From: Dehalococcoidia bacterium | GTDB lineage: Bacteria > Chloroflexota > Dehalococcoidia > Lucifugimonadales > Australimonadaceae | Assembly: GCA_965248065.1 (NCBI GenBank) | Contig: OZ252088.1 | Span: 1,827,343 to 1,891,342 of the forward strand | Length of the DNA stretch: 64,000 nt | Reading direction: 5' to 3' | In this document: piece by piece, positions 1-64,000 of the stretch | Layout of the letters: each line of letters opens with the position of its first letter | How positions within the stretch are numbered: position 1 is the stretch's first letter | Translations under genes and position numbers: made by a program | The notes under the pieces: model-generated | What the model saw: only the letters and a program-made list of their open reading frames with translations | Told to the model about the DNA's origin: nothing | The model's database searches: none

Positions 1-633
1 CGCATGAAGGCTGAATTGGAGAAGGTGCGCAGACACCGAGCACGCCACCGCGGCCAAAGGCTCAAGAGCGGCGTGCCGGTCGTCTCACTGGTCGGCTACA
101 CGAACGCCGGCAAGAGCAGTCTGATGAACGCCATCTCCACCGCAGGGGTGACTGCCCGCAACCAGCTTTTCTCCACGCTCGACCCGGTGACCCGCAGGGT
201 GCGCCTGCCAGGGGGCGAAACGGCGCTCTTCACCGACACGGTCGGGTTCATACAGAAGCTTCCCACGACGCTCGTGGCGGCCTTCCGGGCCACGCTGGAG
301 GAGGTGCAGGAGGCTACGGCGCTGGTCCATGTGGTCGATATCTCGCACCCGAACGCGGGCGAGCAGGCCGAGGTGGTCGAGCAGATTATCGAAGACCTTG
401 GCCTGACCGCGAAGCCGCGCGTGCTCGCGCTCAACAAGGCCGATCTCCTGGACCCGGACGTAGAATCGAGCTTCCTAGAGGATGCGGGGAACGCGACTGC
501 CGTCCTTACGTCGGCAGTGACGGGCCTGGGCTTGCAAGAGCTGCTGCTGGCGGTCGAGCGGGCGCTTGGAGCATGCGGCCCGCTCGCGGCTGAGCCGGCC
601 CAAGTAGGATTGACACTAACAAGACCGAGGTGA
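1..633 (+). CDS. hflX: GTPase HflX, C-terminal part (5' end outside window)
   Basis: GYTNAGKS G1, LFSTLDP G2, DTVGFI G3, AFRATLEE and NKAD G4 motifs. Confidence 0.93.
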   Translation, partial: RMKAELEKVRRHRARHRGQRLKSGVPVVSLVGYTNAGKSSLMNAISTAGVTARNQLFSTLDPVTRRVRLPGGETALFTDTVGFIQKLPTTLVAAFRATLEEVQEATALVHVVDISHPNAGEQAEVVEQIIEDLGLTAKPRVLALNKADLLDPDVESSFLEDAGNATAVLTSAVTGLGLQELLLAVERALGACGPLAAEPAQVGLTLTRPR

Positions 634-640
634 TGAACGG

Positions 641-985
641 ATGGCGGAAGGACTGTTCGAACTGCCCGTGAAACCATTCTTCGGCTGCGATGAAGACGGC
701 TTTGTCGTAGCGGACGGTAGCCAGATGCGCACCGTCGGAGCCGTCCTGTCGATCGAGCCGCTGCTCAAACTGACCGTCGCCCCCGGCAACGTCTTCGAGC
801 AGCGTCCGCTCCGCGTGACGGACCAAGACGTCCACAACGTTACGGTGGAATGCGAGGGCGGCGAGACCGTCTACCTGGACTTCTATGAGCTGAAGGCCCG
901 CAAGCAAGGCCCCGACGGCGAGTTCGTCTACAGGGGCCCACTCGATGAGGGCAACGACGGCCTCGGCTTCATGTCCGCCCGGTAG
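641..985 (+). CDS. hypothetical protein (114 aa)
   Basis: Clean ORF directly after hflX with genome-typical codon usage. Confidence 0.7.
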   Translation: MAEGLFELPVKPFFGCDEDGFVVADGSQMRTVGAVLSIEPLLKLTVAPGNVFEQRPLRVTDQDVHNVTVECEGGETVYLDFYELKARKQGPDGEFVYRGPLDEGNDGLGFMSAR

Positions 986-997
986 TCCGGCCCAATC

Positions 998-1435
998 AAG
1001 CGCCGAACAGGGCCGTGTCTGGCCGACGGATGTAGGTTGAGTCGTCTCGGCGCATCAGACTGGCCTGATGGGGGTCGGTTTGGTCAGGCGGCGTAGAGGG
1101 CCGTGTTTGGTTGGCGAACGTAGGTTGAGTCGCCTTGGCCCCTCAGACGGGCCTGTAAGGAAGTCGGCTTGGCCAAGCGCCGCATAGAGCCGTGTTTGGC
1201 CGACGGATGCAGGTTGTTTAGTCGTCTCGGCGCCTCAGACGGGTCTGTATGGAAGTTTGGCTTGGTTAAGCGCCACATAGAACCGTGTTTGGCCGATAGA
1301 TGTAGGTTGAGTCGTCTCAGCGCCTCAGACAGGCCTGTATGGAAGGTCGGTTGATCGAGCATCGTACAAGGCCGCGTCTAGTCGGGGGATGTAGGTTGAG
1401 TCGTCTTATGGCCTCAGACAGGGCCTGTAAGGGGT
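998..1435. repeat. degenerate tandem array, 5 units of ~89 bp
   Basis: Anchor G(T/C)AGGTTG..AGTCG at 1032, 1120, 1209, 1302, 1391 (periods 88, 89, 93, 89); CCGTGTTTGG and CTCAGAC.GGCCTGTA recur, with variation, in each unit. Confidence 0.9.
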
Positions 1436-1664
1436 ATTTTGGGAAGGCATGGCTGAATGGCCGTGATTGCGCCCTATTGACGTTATGTAAACTAAATGAT
1501 TCACGAGTCGGCTTCGGGAGGATGACAGCCCCCGCCCTGCTCTGTCGCCCTCGTTGACTCCGACGGGCGCCTGCTTCAACGTTGCGGGGTCGTATACTTA
1601 CCCATGAGGGCTGTAGCGTGGGCGCGACCACCGCAACGGCCCTCATCCTTTCCGGGAGCAAGCA

Positions 1665-2960
1665 ATGAATCCGCGGCGCAAGACCATGCGGCTCGCGATA
1701 GCCGCCGTGGCGATAGCAATCTTCGCCGCGCTTGTCCCCGCATGCGCCGCCTCGGAAGAGACTAGCGAGGTCGAACAAGTGATCGAGCGCCTTCAAGCAG
1801 ACTTCATCGACCGCGACGATGTCTCGGACGAGGAGCTCAGGCAGGCCGCCGTTCAGGGCATCCTCGACTACATCGACGACCCATACACCGCCTACCTCTC
1901 GCCCGAGCGCCACCAGGCCTTCCTCGAGTCGTTGCGCGGCGAGCCCTCGGACTTCGAAGGCATCGGCGCCAGCATCACCTACGAGGACAACCACATCGTC
2001 ATCCTTGGCCCCTTGCCGGGCTCGCCGGCTGAGCGCGCCGGTCTACTGCCCGGCGACGTGGTTCTCGCGGTGGGCGGCAACTCGACCCGTGGCCTGACGC
2101 TCGAGGAGACCGTCGCCATGATTCGCGGTCCCAAGGGCGCCGAGGTCGTCCTCACCGTCTCCCGCGCCGGCGCCTCCCTGCCCTTCGACATCCCAATCGT
2201 CCGCGACACGATTTCCCTGAGCTCGGTCCTGCCCCGTCTCCAGGGCGAGGGCATCGGCTACATTCGGCTCGTTGGGTTCGACGCGGCCACACCGGAGGCT
2301 TTCCCTGCAGCCATCGCCGACCTGCGCGCCGACGGCGCCGAAGGACTCATCCTCGATTTGCGCAACAACGGCGGAGGGCTCGTGGAAGCCGCCATCGCCG
2401 TCGTCTCCGAGTTCGTCGAAGCTGGCGAGGTCGTCCGCTGGGTCGACGCCGCAGGCGAGGAAACCGTCGAGAGCGTCACCGGCGAAGGGACTGCCTACGA
2501 CATGCCGCTCGTCGTGATTGTCAACGGCTACAGCGCCTCGGCGTCCGAGATCGTCGTAGGCGCGCTCCAAGACCACGAGCGCGCGCCCGCGGTTGGCGCG
2601 CGAACCTATGGCAAGGGCTCGGTGAACCTGCTCCACAGCTTGGACTCGGGCGCGGGCCTCTACATCACCATCGCCCGCTGGCTGACCCCGAATGGCCGCG
2701 AGATCGAGGGCGAAGGCCTTGATCCGGACATCCAAGTCGGCGATTCGCTGGACGTGCAAGCCCTCGCCCGCATCGGGGAGCTTAGCCGCGCTCTCTGCCG
2801 CGCCTACTCCGCCGAGACGGGCTCCTTGGGCGGCCAGGAACGGCTCGTCGAGTCGCTCGACAGCCTCTGTAACATCGAGCCGGACGCCCCGGAGCCGCCC
2901 TCGTCCGACGAGCAGCTCGCTGCCGCCGTCGCCGAGATCGAGAGGATGTTGGGGCGCTGA
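1665..2960 (+). CDS. ctpA: S41 family C-terminal processing peptidase (PDZ), probable lipoprotein
   Basis: DPYTAY, GIGA PDZ motif, LDLRNNGGG, SASASE catalytic Ser, TYGKG Lys; lipobox-like LVPAC. Confidence 0.9.
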   Translation: MNPRRKTMRLAIAAVAIAIFAALVPACAASEETSEVEQVIERLQADFIDRDDVSDEELRQAAVQGILDYIDDPYTAYLSPERHQAFLESLRGEPSDFEGIGASITYEDNHIVILGPLPGSPAERAGLLPGDVVLAVGGNSTRGLTLEETVAMIRGPKGAEVVLTVSRAGASLPFDIPIVRDTISLSSVLPRLQGEGIGYIRLVGFDAATPEAFPAAIADLRADGAEGLILDLRNNGGGLVEAAIAVVSEFVEAGEVVRWVDAAGEETVESVTGEGTAYDMPLVVIVNGYSASASEIVVGALQDHERAPAVGARTYGKGSVNLLHSLDSGAGLYITIARWLTPNGREIEGEGLDPDIQVGDSLDVQALARIGELSRALCRAYSAETGSLGGQERLVESLDSLCNIEPDAPEPPSSDEQLAAAVAEIERMLGR

Positions 2961-2961
2961 T

Positions 2962-3480
2962 ATGCCGTCGAAACGCAGTAAGAAAGCGAAGAAGAACGCT
3001 TCAGCGCTCCTCAAAACGGGCCAGCCCTACTTCAGGACGATCGCTGATAACCGCCGGGCCCGGTTCGACTACGACCTCATGGACCGCTTTGAGGCTGGCG
3101 TCGCGCTAACCGGCACGGAGATCAAGTCGGTGCGCGCGGGCCGCGTCAATATCCGCGACGCCTATGCTCAAGTGCGGAATGGCGAGATGTGGTTGCACAA
3201 CCTCCACATCGCCCAGTGGGAGGCCGCCGGCCCTTGGGGCCACGAGCCCACCCGCTCACGCAAGCTCCTGCTGCACGCGGAGGAGATTCGCAAGCTTGGC
3301 CAGTCCGCCGGAGAGAAGGGCCTCACCATCGTGCCCCTGCGCGTCTACATCAAGGGCCACCACGCCAAGATCGAGATTGCCCTCGCCAAGGGTCGGAGGC
3401 GGTACGACAAGCGCCAGGCCATCATCCGACGCGAGACCGACCGGGAGATTGCCCGCGCCATCCGCCGCGAGGTCGACTAA
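2962..3480 (+). CDS. smpB: SsrA-binding protein SmpB
   Basis: NRRARFDY, EAGVALTGTEIKSVR, RKLLLH, KGRRRYDKR; upstream of tmRNA. Confidence 0.97.
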   Translation: MPSKRSKKAKKNASALLKTGQPYFRTIADNRRARFDYDLMDRFEAGVALTGTEIKSVRAGRVNIRDAYAQVRNGEMWLHNLHIAQWEAAGPWGHEPTRSRKLLLHAEEIRKLGQSAGEKGLTIVPLRVYIKGHHAKIEIALAKGRRRYDKRQAIIRRETDREIARAIRREVD

Positions 3481-3505
3481 GGCCGCGCCGCGCTCGCGAA
3501 TATCC

Positions 3506-3547
3506 GTCATTCCCGCACAGGCGGGAACCTCGCAGCGGCGCGACAGC
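3506..3547 (+). repeat. REP-like palindrome family 1 (GTCATTCCC-N8-GGGAACCTCG(T/C)AGCGGCGCGACAGC)
   Basis: Other copies at ~11909, 28992, 30604 (half), 34451, 34541, 35200 (half), 37191, 45985, 46091, 47240/48291 (split by IS30), 49463. Confidence 0.85.
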
Positions 3548-3581
3548 AGCGCGGTCCCCTTTCCCCTCCGCCCCCCACCGC

Positions 3582-3622
3582 GACATCTGCCCCTTCCCCC
3601 AGCATCCTCATCTCCCTACCAT
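3582..3622 (+). promoter_or_regulatory. conserved promoter-like module copy A
   Basis: GACATCTGCCC-1nt-TTCCCC-17nt-TACCAT; same geometry at 11842-11882, 46502-46542, 61464-61504. Confidence 0.55.
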
Positions 3623-3898
3623 GTTTGTCTTGGATTTGTCGGAGGGTTCGCCTAAACCCGGCGCAGCCTAGCTGCCAGTCCAACTTACGAGTAAATTGCG
3701 CAGAATTGCACAGTTTTGCGCAATTCTTCCGCCATCCACTCGTAGGCCTGTGCATTTTACGAGTGAAGGCGAGCGCAAATTCGGCCGTTTGAGGCAAAAT
3801 TCGCGCAAACCGAGAGCCCCTGGGGCTCCTCCACCGTCTCGTTGGGATCTGGGCTGCGGAGTCTCATTGGGTGTACAATGTAGGTCGCTGAGAACCTT

Positions 3899-4251
3899 GG
3901 GGATGCGTGGTTTCGACAGGGGATCAGCTTGGCAGGATTGCAGGCCGAGTTCGCCGCACACTCGCTAATCAGACGGCAAACAAATTGACTGCCGACGAAC
4001 CAGTCGCTCTGGCTGCGTAAGTAACGCAACCACGTCCCGGAAGCCCGCCCCGACGGCTTCCGAAGGCGCTATATAGCCGGGGTGCTGCGACTCCGACGCC
4101 GCTGCGAGTCGCCTAAGATTTCGCGGCAGGCGGCTGGACGGCCCGCCGGTGGGCTTGTCCCGTGCGCCTCAATAAACACCGGCTAAGCCTGTAGCACATC
4201 TGCGCTGAGCGTCTTCTGGACGGGGAGTTCGACCCTCCCCCATCTCCACCA
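3899..4251 (+). ncRNA. ssrA: tmRNA
   Basis: 5' GGGGATG..GGTTTCGAC, 3' T-arm GTTCGAC and CCACCA end; tag ORF GCC GAC GAA CCA GTC GCT CTG GCT GCG TAA = ADEPVALAA (3991-4020); follows smpB. Confidence 0.96.
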
Positions 4252-4372
4252 CTACCCTGGCCAGGCTGTCTGATAACGCGCGCGTCTCGGATGCTGTGTC
4301 TGGCGCCTCGATGAGCACGGGCTGCGGCTGAAACCGGAGCGGGACGAGCTCCCTTCACTGCGGGCCGGCCCC

Positions 4373-4592
4373 CGTAACTGTTCAGAGTTCGTGAGATCCG
4401 TTTCGCCCAGCGGTCTCACCGATAGCACGGTTTACCTCTGGCCAGGTCATTATCCACGCTCTCCACAGCCATTCGCCTCATCAAGTGAGTTCTTCTTGAC
4501 CAGGGTATCGCCGAGAGACCAACTTTACCTCTGACTAAGGTCATATCCCCCGGCTCCGTAGGCATTCGCCTCCTCAACTCTGAACAGTTACG
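4373..4592. mobile_element. MITE-like element, 220 bp
   Basis: Perfect 17-bp TIR CGTAACTGTTCAGAGTT / AACTCTGAACAGTTACG, flanked by 5-bp direct repeat GCCCC; two internal ~55-bp imperfect direct repeats. Confidence 0.7.
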
Positions 4593-4715
4593 GCCCCAGG
4601 TATAGATTGCATATATATGAAGCTAGAGTTATAATTGTGGGCTGAGCCCTTCATCGCCGCAAGGCTTCTTGAGCGAAGGCCCTCTTCTGGTTTGCGGACA
4701 AGCGGAGAAATGCGT

Positions 4716-4937
4716 ATGACAACGAAGACCGAGACGAAGACAGCCCCGAACGCAGGCTTTTGCAAGGCCTCCCCTACGGGAGCGCACCACTGGGTCTTGG
4801 GCGCGCCAAGCGTGAAGATGGCGGGCGAGTGCAAGTACTGTCACGCCGCCCGCGAGTTCCGCCCGTTCGAAGAGAACATCGGCTTCAACAACAGCCCGAA
4901 GAGGCCCCGAAGCGCCGCTCAGACCGCCGGCGAGTAA
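4716..4937 (+). CDS. small putative Zn-binding protein (C..AHHW..CxxC)
   Basis: GGAGA RBS; Cys/His pattern CKASPTGAHHW...CKYC; AT-rich TATAAT-containing upstream region. Confidence 0.65.
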   Translation: MTTKTETKTAPNAGFCKASPTGAHHWVLGAPSVKMAGECKYCHAAREFRPFEENIGFNNSPKRPRSAAQTAGE

Positions 4938-4953
4938 GCTGGCGCGCGTCTTC

Positions 4954-6477
4954 TTAGCGCCCGTCCTCACGTACGAAGTCCGACAACCGCTCGCCGATCA
5001 TGATGCATGTGACGTTCGTTGCCGCGTGTGGCACCGTCGGAATGATTGACGCGTCGGCCACGTAGAGATTGTCCATGCCGTGCATCTTCAGCCGGTTGTC
5101 GACCACCGCCATCGGGTCCGACGCCAAGCCCATCATGCAGGTGCCGGACCCGTGGTGGTGGCTGTCGTACGTCGACTGAGCGTACTCGGCCCAGTCCTCG
5201 TCCTCCGTTGGCAGCATCAGTTTGCCGTAGTACGGGCGCATCAGGTCGTGCTGCATGAAGTCGTGCATGAAGTGCATCACGTTCAGCATGTCCGCGACGT
5301 CGTCCGGGTGTTGCAGCATCCCGTCGTCGACCACCGGAAGCTCGCGGGGGTCCGTCGAGTTCAGGTAGATGCGGCCGCGAGACTTCTGCTCCACCAGGTT
5401 CATCGCCACCGGCATCATCGGCTTCAGCCCTTCGACTCCCACCGGCGCGCGCATGTAGATGTGGAAGTTGCCCACGGGCAGGCCGGGGCTGGTCTTGTAC
5501 ACCAGCTGGAAGCCCGCGACTACCCAGTCGGGCGAGAACTCGCCAATGCCCTCGAAGGTCATGTTGACCGCCGCGTGGTCCTGATAATTCTTGCCGACGC
5601 CTTCCAGCGGATGGACGACCTTCACCCCCAACCGTTCGAGCTCGTCGACGGGGCCGATGCCGGACAGCATCAGCACCTGCGGGCTGTGGTACGTGCCAGA
5701 GCTGAGAACGAAGGTGTCGGCGGACGCGGTGTGCGTCTCGCCGCCCTGCTCGTACTGCGCCTCCGTGACCCGCGTGCCGTCCGTCCTGAGCGCAATCACG
5801 TGCGCGTCCCCGACGATTGTCAGATTCGACCGCCCGCGGGCCATGCCGATATAGGCGACCGCCGTAGACTGGCGGATGCCGTCTTTCACGTTCGAAGCCG
5901 ATGTCGAGAGGCCGAACCGAGTCGGCACGTTGCTGTCGGGCATGATGGGATAGCCCAGCCCGACGGCTCGGTCGACGAACGCTTGCATCGGCGGCGCGAG
6001 CTGCCCGTCGTCGATGGAGAGCTTTCGCTTCACCGTCAGCGGCCCGGCGTTTCCGTGGTGCGGCGCGTCGGGAAAGTCCTCGTCGGTCTCGATGCGCTTC
6101 AGCACCGGCAGACAGTCCTCATAGGACCAGCCGCGGTTGCCGAGCGACTCCCACCGGTCGAGGTCGTACTGCGTTGGCCGCGAGACGCCCATCATGTTGA
6201 CGGACGATCCGCCCCCGAGGATGCGGCCGCTCAGCGGGTAGTACTCGCTGCCGTCGATTTTCCGCTTCGTCGGATACATCACGACGTAGTCGGACTCGAG
6301 GATAGGCCGGTTGCTCCCCTTCCCGTCTGCGATGATTTCCGGGAGCGGCTGCGGGTCCGGCCCCGCCTCCAGCAGCAGCACGCGCCGCTTGGGATCTTCG
6401 GACAGCCGCGAAGCTGCGACGCACCCCGCCGAGCCCCCGCCTATGATGATGACGTCGTAGAACTGGCCCTGCTGCAT
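4954..6477 (-). CDS. GMC family FAD oxidoreductase (choline dehydrogenase-like)
   Basis: IIGGGSAG FAD motif, GRILGGGSSVN, LMLSGIG, HGSGTC, VADASIIP. Confidence 0.93.
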   Translation of the reverse strand: MQQGQFYDVIIIGGGSAGCVAASRLSEDPKRRVLLLEAGPDPQPLPEIIADGKGSNRPILESDYVVMYPTKRKIDGSEYYPLSGRILGGGSSVNMMGVSRPTQYDLDRWESLGNRGWSYEDCLPVLKRIETDEDFPDAPHHGNAGPLTVKRKLSIDDGQLAPPMQAFVDRAVGLGYPIMPDSNVPTRFGLSTSASNVKDGIRQSTAVAYIGMARGRSNLTIVGDAHVIALRTDGTRVTEAQYEQGGETHTASADTFVLSSGTYHSPQVLMLSGIGPVDELERLGVKVVHPLEGVGKNYQDHAAVNMTFEGIGEFSPDWVVAGFQLVYKTSPGLPVGNFHIYMRAPVGVEGLKPMMPVAMNLVEQKSRGRIYLNSTDPRELPVVDDGMLQHPDDVADMLNVMHFMHDFMQHDLMRPYYGKLMLPTEDEDWAEYAQSTYDSHHHGSGTCMMGLASDPMAVVDNRLKMHGMDNLYVADASIIPTVPHAATNVTCIMIGERLSDFVREDGR

Positions 6478-6592
6478 GTCTCGCTCCTCAGTTTGTACTG
6501 CTCGAAACTGGGCTCCCCTTCCCTACTCCCATCCGGCGGAAGAGCTTCTCTGCCGCTCTCCCGTCCACGGGATGGCTAGGAGAGGGCGCTCC

Positions 6593-8116
6593 CTACCGTC
6601 CCGCCTCGCGGACGAAGTCCGATAGGCGCTCGCCGATCATGATCGACGTGACGTTCGTGTTCGCATGGGTGACGGTCGGCATGATTGACGCGTCGGCCAC
6701 GTAGAGATTGTCCATGCCGTGCATCTTCAGCCGGTTGTCGACGACGGCCATCGGGTCCGACTCCGGGCCCATCATGCACGTTCCAACGCCGTGGTGGTAG
6801 CAGTCGTAGGTGGACTGCGCGTACTCGATCCAGTCGTCCTCCGGCCCTGGCTGCATCAGCCTGCCGAAGTACGGGCGCATCACCGCGTCGCCCACGAAGT
6901 CTTGGATGAACTCCATGGCCGTCCGCATCGCCTTTGTATCGTCGGGGTGCTGGAGGAGACCGTCGTCGATCGTGGGCAGCTCGCGGGGGTCCGTGGACGT
7001 GATGTAGACGTGGCCGCGCGACTTCTGCTCGATCATGTTGGCTGCGAACGGCATCAGCGGCTTGAGCCCCTCCACCATCATCGGCGCCCGCATATACAGG
7101 TGGAAGTTGCCGTTCGGGAGACTGGGGTCGCTCTTGTAGATAAGCTGGAACCCGGACACCACCCAGTCGGGCGTGAAGTCGGATGAGCTCTCGAACACCA
7201 TGTTGACCGCGGCGTGGTCCTGGTAGTTGTGGCCCACGCCCTTGAGCTCGTGAACGACCTCGATGCCCAGCGGCTCCAGGTCGGCCGCCGTGCCGATGCC
7301 GGAGAGCATGAGCACCTGTGGGCTGTGGTACACGCCTGCGCTCAGCACGAACGTGTCCGCCGCCGCCGTTCGTGTCTCGTTCCCCTGCGCGTACTCGACC
7401 TCCGTGACTCTTGCGCCGTCCGTCTTCAGCGAGACGACCGGGGCCTCGGCGATGACCGTCAGGTTCGGGCGGGAGCGCGCCGGCGCGAGGTATGCGACCG
7501 CCGTGGACTGCCGTTTGCCGTCCTTCACGTTGGAGGCCCCCCGCGAGATGCCGAAGGGATTGGGAATGTTCCTGTCCGGCAGTATTGGATAGCCCATGTC
7601 TCGCGCGCGCTGGACGAAAGCCTCCTGCGGCGCGTCCATCTGGTCGAACGAAAGCCGGCGCTTGACCGTCAGCGGCCCGGCGTTTCCGTGGTGCGGCGCG
7701 TCGGGAAAGTCCTCGTCGGTCTCGATGCGCTTCAGGACCGGCAGACAGTCCTCGTAGGACCAGCCGGGATTGCCCAGCGACTCCCAGCGGTCGAGGTCGT
7801 GCTGCGTGGGCCGGACGACGCCCATCATGTTGACCGACGACCCGCCGCCCAGCACGCGTCCGCTGATCGGGTAGTACTCGCTGCCGTCGATCTTGCGCTT
7901 CGTCGGATACATGATCACGTAGGGCGATTCCAGGATGGGCCGGTTGCTGCCCCTCCCGTCCGCGATGATGTCGGGTATGGGGTCCGGGTCGGGGCCTGCC
8001 TCCAGTAGCAGCACCCGCCGCTTGGGGTCCTCGGAGAGCCGCGTAGCGGCCACGCATCCGGCAGACCCTCCGCCCATCACGATGACGTCGTAAAAGCTGT
8101 TCTGTTGCATGTGCAC
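6593..8116 (-). CDS. GMC family FAD oxidoreductase, tandem paralog
   Basis: Same motifs; collinear with 4954-6477. Confidence 0.93.
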   Translation of the reverse strand: MHMQQNSFYDVIVMGGGSAGCVAATRLSEDPKRRVLLLEAGPDPDPIPDIIADGRGSNRPILESPYVIMYPTKRKIDGSEYYPISGRVLGGGSSVNMMGVVRPTQHDLDRWESLGNPGWSYEDCLPVLKRIETDEDFPDAPHHGNAGPLTVKRRLSFDQMDAPQEAFVQRARDMGYPILPDRNIPNPFGISRGASNVKDGKRQSTAVAYLAPARSRPNLTVIAEAPVVSLKTDGARVTEVEYAQGNETRTAAADTFVLSAGVYHSPQVLMLSGIGTAADLEPLGIEVVHELKGVGHNYQDHAAVNMVFESSSDFTPDWVVSGFQLIYKSDPSLPNGNFHLYMRAPMMVEGLKPLMPFAANMIEQKSRGHVYITSTDPRELPTIDDGLLQHPDDTKAMRTAMEFIQDFVGDAVMRPYFGRLMQPGPEDDWIEYAQSTYDCYHHGVGTCMMGPESDPMAVVDNRLKMHGMDNLYVADASIMPTVTHANTNVTSIMIGERLSDFVREAGR

Positions 8117-8254
8117 ACCTCTCGCTGCGCCTTTCGCCGACGCCCGCCGACGCGGGTGGAAGCATACTCTGTCGCGGCTGCAAGACCCAATCCTTGCCTC
8201 GCGGGGCTTGGGGCGGGATACTCGCGTTCCGGCTCACCGCCCGAGGAGATGGGA

Positions 8255-8797
8255 ATGACAGAGATCCCCGACTGGTACACGGAATTCGCGGCCGCGGTCG
8301 TCGCCGCCCTGCCCCGGGACATAGACGAGGCCGCGGCCAAAGGCTGGACGCAAGATGCTTCCGGCCTGCGTGAGGCGCTTAGCGTTCTCGCCGCGGGAGG
8401 CGGGATAGGCTCCCTGAAGAACGACAAGTCGTTGGACGGCTGGGAGCTCGTGAGAGACGTCACTGAGCCGGAGTCCATCTCCGCCGACACGATCGAGATG
8501 GCCCCTTTCGCCGAGGGCATCGAGGACCTCATCGGCGAGCCGATGGTGGAGTGGATTATGGGGATGCCGGACCTCCTTGGCCAGCGTCACGCCGAGTACC
8601 TGCTGGACCACCAGGAACAGATCCCCGAAGAGTTCCAACGCTACTCGCTGGTGTTCCCCGGCACCATCTGGAGGAGTCAGGACCAAAACCACCAGGTGCC
8701 CTGCCTCACCTGCCGCCAGGGCGTCTGGGACCTCATCTTCGGCATCCTCGAAGGCGGCTTCGACTCCCGCGACCGCATGGTCCAGGCGCCGAGGTGA
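8255..8797 (+). CDS. hypothetical protein
   Basis: GAGGAG RBS, coding-like codon usage. Confidence 0.75.
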   Translation: MTEIPDWYTEFAAAVVAALPRDIDEAAAKGWTQDASGLREALSVLAAGGGIGSLKNDKSLDGWELVRDVTEPESISADTIEMAPFAEGIEDLIGEPMVEWIMGMPDLLGQRHAEYLLDHQEQIPEEFQRYSLVFPGTIWRSQDQNHQVPCLTCRQGVWDLIFGILEGGFDSRDRMVQAPR

Positions 8798-8906
8798 GGA
8801 GGGCAGTGCGGGGGGGGGGCATGGCGCGAGCGGCGGGAGGCTCCGCGCTGCGCGAAACCGGTCGGTAGGGTACGATTGCCGCGACACAGTTCGTCAGGAG
8901 GCGCTC

Positions 8907-9386
8907 ATGCCGCGTGTAAGCTCGCTGGGACACATCGGCCTCTTCTGCAATGACCTGCCGGTCATGCGTGATTTCTACACCCGGGTGCTCGGGATGACGG
9001 TGACCGACGAGAACATGGAGCGCGGGATGGTGTTCCTTTCGGCAAGGCCCGGCGACGAGCACCACGAGCTCTTGCTCATGGGCGGACGCAACGGACCGGA
9101 GGACGCCAAGATCGTCCAACAGATCTCCTTCCACGTGGACAGCATCGACAGCGTGCGCGAGTTCCACCAGGGCTTCGAGGCTGATGGCGTGCCGGTCGAT
9201 TCCGTCGTCACCCACGGCAACACGGCCAGCGTCTACTTCCGGGACCCTGAAGGCAACCGGCTGGAGGTCTACTACAGCCTGCCCGTCGAGTGGCCCCAGC
9301 CGTTCAGGGCCGAGATCGACCTTACCCAGAGCACTGAGCAGGTGCTCCAACAGATCCACGAGGCGACGTTCGGCGCTAAGAAATAG
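8907..9386 (+). CDS. VOC/glyoxalase family protein
   Basis: LGHIGL...FYTRVLG, HHEL, SVYFRDPEGNRLE. Confidence 0.9.
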   Translation: MPRVSSLGHIGLFCNDLPVMRDFYTRVLGMTVTDENMERGMVFLSARPGDEHHELLLMGGRNGPEDAKIVQQISFHVDSIDSVREFHQGFEADGVPVDSVVTHGNTASVYFRDPEGNRLEVYYSLPVEWPQPFRAEIDLTQSTEQVLQQIHEATFGAKK

Positions 9387-9468
9387 CTGTTTTTGCGGAT
9401 GGATAGCTGCGGCGCGGCAGTCTACTGCCTAAGCGCCCAGCCCAACAGCCGCACCGCCAGGAGGAGTA

Positions 9469-9894
9469 ATGACTGCCCAGAAAACCGCTACAAAGGTCTT
9501 CGATTTCCTGACCGACGAGATTCTCGCCGGGACAGGCGACATCGTCCTGCCCGGCTCCGACGACCTCTCCGGCGTGATCAAACGCTACGAGAGCGGCGGC
9601 GAGAACCGGATGCACAGCCACCCTACCGAAGACCACGCTTTCTACATTCTCGACGGCGAAGCGACGTTTCACTTGGAGAAGGACGAGAACGTCGTAGTCG
9701 TCGGCAAGAACCAGGCGGTCTTCCTGCCGAGAGGCGCCCGGTACTGGTTCCACAGTTCCGGCGCCTCCAAGCTCATCATCCTCCGCACTGGCACTCAGAC
9801 CGGCTCCGATCGCATCATCGACGGCCGCACGGTGACGAGCCGCCGGACGGTCGAGGGCGCCGAGCGTGTGGAACCCAAGGAGCTGCCGTTCTAG
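9469..9894 (+). CDS. cupin domain protein
   Basis: GGENRMHSHPTEDHAFYILDG cupin motif 1. Confidence 0.85.
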   Translation: MTAQKTATKVFDFLTDEILAGTGDIVLPGSDDLSGVIKRYESGGENRMHSHPTEDHAFYILDGEATFHLEKDENVVVVGKNQAVFLPRGARYWFHSSGASKLIILRTGTQTGSDRIIDGRTVTSRRTVEGAERVEPKELPF

Positions 9895-9960
9895 CAGCGC
9901 CGTTTCGATAGAAGTTTTTGACTCTGGGCGGGGACCCAAGCCGCCCGAAGAGGAGGAGCC

Positions 9961-11220
9961 ATGACAACAGAGCCGCGATACATAGAGCCCACGGGCAACA
10001 GGCGCGCTGGGTGGCATAGAGAGGGCGAGACCGGCACTAGCTACACCGTCCGCCTCGCGACGGCGTGGGAGAAGTTCCAGAAGGCCGAGGGCATCCCTGT
10101 CTTCAAAGGAGTCGGCGTGTACGACTCGCGAGAGCTGCCGAGGACCGAGTGGAAGCGCGTCGGCGGAAAAGGGACCTACATCCAGGTGACCGGCACGAAC
10201 AACGCCACGGGCATGTTCGTGGTCGAAGTGCCCCCGCGCGGCGCCCTCCTCCCCCAGCGGCAGATGTATGAGGAGCGCTACATCGTCATGGAAGGCCGCG
10301 GCAGCACCGAGGTCTGGCGTAACGGCGACACCGCGATGACCGCCTTCGAATGGCAGCCCTGGAGCCTGTTCGCCATTCCGCTGAACGCAAACTTCCGCAT
10401 CATCAACTCGTCTTCCTCCCCTGCCCTGCTGCTCGCCGTGAACTCCGCGCCGCGGACCATCAACGCCTTCCAGAACATGGACTTCGTGTTCAATTGCGAG
10501 TTCAACTTCGAGGACCGCCTCGGCGGCAACCTGGAGGACTACTGGAACCCCAACGACGAGATCGAGCCTCAGCCCGTCCGAGGACGGGCGATGGTCACGT
10601 CGAACCTCCTGCCCGACATCCAGAACGCCTACCTGCCCTTGGACAACAACCGCGGCCCCGGCTTCCGATGGGTCGCTCCCAATCAGGTAGGGAACACCAT
10701 GATTCAAGGCTGGATCGCCGAGTACCCCAGCGGCCGTTACGCCAAGGCCCACGCCCACGCCTCCGGCGCCGTCCTCGTCTGCTGCAAGGGCCACGGCTTC
10801 TCGTGGACATGGCCGAGCGACGCGGGGCTGACGCCCTGGCAGGACGGGAAAGGCGACCTCGTCAAGATTCAGGAGTACGGCCCCGGCGGACTGATCAGCG
10901 CCGCGCCGGGACCGGCCAACTGGTTCCACCAGCACTTCGCCGTCGGCAAGGACCCGTTCCGCGTCTTCAACTACACCGGCCCCTACCCCGGCAACCCGGA
11001 GGCGGGCCGCAATCGCGCCAACGACTTCGCCGAGGAAGGCGAGATGATTCGTCAGCACGCCGACGTAACGGACGGCGGCAACGCCATCCCCTACCACCTC
11101 GAAGACCCCTACGTGCGTCGGCATTTCGAATCGAAGCTGACGGAGAATGGCGCCGTCTCGACGATGCCGGATATCGTGTACACCGAGGCTGGCGCGAACA
11201 TGGAAGTGATGTCCGACTAG
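9961..11220 (+). CDS. bicupin protein
   Basis: Two cupin motifs (MYEERYIVMEGRGST; KAHAH...WFHQHF); paralog of 19004-20242. Confidence 0.85.
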   Translation: MTTEPRYIEPTGNRRAGWHREGETGTSYTVRLATAWEKFQKAEGIPVFKGVGVYDSRELPRTEWKRVGGKGTYIQVTGTNNATGMFVVEVPPRGALLPQRQMYEERYIVMEGRGSTEVWRNGDTAMTAFEWQPWSLFAIPLNANFRIINSSSSPALLLAVNSAPRTINAFQNMDFVFNCEFNFEDRLGGNLEDYWNPNDEIEPQPVRGRAMVTSNLLPDIQNAYLPLDNNRGPGFRWVAPNQVGNTMIQGWIAEYPSGRYAKAHAHASGAVLVCCKGHGFSWTWPSDAGLTPWQDGKGDLVKIQEYGPGGLISAAPGPANWFHQHFAVGKDPFRVFNYTGPYPGNPEAGRNRANDFAEEGEMIRQHADVTDGGNAIPYHLEDPYVRRHFESKLTENGAVSTMPDIVYTEAGANMEVMSD

Positions 11221-11669
11221 CATCCGCGAGGCGGCGGCAAGTGTGGGGAGCCGGCGCAGCCTCCTCCCCGCGCTGCCGCCACGCTGTCCTGGAACGAGCG
11301 ATGCGACTAACGCGGCGGGAGCAGCTGGGGGGCGGCGCCCGGCCAGTCCGCAATCGGCGCCGGTCCGGCGCATCGCGCGACCGCAAGGGCTTGGTTTGTC
11401 CGACGATGTCTCATCCGTCTCACTCGTAACTTTCCCCGGCCTACGAGTGCGTGGGGGCTGCCTCTCGCAAACAGTGCGCCATTTGGTCTCATTTGGTCTC
11501 ATTTTACTCCTGGCGGGACCACCCCTAGCCCCTCCTTGGTAAGGAGGGGGACAGGCGTAAGGCAGCCCAGGTCTACGGGTGGGGTGAGCGCCGATTTTTC
11601 CAAAACTGTCGCATTTTCATAGTTTTTACTCGTGTCTGGGGGTTTCGGGCGCGACAGTTCCGCCCCATT

Positions 11670-11742
11670 TTGCGACAGTAAATGCGACACTTTGCAACAC
11701 AAATGCGACAGTTTGCGACACAAATCCGACACTTTCCGACAG
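11670..11742. repeat. 10-11 bp phased TGCGACA repeats
   Basis: tttgcgacagtaaatgcgacactttgcaacacaaatgcgacagtttgcgacacaaatccgaca; near-copy at 46368-46446. Confidence 0.85.
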
Positions 11743-11841
11743 GGGCCGGTGGTCCGACAGGCTCACCACTAACTGCGGTCCTGTTTCAACCTCAGGGGGC
11801 GTCGGGGCGTGGAGCATGCGGGCGATTGGGGCATGGGAGAC

Positions 11842-11882
11842 AGGATAGGGAACAGCGGTCGGTTGCGCAACGGGCAAATGTC
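11842..11882 (-). promoter_or_regulatory. conserved promoter-like module copy B
   Basis: GACATTTGCCC-1nt-TTGCGC-17nt-TATCCT on minus strand. Confidence 0.6.
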
Positions 11883-11983
11883 ACTATGGCAACTTGGGAT
11901 ACGAGGGCGCTATCGCTCCGCTACGAGGGTTCCCGCCTTCGCGGGAGTGACGGAGAGGGGGCGTGGTCCTTTCGCCCGTCTGC

Positions 11984-12170
11984 GGGACCTTTGCGCAATC
12001 CTATTTTCTGGCGGGCGCAACTCTTCCCACCCACCCGCCCGTCATGTTGCGGGGGACACCCCCACGCCCCCGGCAGAGGGGCGTCGCCCCTCTGCGCTCC
12101 CCCGTATTCCAAAGCCGGTCCATGCTCGGACAGGCCCGCCACGAACCGGTTGAAGTTGTGCAAAGATCTC
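11984..12170. mobile_element. MITE-like element with G(A/G)GACCTTTGC termini
   Basis: TIR gggacctttgcgcaa / ttgtgcaaagatctc; flanked both sides by GTCTGC; internal ~120 bp nearly identical to 49527-49650. Confidence 0.65.
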
Positions 12171-12310
12171 GTCTGCGGGAGAGAGTTAGAGAGAGGGTCT
12201 GCGCGTCTGGGGGCAGCCACACACCTCCCCCCGCGCGTAGCGCAGCGACGCGCGACCCCTCCCGCAGATGGGAGGGGTTTGAGGGCATCGGACACTTGTT
12301 CAGAGGTTCC

Positions 12311-12724
12311 CTAGGTGCTGCCGTAGACTCGTTCGGGAGTCACCAGGAGCACGGCGCGTTGCTGCTCCTTCATCGCGCCGGCGAAATCGTCCCACGCGCT
12401 GAGCGACCGGCCCGCCGCGACGTACGCGGCGCCCATCAGATCGAGCAGCTCCGCCTCGTCGGTGTCGCCGAAACCCTGCGCGGTCGCCGGCCCTTCGACG
12501 GTCACGTAGCGCCGCGTGTCCGGCTTGATGAGCGTGACGGCGCATCGCGTGCCGCGCCTGATATTCCTGACCTTGCTCGTGCCTTCACGCGAGACGAACG
12601 CCATCCGCCCATTGAGCGGTGCGGCGCTCACGACTGTCGATTGGGCCCGTCCGGACTGCCCGATGGTGGTCACGACGGCCATGTGGTTCTCTTCGAGGAA
12701 CGGAAGCGCTTCGCTGAATTCCAA
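12311..12724 (-). CDS. PPOX-class (F420-dependent-like) split-barrel oxidoreductase
   Basis: AVVTTIGQSGRAQSTVV, KVRNIRR, YVTVEG, RAVLLVTPERV. Confidence 0.85.
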   Translation of the reverse strand: MEFSEALPFLEENHMAVVTTIGQSGRAQSTVVSAAPLNGRMAFVSREGTSKVRNIRRGTRCAVTLIKPDTRRYVTVEGPATAQGFGDTDEAELLDLMGAAYVAAGRSLSAWDDFAGAMKEQQRAVLLVTPERVYGST

Positions 12725-12825
12725 CGGCTGCTCTCCTTAGCGCGACGGCGGCGCGCGGCGTATGGTGGCTGCCGCGAGCGTAACAGTGCAGTCGGCCAAG
12801 TTCCAGCACGCCTCCCCACGCATGA

Positions 12826-13314
12826 ATGATTAGAGACGCGACCGAGCAAGATTTGCCCGCGATCGTGGCGATCTACAACGCCTCGATACCTGGGCGTATG
12901 GCCACTGCCGACCTCGTTCCTGTGACCGTCGCCTCCCGGAGGGCCTGGTTCCAAGCGCACACTGCCGACCGGCGGCCCATCTGGGTTGACGAGCGGGACG
13001 GCGCCGTCGCGGGGTGGCTTAGCCTGGGGGTGTTCTACCCGCGCGCTGCATGGGACGGTACCGCTGAGGTGAGCGTCTACGTCGATCCCAGCCGTCGACG
13101 CGAGGGGATCGCCGCCGGTCTGCTGAGGCATGCCACGGCGGTAGCGCCCGCGCTTGGCGTCCGAGCGCTAGCCGGTTTCGTCTTCGGACACAACGAGCCG
13201 AGTCTCGCGCTGTTCCACCGGGCGGGCTTCGCGGAATGGGGCAAGATGCCGGGAGTCACCGAGCTCGATGGAATCGTTCGAGACGTGATAATCGTGGGGC
13301 GGCACGTGCCTTAG
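12826..13314 (+). CDS. GNAT N-acetyltransferase (phosphinothricin acetyltransferase/YncA-like)
   Basis: IRDATEQDLPAIVAIYN, TAEVSVYVDP, HNEPSLALF. Confidence 0.9.
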   Translation: MIRDATEQDLPAIVAIYNASIPGRMATADLVPVTVASRRAWFQAHTADRRPIWVDERDGAVAGWLSLGVFYPRAAWDGTAEVSVYVDPSRRREGIAAGLLRHATAVAPALGVRALAGFVFGHNEPSLALFHRAGFAEWGKMPGVTELDGIVRDVIIVGRHVP

Positions 13315-13386
13315 CCCCCTGTAGCGCCCCTTCCAAGAGGGGGTCCCACATAACTAGGGCTGAGCGGGGAGCGGCGAAAAGGGCGG

Positions 13387-14346
13387 CTACTGCCAGAGCC
13401 CGAAAGTCAGGCCGTGCCCCGTGCCCGCCAAGGACCGATAGCACGGCAGGTAGTCAACCAGCGTCATCGAGCCGGGCGCCATCGCCCCTGCCACGGCGAC
13501 CCAGTTCAGGGTCTCCGGCGTGCCGGGCGCCTTGTTCAGCCGCCCCTTCTCCAGCGAGGAGAGCACGTCGACGTCGACGCTCTCCAGCGCGCCGATGACC
13601 CGGCGGTCGAGCTCCTCGTCGATGACCTGATGGCTAAGGCCGCCGGACGCCATGACTGCGACGCGGGCGTCGGATTCCCAGGACTCGACCGCGCTTCGGA
13701 ACGCCTGCCCCAGCGCATAGCAGCGGGCTGACGTCGCCTGGTATGGCAGGTACCGGCTCAGCATGAAAGGGACGACCGGCGTCGAGGTGCCGCCCTCGAG
13801 GATGTAGTCGTAGGCGAAAGCGAAGGCGTCGTCCAGCGCATGCCCTTCTCGGACGCCGTCGCTACAGCCGACATCGAACCCCGACTCGTTCAGCGCGTTG
13901 ATGAGATGGTTGGCCAGCTCCGGCTGGCCGGGACGGTCCTTTATCGTCGGCTTGGGCCGCTCCGCGTTGGAGCGGAAACGGGCGTCCGGGTCGAACTCCC
14001 CCCGCTCGGCGACGGGGAGCGTCTCGGCGCGTAGGACGCCGAACACGGTCCGGCTCTCGTCCGGCCACACCCGGTGGGGGTTGCTGATGATTACCAGGAC
14101 GTCCGGCTTGGCGTCCTTCACCGCGCCGCGCAGCCTCTCCAGTGCGGCATGCGCGGCTGCATGGCGTTCGCGCTGCTTCTCGATCAGCACCTGGTCTTTG
14201 ATATCGGCAGGCGCTGACTTGAGCAGCTCTTGGTAGTCGAACCGGGGGTCGCGTGTATCTGCGTCGCCGAGGCGGGCCCAGCCCTCAGGCTGTGTTTGGA
14301 TGGACGGTCCGTGCGAGCTGCCGACACCGAGAACCAGGCTTGCCAT
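13387..14346 (-). CDS. LigB-type extradiol ring-cleavage dioxygenase
   Basis: GVGSSHGP, MASGGLSHQVIDEELD, ETLNW, YRSLAGTG. Confidence 0.85.
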   Translation of the reverse strand: MASLVLGVGSSHGPSIQTQPEGWARLGDADTRDPRFDYQELLKSAPADIKDQVLIEKQRERHAAAHAALERLRGAVKDAKPDVLVIISNPHRVWPDESRTVFGVLRAETLPVAERGEFDPDARFRSNAERPKPTIKDRPGQPELANHLINALNESGFDVGCSDGVREGHALDDAFAFAYDYILEGGTSTPVVPFMLSRYLPYQATSARCYALGQAFRSAVESWESDARVAVMASGGLSHQVIDEELDRRVIGALESVDVDVLSSLEKGRLNKAPGTPETLNWVAVAGAMAPGSMTLVDYLPCYRSLAGTGHGLTFGLWQ

Positions 14347-14484
14347 GACGGCCTCCTGAGCATGTATTCCGCGCTAGCATAGGCCCGCGCGGGCCCGGAG
14401 GCAAAGGCGATGCGAGCATTAGAGGCTGCGAGTGCTATCCTCCGCCTGCGGTCGGTGCGCCTATCGGCGCTGAAGGAGGCAGGT

Positions 14485-15699
14485 ATGACGAATGAAACGC
14501 CAAGCGTTGTCCTAGGAGTGGGCGTGATTGGACTCGGCGGCGCGGCGGTCGCAATGGTCCCGAAATTCGCTTTCAATCCCCGGTTCAAGATGGTGGGCGC
14601 GGCGGACTTGGACGAAGAGATTCTCAGCAGGTTCGCCCAGGACTTCCCGGACGCCGTCACGTACACGAGCGCCGAGGAGCTGTGCAAGAACCCCAAGGTA
14701 GACCTCGTCTACATCGCCACCCCTAACAAACTGCATACCCAGCACTGCGAGCTGGCTATGTCCCACGGGAAGCATGTGCTGATCGAGAAGCCGATGACGG
14801 TCAACGTTGCCGAGGGGCAGGGGCTGGTGGAGTCGGCCAAGCGGAACGGAGTGCTGCTCGGCGTGAACGTGAAGCACAGCTTTGAGCCGAGGGTGCTGCG
14901 GCTCAGAGAGATGGTCCGCACGGGCGAGTTCGGCGAGCTGCGGATGATCAATCACTGGCGCTACCAGGACTGGCTGTACCGCCCGCGCTCCACCGAGGAG
15001 CGCACCCCAGGGCCCGGCGGAGGCATCCTCTGGCGCCAGGGCCCCCACCAGTTCGACATCATCCGCACCATCGCCGGCGGCATGGTCAGGAGCGTGCGAG
15101 GCATGGCCGCAGTCTGGGATCCCGCACGGAGCGTTCCGGGGGCGCATGCCGCCTACGTGGAGTTCGAGAGTGGCGTCGTCGCGACCGCCGTTTACAGCGG
15201 CTATGACCACTGGGACTCCGACGAATTCGTCCACGGCGTAGGTCGCGAGGGCATATTCCCGGACCCGAGCAAGTACGCCGCGGCCCGCCGTGAGCTGTCC
15301 GCGGCGCCTGGTCCCGGCTGGGAGGACGAAGCCGCGCGGGCCGAGCGCTATGGCTTGGGGCGCTCCGGCCGAGGCCTGGAGCCGCCCGGCCCCTCCAGGG
15401 CGGGCTGGCTGCTCGGCGGCCCGATGATTGCGAGCTTCGACAGGGCCGACGTTCGTCTGACTCCTGAGGGACTCGCCGTTTACGGCGACCAGGAGCGCAC
15501 CGAGATACCGCTCGTCACCTACGAGGATGGCCGCGACGGGCGCGTCAACACGTTCTATGATGCTGTCGTAGGCGACCGTCCTCTACCCGCCGACGGCGCT
15601 TGGGGCAACGCCACGCTGGAGCTGCTGCTGGCGATCGAGGAGTCCGGCAGGCAGCGGAAAGAGATGTTCCTCGAACACCAGACGCCTACTATTGATTAG
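14485..15699 (+). CDS. Gfo/Idh/MocA oxidoreductase (phthalate cis-dihydrodiol dehydrogenase-like)
   Basis: IGLGGA Rossmann fold, HVLIEKP, WLYRPR, GGGILWRQGPHQFD. Confidence 0.88.
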   Translation: MTNETPSVVLGVGVIGLGGAAVAMVPKFAFNPRFKMVGAADLDEEILSRFAQDFPDAVTYTSAEELCKNPKVDLVYIATPNKLHTQHCELAMSHGKHVLIEKPMTVNVAEGQGLVESAKRNGVLLGVNVKHSFEPRVLRLREMVRTGEFGELRMINHWRYQDWLYRPRSTEERTPGPGGGILWRQGPHQFDIIRTIAGGMVRSVRGMAAVWDPARSVPGAHAAYVEFESGVVATAVYSGYDHWDSDEFVHGVGREGIFPDPSKYAAARRELSAAPGPGWEDEAARAERYGLGRSGRGLEPPGPSRAGWLLGGPMIASFDRADVRLTPEGLAVYGDQERTEIPLVTYEDGRDGRVNTFYDAVVGDRPLPADGAWGNATLELLLAIEESGRQRKEMFLEHQTPTID

Positions 15700-15737
15700 C
15701 CTGGCCCCGTACCAAAGGAGAACGCGGCGCTCTTTGT

Positions 15738-15760
15738 TTGACTCACGCCCAACGAGTCAA
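15738..15760. promoter_or_regulatory. palindromic operator upstream of vapBC
   Basis: TTGACTC-N9-GAGTCAA immediately upstream of the antitoxin. Confidence 0.5.
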
Positions 15761-15773
15761 TACAGTCTTTGCC

Positions 15774-16019
15774 ATGATGAGGCGTCTTCAGGTCCTTCTC
15801 GATGAGGAGGAGTACTCAGCGGTTCGGAGCGTGGCGGAGCGGCAGCGGCTGACTGTCGCGGAGTGGGTCCGCCAGGCGTTGCGCGACGCCAGGGTTCGTC
15901 ATGCCGAGTCCATCGAAGCTCGGCTGCGCGCCATCGAAAAGGCGGCGCGGTACGAGGCCCCGACAGCCGACATCAAGCAGATGCTGGAGGAGATTGCGGC
16001 TGGGCGAGAGGCTTCGTGA
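15774..16019 (+). CDS. vapB: RHH/CopG antitoxin (VapB-like)
   Basis: RRLQVLLDEEEY...VAEWVRQAL; overlaps PIN gene by GTGA. Confidence 0.85.
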   Translation: MMRRLQVLLDEEEYSAVRSVAERQRLTVAEWVRQALRDARVRHAESIEARLRAIEKAARYEAPTADIKQMLEEIAAGREAS

Positions 16020-16411
16020 TCTTCATCGACTCCAACGTGCCGATGTATTTGATCGGAGCCCCGCACCCCAATAAGGACCGTGCTCGCACCCTGCTGAGAG
16101 AGCTGGCGCGAGAAGGCGAACGCTTCGTTACCGACGTGGAGGTCTATCAAGAGATACTCCATCGGTACACGGCGATTCGTCGGCTCGAATTCATTGCTCC
16201 CGCATTCGAGAGCCTTGATGCGATTGCCCACGGAGTCCTGACCTTTGGCATGGCTGAGATACACGCCGCGAAAGAGTTCATCGAGTCCGTGGACGGCCTT
16301 TCCGCACGGGATGCCCTGCATGCGGCGGTAATGCGCAAGACCGGAGCGGAGCGCGTGCTGAGTTTCGACCACGGATTCGATAGCTGCCCCGGAGTGGCCC
16401 GGTTGAGCTAA
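16016..16411 (+). CDS. vapC: PIN domain toxin (VapC-like)
   Basis: IFIDSNV, E, RDALHAA, SFDHGFD acidic PIN residues. Confidence 0.9.
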   Translation: MIFIDSNVPMYLIGAPHPNKDRARTLLRELAREGERFVTDVEVYQEILHRYTAIRRLEFIAPAFESLDAIAHGVLTFGMAEIHAAKEFIESVDGLSARDALHAAVMRKTGAERVLSFDHGFDSCPGVARLS

Positions 16412-16453
16412 TCGCCGGTTGCGTCAGCCGGGTACATCACCAAGGAGAACGCC

Positions 16454-17566
16454 ATGCTCTTTATAGACAACCCAACCGTGGAACGGCTGCTGCCGATGGC
16501 CGAGTGCATCGACTCCCAGGACCGCGCGTTCCGTGGCTTGCCCACGGGCGAATCGGTCCACCGTCCGCGCATCGACCTCTACATGCCGGCGGAGCGCCCG
16601 GACGGCTACTATCGATGGGGCACGATGGAGGGCGCGAGCCACGCCCTCGGCGTGTTCGCGATACGCATGAAGTCGGACATCCTCTACTGGCCGCGGGACG
16701 AGCAGGGCTTCTGGAAGGAGGAGAAGTACTCCGTGGAGCCGGGCCTCTACTGCGGGCTCATCTTCCTCTTCAGCACACGCAACGGCGAGCCCCTCGCCAT
16801 CATCAACGACGGCATCCTTCAGCACATGCGAGTGGGCGGCGGAGCGGGGCTCGGCGTGAAATACCTCTCGCGCCCCGACTCGCAGACGGTGGGTATGATT
16901 GGCTCCGGCGGCATGGCGCGCACCTACCTGGAGGCATTCGCCGTGGTGCGGGACATCCGGCAGGTCAAGGTCTTCAGCCCCACCAAGGCTAACCGTGAGC
17001 GGTACGCCGAGGAGATGTCGGCGAAGCTGGAGATCGAGGTGAAGGCCGTAGACACCCCGGAGGCGGCCGTCGAGGGAGTGGACATCGTTTCCGCGTGCAC
17101 GAACGCGATGGAGCCGGCGCTGAAGGGCGCATGGCTGGAGCCTGGCCAGCATGTGACCGACGTGCGAGGCGAGCTAGACGCGGAGGTTTTCACTCGCGCC
17201 GACGTGACGGTGAAGCAAGGGGTGGCGCACTCCCGCCCGCGTAGCGAGGACGTCCGCCACATGGGCGAGGGTTACAACCGGGGCGACTACATCGGCGGCA
17301 CGGAGGAGCAGAAGCAGCGTTTGCCCAGCCGTCTCAGGGATTCGCGGGTGGGCGCCGGCGGGGACGACGACACCCCGACCTTCAACGACCTGGCCAGCGG
17401 GGAAGTCAAGCGCAGCTCGCGCGACGAGATTACGCTCTACCTCAACAGCGGCAACCAGGGACTCCAGTTCGCAGCCGTGGGCGGCGCGGTCTACCAGAAG
17501 GCGAAGGCCGATGGCGCCGGCCGCGAGCTCCCGACGGAGTGGTTCTTGCAGGACATCAGGGACTAG
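16454..17566 (+). CDS. ornithine cyclodeaminase/mu-crystallin family protein
   Basis: HMRVGGGAG, GMIGSGGMA, DIVSACT, GLQFAAVG. Confidence 0.9.
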   Translation: MLFIDNPTVERLLPMAECIDSQDRAFRGLPTGESVHRPRIDLYMPAERPDGYYRWGTMEGASHALGVFAIRMKSDILYWPRDEQGFWKEEKYSVEPGLYCGLIFLFSTRNGEPLAIINDGILQHMRVGGGAGLGVKYLSRPDSQTVGMIGSGGMARTYLEAFAVVRDIRQVKVFSPTKANRERYAEEMSAKLEIEVKAVDTPEAAVEGVDIVSACTNAMEPALKGAWLEPGQHVTDVRGELDAEVFTRADVTVKQGVAHSRPRSEDVRHMGEGYNRGDYIGGTEEQKQRLPSRLRDSRVGAGGDDDTPTFNDLASGEVKRSSRDEITLYLNSGNQGLQFAAVGGAVYQKAKADGAGRELPTEWFLQDIRD

Positions 17567-17628
17567 CAGTGGGGGCATCCGAAATATCCACAAGGATGGA
17601 CAGGATGCACAGGGACGGGTATGTGACA

Positions 17629-17659
17629 CGCGCCCCTACCGTAATGCGGTAGGGGCGCG
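17629..17659. repeat. GTAG-type REP inverted pair
   Basis: cgcgcccctacc-N7-ggtaggggcgcg; related at ~33784-33811. Confidence 0.55.
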
Positions 17660-17699
17660 CTACGATAGGCGTAGCAACGGCACGGAGGCTGGCGATTTC

Positions 17700-18056
17700 A
17701 TGGGAACGTTCAGAGTTGAGATTGGGATTGGGAGTCGCGATCAGGAAGAATGGGCAACACTCGACGCGCTCGTGGATACCGGCGCGTCGATCACGTCCGC
17801 TCCGGCGTCGCTGCTGCGCGGGTTGGGCTTGGAGCCACGGTGGATCCAGGAGTTCAAGCTTGCCGATGGAGGAACGCGTGAGATGGAGGTGGGAGAAGCG
17901 CGGGTGCGTGTGGGCGGTCGCGAGATCACTACTCTGGTGATGTTCAACGATGAAGGATCGACTCCCCTGCTGGGCGCGCTTGCACTCGAAGGCGTGTTCA
18001 TGGGCGTCGACCCTGTGGAGAAGAAACTCGTGCCGGTGGGTGGGTTGATGGCGTAA
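17700..18056 (+). CDS. clan AA aspartyl protease (retropepsin-like)
   Basis: ALVDTGA catalytic motif, LLGALALE. Confidence 0.88.
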   Translation: MGTFRVEIGIGSRDQEEWATLDALVDTGASITSAPASLLRGLGLEPRWIQEFKLADGGTREMEVGEARVRVGGREITTLVMFNDEGSTPLLGALALEGVFMGVDPVEKKLVPVGGLMA

Positions 18057-18092
18057 TGGCGAAAATCCCCTCGAATAGGAGCAGAAATTCGA

Positions 18093-18986
18093 ATGGATAA
18101 TACGAGTCAGCGTGCAGTAGCGGTCGCGGCTGCTGCCGCGAACAGTGCGGCCAGAGCTGCCGCTAGTGTTTATGATGCCATTTGCGAAGACCCTGTAGTG
18201 CCGGCAGCCCGGCGGCGGCGCGGGCTCCTAGGACTAGGCAAGCGCTTGGCGGGTGACGCAAAGGCATCAACCTCGACCGTGCTGATATAGATCTCATCCT
18301 CGGCGTCAGTGACGACAAAACACTCTCTTTTGACTTCCGAATGCAGTCTGTTTCGGCCCTCGCTCAAAAAGCCATGACGCGCCCCGCTCCGCTGCGCTGT
18401 AAACCAATCGCATCAACGAACGATATCGCCCTTTGCCTCGCCCTCGACGCCGCTGCTCTCATCCGTGGAACCATTGAAACCGCCTTCAATGCTGCCAACC
18501 TAGCTCTTGCGGTCGAATGGGCAGAGGAAGGTAATGTCGCAGCCGACCATACAATTGCCACCCGCCTGATCATGGACACCCACACTCCCCTCGGCATTGC
18601 TTTGGGCTCAGCCGTACGCTCTCCGTATCTTCCTCGCTCAGCAGCCTGACCGCCCTTTCCCTGGAACATCCAAGCCAGCGCCATCTCCCCAAGCCTATGA
18701 CGCCATCGTCCAGGCCGCCTCCTCAGAGGGGCTCCGCATCCTCGCCGCTACTCGCAGTGATACCGAGGCTGTTCGTCTAGACCCTACCCTCGGACCTGTA
18801 GTGTCGAACCTTGCCAGCGAAATTGCCGATATCGCCAGTAACGCCGCCGCAGAGGTGAGCGAGTGTAGAGGCAATGGCCTTGCCCCTACAATTATTGCCA
18901 TCGCGGGCATCGCCAGCTCTGCGGCGAGCCTTGCAGCGGAAACTGCCGAGGCCTATCAAGTGGCTCGTAAGGCCATACTGCAGTAG
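18093..18986 (+). pseudogene. frameshifted Ala-rich hypothetical gene of lower GC
   Basis: Three overlapping + strand frames that can be joined near 18260 and ~18620; atypical codon usage. Confidence 0.5.
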
Positions 18987-19003
18987 AGCCACATCCCTTA
19001 CGC

Positions 19004-20242
19004 TTAGAACCCGCCCACGTCTGCTGCGCCGGAGGGCGGAGTGTAATCGGTGTACGCCCACTCGGGCATCGTGCTCTCCAGGCCCTCCAGGCCGATCATG
19101 CGCTCGTACTCCTCGCGGATGGCGGGGTCCTGGTCCGGGTAGGCGATAGCCCTCCCGCCGTCCCGCGTGTCCTGGGCGCCGCCGTCGCGGGCGTCGGAGC
19201 CCGGAGCGCCGCCGCTGCGCAGGCCGGGCCCGTAGGGGCCGTCGAAGATGAGGAACCGGATGCCGTTTGGCGACGTTCCAAAGTGCTGGTGGAACCAGTC
19301 GCCGGTCATGGGGGCTGCGCTGATCATGCCGACGGGCTCATAGTCCTGGCGCTTCACCTCGTCCCCGTGCCCGCTCTCGAAGGGGTGCTCGCCCAGCCGG
19401 TCGGGCCATGTGACGCTGTAGCCCTTACCGCGAATACAGACCAGGATTGCGCCCGAGGAGTGCTTGTGGGCCTTGGAATACTGGCCGGTCTCATACTGGC
19501 CGATCTTCATGTAGAAATTTGCGCCGGCCATGTGGGGCTCGACGCGCCGGTAGCTGAACGAGCGGCGGTTGTCGCGCGGCAGGTGGCAGTTGACGATGTC
19601 CGGGATGACGTTGGTGCGGCGCATAGCCAGCCCCCGCACCGGGTCCGCAAAGATGTCGTCGACGGGCTTGAAGTAATCATCCTCGGCGTCGAACAAGCCG
19701 GTGAACTGGTGGTTGTTGTTGAGGACGAACTCGGGATCGCGGACGAGATTCACGATGTTGGGGGCGGTGGTCGCGGCGAGGAGGAGGGCGGGGCTGGAAG
19801 TCGCGTTGACCAGTCGGTGGGTCGCGTTCAGCGGAATGCCGAACAGGGAGCCCGCGCTCCATTCGAACGTCTGCTTCTTGTTGGGGTTGCTGTCCTGCCA
19901 GACCTCGGTGGACCCCCTACCCTCCGCGACGTAGTAGATCTCCTCGTACATGTGCTTCTCGGGGTTGAGCGCGCCGGCGCCGGGGACCTCGACCACGTAC
20001 ATGCCCCAGAGGTGCTCGGTGCCCAGGAGCTGAATGGCGACGCCGTTGCCGCCCAAACGCTTCCACGGCTTCAGGGGCAGGTCCTGGATTCGGTGGACGC
20101 CGATATCGCGATGGATCTCTATGCCCTGCGATTCGATGAATTGGTCGTATGGAGACTTCGGCGTCTTCCAGAACCCGAAGCCGGCCTTGTTCATGCCCTC
20201 CGGCTCTTGCCAATCGGCCAATGGGGCGTTCTTGGTAACCAT
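19004..20242 (-). CDS. bicupin protein (paralog of 9961-11220)
   Basis: HMYEEIYYVAEGRGST; KAHKH...WFHQHF. Confidence 0.85.
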   Translation of the reverse strand: MVTKNAPLADWQEPEGMNKAGFGFWKTPKSPYDQFIESQGIEIHRDIGVHRIQDLPLKPWKRLGGNGVAIQLLGTEHLWGMYVVEVPGAGALNPEKHMYEEIYYVAEGRGSTEVWQDSNPNKKQTFEWSAGSLFGIPLNATHRLVNATSSPALLLAATTAPNIVNLVRDPEFVLNNNHQFTGLFDAEDDYFKPVDDIFADPVRGLAMRRTNVIPDIVNCHLPRDNRRSFSYRRVEPHMAGANFYMKIGQYETGQYSKAHKHSSGAILVCIRGKGYSVTWPDRLGEHPFESGHGDEVKRQDYEPVGMISAAPMTGDWFHQHFGTSPNGIRFLIFDGPYGPGLRSGGAPGSDARDGGAQDTRDGGRAIAYPDQDPAIREEYERMIGLEGLESTMPEWAYTDYTPPSGAADVGGF

Positions 20243-20394
20243 TGATTTCCTCCTGATGCTGGCCCTTCCTGCTCCCCGAGTGTAGAACGAGGCAGGGGGA
20301 CGGTCAACGCGGATGGCGCCCGCGGGCGTTGTGGCCGGCGCGCTTACCTCTTAGAATCCCCTCATCACAGACCCAAGCCGTGAGGAGGGTGGAT

Positions 20395-21495
20395 ATGTCC
20401 ACAGCAAATCTGGAACGAATCATCGACGGCGACGGCCACATCATGGAGGACATCGTCGGCATTGTTTCGTACATGCCGGACGAGTTCAAAGGCAAGAGTT
20501 TCGGTGAGGCGAGATCGCAGCGTAACCCCTTCCCGCCCATCGACCACCTGCATTCGGCCAACCGCCACGTCACGCCTCCCGGGGCGTTTGCCAGCGTCGG
20601 CCCCGACGGCTGGATTGACTTCCTCGACGAGGTTGGCGTCGACTCCACGGTGCTCTACACCACCAGCGGCCTCGGCTTCGGGAAAATCGTGAGCCGCGAC
20701 TGGGCCGTCATGCTCGCGCAGGCCTACAACAACTGGGTGTATGACACCTATATCTCTCGCGGCGATCGGTTCCAGGCGATGGGCCTGCTGCCGTTGCAGG
20801 AGCCGCAAGCGGCGGTGGAGGAGCTGCGCCGGATGGTGGAGGATTTGGGGTTCGTCGGGGCGATGCTCCCATCGACCGGCGCGCAGCAGCCGCACTTGGG
20901 CGATAGCAAATTCTGGCCTATCTACGCGGAGGCGGAGCGCCTCGGCTGCGCCCTGGGCATCCACGGCGGCGCCCACGAGGGGTTCCTCATGGACGACATG
21001 AGCCCCTACGCCCCCATCAACGCTCTCGGCCACCCAATGGGCCAGATGGTCGCTTTCGCCGGCATCGTCTTCAACGGCGTATTCGACAAGTACCCGGGGG
21101 TGCGCATCGGCTTCCTCGAGGCGGGCGCCGCCTGGCTGCTGACCTGCATGGAGCGGTTCAACGGCTCTTGGGCCTCCCATGTGCAGTACGACCCGCGCGG
21201 GCGCTTCCTCGACATCAGGGAGGGCGAACGCATGTCCGACTACATCTGCCGCCACGTCGAGGACGACCGGATTTTCGTGGGCGTCGAGGGTGACGAGCTG
21301 GCGCTGCCCGAGGCTGTCCGCCTCACGGGCAACAAGCCCTACCTCTTCTCATCCGACTACCCGCACGAGGTGGACGCGAACACCTGCAAGGCTGAACTCG
21401 ACGAGCTCAGGGAGAACTCGGACCTCTCGCCCGAGGACAAGGAAGCCATCATGCACCGCAACGCGGGCCGGTTCTACCGGCTGGCGGCCAACTAA
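20395..21495 (+). CDS. amidohydrolase family 2 protein
   Basis: IDGDGH, IHGG, FLEAG, FSSDYPH. Confidence 0.9.
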   Translation: MSTANLERIIDGDGHIMEDIVGIVSYMPDEFKGKSFGEARSQRNPFPPIDHLHSANRHVTPPGAFASVGPDGWIDFLDEVGVDSTVLYTTSGLGFGKIVSRDWAVMLAQAYNNWVYDTYISRGDRFQAMGLLPLQEPQAAVEELRRMVEDLGFVGAMLPSTGAQQPHLGDSKFWPIYAEAERLGCALGIHGGAHEGFLMDDMSPYAPINALGHPMGQMVAFAGIVFNGVFDKYPGVRIGFLEAGAAWLLTCMERFNGSWASHVQYDPRGRFLDIREGERMSDYICRHVEDDRIFVGVEGDELALPEAVRLTGNKPYLFSSDYPHEVDANTCKAELDELRENSDLSPEDKEAIMHRNAGRFYRLAAN

Positions 21496-21507
21496 AGGAG
21501 CACCGGC

Positions 21508-22599
21508 ATGACTACGGAAAACATCGAGCGCATCGTAGACGGCGACGGGCACCTGGTGGAGGACCACCAGGCGATCTGGGAACGGATGCCTGAGAGTTAC
21601 CGCGACCGCAGCTTCGTGACGACACGGGGCCCCTTCCCGCCCAACGATCACCTGCACGCGGCTAACCGCCACTTCTTGCCGGAGGGCGCGTTCGCCCGCG
21701 TCGGCCGCGAGGGTTGGATCGACTTCTTGCAGGACGTGGGCGTGGACAAGACCGTCCTCTACACCTCCAACGGCCTCGCGTTCGGGCGGGTCGTGAGCAG
21801 GGACTGGGCTATCGAGCTCGCCCGCGCGTACAACAACTGGGTGTATGACGAGTACGTCAGCAAGGACTCCCGGTTCCAGGCGATGGGCCTCATCCCGCTT
21901 CAGGAACCGGCTGAAGCCGCTATCGAACTGCGCCGCATCGTTGAGGAGCTCGGCTTCGCGGGCGCGATGCTGCCGGGCACCGGCGCGCTCCAGCTGCAGA
22001 ACCACCTTGGCGACCCCAAGTACTGGCCCATCTACGAGGAGGCGGACCGCCTGGGCTGCGCCATCGGCATCCACGGCGGCGTGCACGACCACATGGGCTT
22101 GGACGACATGAGCCCCTACGCGCCCGTGAACGCGCTCGGCCACCCGTTCGGCCAGATGGTGAACTTCGCCGGCATCGTGTTCAACGGGATCCTCGACAAG
22201 TATCCGAACGCCCGCTACGGCTTCCTCGAAGCAGGCTGCGCCTGGTTCATCGGCTGCCTCGAACGCTTCCAGCGCTCTTGGGACAGCCACATCCAGTACG
22301 ACCCGAACAGCCGCTTCCTTCAGATGAAGAATGGCGAGTCCGTGACCGATTACATCCTCCGGCACGTCGACGAGGGCCGAGTGTACGTTGGTGTGGAGGG
22401 CGGCGAGCTGACGTTGCCCTTCGCCGTAAAGGTGGCTGGCAACAAGCCCTTCATCTTCTCGTCGGACTTTCCGCATGAGGTGAACCACGAGACGTGCAAG
22501 GAGGAGATTGCGGAGATCCGTGAGAACCCCGACCTGACCTCCGCGGACAAGGCCGCGATTCTCCACGCCAACTCGGAGCGCTTCTACGGGCTCAACTAG
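21508..22599 (+). CDS. amidohydrolase family 2 protein, tandem paralog
   Basis: VDGDGH, FSSDFPH; collinear with upstream gene. Confidence 0.9.
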   Translation: MTTENIERIVDGDGHLVEDHQAIWERMPESYRDRSFVTTRGPFPPNDHLHAANRHFLPEGAFARVGREGWIDFLQDVGVDKTVLYTSNGLAFGRVVSRDWAIELARAYNNWVYDEYVSKDSRFQAMGLIPLQEPAEAAIELRRIVEELGFAGAMLPGTGALQLQNHLGDPKYWPIYEEADRLGCAIGIHGGVHDHMGLDDMSPYAPVNALGHPFGQMVNFAGIVFNGILDKYPNARYGFLEAGCAWFIGCLERFQRSWDSHIQYDPNSRFLQMKNGESVTDYILRHVDEGRVYVGVEGGELTLPFAVKVAGNKPFIFSSDFPHEVNHETCKEEIAEIRENPDLTSADKAAILHANSERFYGLN

Positions 22600-22638
22600 G
22601 CGTGGGCGGGGCGTTACTACGGCGGCACAGGAGGCGCG

Positions 22639-23700
22639 ATGGCTGACCACGCAGCCCTTCAGGCGGGTGTGAATAACTTGGTAAGGCACTGCGTGGCAGT
22701 CGAGCGCGGCGAGTCTGTGCTGTTGCTGAACGAGCGCGGCGGCTTGGACGCCGAGCTGGCTGCGCTGCTCGAAGAGGCAATCGCCGAAGCCGGAGGCGTC
22801 CCGTACTCCCTCTGGGTGGGCTCGCTCGCCCGCGCCGAAGAGCTGCCTCGTCCGGTCGCAGGCGCGGTCCTGGGCGCGGACAAGCTGCTGCTGAACTGTA
22901 ATCTGAACCGCGCGGTGCTGCTCGATCACCTTCGGGCCAATGGCGCGGCCGGGTTGGTGCGCATCAACAACCGCATCCGCGCGCCGGAAGGCATGACGAC
23001 CGACCACGCGCAGTTCGACTGGCGCCTCGTGATGGCGCTGGCGCACCGCATCGAGGAACGCACAGGGCAGGCCTCCACCTACCGGGTGACCAGCCCGCGC
23101 GGCACGGATATGTCCGGGCGCGTTGCGTCGGCGAGCGAAGTGGCGGATGCCTTCTTCGTGCAGGACGCGGAGATGAGCCGTGCCGAACGCGTTTTCCCCG
23201 GCGAGGTGTATGCGCCCATTGGCAGCGCGGACGCAAACGGCACGATTGCGTTCGATCACCCGGGCATGGCTGACCGAGAGCAGTTTCACAATCCGATGTT
23301 GCTGCAAGTGCGGGACAACGTGTTGAAGAGTATCGAATGGCGGGAAGAGCCTGCGCGTCCGAACCAAAGGGACGACCCAACCGGCAACACGGTCTGGACG
23401 AGCGCGCAGCTGCAGCACTTGCTGGACGCCAGCGAGGCGCGCTACGGGACCGGGGCCGCCTACGCGGTGGACTCTTTCCACGGCGGCTTCCACCCCAAAG
23501 CCGCCAAGCGGCCCGGACAGCAGAGCAACCAGGACGTGATGCACTTCCACGTCGGCAGGACGCCGGCGCCTCTCTCCGCCTACGTCTCCGACCAAACGAT
23601 AGAGCTGGATGGCCAGCCGTTCTGGGAGCATGGGCGCTCCACCCTGCTTCAGGAGCAGCACATCAGGGAGATGGCGAGAGAATACGGGGAGGAGATATAG
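22639..23700 (+). CDS. aminopeptidase-fold protein (M29/NicX-like)
   Basis: GESVLLL, RVTSPRGTD, FPGEVY, NGTIAFD, HFHVG. Confidence 0.6.
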   Translation: MADHAALQAGVNNLVRHCVAVERGESVLLLNERGGLDAELAALLEEAIAEAGGVPYSLWVGSLARAEELPRPVAGAVLGADKLLLNCNLNRAVLLDHLRANGAAGLVRINNRIRAPEGMTTDHAQFDWRLVMALAHRIEERTGQASTYRVTSPRGTDMSGRVASASEVADAFFVQDAEMSRAERVFPGEVYAPIGSADANGTIAFDHPGMADREQFHNPMLLQVRDNVLKSIEWREEPARPNQRDDPTGNTVWTSAQLQHLLDASEARYGTGAAYAVDSFHGGFHPKAAKRPGQQSNQDVMHFHVGRTPAPLSAYVSDQTIELDGQPFWEHGRSTLLQEQHIREMAREYGEEI

Positions 23701-24669
23701 ATGGCGGACGTTCCCCTCAGCATCGCGCTGGAGCACTACGACAGGCACATGCCTTGGGTTGAGGGGACGGTGCGCCCCAACGGCATCGAACCCACCGTGC
23801 TGATCGTTGGGCAGGACGGCGCAGGCGGGAGACGGCACGAGCGCATGCTGCTGCACCGCGAGTTCGACGTCTGCGAGCTGTCGCTGGGCTCCTACGTCAT
23901 GGCCAAGGCGCGGGGCGCGGCGCTTACGGCCATCCCCGTCTTCCCACGGCGGCTGTTCAGCCAGTCGCAGATGTACGTGAACACGCAGTCCGGCATCCGC
24001 GAGCCGAAAGACCTCATCGGCAGGCGCGTTGCACTGCGCTCGTTCCAGACGACCCTCTCCGTGCTTGCCAAGGGCGACCTCGGCAGTGAGTACGGCGTGC
24101 CGCTCGACGGCGTTACGTGGGTGACGACTGCCGACGAGCCTGTCGCGTTCGACCCTCCGCCCGGCGTGACGGTCGAGCGCATGGACGCGCAGCGCAAACT
24201 CGGCGACGCCCTCGTCGAGGGCGAGGTGGCCGCGTTCCTGTCGCCGCGTCCGCCCCAGCCGTATCTGGAGGGCGCGCCCGAAGTGGGGCGGCTGTTCGAC
24301 GACCCGCGCGCCGAGGAGGTGCGCTACTACCAGCGCAATGGCTTCTACCCCATCATGCACGTGGTGGCGATGAAGTCGGAGGTCGCCGAGCAGCACCCGT
24401 GGGCGCCGGTGAGCCTGCTGGACGGTTTCGAGCAGGCGAAACAGCAATGGGCGCACTACATGGACGACCCTAACTGGAGCAGGCTCACGTGGGGACGGCA
24501 CTACCTTGAAGAGGAGCGCCGCGTGCTCGGCCCGGACCCGTGGCCGGCAGGCGTCGCGGCGAACCGCGCCAACCTCGAGCGGTTCATCCGTTACGAGGTC
24601 GAGCAGGGCCTCATCCCGGAGCCGCTCGCCGTCGAGGACCTCTTCTTCGAGACGACGCTGGAGACCTAA
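23701..24669 (+). CDS. 4,5-dihydroxyphthalate decarboxylase-like / SBP-fold protein
   Basis: FDVCELSL, AIPVFPRR, FYPIMHVV, PWPAGV..NR. Confidence 0.8.
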   Translation: MADVPLSIALEHYDRHMPWVEGTVRPNGIEPTVLIVGQDGAGGRRHERMLLHREFDVCELSLGSYVMAKARGAALTAIPVFPRRLFSQSQMYVNTQSGIREPKDLIGRRVALRSFQTTLSVLAKGDLGSEYGVPLDGVTWVTTADEPVAFDPPPGVTVERMDAQRKLGDALVEGEVAAFLSPRPPQPYLEGAPEVGRLFDDPRAEEVRYYQRNGFYPIMHVVAMKSEVAEQHPWAPVSLLDGFEQAKQQWAHYMDDPNWSRLTWGRHYLEEERRVLGPDPWPAGVAANRANLERFIRYEVEQGLIPEPLAVEDLFFETTLET

Positions 24670-24717
24670 CGAATCGCTGCCGATACTGGCGGAACCCTGC
24701 ACAGGGAGGAGAACGAC

Positions 24718-25305
24718 ATGACACAGACCATCACCTACACCGAGCAGCAGTTCATCGCCGACATCCGAGAGGCGTTCGCGGACCACCGTGACGCCGTGCA
24801 GCAGGCGCACACCGTCGCCGGACTGATGCGCCGCGCGTTCGAGAGCGGCTGGCCGGAGAACAGTGAGAAGTTCGGCGATGGCGATGGCACGTACGAGGTC
24901 TACCGCGACGCTGAGTACGGCCACCCCGGACCAGGCTTCGTCATCCTCACGTACCGACAGCCTCCGCAGCAGATCAAGCGCCCTGCCCCGCACGACCACG
25001 GCGTCTGCTGGGTCGCCTACGGCGTCAAGAGCGGCGGCAACACCCAGACGCGCTACGCCTACAGGCACGCGGGCGACGATGCGGAACTGCCGTCGTTCGA
25101 ACTGGTGCAGACCATGGAGCAGGGACCGGGCGACGTGCATTACATCCTGCCCGGCGAGGTCCACAACGTGCAGGGCTCGATCACCGATGAGACGATCTAC
25201 GCACGTATCACGAGCATGGACCTGGATAACGTGCAGCGCCATCGCTACGACGTGGAGAGCGGGCGCAGCGCGGTCTTCTCCTCCGCCACGACGGTAGCGC
25301 CGTAG
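24718..25305 (+). CDS. cysteine dioxygenase-like cupin
   Basis: PHDHG..WVAYGV, PGEVHNV. Confidence 0.7.
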   Translation: MTQTITYTEQQFIADIREAFADHRDAVQQAHTVAGLMRRAFESGWPENSEKFGDGDGTYEVYRDAEYGHPGPGFVILTYRQPPQQIKRPAPHDHGVCWVAYGVKSGGNTQTRYAYRHAGDDAELPSFELVQTMEQGPGDVHYILPGEVHNVQGSITDETIYARITSMDLDNVQRHRYDVESGRSAVFSSATTVAP

Positions 25306-25307
25306 GC

Positions 25308-26222
25308 ATGGCAGTCTCCGTAGCGGTCGGGAACCGTCTCATCACGCGCCACTTGCTGAACGGGCGCATCGCTATCGACTGGCCGGAGGTGGAACTCGTG
25401 GACGCGGGCCCAGCGCCGGCGCCCATCTTCCCCGCGATGGTGACGACGCGTCCCTACGACGTGGGCGAGCTGACCATCGGCAACTTCATCGTAGCGAAGG
25501 ACAACGGCGTGCGCCTCGTTGCGCTGCCCATCTTCCCCAACCTCTTCTTTCCGCTCACGGGCGTCACCGTGAACGATGGCGCGGGCATCGCCGAGATTGG
25601 CGACCTCGCGGGCAAGCGTGTCGGCGTGCCCCTGGGGTTCGCGTCGAACCCGGCTGTGTGGCTGCGCGGCATCCTCGCGCATCACCACGGCGTAGCCGCT
25701 GACAGCATCACGTGGGTCGAGGGCCAGAACGACTCGCTGCGCGGCGTGCCCTACCCCAAGCCGGAGCGCTTCTCTCGTGAGCAGATGGCGGACCTCGACG
25801 AGCGGCTCGCGGCTGGCGATCTCGACGCGCTCGTCGTCGCGGGCGGGAACGCGGCGCAGGCCGAGAACGTGCGGTTGCTCATCGACGACCCCTACCCGCT
25901 CTTGGAGAGCTACCACGCCGCTACAGGCGTCTTCCCCATCAACACGCTTCTCGTGATGAAGGAAGAGTCCGCCGCCGAGCACCCCGGACTCGCCGAAGCC
26001 GTGTGCAAGGCGATGGACGAGGCGACCGCCATCTACATGGCGGAGGAGCCGGACGACGCCGTCCATCAGGGCTTGCGTGTCGGCGACCTGCGCCGCATCG
26101 GCCTCTTCCCGCGAGCGCAGGGCCTCGACGTGCACGGCGCATCTGTCCGCGCCGTCGTGGACTACCTCTACGAGACGGACATAGTCCGCAAGCACTGGAC
26201 GCTGGAGGAGCTGTTCGTGTGA
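25308..26222 (+). CDS. 4,5-dihydroxyphthalate decarboxylase-like / SBP-fold paralog
   Basis: YDVGELT, ALPIFP, VWLRGIL, GVFPINT. Confidence 0.75.
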   Translation: MAVSVAVGNRLITRHLLNGRIAIDWPEVELVDAGPAPAPIFPAMVTTRPYDVGELTIGNFIVAKDNGVRLVALPIFPNLFFPLTGVTVNDGAGIAEIGDLAGKRVGVPLGFASNPAVWLRGILAHHHGVAADSITWVEGQNDSLRGVPYPKPERFSREQMADLDERLAAGDLDALVVAGGNAAQAENVRLLIDDPYPLLESYHAATGVFPINTLLVMKEESAAEHPGLAEAVCKAMDEATAIYMAEEPDDAVHQGLRVGDLRRIGLFPRAQGLDVHGASVRAVVDYLYETDIVRKHWTLEELFV

Positions 26223-26227
26223 GGCCT

Positions 26228-26482
26228 CTACAGCCCAACCATCCTGTCGTAGTCGGGATGGGCGCCGATCCACACCCAGATGAAGTCGTCTCCGTCCTCC
26301 ACCGCAAGGGCGCGATAGGAGAGCCCGACCCTGGCTGACCAGAACCCGCCAACCTTCTTGAATCAGAGAGAAGGGTGTCGTGGATTCTCCTTGAGAAGAC
26401 GAAAGTTGCGCCCCGCGACTCTCTGGGCTGCTTCGGGCAGCCGTTCAAAATGCCGCCAGAAGTCAGGTGTCGTGCGATGCAC
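26228..26482 (-). pseudogene. RelE/ParE-like toxin with in-frame TGA
   Basis: VHRTTPDFW...NPRHPSL*FKKVGGFWSARVGLSYRALA...WIGAHPDYD; stop at 26363-26365. Confidence 0.8.
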
Positions 26483-26682
26483 TACAGCTCTTTCAGTGTG
26501 CCTTCTCGCTCGGCTTCTTTGGCTTGAGACACGAGGAAGTCCAGCTTGCCTGCTTCCGAATCCGTCCCTATCTGCCGATCCCATTCTTCCCAGTCATACT
26601 CATTGAGCCAGCGCATTAGCTGGGCGTAGTCGGACTTAGTGAGGCTTATGATTGCCCGCTGAATCTCGGCTACACTCGACAT
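26482..26682 (-). CDS. putative antitoxin
   Basis: MSSVAEIQRAI...WDRQI..D..AGKLDFL; translationally coupled to the toxin. Confidence 0.8.
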   Translation of the reverse strand: MSSVAEIQRAIISLTKSDYAQLMRWLNEYDWEEWDRQIGTDSEAGKLDFLVSQAKEAEREGTLKEL

Positions 26683-26971
26683 AGTTCATTCTCCTCTGTA
26701 CGGAAGTAACCGCCGCTCAGCCCTTACTTCACCAGCTTCACGTTAAGCCCTTCAGAGTAGAGTTGACAACTGCTCACCGCTGCTCAAGGGCAAAGGGTCT
26801 GCGCAGGCATCGCCGCTGGAGTCCTCGTGGAGTCCTGCGGCAGGTCAATCCTTACCCGACCATGAGGCCGGGTGCAACGGAACAGTTACGCGGAAGCCCA
26901 TCGTAGCCCTTGCGTTGCGTTCAATCCTCACCGGACCACGACGGGGAAATCTTGCACGCGCGGCTCGCCCC

Positions 26972-28873
26972 CTACCCGCCGACCTCGCCCTTCAGCTCCC
27001 GCCAGGCGGCGCGGGCCTCGTCTACGGAGCCCTCGTCTTCGATGGTGGTGATGTCGCCGGGGTCGGTGTCGAGGGTTACGGCTTTGAGGACGCGGCGCAT
27101 GATCTTGCCGCTGCGGGTCTTGGGGAGCATCTTCACGAAGTTGACCTCGCCGATGACGGCGAAGGAGCCGAGCTCCCTGCGCACGGTCTCGATGAGCTCG
27201 CCGCGCAGCTTGTCGCTGGACGTCCGTCCGTCCTTGAGCACGATGAAGGACGATATGACCTCGCCGCGCAGGTCGTCGGGGCGTCCGGTTACGCCCGCTT
27301 CCGCGACATCGTCGTGGCGGAGGAAGGCGGACTCGACCTCGATGGTGCCGATGCGGTGCGCAGCGATCTTGATGACCTCGTCGGCCCGGCCTGAGAACCA
27401 CACGTAGCCGTCGTCGTCCAGCTCGGCGAGGTCGCCGGTGAAGTAGACGCCGTGGATGCGCTCCCAGTAGTCGGCGCCGTAGCGGGCGGGGTCGCCCCAG
27501 AGGGTTGGCGTGAGGTTCGGGAAGGGGCGCTTGAGGACGAGGATGCCCTTCTCTCCGGGCTCGCAAAGCCGGCCCTCGGGGGTCATCACGGCGAGGTCCA
27601 TGCCGGGCAGCGGGATGCCCGCGGAGCCGGGCTTCTGGGGCAGCATGCCGATGCCGTAGGGGTTGCCGATAACCGGCGCGCCGGTCTCCGTCTGCCACCA
27701 GTTGTCGATGACGGGGACGCGGTCTTCGAGCACGCGCTTCTGGAGCCATTCCCACACGGCGGGGTTCAGCACCTCGCCGGCGCAGACGATGCGCTGCAGC
27801 GCGGAGATGTCGAAGCCCTTGGCCGGCTCCTCGCCGAACTTCATCAGGAGGCGGACGGCGGTAGGAGACGTGAAGACGCCGGTGATGCCGAACTCCTCGA
27901 TGAGCTTCCAGAAGACGTCAGGGCCGGGGTAGTCGAGCGCGCCCTCGTACAGAATGGAGGTCGCGCCGAACAGCAGCGGGCCGTAGACGATGTAGCTGTG
28001 GCCGACGGCCCATCCGAGGTCGGAGGTCGCCCACCAAACGTCGTCGCCGTTGAGGTCGAAGCACCATCGCCCCTGGCTGTAGACGCCCACGGGATAGCCG
28101 CCGTGGGTGTGGACCGCGAGCTTCGGCGTGGCCGTCGTGCCGGACGTGGCGAGGATGTAGGCGGGGTCGTTGGCCTCCATCGGCTCGATCTCGCTGCTGT
28201 TCCCCGCGGCGCCTTCGAGGAACTCGCTCCACGACAGGTCGCGCCCGCTCTTCATGGGGACGCCCTCGTTGCGGAGCACGACGACCTGATGCTCGACGGT
28301 GTCGCAGCCGAGCTCGAGGGCGTCGTCGACGATGCGCTTGAGCTGGACCTGCGTCCCCTTGCGGTAGGCGACGTCGGCGCTGAACACGGCGCGGGAGCCG
28401 CTCGCCTTGATGCGGTCGGCGAGGGCCGGAGCGCCGAAGCCCGCGAATACGACGGAATGCACCGCGCCGATGCGGACCGTCGCCAGCATGAGCGCCACGG
28501 TCTCCAGGGAGTTGGGCATGTAGATGGTGAGGCGGTCGCCCTTGCCGAGTCCGAGTCCGCGGAGGGCGGCTGCGGCGCGCTCGACCTCGCGCTTGAGCTG
28601 GGCGTAGGTGATGATGCGGCGGTCGCCGAGCTCGTTGGCGTAGATGAAGGCGGCGTGCCCTCCCCTGCCTGCGCTGACCTGATGGTCGACGCACATGTAG
28701 GAGAGGTTGGTCTGCGCGCCGAGGAACCATCTGAACGAGGGATAGTCGGCCTCGAACACCTTGTCCCAGGTCTTGAGCCACGGCAGCTCGCGGGCCGCGC
28801 TGTCCCAGAAGGCATCCGGGTCCTCGACGCCGGCGCGCAGCCGGTTCTTGATGACGGGGTTGATCAGGTCCAT
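26972..28873 (-). CDS. acs: acetate--CoA ligase
   Basis: TSGTTATPK, WWQTETG, YFTGD, LPKTRSGKIMRR. Confidence 0.88.
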   Translation of the reverse strand: MDLINPVIKNRLRAGVEDPDAFWDSAARELPWLKTWDKVFEADYPSFRWFLGAQTNLSYMCVDHQVSAGRGGHAAFIYANELGDRRIITYAQLKREVERAAAALRGLGLGKGDRLTIYMPNSLETVALMLATVRIGAVHSVVFAGFGAPALADRIKASGSRAVFSADVAYRKGTQVQLKRIVDDALELGCDTVEHQVVVLRNEGVPMKSGRDLSWSEFLEGAAGNSSEIEPMEANDPAYILATSGTTATPKLAVHTHGGYPVGVYSQGRWCFDLNGDDVWWATSDLGWAVGHSYIVYGPLLFGATSILYEGALDYPGPDVFWKLIEEFGITGVFTSPTAVRLLMKFGEEPAKGFDISALQRIVCAGEVLNPAVWEWLQKRVLEDRVPVIDNWWQTETGAPVIGNPYGIGMLPQKPGSAGIPLPGMDLAVMTPEGRLCEPGEKGILVLKRPFPNLTPTLWGDPARYGADYWERIHGVYFTGDLAELDDDGYVWFSGRADEVIKIAAHRIGTIEVESAFLRHDDVAEAGVTGRPDDLRGEVISSFIVLKDGRTSSDKLRGELIETVRRELGSFAVIGEVNFVKMLPKTRSGKIMRRVLKAVTLDTDPGDITTIEDEGSVDEARAAWRELKGEVGG

Positions 28874-29050
28874 CTCTCCTCCTCTACGCCGCCGGGCGAC
28901 TGCCTTCCGCCCGCCGCCCAACTTTACTCTGTGCCCTTCCCTACTTCCTAGGCTAGTGCGCGCCCCCGGCAGAGCCATCCGCGCCCCCTCCGTCATTCCC
29001 GCGAAGGCGGGAACCTCGTAGCGGCGCGACAGCGCCGCGATCCCTCTCCC

Positions 29051-29150
29051 CCTCCTGTCCCCTCCCGTCCCCTCCTGTCCCCTCCCGTCCCCTCCTGTCC
29101 CCTCCCGTTCCCTCCTGTCCCCTCCCGTCCCCTCCCGTCCCCTCCGGTTC
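29051..29150. repeat. 10-bp minisatellite CCTCC(T/C)GTCC x10
   Basis: Directly visible tandem repeat. Confidence 0.95.
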
Positions 29151-29238
29151 TCTCGCCCCGTCTGCGGGAGAGAGCTAGAGAGAGGGTCTCCCCGTCCGCC
29201 CGCCAACCAACCCCCTCCGCTCAGCGCCGCCCCCACTA

Positions 29239-29264
29239 GGTTCGTGGTGAGCCTGTCGAACCAC
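29239..29264. repeat. REP-like family GGTTCGTGGTGAGCCTGTCGAACCAC
   Basis: Copies at ~33835 and inverted at ~37240. Confidence 0.7.
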
Positions 29265-29331
29265 GCCCCCCCTCGCAACCTCCCCCCCTCTGCCGACGCG
29301 CGGGGGTCGGCGGTTGTTTTCGGGGAGCAAA

Positions 29332-30561
29332 TCACCTTCTTGGTGGGGTTTTTACTCGTAAAGGCGGAAGACTTGTGTCGCCGAAAGGGGTACTTTCGCC
29401 TTCTTGGTCGGGGCTGTTTAGCAGGCCACGGCCTGCTTCCCGCGACCAAGAATGCGAGCGAAATGTGTTTTCACGCATCGGAGAGCCGTGCGGGGGGTCT
29501 CGTGTCCCCCGATGCCTTTCCGCGATTTCCCGGTCCTGTCCGCGCCATAGGTGTTCCTCGTCCGATGATTTCTGAATGGTGAATCCACATTTGAAGTGCA
29601 ACACCTGCTCCTCGACGACCCCCGCCGGTGTCCGGTAGCCCAGGCACTTGCGCGGCGTATTGTTGTACGCCTGCCCGATCAGCGCAAACCGCTCATCCGA
29701 CACCTCCCCCAGATTCGTCCCCCGCGGCAGGAACCGCCGCAGCCGGCCGATCGCGTTCTCCACTCCCCCCTTCTGCCACGGCGAGTACGTGTCGCAGAAG
29801 AACGTCTCGATGCCCAACCGGTGGAGCTCGTAGTGACGGGTGAACTCGGTCCCATTGTCGAAGGTCACCGTCTGGCGAAACTCCGGCGGCAACGGCCCCA
29901 GCATCCGGGCGATGGACTCCGCGATCGGCCCCGCCTCCTTCGACGGCGCACGCGCGAGAAGCAAGAGGCGCGAGGAGCGTTCCTGCAGGGCCAACACCAC
30001 CTCTCCCGACCTCCCGAACTGCATCGTGTCCGCCTCCCAGTGCCCGAAGGTCCGCCGGTCGGCCGCCGCTGCAGGCCGTTCCGAGAGCGCCCTCCGGAGG
30101 GGGATGAAGGAAACCGAGCTTCCCCCCCTGCGGCCCCGCCTCCCCCGCTTCCACTTCGCCCTCGGCAAGTAGCGCCGCCAATCATGGTCTTTGTGCCGCG
30201 CGGCCTGGGCGTAGACGAACCGGTAGATGCTCTCGTCCGAGGTCACCGTCCGGCCCTCCTCTCTGCGCATCTCATGGGCGACCTGCTCCGGCGACCACCC
30301 CCACTTCAGGCCCGCCAAGACCCGCTCCCGCAACCCCTCGTCCCGTTCCAGCCGCGCCCCCGTCCAGCGCCGCGCGCGGGCACGCTCCTGGGCCGGCGAC
30401 GCTTGGTACCCGCCCGTTCGCAGCGCGTTCCGCTTCAGCTCCCGAGCCACGGTCGATGCCGCGCGATCCAGAGTTGTAGCGACTTGCCGGACCGAGGAGC
30501 CCTTGGCGCGTAAGCGGGCAATCTCACACCGTTCCTCAATGCAGAGCTGTCTGTATTCCAT
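29332..30561 (-). CDS. IS30 transposase (reads through the right end)
   Basis: HTH N-terminus, GHWEAD, TFDNGTEF, PWQKGGVEN, NNTPRKCLG. Confidence 0.92.
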   Translation of the reverse strand: MEYRQLCIEERCEIARLRAKGSSVRQVATTLDRAASTVARELKRNALRTGGYQASPAQERARARRWTGARLERDEGLRERVLAGLKWGWSPEQVAHEMRREEGRTVTSDESIYRFVYAQAARHKDHDWRRYLPRAKWKRGRRGRRGGSSVSFIPLRRALSERPAAAADRRTFGHWEADTMQFGRSGEVVLALQERSSRLLLLARAPSKEAGPIAESIARMLGPLPPEFRQTVTFDNGTEFTRHYELHRLGIETFFCDTYSPWQKGGVENAIGRLRRFLPRGTNLGEVSDERFALIGQAYNNTPRKCLGYRTPAGVVEEQVLHFKCGFTIQKSSDEEHLWRGQDREIAERHRGTRDPPHGSPMRENTFRSHSWSREAGRGLLNSPDQEGESTPFGDTSLPPLRVKTPPRR

Positions 30562-30603
30562 GGCAACACCCTAATCTGGTGTTGCACTTCGTTTGTGGAT
30601 TCA
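29580..30603 (-). mobile_element. IS30 family element copy 1 (1024 bp)
   Basis: 26-bp imperfect TIR TGAATCCACAAACGAAGTGCAACACC / GGTGTTGCACTTCAAATGTGGATTCA. Confidence 0.95.
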
Positions 30604-30703
30604 GGGAACCTCGTAGCGGCGCAACAGCGCCACGATCCCCTCCCTTCGCGCCCTTGACGCGGCCTGCCCGGACGCCAAGAATGCGCGGCGAGCGAGGTGA
30701 GCC

Positions 30704-31165
30704 ATGTCAGAAGCGAACAAGGCCGCCATCCGGCGGCTGTATAACCGGGTCTACAACGAGGGCGACATCGGCCTCATAGACGAGATGTACTCCCCCGAGG
30801 TCGAGCTGCACATCGCGGGCATCCCGGAGGACCCCTTCGGCCCCCGGCCCATCAAAGAGCTCGCGACGATGACGCGCACTGCCTTCCCCGCCGTCCACGT
30901 CACCATCGACGACCTCGTCGCGGCGGACGACAAGGTCGTGGCGAGCGTCTCGTTCAACGGGACGTTCCAAGGGACGTTCAACGGCCACTCGCCGCGCGCG
31001 AACCTCTCGTGGTGGCGGCGCATCGACATCTACCGGCTGGCGAAAGGCGTCATCGTCGAGCAGTGGGGCGACCGCGACGACTACACGACGCTCCAGCGCC
31101 TAGGCGTAGCAGTCCCCCACTTCGAGGACACCCGTCCGAACGCCCGCTCCGCCGGCCGCCTCTAG
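30704..31165 (+). CDS. SnoaL-like ester cyclase
   Basis: NKAAIRR, AFPAVHVTIDDLVAADDKV, IVEQWG. Confidence 0.85.
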   Translation: MSEANKAAIRRLYNRVYNEGDIGLIDEMYSPEVELHIAGIPEDPFGPRPIKELATMTRTAFPAVHVTIDDLVAADDKVVASVSFNGTFQGTFNGHSPRANLSWWRRIDIYRLAKGVIVEQWGDRDDYTTLQRLGVAVPHFEDTRPNARSAGRL

Positions 31166-31182
31166 CGCAGCGGGGAGGGGAC

Positions 31183-31731
31183 TCAGCGAGTGAGGTTACG
31201 TAAAACCTCGTAAGCGTCAGACAGGCGCCCTCCCCACTCGTCCAGCCAGCGAGGCGGGGCGTCTGCATCGAAGCTTAGCCATGAGGTGTCTCTGCCCCCC
31301 TGCCCTCCGTGCTGATAGGCAACACCCAAAGGATGCGTCATTAGAACGTGCTTCGGTATCGCCCAGCACTGAGCATCGAAGGGACTTATCCCCAAGCAGA
31401 TCACGATGTCGTACTCCTGATCCCGTATCTGCTGGAACTTGAACACCCCTGATTCCCACAGCGTAGAGCCTTTGATTTCGGTGCGTAGACCCCCGATTAC
31501 ACGGTCCGCGTCTGAATTCGGCGCGGCGATGACATCGAATCCTTTGGCTGCGCACCACCCGGCGACGGGCTGTTCTACAATCTTGCCCTTTCTTCGTGAC
31601 TGCTGCTGCCTAATCCAACCGAATGGGCTAGCGCGCCAGTCGTCCACCTTAGACACGTAATCCGATTCGAGAGACCCCGCGAGGCCAGCCAGTATTTGGA
31701 CTTCAGGGTCAGTGATAAGCCGCTGTATCAC
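31183..31731 (-). CDS. putative PD-(D/E)xK restriction endonuclease
   Basis: DADRVIGGLRTEIKGS motif; overlaps the MTase stop (GTGA); lower GC. Confidence 0.6.
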   Translation of the reverse strand: MIQRLITDPEVQILAGLAGSLESDYVSKVDDWRASPFGWIRQQQSRRKGKIVEQPVAGWCAAKGFDVIAAPNSDADRVIGGLRTEIKGSTLWESGVFKFQQIRDQEYDIVICLGISPFDAQCWAIPKHVLMTHPLGVAYQHGGQGGRDTSWLSFDADAPPRWLDEWGGRLSDAYEVLRNLTR

Positions 31732-32618
31732 AGCATTCCTTTGAGGGACGCGTGCGAAGCTACGTGTTCAGGCGTGAAGCCGACGCACTCGGGATTGCTG
31801 GACGCCAAGCGTCGCGCCATGATTCGGGCGGCGTCGGGGCTGCTGTCTACGAGCCAGTAGCGCCTTCCATTGCGCACGGCGGCCTCGCCTGTCGTGCCGG
31901 AGCCCGCAAAGAAGTCGAGCACCAACTCGCCGGGGTTAGAGTGAACGCGCACGATGCGTTCCAGGATGGCGAGCGGCTTCTGAGTGGGGTAGCCCGTGCG
32001 CTCGTGCCCGTTCGTGGGAACGATAGTCTGCCACCAAACATCGGTCGGCGTCTTACCCCGCGCCGCCTTCTCCGGCCCCACGAGTCCTGGCGCCATGTAC
32101 GGAATACGGTCTACCGCCTCGTAGTTGAAGGTGTAGCAGCGAGGGTCTTTCACATACCAGAGCAGCGAGTCGTGCTTGGCCGGCCAACGGTCTTTCGGGC
32201 GTCCCCCATAGTCGTAGGCCCAGATAATCTCATTCATGAAGCAGTCGTGGCCGAAGAGCGCGTCCAGCAGCACCTTGCAGTAGTGAACCTCCCTGTAGTC
32301 GAGATGCAGGAAGAAGGAGCCGGAGGGCGAGAGGATACGACGCGCCTCCGTCAAGCGAGGCTCGATGAAATCCAGAAAGTCCTCGAATACGTCGGGGAAC
32401 GAGAGCGCGCCGAGCTTGACCGTCCGGTATCGACGCCCTTGGAAGCCTATGCGATCGCCGGACGCGTCGTCGCGCTCCGTGCGCAGACGTTCGCGCCGCT
32501 GAGTTTTGCCGGTGTTGAACGGCGGGTCTATGTAGATGAGCGAGGCGGCGCCGTCCTTGATAGTAGGCAGGACATCAAGGTTGTCCCCCAGCACAATACG
32601 GTTCGCTGCTGCGCTCAC
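31728..32618 (-). CDS. site-specific N4C/N6A DNA methyltransferase (beta class)
   Basis: DPPF motif IV precedes YPTQKP and FAGSGTT motif I. Confidence 0.92.
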   Translation of the reverse strand: MSAAANRIVLGDNLDVLPTIKDGAASLIYIDPPFNTGKTQRRERLRTERDDASGDRIGFQGRRYRTVKLGALSFPDVFEDFLDFIEPRLTEARRILSPSGSFFLHLDYREVHYCKVLLDALFGHDCFMNEIIWAYDYGGRPKDRWPAKHDSLLWYVKDPRCYTFNYEAVDRIPYMAPGLVGPEKAARGKTPTDVWWQTIVPTNGHERTGYPTQKPLAILERIVRVHSNPGELVLDFFAGSGTTGEAAVRNGRRYWLVDSSPDAARIMARRLASSNPECVGFTPEHVASHASLKGML

Positions 32619-32629
32619 CCTCCCTCTAC

Positions 32630-33688
32630 CTACTCGACGATCCCGTACAGCCGCCCCGGGTTGTCCGTGAGGATCTTGTCCACCACTCGCGACTCCAGCA
32701 GGCCGCTGCCCTTCAGCGACTTCAGCGCCTCCAGCTCGCTCGACGTGTCCGAGTGGCCGTAGTCGGAGCCGATCATGAGGTTGTCCTCCGAGGCGTGCTC
32801 GAGGATGTACGGCAGGTCGTCGTTGGTCTGGCAGGCCACATACATGCGGTTGTCGCCGAGCACGTCGTCGCCAAGGCTCCACCCTTCCCGCTCCACACGG
32901 CGGTAGAGGTCGTTGAGGATGTAGGGGACCCAGTTCGCGGCGACCTCGATGAAGCCGAAGCGCAGGCCGGGGAAGCGCTGGGGAACGCGCTTGAAGAGAA
33001 GAGAGTGGAACGAGCTGATCACCGGGAGCTTGTTGCGCGCGAACGCGTCGCCGTCCGTGAGCTCGACGAACGCAGGATTGCCGCAGCCGGCGTGGACGGT
33101 GATCGGCAGGTCGTTCTCGACGCAGGCCTCGTACAGCGGGTCGAAGTACTCGTCCGTGAGGCGCCGATTGTTCTCGTAGCCGCGCATGAAGACGCCGACG
33201 GCGCCGTTGTCCTTACCGAAACGCAGCTGATCGGCGACCGCATCCATGGTGTCCAGGGGCGGGACGACGACCCATCGGAGACGCCCGCCGCTCTGCGCCC
33301 AAACGTCGGCCATCCAGCGGTTGTAGCTCTTCGCCAGCGCCACCTCCACGTCCGGCCGCTCCGTTATCCGAGTGAGGTAGATCGTCGGGTAGAGCACCTG
33401 CACGTCGACCCCCAGCTCGTCCATGTGCGCGAGCCGCGCGTCGATGTCGGCGAGGGAGCGGGTCTGGAACGTGGTCTCCGAGAAGCCGGACATCTTCTCG
33501 GACGGCGCGCCGGTCGCGCTGGTGCCGAAGGGGCGCTGGCGGGCCCGGCCGTCGATGACCCACATGGGGCGGTCCGGGCGGTCCGGGTTCTCGACCGCCT
33601 TGGGCTTGAACTCGATGTCCTGGGGGTCCAGGTACCCCCAGGTCTGTTCGCTTTCGATCACATGGCAGTCAGCATCGATTACGGGCAT
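32630..33688 (-). CDS. amidohydrolase family 2 protein
   Basis: IDADCH, GVDVQVLYPT, GSDYGH. Confidence 0.9.
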   Translation of the reverse strand: MPVIDADCHVIESEQTWGYLDPQDIEFKPKAVENPDRPDRPMWVIDGRARQRPFGTSATGAPSEKMSGFSETTFQTRSLADIDARLAHMDELGVDVQVLYPTIYLTRITERPDVEVALAKSYNRWMADVWAQSGGRLRWVVVPPLDTMDAVADQLRFGKDNGAVGVFMRGYENNRRLTDEYFDPLYEACVENDLPITVHAGCGNPAFVELTDGDAFARNKLPVISSFHSLLFKRVPQRFPGLRFGFIEVAANWVPYILNDLYRRVEREGWSLGDDVLGDNRMYVACQTNDDLPYILEHASEDNLMIGSDYGHSDTSSELEALKSLKGSGLLESRVVDKILTDNPGRLYGIVE

Positions 33689-33967
33689 CGCTATCGCCTC
33701 CTGAGCTGATGGCGCAAGGTTACACCTTTCGAGCGCGCATCCCCACCCCCAACCTCTCCCCCACAGACGGGACTTTGCATAACCGTAGGGGCGGTCAAGG
33801 GCCGCCCTACCCAATCGTTCGCCCTTTCCCAATCGGTTCGTGGTGAGCCTGTCGAACCACGCCGCCTTCTTCCTCGCAGCCGAGGACCTATTCTTCCCTT
33901 CTCCCCCCAAGCAGGAAGGGGTTATTCTTCCTCTTCCCCTTCTGCAGGGGAGGATCGAGGTGCGGGC

Positions 33968-34426
33968 ATGGTCAAGAGCGACGCGGGAACGGTCGAGGAG
34001 TACCTGGCGGAGCTGGTGCCCGAGCGTAGGGAGGCGGTGGCCGCCGTGCGCGAGGTGGTCCTCGATAACCTGCCGGAAGGGTACGAGGAATGCATGCAGT
34101 TCGGGATGATCGGGTACGTCGTGCCCCTGAGTCGGCGCCCGGACACGTACAACAAGCAGCCCCTGGCCCTCGCCGCGCTGGCCTCGCAGAAGCAGTACAT
34201 GGCGCTCTACCTGAACAGCGTCTACGCGGACCCGGCCGCCCATGAGCGGTTCGTGGCCGCGTACCGGGCGAGCGGCAAGCGCCTCGACATGGGCAAGTCC
34301 TGCGTCCGCTTCAAGCGTCTCGCCGACCTCCCCCTCGACCTCATCGCCCGCACGATCGCGGGAACCAGCGTGGACGACTTCCTCTCGTTCTACGAGGCGT
34401 CGCGCAGCAAGGCCAAGCGCAGCTAA
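33968..34426 (+). CDS. DUF1801/YdhG-like protein
   Basis: TVEEYL..ERR, ALASQKQY, LDMGKSCVRFK. Confidence 0.85.
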   Translation: MVKSDAGTVEEYLAELVPERREAVAAVREVVLDNLPEGYEECMQFGMIGYVVPLSRRPDTYNKQPLALAALASQKQYMALYLNSVYADPAAHERFVAAYRASGKRLDMGKSCVRFKRLADLPLDLIARTIAGTSVDDFLSFYEASRSKAKRS

Positions 34427-34599
34427 GCCGGCCCCTCCGACGATTCCTGGATTCCCGTCTGCACGGGAATGACGGGTGGGGTTTCCCGCAGACGGCCCCT
34501 TCTCTGACTCTCCCCCGTGTGCGGGGGAGAGGACCGCGTCGCTATCGCGCCGCTGCGAGGTTCCCGCCTTCGCGGGAATGACGGAATGGGGAGGCATGG

Positions 34600-35229
34600 T
34601 TAGAACCAGACGTTCATGTTGGGGGGTTCCATGAAGGCGAGGGCGAGGGCGTCGGCTTTGTCGGGGGAGGGGACGCCTTGGCGGCGGAGGGTCGCCTTGC
34701 TTTCGAGGTGGATGCGCCCCGCCGACGAGATGTCGTAGCGCTGCGCGAGGAGCTGGCCCGCAAGCTCGTCGTCGGGCGGGAGGGACATCTGCCCCTCGCG
34801 GAGGCGGCGGGCCAGCTCCCAGAACGTCTCGGCCCGCATGTCGGCGAACTGGGCGGGACGGTAGGCCCTGCCGCCGCCCTCGACGCCGATGACGGGGACG
34901 CGGAGCTGCTTCAGGCGGTCGACGACGCCCCCGCCGACGCCTGTTTCGTCGACGAAGATGGCGGGGACGCGCAGGGTCTCGGCGAGCTCGCGGACCTCGT
35001 CGGCGAGGCGCATGGTGTCCTTCCGCTCGAAGGTGATGAGGCGCTCGACGCGGTCGCCGCGGCGGAGGCAGATGACGGACTTGTCGTTGCCGAACCGGGC
35101 GACGTCCACGCCCATGCGCCAGGGCTGGTTGAGGTGGGGGCCGTCGCTGGGCGGGATGAGGGGGGCCGCCTCCCCCGCAGACGGGAGAGGAGAGGGATCG
35201 CTGCGCTGTCGCGCCGCTACGAGGTTCCC
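34600..35229 (-). pseudogene. terminase large subunit, C-terminal nuclease fragment
   Basis: GVDVARFGNDKSV, VDETGVGGGVVD, RAETFW, LESK, SPDKADAL. Confidence 0.85.
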
Positions 35230-36253
35230 TGAATCCACAAACGAAGTGCAACACCAGATTAGGGTGTTGCCATGGAATACAGACAGCTCTGCATTGAGGA
35301 ACGGTGTGAGATTGCCCGCTTACGCGCCAAGGGCTCCTCGGTCCGGCAAGTCGCTACAACTCTGGATCGCGCGGCATCGACCGTGGCTCGGGAGCTGAAG
35401 CGGAACGCGCTGCGAACGGACGGGTACCAAGCGTCGCCGGCCCAGGAGCGTGCCCGCGCGCGGCGCTGGACGGGGGCGCGGCTGGAACGGGACGAGGGGT
35501 TGCGGGAGCGGGTCTTGGCGGGCCTGAAGTGGGGGTGGTCGCCGGAGCAGGTCGCCCATGAGATGCGCAGAGAGGAGGGCCGGACGGTGACCTCGGACGA
35601 GAGCATCTACCGGTTCGTCTACGCCCAGGCCGCGCGGCACAAAGACCATGATTGGCGGCGCTACTTGCCGAGGGCGAAGTGGAAGCGGGGGAGGCGGGGC
35701 CGCAGGGGGGGAAGCTCGGTTTCCTTCATTCCCCTCCGCCGACCCGTTGCTGAGCGGCCTGCAGCGGCGGCCGACCGGCGGACCTTCGGGCACTGGGAGG
35801 CGGACACGATGCAGTTCGGGAGGTCGGGAGAGGTGGTGTTGGCCCTGCAGGAACGCTCCTCGCGCCTCTTGCTCCTCGCGCGTGCGCCGTCGAAGGAGGC
35901 GGGGCCGATCGCGGAGTCCATCGCCCGGATGCTGGGGCCGTTGCCGCCGGAGTTTCGCCAGACGGTGACCTTCGACAATGGGACCGAGTTCACCCGTCAC
36001 TACGAGCTCCACCGGTTGGGCATCGAGACGTTCTTCTGCGACACGTACTCGCCGTGGCAGAAGGGGGGAGTGGAGAACGCGATCGGCCGGCTGCGGCGGT
36101 TCCTGCCGCGGGGGACGAATCTGGGGGAGGTGTCGGATGAGCGGTTTGCGCTGATCGGGCAGGCGTACAACAATACGCCGCGCAAGTGCCTGGGCTACCG
36201 GACACCGGCGGGGGTCGTCGAGGAGCAGGTGTTGCACTTCAAATGTGGATTCA
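35230..36253 (+). mobile_element. IS30 family element copy 2, interrupting terminase
   Basis: Same TIRs and length. Confidence 0.95.
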
Positions 36254-36876
36254 CCGTCTGGGCCCCACTCCTGGCGGCGCTCCTCCACGTCCTCGGGCGT
36301 GACGAGGCCGGGGAGCGCGTCGAGACGGCCCTCCTGGACGTTGGGGGAGTCGTAGGCGGAGATGGAGACGCGCTCGTAGAGGGGGCTCTTGCCGTGGTGG
36401 GAGTCGTAGAACTCGCCGGTGAGGCTGAGGGGGTTGCCCAACAGGAGCATCTTCTTGGGGTTGAGGCGTTTGAGCGCTTCGAAGTAGGGCTGCTTGACGC
36501 CTTGGGCCTCGGTGACGATGACGAGGAGCTCCGGGGAATGGAAGCCCTGCAGGTTGTGCTGGTTGTTGGAGGTGACGCAGAGGCCGACGCGGTCGGGGCC
36601 GGCGCGGTACTCGCCGACGCGGACGGCGCCGGAGAGCCGGTGTTTGGCGGCGGCGTGGGCGGCGCGCAGCTCCTCCCAGACGATCTCCTTGACCTGCCGG
36701 AGGGTGGGGCCGGTGACGATGACCTTGGCTTTGGGGCGTGTCTCGATCCACCAGAGGATGGCGCGGGCGGCGGCCCAGTCCTTGCCGGAGGAGTTGCATC
36801 CGACGACGGAGACGCGCCGTTTGTCGCTGACGAGGGCGCGGAGCAGCTCTTCCTGCTTGGCGTAGGGCGTCCCTGA
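35272..36876 (+). CDS. IS30 transposase with long read-through extension
   Basis: DDE motifs; no stop inside the IS. Confidence 0.85.
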   Translation: MEYRQLCIEERCEIARLRAKGSSVRQVATTLDRAASTVARELKRNALRTDGYQASPAQERARARRWTGARLERDEGLRERVLAGLKWGWSPEQVAHEMRREEGRTVTSDESIYRFVYAQAARHKDHDWRRYLPRAKWKRGRRGRRGGSSVSFIPLRRPVAERPAAAADRRTFGHWEADTMQFGRSGEVVLALQERSSRLLLLARAPSKEAGPIAESIARMLGPLPPEFRQTVTFDNGTEFTRHYELHRLGIETFFCDTYSPWQKGGVENAIGRLRRFLPRGTNLGEVSDERFALIGQAYNNTPRKCLGYRTPAGVVEEQVLHFKCGFTVWAPLLAALLHVLGRDEAGERVETALLDVGGVVGGDGDALVEGALAVVGVVELAGEAEGVAQQEHLLGVEAFERFEVGLLDALGLGDDDEELRGMEALQVVLVVGGDAEADAVGAGAVLADADGAGEPVFGGGVGGAQLLPDDLLDLPEGGAGDDDLGFGACLDPPEDGAGGGPVLAGGVASDDGDAPFVADEGAEQLFLLGVGRP

Positions 36877-36966
36877 TCCGGAGAGGATGTCTTTGACGAA
36901 CCCGAGGGGGTCGTCGCGGTAGGGTGAGAGGTCGATGGGGGCGTTCTTGGGGCGTGGGAGCTTGAT
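36256..36966 (-). pseudogene. terminase large subunit, N-terminal ATPase fragment
   Basis: YRDDPLGFV, GCNSSGKD Walker A, PTLRQVKEIVW, QGFH..LLVIVTEA Walker B region, LLGNP; AAAGGAGG RBS then ATC. Confidence 0.85.
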
Positions 36967-37002
36967 GGGGTCCTCCTTTCGTGGGTGGCGCCCGGTGGAA
37001 CG

Positions 37003-37040
37003 AAAAGAGCCGCCGGGCCTTGCTGTGGCTCCGGCGGCTC
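37003..37040 (-). terminator. intrinsic terminator-like hairpin in the terminase leader
   Basis: GAGCCGCCGG..CCGGCGGCTC followed by TTTT on the minus strand. Confidence 0.55.
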
Positions 37041-37374
37041 GTCCGCTCGGGGGTTCGGTGTGTCGGGTGTATGCTGGCGTGTGACGTTATTATGACATAG
37101 GATTGTCTATGGCGTCAAGGGGGTGGGTGTCCTCCCCCGCGCAGACGGAACCACCCCTAGCCCCTCCTTGGTAAGGAGGGGACGGGGTGGATTCCCGCCT
37201 GCGCGGGAATGACGGGAGGGGGCGCTGACTGGCGGCCCCGTGGTTCGACAAAGCTCACCACGAACCTATTGGGGAGCGGCGAACCTACCGCGGGCGGGGG
37301 TGGCGTGACGAGAGCGGCGCTGATATGACAATGGGCGCGCAGTAAGACGAAGCGCGGGCAAGGGGGCATTAGCC

Positions 37375-37716
37375 ATGATGGACAGGAGGGACGCGAAACT
37401 CCGAGTTCTCTACGAAGTGCTCATAGGGGTAGCCAAGGCCCACGGCATCACCTACTACGGCGATATAGCACCTCTCGTGAATAGGGCAGCCGTGGGACTT
37501 GGCGACCCCCTGGGAGTCATCAGCAGGAGCGAAATCGAGGCTGGGAGACCTATGCTGTCCGCAGTAGTGGCCTCGGTAGATACTGATATCCCGGGCTGGG
37601 GCTTCTTTGAACTCGCGATTTCATTGGGACGCTTCGACGGAGCTAATGGGGATGCGTTTATAGAGGAAGAGTTACGCAAGGTGCATGACTACTGGGCGAA
37701 CGCAGAGCACTGCTAA
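37375..37716 (+). CDS. hypothetical protein (lower GC cassette)
   Basis: ITYYGD..GRPMLSAVV..PGWGFF; clean ORF. Confidence 0.7.
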   Translation: MMDRRDAKLRVLYEVLIGVAKAHGITYYGDIAPLVNRAAVGLGDPLGVISRSEIEAGRPMLSAVVASVDTDIPGWGFFELAISLGRFDGANGDAFIEEELRKVHDYWANAEHC

Positions 37717-37805
37717 GTAGCCTCTGATTCAACCTCTTGCCCTTGCCACAGTGCCCTCGCTCTAACCCTCTCCCCTTGTAAGAATATGGGATCAGGAGGA
37801 TTTCA

Positions 37806-39399
37806 ATGGCAAAGCCACGCATCGCGGTGTTCTCGGGGCCGCGTTCGACGATTGCGAACACGCCGACGCTCGTGACGAGCAACAAGGGGCGCAGTGCGGA
37901 CGAGCCGCAATTGGAAGGGGCGGTTCGACCACCTGGCGCCGCAGCGCCTGCACGAGCCGGTGCGGGTGCGCATCGAGAAGTTCAGCGCGCATCCGCTGGA
38001 GTCCGACGCCGCGGAGGTCTACCACGACGACGGCAAGCCGTACTACGAGGTGGAGCTGCGCCCGGAGGACGGCGCGTATCTCCTGCCCTACGTGGCGCGG
38101 CGCAACGACGGCTCAGCCGACGGCGCGCCCTTCGAGGACGCCGACCTGCGCGACGCCAGCATCGGCTACGGCGGGCGGCAGTCGTTCTTCCCGGATGCGT
38201 CGCGGCTGTTCGAGGAGATCGACCGTGGGCTGAGCGGGCGCGGCCACGACGGCGCGGCGAGCGAGCTGGACCGGCTCGCGGACTACGACTTCGTGCGCGT
38301 ACTGCCTCCGGCGGGCTACACGAAGCAGGGCGAAACGGCGGGGCGTGACTTCTTTCCATACAGTCCGCGTCCCATCGGCAAGTTCCTGTCGAACGCGGCG
38401 ATGGCCCGCGCCGTGAACATCGTGCAGCAGACGATCGACTCCGGGCGCTACGACGGCTTCATCTGGCTGGAGGGGAACCCGCACGTCGAGGAGACGCTCT
38501 ACTGGCTGAGCCTCGTGCTGGACACTCCCCTGCCCTTCGTCGGCATATCGTCGCAGCGCGCGCACGGGACGCTCGCCAACGACGGCGACCGGAACATCGT
38601 GGACGCGGCGCGCTACATCGCGTCCGGCCTCGGCGAGGGGCTGGGGGCGGTGGGCATCGTGGACGAGCAGATATTCGCGGCGCGCACGTTCAAGAAGGGC
38701 GACGCGCGTCCGGGCGGCTACCGCGCGACGGGCGGACACGGCGGGGTGCTCGGCAGCGCGGGCGAGGAGGTGCGCGTCTGGTTCCGTCCCGCGTACCGGA
38801 CGACCGGGTCGTCCGGAGTCGCGCTGAAGAGCCTGCCCGCCGAGGTCGTCTTCCAGGAGTATGGGGACAGCCCGGAGACGGCGAGCGTGCGCATCGAGGA
38901 CGAGGACGGCTCGCTGCGCGGGGACGCCATCGCGCCGGTGCACATGGTGAAGTACGGCCACTACATGGCGGAGGAGGATACGGCGAACCCGGACGTGGAG
39001 GTCGACATCATGGCGCGCATCCAGCGCGGCATCGATCAAGAGTCGTCGCCGGACGCGGACAGCCCCAAGCTCCACGGGTTCGTGCTGGAAGGCGCGGCGG
39101 GCACCGGATCGGCGCTGCCGAGCCAGCTCGCGGCGCTCGCCATAGCGGTCTACAGCGGCATGCCCGTGGCGCGCGTGAGCCGGGGCGACCCGGAGGGCGC
39201 GATGCCGTCCAACCCGAACGATCTGACGATAGAGGGGAGCAACCTGGACGCGATCAAGGCGCGGGTGCTGCTGCGGGCGGCGATGCTGAAGCTGGGGCGG
39301 CTACCCAAAGCCCGCGACCCGCGCAACCCGACGCCCCAGGAGCGCGAGGCGTCGCTCGCGGCAATCGCGCGCTATCAGGAGCTATTCGACACGCACTAG
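37806..39399 (+). pseudogene. asparaginase-like protein with +1 frameshift (or sequence error)
   Basis: N-terminus in one frame joins RFDHLAPQ in another at G-run 37917-37920; VEETLYW, GDRNIVDA, GSNLDAIKARVLL. Confidence 0.75.
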
Positions 39400-39731
39400 G
39401 GAGAGGCTCCTTGGAGCGGTTGCCCGTCAGGCAGGCTGGTAGCGCGGACCTTGATCTCGCTCTCCCGGGCGCGCATCTGCGAAGCGTCTCGCCAAGCCTG
39501 CATCCGCAGCAGCATGTCCATATTTACGCCAAAGGCCTTCTCAATCCGCAGCGCCATCTCCGGCGATAGCGCGGCATTGCTGTTTAGCAGGTCCGATAGC
39601 GTCGCCCTGCGGACGCCCAGTATCCCGGCCGCTTTCGTCACGCTCAGGCCCAACTCTTCGGTGACCTCGGTGCGAATGAAGTCGCCCGGATGCGAGGGAG
39701 TCATGTTCACTTTGATACCGCCGGTAGCCAT
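39396..39731 (-). CDS. higA: HigA family antitoxin
   Basis: HPGDFI, LSVTKAA..LGVRR, LSPEMALRIEKAFG. Confidence 0.88.
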   Translation of the reverse strand: MATGGIKVNMTPSHPGDFIRTEVTEELGLSVTKAAGILGVRRATLSDLLNSNAALSPEMALRIEKAFGVNMDMLLRMQAWRDASQMRARESEIKVRATSLPDGQPLQGASP

Positions 39732-39751
39732 CAGTGGTAGTCCTCAAAGTC
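39731..39751 (-). pseudogene. HigB toxin 3' remnant
   Basis: DFEDYH* with TGATG coupling to higA; in-frame TAG immediately upstream. Confidence 0.55.
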
Positions 39752-39780
39752 CTATGCAAGTCCGATGAACGTGCTTCGAG

Positions 39781-40017
39781 TTAGCGGCGGAAGAACGTCC
39801 TCAGCCGCGCAAGGAGCGATTCCTCTTCGCGCGGCTTGCTCATCTCGCGCTCGCGGGCCCGGCGCTCGCCCTCTGCGCGCCATTCGGACGCCATGCGCTC
39901 GTCGGCCGCCGGCTGGCGCTTCTTGCCGTGGAGGATCTCCCTGGCGCTGTCGCCGAGGCCCATGCGGTGCAGCCGGTCGGCAACGATCGATTTCCATTCT
40001 CTCGGGCCGGAGTGCAT
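39781..40017 (-). CDS. small hypothetical protein
   Basis: GGAGG RBS, charged 78-aa ORF. Confidence 0.55.
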   Translation of the reverse strand: MHSGPREWKSIVADRLHRMGLGDSAREILHGKKRQPAADERMASEWRAEGERRAREREMSKPREEESLLARLRTFFRR

Positions 40018-40126
40018 ACGACGCCTCCATGTACCGCTACCCATCCCTCCCCAACCCTCCCCCGCGGACGGGAGCGGGAGAAGGCGAGGTTCCGCCTGCA
40101 GGGGGGTGGCGGGGAAGTTGCGCAGG

Positions 40127-41119
40127 CTACGAGGCGCCGAAGCGGGGGAAGGCTTCGCGGGCGACGGTCTCGAAGACGTTGGCGCGGTCCTGGTCGGTCA
40201 GCCAGTCGATGTCCTCGATGACGGGCTTGAGGTCGTCGAGCCAGAGGCCGGTGTTGGGGTCTTTCGAAGAGCCGGTGCCGGGCCGCTCGGTGCCGAACAT
40301 GCAGCGGTCGGTCCCCACGATCTTGAAGAGCAGCTCGAGGCCCTCCTTGTTGTAGAGGACGGAGTCGAAGTAGAGCTTCTTGAGGCTCTCGTCGAACGGG
40401 ACCACGTTCGGACGGCGCCAGCGGAGCGCCCTCCAGCGTCCGATCTGGTAAGGGATCGAGCCGCCGCCGTGGCACATGATGATCTTGAGGCTGGGGAAGT
40501 CGTCGTAGACGGTGGAGTCGCACAGGGAGACGGTCTGGATGCTCTCCTCGGTGATGAAGTGGCCGGTGTAGGACTCGCGGACGTTCTTGCAGGAGGCGGA
40601 GTGAACGAAGGCGGGGACGTCGTACTTCACCATGCGCTCGTAGAGGGGGTACCAGTACCGGTCGCCCATCGGCGGGGTGTCGTTGTCCATGCCCTCGGAT
40701 GGGTCGGGGTTGATCATGATGCCGATGAAGCCGAGGTCGTTGACGCAGCGGTCGACCTCTTCAAGGACGACGTCGACCGGCTCGCCGTGCAGCTGGGGCA
40801 AGCCCGCGACACCCTGGTAGCGGTTGGGGTACATCTCGACGGTCTTGGCGATGAGGTCGTTGTTCGCTCTGCAGAAGGCCTCGACGAGGCTGCCGGGCTT
40901 CTCGGAGTGCATGAGCTGGAACGGCCGGGGCGACAGGAATTGCATGTCGGTGCCGACGGCGTCGAGGACGGTCTCGATGTGGTTGTCGACGGTGGCCTTG
41001 AGCTTCTCGTCGGGTATGCCGCCCCAATGGCTGTATGCGCCGCGGCTGGAGAGCAGTCCGGCCTTGTAGGCGTAGAGCTCGGGCGGGGCGTTCAGGTGTC
41101 CGTGGATGTCGATAATCAT
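40127..41119 (-). CDS. amidohydrolase, 4-oxalomesaconate hydratase (LigJ)-like
   Basis: MIIDIHGH, INPDPS, YWYPLYE, CHGGGSIPYQIGR, FGTE. Confidence 0.85.
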   Translation of the reverse strand: MIIDIHGHLNAPPELYAYKAGLLSSRGAYSHWGGIPDEKLKATVDNHIETVLDAVGTDMQFLSPRPFQLMHSEKPGSLVEAFCRANNDLIAKTVEMYPNRYQGVAGLPQLHGEPVDVVLEEVDRCVNDLGFIGIMINPDPSEGMDNDTPPMGDRYWYPLYERMVKYDVPAFVHSASCKNVRESYTGHFITEESIQTVSLCDSTVYDDFPSLKIIMCHGGGSIPYQIGRWRALRWRRPNVVPFDESLKKLYFDSVLYNKEGLELLFKIVGTDRCMFGTERPGTGSSKDPNTGLWLDDLKPVIEDIDWLTDQDRANVFETVAREAFPRFGAS

Positions 41120-41222
41120 AAGCGTCTCCTCCGCTTCTCGGTGTGGTCGAGGCATACGGATGCTAGCACGTTGGAGACTTGGTAGGATTCCGGCCATCCC
41201 AAAAGGACGAGGAGAGGCGCAG

Positions 41223-42005
41223 ATGCTGCTTGAAGGCAAGGTTGCGGTGGTGACGGGGAGCGGGCCGAATATCGGGGGCGAAATCGTCAGGACCCTCGCG
41301 AGCGAAGGCGCAAAGGTGGTATGCGTCGATTTCCTCGACGACCGAGCGGACGTGGCCGCGTCGTCGGTCCGTGAATTGGGCGGGGACGCGATCGGCGTCA
41401 GCGCGGACATCTCCTCGCCGACGGGCGTTGAAGAGGTCTTCCGGGCGACGGACGACGCCTATGGGCGCGTCGACATCCTCGTTAACAATGCCGCCGTCAA
41501 CAACGAGGCGGGGATCCTGGACATCGACTACGAGAAATGGAAGTGGGTGCAGTCCGTCATCATGGACGGGACGATGCTGTGCAGTCAGCAGGCCGCCCGC
41601 CGGATGGTGGCGCAAGGCGAGGGCGGAGCCATCGTCAACACCGCTTCGACGACCGGGCACCGGGGGAAGGCGGGGTTCATCGCTTACTCAGCGTCGAAGG
41701 GCGCGGTGCTGCAGATGACGCGGACGATGGCGATCCAGCTGGCGCCGCACGGCATCCGCGTGAATTCGATCACGCCCACGCAGACGGGATCGAGCCGCGG
41801 CACGACGCCCGGCGGCAGCACTGCGCCGCGCGCCGCCAAGCCGAAGAACATTCCGCTCGGCAGGTGGGGCGAGCCGTCCGACCAGGCGCAGGCCGTGCTG
41901 TTCCTGGCGTCGCCGATGTCGGCCTACGTTACCGGCGAGAACATCAATGTCGACGGTGGACTGCTGGCGCTGTTCCCGTCGGAGCGCGGGCTGAGCGAGA
42001 CGTAG
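41223..42005 (+). CDS. SDR family oxidoreductase
   Basis: TGSGPNIG, LVNNA, YSASK. Confidence 0.92.
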   Translation: MLLEGKVAVVTGSGPNIGGEIVRTLASEGAKVVCVDFLDDRADVAASSVRELGGDAIGVSADISSPTGVEEVFRATDDAYGRVDILVNNAAVNNEAGILDIDYEKWKWVQSVIMDGTMLCSQQAARRMVAQGEGGAIVNTASTTGHRGKAGFIAYSASKGAVLQMTRTMAIQLAPHGIRVNSITPTQTGSSRGTTPGGSTAPRAAKPKNIPLGRWGEPSDQAQAVLFLASPMSAYVTGENINVDGGLLALFPSERGLSET

Positions 42006-42019
42006 GCTGGGGCTAGGCG

Positions 42020-42358
42020 CTAGGCATCCGGAACTAGCGGCTCCAGCTGGGCGATGAGCCAGGGCAGGTCCTTATGGATGGTGTCCCATACTACGTCGAG
42101 GTCAATCGCATAGTAGGCGTGAACGAGGCGATTTCGCATGCCGATGATTTTGGCCCAGGGGATAGCAGGGCCGGTCTGCTGAGTGCCGTCACTGACGTGC
42201 GAGGCCGCTTCACCGATGGTCTCGACCGCTTTGAATATCGCATACCTGTGTAGGATGCTCTCCCTGAATTGAGGGAACGACAGCCCTTCCGTGAAGTAGA
42301 GCGCCTCGTGGGCGTATGACCGCATGTCGGCCAGGTAATCCTCATCCTGACGCGGCAT
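42020..42358 (-). CDS. HEPN/DUF86 RNase toxin (HepT-like)
   Basis: GMRNRLVHAY RX4H motif. Confidence 0.88.
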   Translation of the reverse strand: MPRQDEDYLADMRSYAHEALYFTEGLSFPQFRESILHRYAIFKAVETIGEAASHVSDGTQQTGPAIPWAKIIGMRNRLVHAYYAIDLDVVWDTIHKDLPWLIAQLEPLVPDA

Positions 42359-42674
42359 ACACTACCCGTGCAGAATCCAGGATTCTCTTCCGGTGGAAGC
42401 GGTTGGCGCTCTGCTCCAAACCCCTCCATGAGATTAGGTTGACTTCGCGGCCGAGCAGTCCGGCGAGCTCACGCTCCATGTCGTCAAGGTCAAAGAGGGT
42501 GTGACGCGCCTCCGGCCCGAAGCGAGCAATCACGTCTACTGCGCTCTCAGGCCCGAATTCGTTGTCATCGCTCACGACGGAGCCGAAGAAGGCGAGCTTT
42601 GTGATTTGCCAGCGTTTGCAAAACGCCGCGAGTTCGGCTTTAGGCACGCGAATCTTGGGCTTCGTCATAGTCAT
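42342..42674 (-). CDS. minimal nucleotidyltransferase antitoxin (MntA-like)
   Basis: FFGS...ESAVD (DxD degenerate), ELAGLLGREV. Confidence 0.85.
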   Translation of the reverse strand: MTMTKPKIRVPKAELAAFCKRWQITKLAFFGSVVSDDNEFGPESAVDVIARFGPEARHTLFDLDDMERELAGLLGREVNLISWRGLEQSANRFHRKRILDSARVVYAASG

Positions 42675-42688
42675 GCCTCTTCCCTATT

Positions 42689-43111
42689 CTACTCCGGCTC
42701 GGCCCAGGGATTGTAGCTGCCGACGTGCCATAGCTGGCCCTCGGGGTCGCGGACGGAGAAGAGGCTTCCGCCGTAGAACTGCTCCTCGAGTTCCATGACG
42801 ATGTTCGCGCCGGCGGCCTTCACTCGCTCGTAATGCGCCTCGATGTCGCTGACGACGATGAGGGCGCACTGGGTGAGGAGGGCGCCGGGGGCAGGGGCGA
42901 CGACGATGTCGCCGGCGTCGTCCCGGTAGGAGCCGAGCATGACCATGCCGTTGCCGAGTTTCAGCTGGGCGTGGGCGACGCCGCCTGCGCCGTCCGGGAC
43001 GACGAGATGGCGCTCGAACCCGAGGACGTCGCAGAGCCAGTCGATAGCGGCGAAGGCGTCGCGGTACCGCATGCCGGGGATGATGTTGGCTTTCAGGTCT
43101 GCCTGGTCCAT
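42689..43111 (-). CDS. VOC/glyoxalase family protein
   Basis: AAIDWL..LGF, HAQLKLG, RDPEGQLW. Confidence 0.9.
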   Translation of the reverse strand: MDQADLKANIIPGMRYRDAFAAIDWLCDVLGFERHLVVPDGAGGVAHAQLKLGNGMVMLGSYRDDAGDIVVAPAPGALLTQCALIVVSDIEAHYERVKAAGANIVMELEEQFYGGSLFSVRDPEGQLWHVGSYNPWAEPE

Positions 43112-43268
43112 CGGGGCCTCCTAGAGAGCGTTGGGACTGAACGGTCGACCCCATTTCTTGAGTTCCTGCGGGGGAACGATGAGAGTGGGGTCCGTCAGCC
43201 GGGTAAGTTTCCGACTCGGCGGACGCCAGGGCAAGACGCCCCTGTCACAACATCTCCGGCCGGCGCAG

Positions 43269-44537
43269 CTAGCCGCGCTCCTGACTGCGGTGCGTCTCGG
43301 GCACGAACGCGCCGAGGATGAACGAGGAGAGCATCCCGGCAACGCCGACGATTCCCAGGGCCAGGGTGAAGCCGGAGAGCGCCGTGCATAGCGAGAAGAG
43401 CGCGGGGTTGGTCGCGAATCCAGCCTGCGTAACGGTGCGTCCGACGGCGAAGAACCGCCCTCTGGCGCCGGCTGGCGCGAGGTCGGAGCCGATGACCTGC
43501 CAGGAGCCGGTGAGCAGGCTGTTCATCGTCTGCAGCACCACGAAGCCGACCACGAAGTAGGCGAACCCCAGCCCAGCGAAGGACGTCACGCCTAAGTAGG
43601 CCATCGCGGCGCCCAGTACGGCGAGGCCGGGGACGATGGTGACCTTCCGGCCAAAGCGGTCCATCAGGTACCCAGCGGACAACGTCAGGGGTATCCCCGC
43701 CCCCGCCATCAGGCTGCTGAGGATGCCGAGGGTCCTGGGGTCGGCGTCGTAGGCGTAGGAGGCGTAGACGAACACGGTGCTCCCCGCCACGACGCCGCCG
43801 CGCGCCGTCATGCCCAGCCACTGGGCGAGGAACATGATTGGTATCGGCCGGGCGAGGAGAGACTTCCACGAGAAGTCGCCGGGGGCTGGGGTCCCCTGTC
43901 CCCCGGCGCGGCGCGGGCGGGTCTCCGGCATGGTCTCTTTGGCGAAGAATCCGGGCATCATCGCCACGAGCGCGAACACGCCTTGCAGGACGAACGCGAC
44001 CTGTAGGCCATAGGACACGGCCACAACGCCGCCGACCAACGGCCCAGCGAGCGTACCGACGTGCTGCACGCCGAGGAGACTCGTGATCATGCGGCCTCGG
44101 GAGGCGGACGCGTTGGTGTCGGCAATCATGGTGAGGCGGCTGAGGGTCCACATCTGGGTGCCCCACCCGCCGATGAAGCGATAGAGGAGCAGCTCTTCGA
44201 AGGAGCCGGCTGTGGCGGTGAGGAAGGCGGCGAGCGCGGTAATCGCCGGTCCTAGGATGAGGATGCGCCGCCGCCCAATCTTGTCGAGCAGGTAGCCGAT
44301 GGGGACGCTGGCTATGAGCCCACCAAGCATGTTGGCCACGAACACGAGAGACGCTTGCCCCGGCCCCACCCCAAACGACTTGGCGAACTCGGGCACGACG
44401 GGGACGGTCGCCCCCATGCCGAACCCGAGGGCGATCGCGGGCAAGTGCAACTGGAGTATGAGCCGTAGGAGCGATCGCCTAGGGGCACCCGTACCGGCGG
44501 CGGGCGCCGGAGGTTGGTTGGATGGGGGTTGCGTCAC
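43269..44537 (-). CDS. MFS transporter
   Basis: ~12 TM segments, GYLLDKIGRR and DRFGRK motifs. Confidence 0.9.
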   Translation of the reverse strand: MTQPPSNQPPAPAAGTGAPRRSLLRLILQLHLPAIALGFGMGATVPVVPEFAKSFGVGPGQASLVFVANMLGGLIASVPIGYLLDKIGRRRILILGPAITALAAFLTATAGSFEELLLYRFIGGWGTQMWTLSRLTMIADTNASASRGRMITSLLGVQHVGTLAGPLVGGVVAVSYGLQVAFVLQGVFALVAMMPGFFAKETMPETRPRRAGGQGTPAPGDFSWKSLLARPIPIMFLAQWLGMTARGGVVAGSTVFVYASYAYDADPRTLGILSSLMAGAGIPLTLSAGYLMDRFGRKVTIVPGLAVLGAAMAYLGVTSFAGLGFAYFVVGFVVLQTMNSLLTGSWQVIGSDLAPAGARGRFFAVGRTVTQAGFATNPALFSLCTALSGFTLALGIVGVAGMLSSFILGAFVPETHRSQERG

Positions 44538-44605
44538 CCCCGGAGCTTACACGTCAATCGAGGCTTCCGCCCCCGCTCGTCCAATCCAAGCGACAACGAT
44601 ACTCG

Positions 44606-45733
44606 TCACCACTGAACGAACATGGGCATGACGACGTGGACGTAGTCCGGGTCGTCGAGGGGGCGGATGACTCCGGGGCTGGAGGACGTGGTCATCTCCA
44701 AGGCGACCTTCTCCTTGCCGAGGACGGCCAGCACGTCGCTCAGGTAGCGGCTGTTGAAGGCAATCTTGGCCTCGGGGCCTTCGACATCGGCCTCGATGTC
44801 GCCGGTGTTATCGCCTACTTCCTCGGCTCGCGAGGAGATGGTGAGCTTGCCTGTCCCGCCGACGTCCGGCGCAATCTGCAGGCGGATGATGCCGGAGCCG
44901 TCCTTGGCGAAGATGGCGGCGGTGCGGGTGGCGCGCTGGAGCTCGCCAAGGTCGACGATCGCCCTCGTGGTGCGCTCTTGGGGAATGAGCTGGCTGTAGT
45001 TCGGGAACGTCCCCTGGATGAGCTGGGAGACGACCTCGACGTTCTTGAGGCGGAAGAGCGCCTGGCTGCGCTGAGTCGTAATCACGATGTCCACGGGGTC
45101 GTCGCCATCGATCAGGCGCTCGATCTCGGTGAGGGTGCGGGCGGGAATGATGACGGAGAGCTTGTCGCCCACCGGCTCCAAGAGCTCTGCGGTGCGAACG
45201 GCGAGGCGGAAGCCATCGGCGGCGGCCAGCGTAACCTTGGAGCCTTCCATCTCGACGTTGACGCCGGTGAGCACGGGGCGGGAGTCCTCGACGGCGGCGG
45301 CGAGCGCCACCTGGTGGATGGCCTCGCGCAGCGCCCTGCCGCTGATCTTGGTGGAGACGCCCTCGCCCACGGACGGGATGGGAGGGAACTCCTCGGCGGG
45401 GCCGCCGTTGATAGTGGACTGGAAGCGGTCGCCCTTCACCTCGATGCCTCGACCCGCGGAGTTCGTATTCACCTCGATGGTCTGGGGTCTGAGGGAGTTG
45501 ACGAAGTCGGTGAGGAGACGGGCGGGAATGGTGACCGAGCCCTCGCCGACGATCTCGCCGCCGACCCAGGTGCTGATGGCGATCTCGAGGTTGGTGGCGG
45601 ACAGCTTCAGTCTGCCCTCGTCGGTGGCGAGCAGCACGTGCTGGGTAATGGGCAGCGTGGTGCGGGTTGCGACGGCTCGCTGGACGATGCCGAGCCCGTG
45701 GCTGAGATTCTCCTGAAGGCAATTCAACTGCAT
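44606..45733 (-). CDS. dnaN: DNA polymerase III beta sliding clamp
   Basis: SATNLE, SRPVLTG, AADGFRL, FNSRYL, VVMPM. Confidence 0.96.
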   Translation of the reverse strand: MQLNCLQENLSHGLGIVQRAVATRTTLPITQHVLLATDEGRLKLSATNLEIAISTWVGGEIVGEGSVTIPARLLTDFVNSLRPQTIEVNTNSAGRGIEVKGDRFQSTINGGPAEEFPPIPSVGEGVSTKISGRALREAIHQVALAAAVEDSRPVLTGVNVEMEGSKVTLAAADGFRLAVRTAELLEPVGDKLSVIIPARTLTEIERLIDGDDPVDIVITTQRSQALFRLKNVEVVSQLIQGTFPNYSQLIPQERTTRAIVDLGELQRATRTAAIFAKDGSGIIRLQIAPDVGGTGKLTISSRAEEVGDNTGDIEADVEGPEAKIAFNSRYLSDVLAVLGKEKVALEMTTSSSPGVIRPLDDPDYVHVVMPMFVQW

Positions 45734-45943
45734 GTAACGGACCTCAAGATGTTGTGGTTATTCGGACGTTGGAGCGCTCAGTATAGGCGCGGCAGGGAGA
45801 GGGGTCAACGCACAGACGAGCAAGGCCACGGCCTGCTAAAGAGGGCTTACTTTACAGAAAACGGAGGCATCAAGGGGCAAGAGACCCCTCGGCACGCCTT
45901 TCTCTCTATTCGACTAGAGCGCCGGTCCTCGTCTCCCGCAGAC

Positions 45944-46267
45944 GAGACCTTTGCACGATTGTTCAACGCCGGGGACCCGGGGGCGAGGTTCCCGTCTGCG
46001 CGGGAATCCTTCACGTTGGGGCTGACGCCCCACACCACAAGCAACGAAAGTGAGGGGCGGACGCCTGGGGCGAGGGGCAGGAACCGCGCCGCTGTCGCGC
46101 CGCTACGAGGTTCCCGCCTACGCGGGAATGACGGGCAGGGGGCGCGGGGGTGACGGGGGAAGTCTGCGCGCTGCCGCCTCTCCTCCCCTGCGCTTTGCTG
46201 CGCCCGCGCGTCCCCTCCCGTAGACGGGAGGGGGTTTCCATGACGGAAGGCTAGTTGCAAAGGTCTC
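45944..46267. mobile_element. MITE-like element with GAGACCTTTGCA termini carrying REP cargo
   Basis: GAGACCTTTGCA ... TGCAAAGGTCTC; flanks GCAGAC / GCAGGC. Confidence 0.65.
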
Positions 46268-46367
46268 GCAGGCGGGGAGAGGCTTTTCGAGCGCCTATTT
46301 TTTCTCGAAACTGTCGCATTTGTCGGATTTTCCGTGGTATTCACTCCTAAGTGCGCGGTCCGCGCAC

Positions 46368-46446
46368 GACAGTTTGCGACAGCAAATGCGACACTTTGCG
46401 ACACAAATGCGACGGTTTGCGACAGTGATGCGACACTCTGCGACAG
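46368..46446. repeat. 10-11 bp phased TGCGACA repeats
   Basis: Near-copy of 11670-11742. Confidence 0.85.
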
Positions 46447-46501
46447 GCGGCTCGCGGGCATCGGAGGGGCAAGAGGGCGGGTCTGTTGGGCCATGAGAGG
46501 C

Positions 46502-46542
46502 AGGGTAGGAGAAGGGGTCCGTTTGCGCAACGGGCAGATGTC
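46502..46542 (-). promoter_or_regulatory. conserved promoter-like module copy C
   Basis: GACATCTGCCC-1nt-TTGCGC-17nt-TACCCT. Confidence 0.6.
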
Positions 46543-46573
46543 ACACTTCTCAGGGGTGGACCGGGGAGAGGGG

Positions 46574-47065
46574 CTACTGGGTCGCCAGGAAGTCCACGAT
46601 GGCGTCGAGGTCCGCGGGGGAGATGCTCGTGGCGAAGTCCTGGGGCATGAGGCCGTCCTCGTAGCCCTCGGTGACCACAGCGCTCGGGTTGAGGATGGAC
46701 TCCCTGATGAAGTCCGCGCCCTTCGCGCCGGCACCCGTGAGGTCCGGGCCGACATCCTGCTTCATTGCAGGGACGGACGCGAGGGTGTGGCACGTCCCAC
46801 ACCCGTTCAGGATGAGCAGGCCCGCGCCGCCGGTCGCGCCCCCTCCGTTCGTGGGGGCGGGCGTGAAGGTGGGCGTAGGCTCGACGGTCGCGCCGGGGGG
46901 AGGCTCGCAGTCGGCGCCCGACGCGGCCTCGATCCGCCCGTCCTTGGCGATGAAGCACTCCGACGCTGCAACTGGCTCGCCGCCGCCGCACGCCGCAGTT
47001 AGGAACGCGAAGAGCATGGCGGTGACGGTTAGGATGGCGAGCGCTGCCGGGCGGCGAAGCACCAC
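46574..47065 (-). CDS. c-type cytochrome lipoprotein
   Basis: Lipobox TAAC, CGTCH heme motif, GPDL, ESILNP, MP axial Met. Confidence 0.88.
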   Translation of the reverse strand: MVLRRPAALAILTVTAMLFAFLTAACGGGEPVAASECFIAKDGRIEAASGADCEPPPGATVEPTPTFTPAPTNGGGATGGAGLLILNGCGTCHTLASVPAMKQDVGPDLTGAGAKGADFIRESILNPSAVVTEGYEDGLMPQDFATSISPADLDAIVDFLATQ

Positions 47066-47264
47066 GTGATACCTCTAATTCTCGTCCTGGTCCGAGGCGG
47101 TTGTGATTTCTGTCACGTTGTAACACCGGCCTCGGCGTGCTGTCAAGGAACTCGCCGTCGTCCATAGGGACTCGTCCCACACCACGACCAGCGAAAACAG
47201 GCGGGTGAGGCTTGGGGCGAGGGGGGCAGGGATCGTGGCGCTGTCGCGCCGCTACGAGGTTCCC

Positions 47265-48288
47265 TGAATCCACAAACGAAGTGCAACACCAGATTAGGGT
47301 GTTGCCATGGAATACAGACAGCTCTGCATTGAGGAACGGTGTGAGATTGCCCGCTTACGCGCCAAGGGCTCCTCGGTCCGGCAAGTCGCTACAACTCTGG
47401 ATCGCGCGGCATCGACCGTGGCTCGGGAGCTGAAGCGGAACGCACTGCGAACGGACGGGTACCAAGCGTCGCCGGCCCAGGAGCGTGCCCGCGCGCGGCG
47501 CTGGACGGGGGCGCGGCTGGAACGGGACGAGGGGTTGCGGGAGCGGGTCTTGGCGGGCCTGAAGTGGGGGTGGTCGCCGGAGCAGGTCGCCCATGAGATG
47601 CGCAGAGAGGAGGGCCGGACGGTGACCTCGGACGAGAGCATCTACCGGTTCGTCTACGCCCAGGCCGCGCGGCACAAAGACCATGATTGGCGGCGCTACT
47701 TGCCGAGGGCGAAGTGGAAGCGGGGGAGGCGGGGCCGCAGGGGGGGAAGCTCGGTTTCCTTCATTCCCCTCCGCCGACCCGTTGCTGAGCGGCCTGCAGC
47801 GGCGGCCGACCGGCGGACCTTCGGGCACTGGGAGGCGGACACGATGCAGTTCGGGAGGTCGGGAGAGGTGGTGTTGGCCCTGCAGGAACGCTCCTCGCGC
47901 CTCTTGCTCCTCGCGCGTGCGCCGTCGAAGGAGGCGGGGCCGATCGCGGAGTCCATCGCCCGGATGCTGGGGCCGTTGCCGCCGGAGTTTCGCCAGACGG
48001 TGACCTTCGACAATGGGACCGAGTTCACCCGTCACTACGAGCTCCACCGGTTGGGCATCGAGACGTTCTTCTGCGACACGTACTCGCCGTGGCAGAAGGG
48101 GGGAGTGGAGAACGCGATCGGCCGGCTGCGGCGGTTCCTGCCGCGGGGGACGAATCTGGGGGAGGTGTCGGATGAGCGGTTTGCGCTGATCGGGCAGGCG
48201 TACAACAATACGCCGCGCAAGTGCCTGGGCTACCGGACACCGGCGGGGGTCGTCGAGGAGCAGGTGTTGCACTTCAAATGTGGATTCA
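47265..48288 (+). mobile_element. IS30 family element copy 3, inserted within REP family 1
   Basis: Left flank gctacgaggttccc, right flank cc-ttcccgccttcgcgggaatgac. Confidence 0.95.
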
Positions 48289-48311
48289 CCTTCCCGCCTT
48301 CGCGGGAATGA
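47307..48311 (+). CDS. IS30 transposase (334 aa; stop supplied by target REP)
   Basis: DDE motifs; ends CGFTFPPSRE*. Confidence 0.93.
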   Translation: MEYRQLCIEERCEIARLRAKGSSVRQVATTLDRAASTVARELKRNALRTDGYQASPAQERARARRWTGARLERDEGLRERVLAGLKWGWSPEQVAHEMRREEGRTVTSDESIYRFVYAQAARHKDHDWRRYLPRAKWKRGRRGRRGGSSVSFIPLRRPVAERPAAAADRRTFGHWEADTMQFGRSGEVVLALQERSSRLLLLARAPSKEAGPIAESIARMLGPLPPEFRQTVTFDNGTEFTRHYELHRLGIETFFCDTYSPWQKGGVENAIGRLRRFLPRGTNLGEVSDERFALIGQAYNNTPRKCLGYRTPAGVVEEQVLHFKCGFTFPPSRE

Positions 48312-48468
48312 CGGATAGGGAGCGGAGCGCCTTATCGAGCCACGACGGATGGGCACTCCTCTTACTGGAAGACGCCGTGGGCCGGAAACGGTGAAGGCCC
48401 GGCGTCATCTCCCCTAACGCCAGGCCTCCGCACCGGGCCAACGTCTGCGCCAGCCAACGAGGGCTGGG

Positions 48469-48693
48469 CTAGCTCACTCTCTTGACCTCAAGGGTCTCCC
48501 CAGGAGCGAGCGCCACTCGCCGCACGTTGATCCCCAGCTTGAGGAGCCAGTAGCCAAGGGTGGCCTTGGACACCTCGAGCTCGGCGGCGGTGGCCGAGAG
48601 CCCATTCTCGTTGATCTTTTCCGGCAGCAAACGTTCGAGCGGCTGGTGGAAGCGCTCCTCCACCTGCTGCATCAGCCGAGTCTTTCGCGCCAT
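48469..48693 (-). CDS. small HTH DNA-binding protein
   Basis: GLSATAAELEVSKATLGYWL HTH; GGAG RBS. Confidence 0.8.
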   Translation of the reverse strand: MARKTRLMQQVEERFHQPLERLLPEKINENGLSATAAELEVSKATLGYWLLKLGINVRRVALAPGETLEVKRVS

Positions 48694-48922
48694 GTCGACT
48701 CCCTTCCTCAAGCTACCCTCAGGCAGCTAGCGTTCGGGCCGATTCTATACCCATACCTGACCATCTTGTCAACACTCCGTCTATCCAAGAATATAGACAT
48801 TGTTTAGGAAATGTTCAGAACACGCCTAAGAAGGCCCTTCCCTGCTATGATTCGAAATGCCGTGCGCCAGTCCGTTATGGGCTGGAAGGCAATTTCACTC
48901 TTTCGAACACGGGCCTCTGACC

Positions 48923-49390
48923 TTGCCAGACGAACTTATCGTCATCCTGACCGCAATGACCCCCATCGGCGAGCTACGCGCCTCGGCGCCCCTTGCAATC
49001 GTGTCCTACGACATGTGGTGGCTGAAGGCGTTCGGGCTGTCCGTGGCCGGGAACCTGCTGCCGATTCCGTTCCTCTTATATGGGCTGCGCACGGTGGGGG
49101 CGCGCATCGAGAGGCAGGAGAACGTGCTCGGCCGTCTCCTGCGCTGGCGGACGGAACGCATCGAGCGGACGTGGGGGGAGCGGGTCCGGCGCTACGGGTT
49201 CTTCGGCATCGTCCTGGTCGTCGCCATTCCCCTACCCTTCACCGGGGCATGGACCGGGACGCTCGCGGTGTGGGCGCTGGGCGAGCCCGCGCGGCGCGGT
49301 CTGCCGGCGATAGCGGTCGGCGTGCTAATTGCGGGCGCCATCGTGACGGCCCTAACGGTCGCGGGCGTGGAGCTGATCAGGCTGACGTAG
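48923..49390 (+). CDS. small multidrug export-like membrane protein (COG2426)
   Basis: PIGELRASAP, GNLLP, VAIPLPFTGAWTG. Confidence 0.85.
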   Translation: MPDELIVILTAMTPIGELRASAPLAIVSYDMWWLKAFGLSVAGNLLPIPFLLYGLRTVGARIERQENVLGRLLRWRTERIERTWGERVRRYGFFGIVLVVAIPLPFTGAWTGTLAVWALGEPARRGLPAIAVGVLIAGAIVTALTVAGVELIRLT

Positions 49391-49420
49391 GAGCCTCCCT
49401 CCCTAGCCCTCCCCACAGAC

Positions 49421-49742
49421 GAGACCTTTGCGTAACTGCCCAACGCCCGGAATCCGGGGGCGAGGTTCCCGCCTGCGCGGGAATGACGGAAGGGAGCGAC
49501 CCCCTCTCTAGCCCTCCCCCGCAGACGGGACCCTTGCGTAACCCTATTTTCTGGCGGGCGTAACTCTTCCCACCCACCCACCCGTCATGTTTGTGGGGGA
49601 CACCCCCACGCCCCCGGCAGAGGGGCGGCGCCCCTCTGCGCTCCCCGTTCATATGGCTGGGACCGTCTAATCCTCTTCCTAACCTTGCTTCACGCGAGGC
49701 GGGGAGAGACGGAGCCCTCACGGGGGATTATGCAAAGGTCTC
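49421..49742. mobile_element. MITE-like element with GAGACCTTTGC termini (nested second left end at 49527)
   Basis: GAGACCTTTGCGTAA ... TTATGCAAAGGTCTC; flanks ACAGAC / GCAGGC. Confidence 0.65.
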
Positions 49743-49830
49743 GCAGGCGGGAGAGGGAATCAGGCGCTAGCGCGCGGGGATTCGCACGGGCGGGGATGCT
49801 GGGACGCGGAGTAGAATCAGGGTAAGCGAT

Positions 49831-50346
49831 GTGCAGGAGGCGGCATTGAACCTCTGGGATAAGACGAAACGCAACCACGGGCTGGAGCACGCAACGATCT
49901 CGTTGCTCCTGGCCCAGCTCCCCCACGACAAGCCGATGGCAGGCTACTCGATACCCGCCGGGTTTCTGGTGCTCGGAAACGTGACGGCCGAGCAGGTGGA
50001 AGAAACGGCGCACGAAGCGCTGCGGCGCATGAAGAGCGGCGAGGGCGACTTGGCGATCTCCCCGTTCTGCGGGACGAATATCGTGGTAGGGGCCGGGCTC
50101 GCGACCATCGCGTCCCTCGCGGGCTACCGGATGGCGGGGCGCGGGGTGGCCGGAGTCAGCCGGGCGTTCTCCAACACCGTCCTCGCTATCGTCGCCTCAC
50201 GTCCGCTTGGCCGCCTCGTGCAGCAGCGCTACACCACATCGCCCGATGTCGAGGCGATGTCGATCGAGAGCATCACTCAGCACCAACTCGGCAAGGTGAG
50301 AGCGCACTGGGTGGCAACGAGCTTTCGCCTAGCGTCCGACCTTTAA
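49831..50346 (+). CDS. conserved hypothetical membrane protein (DUF6391-like)
   Basis: RNHGLEHATI, LAISPFCGTN. Confidence 0.75.
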   Translation: MQEAALNLWDKTKRNHGLEHATISLLLAQLPHDKPMAGYSIPAGFLVLGNVTAEQVEETAHEALRRMKSGEGDLAISPFCGTNIVVGAGLATIASLAGYRMAGRGVAGVSRAFSNTVLAIVASRPLGRLVQQRYTTSPDVEAMSIESITQHQLGKVRAHWVATSFRLASDL

Positions 50347-50373
50347 CGCCACGCCGGGCCTCAGGTCCAACCC

Positions 50374-51156
50374 CTAACGTCCGGTAAAGATGGGCTTCCG
50401 CTTCTCGACGAAAGCGACGTGCCCTTCGCGCCGGTCCTCGGTGAGGGCGAGCATCGCCGAGCAACGCTGCTCGTACTGGATCCCGCTGTCGACATCCACG
50501 TCCATCGCGACGTTGACGGCGTTCTTGATGCCGGCGAGGGAGAGCGGGGGCAGCTCGAGCAAGCGGTCCGCCCATGCGCGGGCTTCCGCCATCAGGCGAT
50601 CCGGCGGGGCCGTCTCGTTCACCAAACCCCAGTTCAGGGCGGTGGGGGCGTCGATGAACTTGCCGAGGAGCATCATCTCCTTGGCCCTCGCCGGGCCGAC
50701 GAGCCTGGGGAGCCGTTGGGTGCCGCCCGCCCCCGGGAGGATGCCGAGGGTGAGCTCCGGCAAGGCCATGCGGGCATCGGCGCTCGCGATGCGCAGGTCG
50801 CAGGCCATTGCCAGCTCGAGTCCTCCGCCCGCGGCAACGCCGTTTATGGCGGCGATGCTCACCTGGTTCAGCCGCTCCAATCTGCGGAAGGTGGGGGAGA
50901 TGACGGAGGAGGTCCGCGCGAACGAGAGGTCGTCGATGTTCTCGGTGCGCTCCTTGATGTCGGCGCCGGCGCAGAAGGCGCGTCCGGCCCCGGTCACGAT
51001 AAGGACGCGGACGTTGGGATTGGTCTCCATGTCGGTGACGAATTGCTGGAGCTCGGCGGCGAGCTCACGGCTTATGGCGTTGAGGCGGTGCTGCCGGTCG
51101 AGGGTGAGGATGCCGAGGGGTCCTTCGGTCTCGAATCGGATGGTGTTGTAGGTCAT
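50374..51156 (-). CDS. enoyl-CoA hydratase/isomerase
   Basis: AFCAGAD, GGGLELAMACD, PELTLG..PGAGGTQRL. Confidence 0.93.
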   Translation of the reverse strand: MTYNTIRFETEGPLGILTLDRQHRLNAISRELAAELQQFVTDMETNPNVRVLIVTGAGRAFCAGADIKERTENIDDLSFARTSSVISPTFRRLERLNQVSIAAINGVAAGGGLELAMACDLRIASADARMALPELTLGILPGAGGTQRLPRLVGPARAKEMMLLGKFIDAPTALNWGLVNETAPPDRLMAEARAWADRLLELPPLSLAGIKNAVNVAMDVDVDSGIQYEQRCSAMLALTEDRREGHVAFVEKRKPIFTGR

Positions 51157-51218
51157 GGCGGTTTCCTTTTGTGTAAAGTCAGATTCTGTCTCCAAGGCGG
51201 CGGCGTAAGCAGGCCCGC

Positions 51219-51247
51219 TTGACCGTGCGGAAGGGCAACACTATATT
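51219..51247 (+). promoter_or_regulatory. sigma70 promoter of tRNA
   Basis: TTGACC-17nt-TATATT. Confidence 0.7.
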
Positions 51248-51255
51248 CGAAAGAC

Positions 51256-51332
51256 GCCCCAGTAGCTCAGGTGGATAGAGCGGCTGCCTTCTAAGCAGCG
51301 GGTCACGGGTTCGAATCCTGTCTGGGGCGCCA
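51256..51332 (+). tRNA. tRNA-Arg(UCU)
   Basis: Cloverleaf, anticodon arm GCTGC-CTTCTAA-GCAGC, GTTCGAATC, CCA end. Confidence 0.96.
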
Positions 51333-51366
51333 GATTTCTACGTTGCAGCAAGCACTGCCCTGCCCC

Positions 51367-52599
51367 CTACGCAGGCGGGTTGGCTCCGTGGGCGGCCCAG
51401 ACTGCCTGCATGTCGTCGGCGATCGCCTGGGGCTGGCCGGTAAGGAACGGGAATCGAGGAGGGCTCGCGCCAGCCAGGCCCGGCCGGCCTCCCCCACGAC
51501 CGACACGCGGCAGAGGCAGCATGCGGTTTCGGCCAGCGTCGCGAAGCACGCCTTTGGGGTCTCCGCCGTCGGCAACGGTCTTCAGGTCGTCCATGAAGCG
51601 CTTCCTGACCATGATGACGCCCCGATCACTCTCGCCAAGGTGCTCGTTCCAGCGGTCGGACACGACCCCCTGCCCGACCCACGCGACGAAGTCTTGGTTC
51701 ATGACATGGCTCGTAATCCACCGGCCGGTCTGCTCGTCACGGATAGGAGCGTTCCAGTACGGGACGGCCGCTTGCTCAAAGGGGCGCTCGCCGGGAACCG
51801 GGTCGATGAACCAGCCGACGCTGAGGGTCGTCTCGTCGTCTATGGGCACGCGCCATTCGAAATGGCCGGTGTAGAGCGCATTGGGCCAGAGGCAGACGCG
51901 GCCTACCGTCCAGAGCTCGTTCTCCTCGTCGGTGTCGGCGCGGACGCGGCGGTAGCGAAAGCCGAACTCGAACTCGTCGAAGCCGACTCTGAGGTGAGCG
52001 GGCGACGCGCCGTCTTCACCATTCAGGCGCAGGGACCAGTTGGAATGGAGCCATTCGAAATGCACGGGGTCGATAGAGTTCTCCTGGCATTGGAGCCAGT
52101 TACAGGGAACGGTGGCGAAGACTATCTGCTTGTACCCACGGTCGTAGTAGCGGTCCCAGTCCCATAGCTCGGGCACAGGAGGCTCGCCGATGTAGGCCCA
52201 GAGCAAGCCTGCCTTGGCGCGGACGTGGCGCGCTTTGACCGTTATCTTGTCCTTGAACCCGGCGTCCGGGCGAGCCTTCTCTTCGAAGGGCTGCGCGAGG
52301 CAGCGCCCGGTCTCGTCGAACAGCCAGCCGTGGTAGCTACAGCGGAGGCCATGCTGCTCGACCCATCCATAGGAGAGGTCCGCGCGGCGGTGCGGGCAGT
52401 GCCGCTCGAGGAGGCCGTAGGCACCGGCCTTGTCTCTGTACAACACGAAGTCTTCACCCATGAGGCGGACGGGCTTGACGGGGGCGCCGTCCATCTCGGC
52501 GACGGCGGCGATGGGATGCCAGTAGCGGCGCATGAGCTCGCCCATAGGCGTGCCGGGGCCGACCTGCCGAAGTAGGTCATTCTCTTGGCGTGTCAGCAT
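51367..52599 (-). CDS. Rieske non-heme iron oxygenase alpha subunit (phthalate 4,5-dioxygenase/LigXa-like)
   Basis: CPHR..CSYHGW Rieske motif; ENSIDPVHFEWLH. Confidence 0.92.
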   Translation of the reverse strand: MLTRQENDLLRQVGPGTPMGELMRRYWHPIAAVAEMDGAPVKPVRLMGEDFVLYRDKAGAYGLLERHCPHRRADLSYGWVEQHGLRCSYHGWLFDETGRCLAQPFEEKARPDAGFKDKITVKARHVRAKAGLLWAYIGEPPVPELWDWDRYYDRGYKQIVFATVPCNWLQCQENSIDPVHFEWLHSNWSLRLNGEDGASPAHLRVGFDEFEFGFRYRRVRADTDEENELWTVGRVCLWPNALYTGHFEWRVPIDDETTLSVGWFIDPVPGERPFEQAAVPYWNAPIRDEQTGRWITSHVMNQDFVAWVGQGVVSDRWNEHLGESDRGVIMVRKRFMDDLKTVADGGDPKGVLRDAGRNRMLPLPRVGRGGGRPGLAGASPPRFPFLTGQPQAIADDMQAVWAAHGANPPA

Positions 52600-52903
52600 G
52601 CGCGTCTCCTCGGCTCCGGGGCTTGGCCCTTCCCGTTCGGCGGGGTCAGCGGGGGCCGCCACCGCTCCAGCGGACGGTATGACGCGGCGCTCCGTTTCGT
52701 CAACGGCTATGGGCGGGCGCGGCCCGCGCTGCGGACGCTCAATCGAGGGTCCGTGAGCGAGAGGGCGTCCTGCGTCGGGCGGGCTGGCGGCGGCTCTCCT
52801 CGTCCCGTGGCGGACGATCTCGAGGGACGCCGCCTGCGTTGCGCCGGATTGGACAACCCCGTACAGTGAGCAGAGGTCGGCTTGCGACGCAAGGAGAGAG
52901 AGT

Positions 52904-54001
52904 ATGGCCATCTGGAGCAAGCTCCGGGGCGAATTCGTTGACATCGTCGAGTGGACGGACGATTCACAAGATACCCTCGTCTACCGTTTCCAACGGCACG
53001 CCAACGAGATCAAGTACGGCGCGCAGCTAGTGGTCCGCGAGGGGCAGAACGCAGCTTTCGTGAACCAAGGCAAGCTGGCCGACGTTTTCGAGCCCGGCAG
53101 GCACATCCTGGAAACCGACAACCTGCCTATCCTGTCAACCCTCCAGGGCTGGAAGTACGGCTTCTCGAGCCCATTCAAGGCGGAGGTCTACTTCGTAAGC
53201 ACCAGGCGATTCACAGACCTCAAATGGGGCACCAAGAACCCCGTGATGCTTCGTGACCAGGATTTCGGGCTCGTGCGTCTGCGTGCGTTCGGCACCTACG
53301 CTATCCGCGTTCACGACACCGCCGTCTTGCTGCGAGAGCTCGTGGGCACCTCGGGCCACTACAGGACCGACGAGATCACGGATCAGTTGCGCAACGTCAT
53401 CGTTTCGCGATTCGCCGACCTCCTGGGCGAAAGCAATATTCCCGCCTTGGACTTGGTCTCGAACTACGATGAGCTTGGCTCCTTTATGACCTCCAAGGTG
53501 AGGCCCGAGTTCAACGCCTACGGGCTCGAGCTCACGAAGCTCCTCGTCGAGAACATCTCGCTGCCTGCAGAGGTCGAGGCCGCCCTCGACAAGCGCACCA
53601 GCATAGGCGCGGTCGGCAACCTGAACGCGTTCTCCCAATTCCAAGCGGCAACGGCCATGGAGGCCGCCGCCAACAACCCCGGCACCGCAGGCGGCGCGGT
53701 CGGCTTAGGCATGGGCATGATGATGGGCGGTCAGATGGGCCAGGCCGCCACGCCACCGGCAGCACCGCCCGCCCCGCCACCCGTGCCCCAGCCGGCGCAA
53801 TTCTTCGTGGCCGTCAACGGACAGCAGACGGGGCCATTCGACATGAACGCGCTGGCGATGCACATTCAACAGGGGCAGCTCACTCGCGACACCCTTGTGT
53901 GGCAAGCGGGCATGGCGCAATGGACGAGAGCAGCGGATGTCAACACGTTGGCCGCGCTGTTCGGCGCGGCGCCGCCTCCACTGCCGCCGCAGGTCCCGTA
54001 G
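52904..54001 (+). CDS. SPFH domain protein with C-terminal GYF_2/DUF4339-like domain
   Basis: LVVREGQ, SPFKAEVYF, VENISLP; GQQTGPF..TLVW..GM..W. Confidence 0.85.
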   Translation: MAIWSKLRGEFVDIVEWTDDSQDTLVYRFQRHANEIKYGAQLVVREGQNAAFVNQGKLADVFEPGRHILETDNLPILSTLQGWKYGFSSPFKAEVYFVSTRRFTDLKWGTKNPVMLRDQDFGLVRLRAFGTYAIRVHDTAVLLRELVGTSGHYRTDEITDQLRNVIVSRFADLLGESNIPALDLVSNYDELGSFMTSKVRPEFNAYGLELTKLLVENISLPAEVEAALDKRTSIGAVGNLNAFSQFQAATAMEAAANNPGTAGGAVGLGMGMMMGGQMGQAATPPAAPPAPPPVPQPAQFFVAVNGQQTGPFDMNALAMHIQQGQLTRDTLVWQAGMAQWTRAADVNTLAALFGAAPPPLPPQVP

Positions 54002-54036
54002 GCGCGTCCGGAACACAGTCCCTGAACAGGAGCGCC

Positions 54037-55131
54037 ATGACCGAAACGCAGGTTGAGCCCCAGCGCAATCAATTCTCGTGCGGGCAGTGCGGGTCGCTGC
54101 TCGAGTTCCAGCCGGGCGCAGGCGTGCTCGTCTGTCAACATTGTGGCGCCGAAACCCTCCTCCCCGAATCCGGAGAGGAGATCGAGGAACTGGACTTTCA
54201 TGAGCGGCTGGCATCCTTGGAGGACGATGAGGAAGTCGAAGAGGCTCTCACTGTCGCCTGCCCAAGCTGCGGCGCGGAATTCGAGCGAGACGCAGGGCTT
54301 TCCTCCGAGGCGTGCCCCTTCTGCGGCGCCACCATCGTAGCGGCGGGCGGCTCCCACAAACAGATCAAGCCGCGCTCGCTGTTGCCATTCAAGGTGGAGC
54401 GCGCGAGCGCTCGGGCGTTGTTCCGCGAATGGGTTTCGAAGCTTTGGTTCGCTCCCAACGATTTCAAGAAGCGCGCCCGATTGGACACGGCGCTCTCCGG
54501 CATGTACGTCCCGCATTGGACCTATGACGCTGCGGTAACCACGGAGTACAGCGGCCAGCGCGGGACCTATTACTACGTACCGGTAGTGGTATCCACTGGC
54601 AAAGGCACGACCACGATCATGCAGCGGTATACGGCATGGGTCCCGGTGCAAGACGTGGTGCACAACGCGTTCGACGACCTCTTGGTGCTCGCGAGCCACT
54701 CCCTGCCCACCCAGTACATGGAGAAGTTGGAGCCGTGGGGACTTTCCGATCTCGTCCCGTTCCAAAGCGAATATATGAGCGGTTTCCGCGCCGAGAGCTA
54801 CCAGGTGGGCCTCGAAGAAGGCTTCACCGAAGCCCGCAAGCAGATGGGCGGGCCGATACGCGACACCATCCGGAACGATATCGGCGGCGACGAGCAGATG
54901 GTCCAGTCGATGCACTCCGAGTTCAACAGCATCACCTTCAAACACATCCTGCTGCCCGTGTGGATCAGCGCGTACCGGTTCAGGAACAAGCCGTTCCGCT
55001 TCCTGATCAATGCTCGGACGGGAGAAGTGCAGGGTGAACGCCCCTGGAGTTGGATGAAGATAGCCTCGGCGGCAGGCGGAGTCGCGGCGCTGTTGGGGTC
55101 GGGCATCGCAGCTTTGGCGCTAACCCAGTAG
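54037..55131 (+). CDS. zinc-ribbon membrane-anchored protein
   Basis: Four CxxCG pairs, YVPHW, LLPVW, INARTGEVQGERP, C-terminal TM. Confidence 0.8.
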   Translation: MTETQVEPQRNQFSCGQCGSLLEFQPGAGVLVCQHCGAETLLPESGEEIEELDFHERLASLEDDEEVEEALTVACPSCGAEFERDAGLSSEACPFCGATIVAAGGSHKQIKPRSLLPFKVERASARALFREWVSKLWFAPNDFKKRARLDTALSGMYVPHWTYDAAVTTEYSGQRGTYYYVPVVVSTGKGTTTIMQRYTAWVPVQDVVHNAFDDLLVLASHSLPTQYMEKLEPWGLSDLVPFQSEYMSGFRAESYQVGLEEGFTEARKQMGGPIRDTIRNDIGGDEQMVQSMHSEFNSITFKHILLPVWISAYRFRNKPFRFLINARTGEVQGERPWSWMKIASAAGGVAALLGSGIAALALTQ

Positions 55132-55314
55132 ACCCCGCCCACGAGCCGCCGCTGAGGTTGCGCTTACCCCGACTCTTGGAGCAACTGGGCCAACCCCAGT
55201 AAGATGGGCTCGACGCTGGTCTGATGGGCGTGTTCAACCGGGCATGCCAGGCGGAGTATGTTCGTCCCGTGGCAGGCGGCGGAGCCAATGGCGGCGCTAG
55301 TTGAGGAGGCCATC

Positions 55315-56274
55315 ATGAGTGAGCTGGTGTTGGGAACAGACGAGGGCGTGTTCGCGTTCCATCCGGACAGCGGCAAGTTCCACGCGGAGGACGGCCCGAA
55401 CACGCGGGCGATGCTCGCCGCAGCCGGCGACACCGTTTACGCCGTAACCGATGACGCCGCAGTCTGGCGCCGGAGCGGGCACAACCAGTGGGAGCAGGTG
55501 AACTCCCGGGCGGTCGAGGTCCAGCCCTGGACGCTGGGGGCCGACGCGCGCGTGCCGGGGCTCGTATGGCTGGGCGTGTCGCCCGCGATGGTGTATCGGA
55601 GCGACGACGGGGGAGAGAGCTGGACGGGATGCGATTCGTTCAACGAGATCCCCGGCCGCGAGACGTGGACGTTCCCGCCCCCTCCGCACATTCCACATGT
55701 GCGCTCGATCTTCCCCGACCCCGCGCAAGCAGGCGGGGTATACGTCGGCGTCGAGGAGGGCGGCGTGTTCCGCAGCGTCGACGACGGCGCGACGTGGGAG
55801 AGTCTGAACGAAGGGCTCTTCTTCGACGTTCACGAGGTGATGGCGGACCCCGATGCGCATCACCTCTACGCGACCACAGGGGCAGGGTTCCATCGCAGCG
55901 AGGATGGCGGCCAGAGCTGGCGGCTGGTGAAGGAAGGCCTAGACCGGCCATACACGATGCCCTTGGTTGCGGCGCCGGAGGACTCGGGTCTGCTGTACAC
56001 GGCCGCCGCCGCAACTCCGCCGCCGGGATGGCGCACGAATGGCACGGCGAACGCCGCGATATACCGCAGCGAAGACGGCGGCATCCATTGGCTCCAGCTC
56101 GCGGAGGGCCTGCCGGTCTCCTTCGAGACGATGGTCCGGACGATGGTGGCCGGCCCCGGCGGCTCGCTGATAGCGGCTGCGGCCAGCGACCTCTACCTGA
56201 GCGAGGACCGTGGGGAGCACTGGAGCCTCGTGAAGTCCGACGTGCCCACCGTGAGGTCGATGGTGCTGGTGTAA
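55315..56274 (+). CDS. BNR/Asp-box beta-propeller protein
   Basis: Repeated RSxDGGxSW Asp-boxes. Confidence 0.85.
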   Translation: MSELVLGTDEGVFAFHPDSGKFHAEDGPNTRAMLAAAGDTVYAVTDDAAVWRRSGHNQWEQVNSRAVEVQPWTLGADARVPGLVWLGVSPAMVYRSDDGGESWTGCDSFNEIPGRETWTFPPPPHIPHVRSIFPDPAQAGGVYVGVEEGGVFRSVDDGATWESLNEGLFFDVHEVMADPDAHHLYATTGAGFHRSEDGGQSWRLVKEGLDRPYTMPLVAAPEDSGLLYTAAAATPPPGWRTNGTANAAIYRSEDGGIHWLQLAEGLPVSFETMVRTMVAGPGGSLIAAAASDLYLSEDRGEHWSLVKSDVPTVRSMVLV

Positions 56275-56427
56275 CGTCGCGGGGGCCAGTGCAGACCGGC
56301 CAACCGCTGGGAGACGATATCGACCCGCGAGCGCCGGTGGGCTGTCGCGGAGCGCCGGTAGGCTGTCGCGCGGGACTTGGCCGTCCCTGCGCCCCTACCC
56401 GCCTCGCTCAAACCCTCGCTGCCTCGG

Positions 56428-57681
56428 CTAGCCGGACGCCGTCTCGGCGCCGGTCTTGACCAGGGTCTCCTTTGCCACGAAGGCGAGCAGGACGCCGCCG
56501 ATGAGGAGGATGGGGGCGTAGGCGATGAATGGAGCGACGGGGCCGACGCTGTTGACGAGCAGGCCGCCGAGCAGCGGCGCGCTCACCCCTCCCACCTCCG
56601 CCGCGGTGCGACGGAATGCTTGGAGGCGTCCGCGCACGTGGCCGGGGAGAACGTCGTAGGTGCTGGCGGCAAGGGAGCCGAGCGATAGCCCGTTCGCCAG
56701 CGCCATGACCCCAACCAGCAGCGACAGCAGCAGGAACGTGTCGGCGAAGGGCACGAGCAGGAAGGCAATGCCCGGCAGGAAGGTGCTGGGAACAGTGCCC
56801 CACTTCCGGCCCAATTTGTCGAGAACGATACCGGCGGGAAGGATCATCGCGAACACGACGCCGCCCGAAATTGAGAAGAGCACGCCGATCTCGGTCGACG
56901 ACAGCCCCAGCTGCTCGTCGGCGTAGAGAGGCATGACGCTCTGGAGGGTGATGCGGAAGGTGAAACCGGCGAAGGTCGCGAACACGAACACCCAATAGCT
57001 GGCGCGCAGTCCGGGGTGAATCTCCTTGAACAGCGCGACCAAGTCGCGGACGCGGCGGCCCACTCCTCCGCCCGCAGCCGAAGGAGGAGCTGTGGCCGGG
57101 GCGCGCCGCCGCGCAGTGTCGTGGGCGAAGAGGCCAAGGGCCACGGCGAAGGACGTGACGACCGCGAAGCCGATAAAGGTGGCGCGGAATCCGAGGCCGT
57201 CGGCCAGCAGTCCTCCCGCGAGCGGGCCGATGGCGAGGGCCCCTGAGTGCATGCCGTGGAAGCCGCTGAGCACCCTACCCCGCTGGTCGTTCCGGACGAG
57301 GTCAATCCCGGCGATCTCCCTTCCCATCGCCCAGAGGCTGTCCCCTGTCCCCACCAAGAAGGTCGCGGCGAGGATGGGCAAGAACCATGGCGTACCCGCG
57401 CCAACGAGGGCGCCGACGAGGACGAGGGCGGGACCGCCGACCAAGAGCTTGCGTGAGCCAAAGCGATCGATGAGGACTCCCGCGCCGGGTATGCCGAAGA
57501 ACCGGCCAAGGGCATAGGCGGTGACGACTTGGGCGGCGGTGCCCGGCGAAACGTCGAAATACTCGGCCAGGACCGGCGTGATGGGCAGGACCATCGCCCA
57601 GCCGGCGCCCGATATGAGCGTGCCGGTGTAGAGGTTCGCCAAGCCGCGGGCGGACGGATTCCGTAGGAGGCCTAGCCGCAC
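56428..57681 (-). CDS. MFS transporter
   Basis: DRFGSR and DKLGRK motifs, ~12 TM. Confidence 0.9.
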   Translation of the reverse strand: MRLGLLRNPSARGLANLYTGTLISGAGWAMVLPITPVLAEYFDVSPGTAAQVVTAYALGRFFGIPGAGVLIDRFGSRKLLVGGPALVLVGALVGAGTPWFLPILAATFLVGTGDSLWAMGREIAGIDLVRNDQRGRVLSGFHGMHSGALAIGPLAGGLLADGLGFRATFIGFAVVTSFAVALGLFAHDTARRRAPATAPPSAAGGGVGRRVRDLVALFKEIHPGLRASYWVFVFATFAGFTFRITLQSVMPLYADEQLGLSSTEIGVLFSISGGVVFAMILPAGIVLDKLGRKWGTVPSTFLPGIAFLLVPFADTFLLLSLLVGVMALANGLSLGSLAASTYDVLPGHVRGRLQAFRRTAAEVGGVSAPLLGGLLVNSVGPVAPFIAYAPILLIGGVLLAFVAKETLVKTGAETASG

Positions 57682-57755
57682 CCTAACCCTCCCCCTCAGA
57701 CGGGAGAGGGGATTTTCGAGGCAATCCCTCATGTGGGGCTAACGCTCCGCACCCC

Positions 57756-58779
57756 TGAATCCACAAACGAAGTGCAACACCAGATTAGGGTGTTGCCATG
57801 GAATACAGACAGCTCTGCATTGAGGAACGGTGTGAGATTGCCCGCTTACGCGCCAAGGGCTCCTCGGTCCGGCAAGTCGCTACAACTCTGGATCGCGCGG
57901 CATCGACCGTGGCTCGGGAGCTGAAGCGGAACGCACTGCGAACGGACGGGTACCAAGCGTCGCCGGCCCAGGAGCGTGCCCGCGCGCGGCGCTGGACGGG
58001 GGCGCGGCTGGAACGGGACGAGGAGTTGCGGGAGCGGGTCTTGGCGGGCCTGAAGTGGGGGTGGTCGCCGGAGCAGGTCGCCCATGAGATGCGCAGAGAG
58101 GAGGGCCGGACGGTGACCTCGGACGAGAGCATCTACCGGTTCGTCTACGCCCAGGCCGCGCGGCACAAAGACCATGATTGGCGGCGCTACTTGCCGAGGG
58201 CGAAGTGGAAGCGGGGGAGGCGGGGCCGCAGGGGGGGAAGCTCGGTTTCCTTCATTCCCCTCCGCCGACCCGTTGCTGAGCGGCCTGCAGCGGCGGCCGA
58301 CCGGCGGACCTTCGGGCACTGGGAGGCGGACACGATGCAGTTCGGGAGGTCGGGAGAGGTGGTGTTGGCCCTGCAGGAACGCTCCTCGCGCCTCTTGCTC
58401 CTCGCGCGTGCGCCGTCGAAGGAGGCGGGGCCGATCGCGGAGTCCATCGCCCGGATGCTGGGGCCGTTGCCGCCGGAGTTTCGCCAGACGGTGACCTTCG
58501 ACAATGGGACCGAGTTCACCCGTCACTACGAGCTCCACCGGTTGGGCATCGAGACGTTCTTCTGCGACACGTACTCGCCGTGGCAGAAGGGGGGAGTGGA
58601 GAACGCGATCGGCCGGCTGCGGCGGTTCCTGCCGCGGGGGACGAATCTGGGGGAGGTGTCGGATGAGCGGTTTGCGCTGATCGGGCAGGCGTACAACAAT
58701 ACGCCGCGCAAGTGCCTGGGCTACCGGACACCGGCGGGGGTCGTCGAGGAGCAGGTGTTGCACTTCAAATGTGGATTCA
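57756..58779 (+). mobile_element. IS30 family element copy 4
   Basis: Same TIRs and length. Confidence 0.95.
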
Positions 58780-59603
58780 CCGTGGCGAGGCTGCGGGCAC
58801 TAGGATGCGGCCCCAATCATGCCGGCGACCTCGCTTGCGGTGCGCACTCTCGCCATGAACGGGAACATGCGGGTCATAAGCTGGTCGTGATTGTCCTGGT
58901 TCCCGGCTCGGCAGGCGTCGCTGACGATGACGAGGTTGAAGTCCATGTCGCGGGCGGAGTAGGCGGTGGAAACGATGCCGACGTCGGTCGCGCCTCCGCA
59001 GAGGATGATGGTGTCGATGCCGCGGGTGCGAAGGCTGAGCTCAAGGTGCGTCTGGTAGAAGGCGCTCCAACGGTGCTTGGCGATGAAGTAGTCGTCGGGG
59101 CGAGGGTCGAGCTCGGGGATGACCTGGGAGCTCCAGTCGCCCGCGTAAATCATGAGGTAGGGCTTGAAGGGCCTGTCCTCGGGATCGGGCCAGGGCGTCC
59201 CGCGGACGTCGGTGTCGTTGTAGAGGAGGGCCGAGTCCTTCCCGTCGTGGCGGTGGTCGGCGCGGGCGAAGTAGACGGGGATGCCGGCAGAGCGGGCGGC
59301 GTCGAGGACAGCGCGGCAGTTGTCGACCATGGGCTTGGCGGCGGCCCAGTCCTCCTCCGTGCCTGCGTGGAAGTAGGCGTTGAGCATGTCGAAGAAGAGG
59401 AGCGCGGTCTTATTGGGGTCGATCGAGGCGTAGCTCATGGCGGCCCTCCTGAGGAGGCTGGTTGTGGGGCCACTATACGCCCGTCCGGACTAGGCAGGCG
59501 GGGCGCGGCCCGCTCTCTAACTCTCCCCCGTAGACGGTGGAGTCTGCGCGCCGCCGCCTCTCCTCCCCCGCGGGTGGAACCACCCCTAGCCCCTCCTTCG
59601 TAA
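57798..59603 (+). CDS. IS30 transposase with long read-through extension
   Basis: DDE motifs; frame continues antisense across the neighbouring gene. Confidence 0.8.
   Translation: MEYRQLCIEERCEIARLRAKGSSVRQVATTLDRAASTVARELKRNALRTDGYQASPAQERARARRWTGARLERDEELRERVLAGLKWGWSPEQVAHEMRREEGRTVTSDESIYRFVYAQAARHKDHDWRRYLPRAKWKRGRRGRRGGSSVSFIPLRRPVAERPAAAADRRTFGHWEADTMQFGRSGEVVLALQERSSRLLLLARAPSKEAGPIAESIARMLGPLPPEFRQTVTFDNGTEFTRHYELHRLGIETFFCDTYSPWQKGGVENAIGRLRRFLPRGTNLGEVSDERFALIGQAYNNTPRKCLGYRTPAGVVEEQVLHFKCGFTVARLRALGCGPNHAGDLACGAHSRHEREHAGHKLVVIVLVPGSAGVADDDEVEVHVAGGVGGGNDADVGRASAEDDGVDAAGAKAELKVRLVEGAPTVLGDEVVVGARVELGDDLGAPVARVNHEVGLEGPVLGIGPGRPADVGVVVEEGRVLPVVAVVGAGEVDGDAGRAGGVEDSAAVVDHGLGGGPVLLRACVEVGVEHVEEEERGLIGVDRGVAHGGPPEEAGCGATIRPSGLGRRGAARSLTLPRRRWSLRAAASPPPRVEPPLAPPS
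58800..59438 (-). CDS. isochorismatase family cysteine hydrolase
   Basis: TALLFFDM, KHRWSAF, GGATDVGI (usual Cys replaced), AYSARD. Confidence 0.88.
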   Translation of the reverse strand: MSYASIDPNKTALLFFDMLNAYFHAGTEEDWAAAKPMVDNCRAVLDAARSAGIPVYFARADHRHDGKDSALLYNDTDVRGTPWPDPEDRPFKPYLMIYAGDWSSQVIPELDPRPDDYFIAKHRWSAFYQTHLELSLRTRGIDTIILCGGATDVGIVSTAYSARDMDFNLVIVSDACRAGNQDNHDQLMTRMFPFMARVRTASEVAGMIGAAS

Positions 59604-59771
59604 GGAGGGGAACGGGAGAGGCTTCTCGGTGACGAGGGGAAGTTTGCGCGCCGCCGCTTCTCCTCCCCCGCGGGTGGAACCACCCCTAGCCCCTCCTTCG
59701 TAAGGAGGGGAACGGGAGAGGCTTCTCGGTGACGCGGGGAAGTTTGCGCGCCGCCGCTTCTCCTCCCCCGC
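59545..59771. repeat. 100-bp tandem duplication (x2.3) containing the CCCCTCCTT.GTAAGGAGGGG palindrome
   Basis: TAAGGAGGGG at 59601 and 59701; same palindrome at ~11530 and ~37160. Confidence 0.9.
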
Positions 59772-59904
59772 GCTTCGCTGCGCTCGCACGTCCCCTCCCG
59801 CAGACGGGAGGGGATTTTCAGAAGCAATGACGGCCCCCTCCCTAACCCTCCCCCGTCTGCGGGGGGAGGGGATTTCGAGGCAATGGCCGACGTCAGCGCG
59901 GGGG

Positions 59905-61206
59905 CTAGGCGGTCGGGGCTGCTTCCCAGGGCGGGGCCTCGGCCCACGGCTTCAGGAAGGCCTCGATCTCCTTGACGTGCGCGTCGCTCTGGCCCGCCTG
60001 GGAGGGCACGAACTTGGCCATGCGCGCGGGGTTGTTCATCGACGGCCAGTGCTCGAGCGGGAGGTTGATGCACTCGTTGATCTTGGGGTCGCGCACCGTG
60101 CCGAGCGGGTCGCCTCCGTCGGCTACGACGGTCATCTGCTCGGTGAGGAGCTTGCGGTAGAGGATGATGCCGCGGTCGGACTCGCCGAGGTGCTCGCGGT
60201 GTCTGGGGGCGATGCCGCCCTGGGTGATCCACGCGACGAAGTCCTGGTGGTTGACCAGGTCCTCGATCAGGCGTCCGTCAGGCTCGTACAGAGGGACGTT
60301 GAAGTAGGGGATGGTCTGCTGGGGCTCGACCTGCTGGCCGGGCGCGGCGCGGTAGAAGTACCAGGTGACGTGGAGGGTGTGCTCGTCGTCCACCGGCGTC
60401 CGGAACTGCATGGAGCAGCGCACCGAGCTGCCGACGAACAGGATCTGCGGGAACATCACCGGGTGGCCAACGGCCCAGTCGCCGTGGGACTCGTCGATGC
60501 CCTCGGTGATACGGCGCTTGACGATGCCGTAGTCGAAGACGTCGAACCCGATCTTCTGGTGCCGCTTGGGAAGGATGCCAACCTCGTCGGCCTTGGCCAG
60601 TCCAAGGCGCACGGCCTTGTCGTGCTGCTGGCGCACGCCCCAATAGCCGTGCAGCCATTCGAGGTGCACCGGGTCCAGGGAGTTCTCCATGCACTGGAGC
60701 CAGTTGCAGGGCAGCGGCGCAAGGGCGACCTCGCTCCAGCCGTCCTCCCAGGTAAAGGGCTCCCAGTTCGGAAGAAGGGGCGCGGGGGCCGGGCCCATGT
60801 ACGCGAAGATCATGCCCGCCAGCGACTGCACGGGGTAGCCCGCAATCTTGACCTTCTCCTTAAAGCGCCCGTCCGGGTGGACCGTTTCCTCGAAGGGCTG
60901 CTCGATGCACTGGCCGGTCTCGTCCATCATCCAGCCGTGGTACATGCAGCGCAGGCCATGCTCCTCGGGGATGCCGTAGGAGAGGTCGACGCGGCGGTGG
61001 GGACAGAAGCGGTCGATGAGGCCGAGCGTGCCGGACTTGTCCTTGTAGAGGACGAGGTCCTCGCCGAGGAGGCGCACCGGCTTGGTGGGTTTGTCGTCGA
61101 GCTCGCCGACGGCGGCGATGGGATGCCAGTAGCGGCGCATGAGCTCGCCCATCGGCGTGCCGGCGCCCACCCTCGATAGCTTGTCGTTCTCCTGGATGTT
61201 GAGCAT
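59905..61206 (-). CDS. Rieske non-heme iron oxygenase alpha subunit, paralog
   Basis: CPHR..CMYHGW; ENSLDPVHLEWLH. Confidence 0.92.
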   Translation of the reverse strand: MLNIQENDKLSRVGAGTPMGELMRRYWHPIAAVGELDDKPTKPVRLLGEDLVLYKDKSGTLGLIDRFCPHRRVDLSYGIPEEHGLRCMYHGWMMDETGQCIEQPFEETVHPDGRFKEKVKIAGYPVQSLAGMIFAYMGPAPAPLLPNWEPFTWEDGWSEVALAPLPCNWLQCMENSLDPVHLEWLHGYWGVRQQHDKAVRLGLAKADEVGILPKRHQKIGFDVFDYGIVKRRITEGIDESHGDWAVGHPVMFPQILFVGSSVRCSMQFRTPVDDEHTLHVTWYFYRAAPGQQVEPQQTIPYFNVPLYEPDGRLIEDLVNHQDFVAWITQGGIAPRHREHLGESDRGIILYRKLLTEQMTVVADGGDPLGTVRDPKINECINLPLEHWPSMNNPARMAKFVPSQAGQSDAHVKEIEAFLKPWAEAPPWEAAPTA

Positions 61207-61463
61207 GGTCGGTCTCCTATTCAACGCTGACGGGCCGAATGGCGGGATTGTAGCACTGCTGCGCAAGCGTGGGCGCTGCTCCGAGCGCGAATGTCCCCGG
61301 ATGTCCTCGCCCGCGCACTCGTGCGGCGGCAGGCGCTACGAGCACCGGGCGGCGCGTTCTTTCCTAACGGTCTCATTTGGTCTCATTTAGTCTCATTTCA
61401 CTCGTAAGGCCTCCGCTCCAACCCTCCCCCCGGATGGCGGAGGGGATAAGGCTCCAGGCAGAC

Positions 61464-61504
61464 ATGGTAGGGGGAGCGGGGCGTTGGCGGAAGGGGCAAA
61501 TGTC
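61464..61504 (-). promoter_or_regulatory. conserved promoter-like module copy D
   Basis: GACATTTGCCC-1nt-TTCCGC-17nt-TACCAT, followed by TTACGAGTGAA and (AAATGAGACY)x3. Confidence 0.55.
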
Positions 61505-61560
61505 GCGGTGGGGGTTAGCGGTCGAGCGAGACTTGACGCGGACGGAATACAAGCTCATGG

Positions 61561-61670
61561 GGCTATCGCCCTCTCCGATGCGGAGAGGGCGATAGCCTGT
61601 TCAGAGCCTGCCTCAACTTGGTCGCTCAATAGGCGCTTAACTCCCATCTTTGGCAGGCTCTGAACAGGCT
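61561..61670. repeat. two abutting perfect inverted repeats at the CRISPR boundary
   Basis: 17-bp stem 61561-61597; 19-bp IR AGCCTGTTCAGAGCCTGCC at 61594-61612 / 61652-61670. Confidence 0.85.
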
Positions 61671-61696
61671 GCGTTACACTCTTTCTTTCTATGACA

Positions 61697-61799
61697 GTTG
61701 CGGTTGTCCCCCAATCTCCCATCGGCTAAACTCTTCTACTGTCAATCCCACTCACCATAGTGGGTTGCGGTTGTCCCCCAATCTCCCATCGGCTAAACT
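61697..61799 (+). CRISPR. type II-C mini-array: 2 identical 36-bp repeats, one 31-bp spacer
   Basis: GTTGCGGTTGTCCCCCAATCTCCCATCGGCTAAACT at 61697 and 61764, 75 bp downstream of cas2. Confidence 0.88.
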
Positions 61800-61873
61800 G
61801 CGTCGGCCCGGCTAGCCCATGATGAGGCTGGCCAGGCTGGCGTGGGGCGGCGAAAAAACGAAGTGCCTGTGTT

Positions 61874-62200
61874 TCAGAAGAGCGCGTACTGCTCTGGATT
61901 TCTGTTGGCTGGTCGGCGCACCGGCCCGTTGAAGCTGACGATGTTCTCGTACTGCTTGTCCGTGAAGTAGAGGATCTGCACATTGCCTGCCCGCGGTAGC
62001 GCGGATTGTACGCGGCGGGTGTAGACCTCCGCCTGCTCCTTCCCCGCGCAGAAGCGCATGTAGACGGAGAACTGACACATGCCGAACCCCTGGTCCAGCA
62101 GGAACTGGCGGAACTTGGTTGCCGCCCGCCGCTCTGATTTCGTCACCACCGGCAGGTCGAAGATCACCATCATCCACATGAGCCGGTACCCGGAGAGCAC
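61874..62200 (-). CDS. cas2: CRISPR-associated endonuclease Cas2
   Basis: MVIFDLPV, FRQFLLDQGF..QFSVY, TDKQY. Confidence 0.95.
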   Translation of the reverse strand: MLSGYRLMWMMVIFDLPVVTKSERRAATKFRQFLLDQGFGMCQFSVYMRFCAGKEQAEVYTRRVQSALPRAGNVQILYFTDKQYENIVSFNGPVRRPANRNPEQYALF

Positions 62201-62209
62201 GGGCGCTCC

Positions 62210-63127
62210 TCATTCCGTCTCATGGGCCGAATCCGTCAGAGGCTTGCCGGGGAAGACGAGCGCCGGGCTCCGAGCTTCGTAGGATTGCGCCGTTGACTGC
62301 GCGGCACGCTCGATGCAGGTCTGCAAGGGAGTGGTCCCGCGTTCCGTGCGCATGTCCATGACGAGGACGCCCGCGAGGGCACGTTTTGTTTCGCTGGTAA
62401 TCTCCTGATGCCCCGTCGCGGTCAGACGGACGACTGTAAAATCAACGACCGGCCTGAACGGCTCCATGAGGTCGTCCACGAGGCAGAAGGGGTTCGAGCG
62501 GTTGCTGTGGTGGATGCCGACGGAGGGATGAAGACCGGCCGCTGCGACGGCGCGGGCCACGGCGGCGCGGAGAACGGTGTAGCCGTAGTTGAGGAAAGCG
62601 TTGGCTCCTCCGGCGGAGCGGTCGCGGCGGAAACCGCTTCCGAAGAGCAGCGGCCAGTAGCGCCGCGCGGCTTGGGCTTCGATGTTGTCGGGGTCGCCCG
62701 AGCGCACGCGCGGGGCGAGCGCGGCGAGTCCTTCGCCGGAGGCTTGGCAGAGTTCGAGCACGTTCCGCTGCTGCTCTATTTTCGCTCTCACGATTGCTTG
62801 CCAGAGGCGCTTGCGGAGCGGTTGGGAGGCTTCCAGCTGGCAGCGCATGCGGAGCGCCTGGACGTAGTGGCCTTCCACCGGCCAGAGCCAGGCAACGGGG
62901 AGATAGTTGCTTCCGCAGAGCACCGCCGGAATACCGCGATTGGCGAGCTCCACAAGCAAATCGTTGGTATAGGTCAGGCCGTAGGCCGTGGCGTTGCAGA
63001 GCAGCACCGCGACATCGTCCAAAGGGATGCGTCCCTGCTCCGCTCCGTCCTTGGAGACAGTCAGGAACCCTCGGTGGCGGGCGAGGCTCTGCCCCTCGCT
63101 CGCCACTTCCACGACGCGGCCAATCAT
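62210..63127 (-). CDS. cas1: type II CRISPR-associated endonuclease Cas1
   Basis: GDPDNIEAQAARRYW, NAFLNYGYTVLR, GIHH, LVDDLMEPFRP. Confidence 0.96.
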   Translation of the reverse strand: MIGRVVEVASEGQSLARHRGFLTVSKDGAEQGRIPLDDVAVLLCNATAYGLTYTNDLLVELANRGIPAVLCGSNYLPVAWLWPVEGHYVQALRMRCQLEASQPLRKRLWQAIVRAKIEQQRNVLELCQASGEGLAALAPRVRSGDPDNIEAQAARRYWPLLFGSGFRRDRSAGGANAFLNYGYTVLRAAVARAVAAAGLHPSVGIHHSNRSNPFCLVDDLMEPFRPVVDFTVVRLTATGHQEITSETKRALAGVLVMDMRTERGTTPLQTCIERAAQSTAQSYEARSPALVFPGKPLTDSAHETE

Positions 63128-64000
63128 GGCGCGCGCGGCCCCGGGTCAAACACGCGGCCAATCTCATCGACGCCCACCCTCCGGAAGCCTTGCCGCTGTA
63201 GTTGCCCTGTTCTGTATTCGGTCTCTTTCATTGGATCCTTGGGGTCTTTCGACCGGCGAGCGACATTCGCTTCGTTATGCGCGTCCAATACGATGCGGAC
63301 TCCCGTTTGGGCGTTGGTAATTTTCCGCACGCGCACGATGCGGCGATTCTCTCCCTCGCCCAGCGCGCCCATGTCGTCAATGTGCAGCCGCATGAGCCGT
63401 TTCGCCGTGGAGTCGGGCCTTCCAGACTTGTCCGTAGGGCGGAACTTCTCGATGGCGAATCCCGGCTGATTGAACTCGAACGTGGGCACGACAACGGTTC
63501 TCCAACTGCCGTCGCGCATCCTCCAGGCGTCGGCGAAGGCATTGTCGCCGCGTACATAGCCCTTGTAAGCCTTGCCTGCCTTATCCTTGATGGAGATGAC
63601 ACTCTGCTTTTCGACGACGCGCACGCGCCGGACGTAGTGCCGCTGCCCACGCAGCAGTACGCCATCGCTGCTTACGCGCTCGAAAAAGTGTGAACCCTCC
63701 AATCGCTTGCGCTCCTTCCTCTCTTCACGCGCTGCCTGCTCGCGGTTTTCTTTATCGAGCGCCGGTTTCTGCGCAACAACCTGGTCCCAGATTTTCAATA
63801 ACGCCTCTTGCAACTTAGGGTCCCGCACGGATTCGAGGTCTTTGCGCTTGTCGACGCTCTCCAGCTTGATGCGTCTAACGACCTTGATGCTTCCTCCGTC
63901 CGGTTTTGGGTCATCTAGTAGACCGTAGGCCGTTGCCTTGTGCAGCTGGCCTGTAGTCTTTCCCGCCACGCCCCGCGTGCCGTGGTCGGGCTTGTAGGAA
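63124..64000 (-). CDS. cas9: type II-C Cas9, C-terminal WED/PI region (5' outside window)
   Basis: KPDHG..GQLHKATAYG, YKGY..GDN, MRLHIDD, HNEAN; overlaps cas1 by ATGA; no csn2/cas4. Confidence 0.88.
   Translation of the reverse strand, partial: SYKPDHGTRGVAGKTTGQLHKATAYGLLDDPKPDGGSIKVVRRIKLESVDKRKDLESVRDPKLQEALLKIWDQVVAQKPALDKENREQAAREERKERKRLEGSHFFERVSSDGVLLRGQRHYVRRVRVVEKQSVISIKDKAGKAYKGYVRGDNAFADAWRMRDGSWRTVVVPTFEFNQPGFAIEKFRPTDKSGRPDSTAKRLMRLHIDDMGALGEGENRRIVRVRKITNAQTGVRIVLDAHNEANVARRSKDPKDPMKETEYRTGQLQRQGFRRVGVDEIGRVFDPGPRAP

Follow-up and report, generated by a model that had tools for sequence, protein, structure and literature searches.

What are four promoters of one design doing in front of DNA that seems to code for nothing? 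The question comes from a 64,000-nucleotide stretch of a Dehalococcoidia contig (the window, by which the whole stretch is meant), in which a first-pass annotation had described four intergenic copies, called A to D here, of the same assembly: a box, a -35 hexamer 1 nt away, a 17-nt spacer, a -10 hexamer, an ACGAGT-like motif and runs of repeats phased at 10–11 bp. SAR202-type Chloroflexota are abundant and uncultured, and to our knowledge almost nothing is known about their gene control. On balance, the four sites probably belong, without their gene, to a family that numbers about 185 copies in this genome and has its source in the 5' control region of a small Dehalococcoidia-specific operon, and their phased units would be an array for the terminase-like protein of that operon.

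Layout of the four window modules

When the coordinates were rechecked, all four sites were found at the positions and with the geometry claimed for them, and the spacer between the -35 and the -10 is 17 nt in A, B, C and D. Their parts are as follows.

3582..3622 (+), promoter of copy A: box 3582–3592, -35 TTCCCC 3594–3599, -10 TACCAT 3617–3622
3688..3765 (+), gene-less core of copy A: ACGAGTA 3688–3694 (+) in the Shine-Dalgarno position; three TTGCRCA units at 10-nt spacing, 3696–3722 (+); hairpin of CACTCGTA (3737–3744) paired with TACGAGTG (3758–3765), loop 13 nt
3773..3836 (+), tail of copy A: inverted units GCGCAAA 3773–3779 and 3803–3809; G+C hairpin
11842..11882 (-), promoter of copy B, family F1: box 11872–11882, TTGCGC 11865–11870, TATCCT 11842–11847
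11607..11759 (-), array and remnant of copy B: eight TGTCGNN units at 10–11-nt spacing, 11650–11759 (-); ACGAGTA 11626–11632 (-); shortened relic of the first codons of the gene; single inverted unit TGCGACA 11607–11613 (-)
11408..11510 (-), second core of copy B, of the F3 kind, without promoter: AGGAGTA 11504–11510; ATGAGAC units 11486–11502; hairpin of CACTCGTA (11442–11449) paired with TACGAGTG (11421–11428) (-); extra unit 11408–11414
46502..46542 (-), promoter of copy C, family F1: box 46532–46542, TTGCGC 46525–46530, TACCCT 46502–46507
46290..46445 (-), array and stub of copy C: seven TGTCGCA units 46365–46445; Shine-Dalgarno AGGAGTG 46341–46347; dead stub of about 12–17 N-terminal codons with ACG as start codon; inverted unit 46312–46318 (-)
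61464..61504 (-), promoter of copy D: box 61494–61504, TTCCGC 61487–61492, TACCAT 61464–61469
61316..61404 (-), gene-less core of copy D: ACGAGTG 61398–61404; three ATGAGAC units 61370–61396; hairpin of TGCTCGTA (61337–61344) paired with CACGAGTG (61316–61323) (-), 13-nt loop, two G-U pairs
61247..61255 (-), context outside module D: the Rieske oxygenase gene's (59905–61206, -) own extended -10 promoter, TGCTACAAT

Both the motif of ACGAGT type and the tandem units of 10–11 nt are present as had been reported, the unit being TTGCRCA in A, TGTCGCA and ATGAGAC in B, TGTCGCA in C and ATGAGAC in D. None of the four copies holds a complete gene. Copies B and C retain a dead N-terminal stub of the gene described below, and copies A and D align with this gene from the Shine-Dalgarno sequence to about codon 16, after which the conserved hairpin (8 bp, 13-nt loop) follows. 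In copy D, a 16-codon frame runs from the second ATG to a TAG at the position of the invariant Gln codon of the gene. An ATG does lie 7 nt past the -10 in B and C, but its interpretation as a gene start at a leaderless +1 is not supported: the real start is about 70–220 nt downstream, after a Shine-Dalgarno sequence, and the +1 frames are unconserved.

The tmRNA near copy A has its own TACAAT (3874–3879), about 40 nt beyond the end of the module. The Rieske oxygenase promoter is kept in seven of seven orthologous loci, with or without module D. Copy B points at the 3' end of a convergent gene. The 708-residue ORF beneath copy B (9376–11502, -) is spurious; it is without Pfam match, and a cupin gene lies on the opposite strand.

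A predicted promoter class of about 185 sites

The family is far larger than the four copies first counted. The pattern GACAYYTGCCC-N-(-35)-N17/18-(-10), with at most two core mismatches, occurs at 185 sites in the 3.17-Mb genome, or about once per 17 kb, whereas ten permuted-core controls gave 0–1 sites each. The spacer is 17 nt at 87 sites and 18 nt at 98, with no other lengths. Copies that keep the spacing are thus plentiful in this genome, and the module recurs in related Dehalococcoidia (SAR202-like). The whole architecture is significant genome-wide, but the 11-mer alone is not significant within the window, where five matches compare with a shuffle mean of 2.3 and at least five were reached in 11 of 100 shuffles; across the genome the exact 11-mer occurs 88 times, and permuted 11-mers 1.5 times on average. 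The fifth exact match in the window, at 34784 (+), is promoter-less and falls within a crudely called ORF.

By crude gene calls, intergenic positions account for 178 of 184 sites; of these 178, 150 (84%) face the 5' end of the next gene, where about half would be expected. No gene family is enriched downstream of the modules (25.5% against 22 ± 3% in families of at least 10), so there is no obvious regulon theme. Family F1 comprises 41 copies. Families F2, F4 and F5 (about 66 copies) have the promoter and the ACGAGT/ACTCGT motif in common with the rest; the gene alignment of gene-less cores covered A, D and six others. A promoter stands within 450 nt upstream of nearly all core hairpins (36 of 73 strand matches, corresponding to about 37 elements). 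Conserved coding in the F5 leaders (CATCATG...) is ruled out by their varying lengths and frames, and a sigma-54 reading of the TGGCAC/TTGC-like units was rejected by eye, the 10-nt period giving the wrong GG-GC spacing. For annotation, about 180 intergenic repeats are hereby explained, and their promoters can be flagged as likely sources of read-through or antisense transcription.

The box is the best-conserved element and stands 1 nt from the -35 at all 185 sites. Such a fixed position would suit an activator or repressor site of class II type, with the modules forming one regulon, and the absence of the box from the rRNA promoter (TTGACG-N17-TATTCT) indicates that it is not a general promoter feature. 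Class II CRP/FNR sites are twofold-symmetric and centred near -41.5. The likeness to them that had been put forward extends to location (-47 to -37, thus near -42, and abutting the -35), but the 11-mer is non-palindromic, with no dyad symmetry, and is unlike the CRP/FNR consensus. Moreover, in two more distant relatives (G025 and G035) the same 133-residue gene carries a plain TTGACA-N18-TAnnnT promoter, in which the leading GACA is part of the -35. Judging from these sequences, the box is probably what remains, in displaced form, of a former TTGACA -35, and a regulon built on a dedicated box-binding factor appears distinctly unlikely.

Congeners share this architecture, as do two further genera of the family (the reverse-pattern control gave 0), and it also turned up in over 25 assemblies of Dehalococcoidia, Chloroflexota or SAR202. 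Module counts in congeners are uneven (134, 71, 49 and 79 versus 1–2), and modules are gained and lost between sister species. Among the 18 relatives' loci listed, module A occurs in this genome only; module D is present at three of seven orthologous loci and module C at one of six. When empty sites were compared for insertion signatures, the flanks were replaced or too diverged. The gene-less type with its own hairpin is conserved across genera, a hint that it may serve a separate function and is not just a product of decay. An apparent positional conservation across genera, through the Rieske gene behind a module in one relative (G011, locus L010), was discarded: that gene is a paralogue, the Rieske family has 32 matches in the present genome, and the true orthologue in G011 is without module. 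No published account of the family was found in searches of the literature on SAR202 noncoding RNA or Dehalococcoidia promoter motifs.

The 133-residue gene and its truncated heads

A search for intact copies with a full ORF led to a gene for a 133-residue helix-turn-helix (HTH) protein similar to terminase small subunits, whose start codon lies within the repeats. The genome contains four intact copies, one frameshifted copy and fragments; 10 of 11 tblastn matches (E ≤ 0.08) immediately follow a module and share its strand. Gene copies number 1–6 per genome, and gene-less copies up to about 185. The homologues fall into 84 clusters of 133–135 residues, all hypothetical. At 10 of the 11 relatives' loci examined, and in this genome's copies, the gene begins with 2–3 tandem 10-nt units that lie over the start codon behind the promoter; one locus (L179) showed neither feature. 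Tandem units at the gene start are also present in other families with plain TTGACA promoters. A partner gene for a protein of about 115 residues usually follows (seen at four loci, with an ATGA overlap); its product has no above-threshold Pfam match and no PADLOC family.

The protein body is highly conserved, and the variable N-terminus, with the pattern M-x-x-N, is dictated by the tandem units. The recognition helix of the HTH hardly varies, in contrast to the wide range of units; if the protein binds these units, what it reads must be the phasing and the constant AATG, not their variable part. Some arrays are without matching protein type in this genome (seven ATGGCGC/ATGGCAC and about five ATGTCYC). 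The AF2 model (pLDDT 84) consists of an HTH followed by a long helical hairpin (helices 14–24, 29–35 and 40–47, then 50–86 and 91–131). Its best matches in the PDB are chains of 2ao9 (phage protein phBC6A51; nine chains, A–I), with Sf6 gp1 at rank 19; the scores are weak (Foldseek probability 1.0, E 0.018, TM 0.39–0.48, identity 15–17%). The best match in the BFVD viral library has an E of 8e-5 and a TM of 0.6, and several named small terminases matched there. The protein also matches the profile phrog_2538 (E 3–6e-6). The N-terminal HTH and helical domain typical of small terminases (TerS) are supported by the AF2 model, by the PDB and BFVD matches and by phrog_2538. Pfam gave HTH_Tnp_1_2 below threshold only, and NCBIfam nothing meaningful. 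As modelled, the protein is an HTH protein whose fold resembles that of a small terminase. It represents an unnamed conserved family (84 clusters) with a terminase-like fold, tied to a defined promoter class by a testable link.

An intact F1-type element has only its 5' part, about 330 nt, in common with 24–76 copies, and the gene-less A, D and six others are collinear with six intact genes from the Shine-Dalgarno sequence to about codon 16. The earlier suggestion of decayed copies of a mobile gene is supported as far as decayed or truncated gene copies are concerned, since intact copies of the 133-residue gene exist and its 5' end can be aligned with the copies in the window.

A complete unit consists of a sigma-70-type promoter (-35, N17/18, -10) behind the box GACAYYTGCCC, a leader of 60–220 nt, a Shine-Dalgarno sequence, 2–3 tandem 10-nt units (AATGnnnnnn) over the start codon and the gene for the 133-residue HTH protein, usually with its partner of about 115 residues. 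Most copies, A–D included, would have lost all sequence past about codon 16. The F1 copies B and C keep the Shine-Dalgarno sequence and a dead stub behind 7–8 inverted units. Copies A and D would belong to an older gene-less lineage, also present in other genera, in which ACGAGT would take the place of the Shine-Dalgarno sequence and codons 13–16 would correspond to CACTCGTAG, predicted to pair with the TACGAGTG that follows.

Other explanations and comparison with known systems

Sharp differences in copy number between congeners, families made of near-identical copies, the variable presence at the orthologous sites of A, C and D and the sharp ends of a 545-bp duplicated unit would also suit selfish non-autonomous mobile DNA (MITE-, REP- or BIME-like), in which the promoter is incidental and abundance reflects transposition, not function. 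BIME/REP and Correia-type elements are mosaic intergenic repeats. The 545-bp unit, however, has neither the terminal inverted repeats nor the target duplications of a MITE, sharing is limited to the 5' part instead of both ends, neighbouring sequence is replaced, not simply interrupted, and the modules have no transposase linked to them. The Y1/RAYT transposase that goes with REP/REPIN elements is not found in the genus (PF01797: none in seven genomes, this one and six congeners; one weak match among 25 genomes). Selection is indicated by the orientation bias of 84% together with the conservation across genera, and a purely selfish origin seems quite improbable. Reuse of promoters is already on record as a general phenomenon: PMC3575422 describes highly similar promoter-bearing sequences upstream of unrelated genes as reused or 'putative mobile' promoters. 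The present modules are like these, and like BIME, REP and Correia elements, in that similar promoter-bearing sequences precede unrelated genes. Unlike them, they have an identified source gene and are 3'-truncated gene heads, with no RAYT and no inverted ends.

The gene-less modules could instead be small non-coding RNA genes or leader RNAs acting in cis, served by a promoter class of their own; RNA structure would then be formed by the ACGAGT/ACTCGT stems and the unit/anti-unit pairs, and the tandem units would serve as repeated seeds or as protein-binding motifs in RNA. Promoter and core are strictly linked, and the hairpin is conserved (269 of 280 pairs Watson-Crick, 8 of 280 G-U, both sides changed in one copy, L018); the core is, however, accounted for by homology to a coding 5' end. 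Of 43 unit types, 13 have a perfect antisense of the module's own unit, compared with 23 among 504 cross-comparisons, and unit/anti-unit pairs are compensatory between species (TGTCGCA/TGCGACA versus TGTCGGA/TCCGACA), but a perfect anti-unit is missing for the other 30 types. The fold of copy A is better than that of 200 of 200 shuffles (z = -4.35), whereas copy D folds no better than its shuffles (z = 0.11). The orientation of ACGAGT relative to the promoter varies by family, which suits DNA recognition equally well. RNA-library contigs from four metatranscriptome runs, representing relatives 90–95% alike, reach a summed depth of 139–695 over 11427–12028, against 0–21 in the bins just downstream (10825–11426) and 14–31 in the upstream bin; starts and strand are not readable from contigs, and the depth at copy B is inseparable from copy number because F1 has 41 copies and the data are contigs, not reads. 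No relatives' contig covers the copy A leader (3601–3901), which is uninformative, these relatives being without module A. Rfam yielded only tmRNA and tRNA in the window at the gathering threshold and no match on any module among 20 loci at E ≤ 0.5, so no RNA family was matched. Type III toxin-antitoxin systems carry tandem repeats of about 34–36 nt followed by a toxin gene; the units here are 10–11 nt long, unlike ToxI, and neither protein has a PADLOC match. Taken together, an RNA function of the modules is unlikely.

The reading of the modules as truncated operon heads carrying a DNA array remains the preferred one. On the model of the SPP1 pac site, the helically phased units would be an array for the oligomeric terminase-like protein, the solo copies would be live promoter-plus-array cassettes firing towards the neighbouring gene, and the few proteins still encoded could control these cassettes in trans. 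The earlier idea of a protein-loading site would fit this arrangement, given the parallels to the SPP1 pac site and to a putative ring-type HTH protein encoded by the gene. If the protein does bind the phased units, a phage packaging module would have been reused as a cellular regulator, its sites spread by gene-head copying. In its boldest form, which we offer as speculation and consider unlikely, SAR202-type Dehalococcoidia would have domesticated a small-terminase-like ring protein together with its pac-like array, truncated heads would have been scattered before about 150 unrelated genes, and over 100 solo sites would be read in trans by a few remaining proteins; a transcription network would then have been wired through dispersal of a phage-derived packaging signal.

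Small terminases form ring oligomers of 8–11 subunits, and a pac site is where cleavage and packaging start. The cassettes might accordingly be taken literally as pac-like sites, at which a working small terminase starts the packaging of host DNA by a phage or gene-transfer agent. The terminase-like fold and profile and the layout of repeats, promoter and gene start, which matches the SPP1 pac site, speak for this. Nevertheless, it is very improbable: the genome has no matches to large-terminase families (PF03237, PF03354, PF04466), the intact gene copies are flanked by ordinary host genes, and no relative of the protein was found in 2.9 million viral contigs.

The modelled protein shares with phBC6A51 (2ao9) and Sf6 gp1 a three-helix HTH at the N-terminus and, after it, a long helical hairpin, and differs from the phBC6A51-type TerS in that no large terminase was found nearby or elsewhere in the genome with PF03237, PF03354 or PF04466. 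In the pac site of the Bacillus phages SPP1/SF6, direct repeats extend over the promoter(s) and the start of the gene for the small terminase, as passages of PMC4737164 describe. The Dehalococcoidia modules are alike in having direct repeats over the promoter and the start of an HTH-protein gene, with the same kind of fold. Unlike SPP1/SF6, they place 10-nt tandem units on the start codon itself, they occur as 1–6 chromosomal gene copies and up to about 185 gene-less copies per genome, and searches turned up neither a large terminase nor phage genes nor viral homologues. The same passages report little preference of the SF6 terminase DNA-binding domain for the pac repeats (PMC4737164), so the analogy is no proof that the repeats are bound. 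A second precedent comes from BldC and the Xis- and RdfS-type factors, small HTH proteins which, according to PMC5859096 and PMC11963761, assemble head-to-tail on helically phased direct repeats. Their fold family is different (MerR-like or winged HTH), but the mode proposed here would be alike, with several copies of a small HTH protein lined up on repeats one helical turn apart.

Architecture, abundance and genomic setting of the modules

As the first-pass annotation described, in each of the four window sites A–D a box (GACAYYTGCCC) is separated by 1 nt from a -35-like hexamer, and that hexamer by 17 nt from a TAnnnT -10. Downstream of each promoter lie an ACGAGT-type motif and tandem units of 10–11 nt.

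Tandem units of the four window modules
A, forward strand: TTGCRCA
B, reverse strand: TGTCGCA and ATGAGAC
C, reverse strand: TGTCGCA
D, reverse strand: ATGAGAC

A fifth exact 11-mer, at window position 34784, has no promoter behind it. The motif had been expected to exceed background, which holds for the full architecture but not for the 11-mer alone (five or more matches in 11 of 100 window shuffles). The phenomenon is real and far larger than the four copies originally reported. This genome, G000 (a single contig of 3,168,340 bp, 65.4% G+C), contains 185 sites in which a core with no more than two mismatches precedes N1-TTNNNN-N17/18-TANNNT; spacers of 16 and 19 are absent, and permuted-core controls (n = 10) give 0–1 sites. 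The exact 11-mer occurs 88 times, and permuted 11-mers average 1.5. The box is absent from the G000 rRNA promoter (TTGACG-N17-TATTCT).

Further copies were found in congeners and other genera when a strict form of the pattern was searched in 41 relatives.

Strict-pattern matches per genome
G000: 134
Congeners, high: 71, 49, 79
Congeners, low: 2, 1, 2
Two other genera of the same family: 4 and 6
Remaining 32 genomes (16 of the family, 16 of the order): 0

A reverse-pattern control gave 0 in every genome searched. Across 301 genomes sampled from the whole class, matches are confined to the same family, plus two single matches elsewhere. At least 100 loci in named genome records match, nearly all in MAGs titled Dehalococcoidia, Chloroflexota or SAR202; the few single matches in unrelated taxa among the loci listed are chance-like.

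Clustering of the 400 nt downstream of each G000 site yields mosaic groups of 83, 41, 30, 4 and 2, and 25 singletons. B and C belong to module family F1 (41 copies); families F2, F3, F4 and F5 have 14, 10, 25 and 27 copies. A crude, GC3-based gene call (2168 ORFs) places 178 of 184 sites between genes. In this intergenic set, 150 point to the 5′ end of the following gene (about half expected; median distance 415 nt), and in 89 the upstream gene is co-oriented with the module. No family enrichment was found among the downstream genes, which retain their own extended -10 promoters near the start. The Rieske/LigXa-type oxygenase behind D (59905–61206, reverse strand) belongs to a very large paralogous family (32 matches in G000 and 19–38 in relatives at E ≤ 1e-80). 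The 708-aa open frame under B (window 9376–11502, reverse strand) has no Pfam match and was rejected as a high-G+C artefact; a cupin gene (9469–9894) and a 419-aa ORF occupy the opposite strand, so that B is directed at the 3′ end of convergent genes.

Other features noted (window positions unless marked G000):
61874–63127, reverse strand: Cas2 (PF09827, E 1e-16) and Cas1 (PF01867, E 2e-31), directly upstream of D; no CRISPR array was seen between cas2 and D (~370 nt), only a long inverted repeat (about 61600–61665)
29332–30561 (reverse), 35272–36876 (forward), 47307–48311 (forward) and G000 2234527–2235531: IS30-like transposase copies (HTH_38 and rve) with identical N-termini, one adjoining an intact HTH cassette
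3505–3545, 11935–11990, 46095–46150 and many further genomic sites: a separate dispersed REP-like hairpin (GTCATTCCCGCGnAGGCGGGAAC then CTCGTAGCGG) and other G+C hairpin modules (e.g. CCCCTCCTTACCAAGGAGGGG), interleaved with the promoter modules
G000 756843–756940: tRNA-SeC (ARAGORN), with two odd tRNAs with two-letter anticodons at 1669673 and 3087208

The 133-aa gene behind the modules

Intact copies with a full ORF exist: 133–135-aa ORFs lie directly behind modules, and their start codon falls inside the tandem units (e.g. ATGAGACCAAATGAGACC encodes MRPNET). They came to light as one small downstream protein family of four members, every one behind a module. In G000, tblastn recovers four copies that are intact, one with a frameshift and some shorter fragments; of 11 matches at E ≤ 0.08, 10 have a module immediately upstream on their own strand. 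Homologues form 84 clusters of very constant length, all unnamed or 'hypothetical'. A profile search gives 0–8 matches per genome across the family (fragments counted; at most ~6 whole genes); in the order's other families it picks up weaker relatives. Among 33 aligned sequences, the protein body is highly conserved, including an HTH with TLxRWM, and the first ~12 residues are variable with the pattern M-x-x-N, as dictated by AATG every 10 nt. This mirroring of the 10-nt period indicates that the tandem repeat is maintained as nucleic acid.

Ten of 11 upstream loci carry the promoter, a AGAGGAGGA-type Shine-Dalgarno and 2–3 tandem 10-nt units over the start; one of the gene loci inspected, L179, has neither promoter nor units. 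In the related genomes G025 and G035 the gene promoter is a plain TTGACA-N18-TAnnnT, so the box looks like a displaced old -35. At four loci the gene is followed by a ~115-aa partner ORF with a conserved T-C-x-C-P motif; where intact, this ORF overlaps the gene by ATGA. The partner matched no known domain or family.

Partner ORFs (~115 aa) in G000
598655–599008
825894–826256
1959824–1960168
2236223–2236558

Pfam returns only HTH_Tnp_1_2, below threshold. In PHROGs, all three proteins tested match phrog_2538, 'terminase small subunit' (E 3–6e-6). In the AF2 model (pLDDT 84), a three-helix HTH leads into a long helical hairpin. The model's top PDB matches are chains of 2ao9, the phBC6A51 phage protein (nine, A–I, among the matches), with Sf6 gp1 at rank 19, and a viral structure library gives E 8e-5 and a TM of about 0.6, several named small terminases being among the matches. 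No large terminase was found in G000, no relative in viral contigs and no match to defence-system models; the neighbours of the gene are host genes.

Modules as probable heads of the gene, and their turnover

The idea that the modules are decayed copies of a gene is supported in that the window copies align with the 5′ end of the intact 133-aa gene. With blastn, the first ~330 nt of an intact F1-type element (promoter to about codon 17) are common to 24–76 copies, the ORF body to 1–2 and the 3′ part to 3–5; B and C are thus 3′-truncated heads. C retains AGGAGTG and a stub T-E-N-P-T-N-A-T... (M-E-N-Q-E-K-A-T... in the gene). Six intact genes and eight gene-less cores (modules without the gene, including A and D) are collinear from the Shine-Dalgarno, across the units, to about codon 16: GAGGAGGA of the gene aligns with ACGAGTRA of the cores, and CACCCGCCAG (Ser/Thr-Pro-Arg-Gln) with their CACTCGTAG, whose TAG in D ends a 16-codon frame precisely at the invariant Gln codon. 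Beyond codon 16, the cores have a 13-nt loop (in 30 of 35) and then TACGAGTG, which forms an 8-bp inverted repeat with CACTCGTAG. The repeat is perfect in 28 of 35; over all 35, the 280 pairs comprise 269 Watson-Crick, 8 G-U and 3 mismatches. Of the 73 strand matches to this near-palindrome (about 37 elements), 36 have the promoter <450 nt upstream. On these alignments, truncated heads of a terminase-small-subunit-like HTH gene largely account for the modules. Since the gene-less type is also found in G006, G011, G022 and further assemblies, where its units differ, it is, judged by this distribution, an old and maintained form and not solely a product of recent decay. No description of the family or its dispersed heads was found in the literature searched.

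Presence of the individual modules varies between species. Among 18 relatives' smpB-ssrA loci examined, only G000 has A; in G005 and G001 the spacer is 110 nt and retains a box-like 17 nt, a hairpin and the 3′ flank, and the tmRNA promoter is conserved. Of the true Rieske orthologues, those of G000, G001 and G005 have D, those of G004, G003, G002 and G011 do not, and the gene's own TGCTACAAT is retained at 7/7 loci. C, upstream of dnaN, is in G000 only, out of six genomes, with neighbouring sequence replaced. Another near-palindrome, AGCAGGCCGTGGCCT, is conserved in four congeners some 20 nt ahead of the TTGACC -35 of dnaN (window about 45830–45850, reverse strand; L184–L186). Its motif (GAAGCAGGCCACGGCC) is the conserved centre of F2, F5 and many loci in other genomes and may be a transcription-factor site.

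Possible roles of the modules

The swings in copy number between genomes fit a purely selfish spread, although no inverted ends, target duplications, transposase or RAYT were found for the modules; nor was a RAYT gene for the REP-like hairpin found in the genus. Action at the RNA level is possible: the hairpin is conserved, with G-U pairs, the module's own anti-unit is enriched (13/43 versus 23/504), and A has a folding z-score of -4.35. That of D, however, is 0.11, and depth is ambiguous over a multicopy element.

The favoured proposal concerns the units, of which there are 2–3 per AATG-type array and 2–9 per inverted TGTCGCA array. An oligomeric 133-aa protein may bind them as a phased array; intact copies would then autoregulate, and solo copies would be promoter-plus-operator cassettes. 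Against such binding, the units vary but the recognition helix is almost constant, and for some unit types G000 encodes no matching protein. In addition, the DNA-binding domain of the SF6 protein is described as having little preference for pac repeats (PMC4737164). The proposal follows small HTH proteins such as BldC, which bind phased direct repeats cooperatively (PMC5859096).
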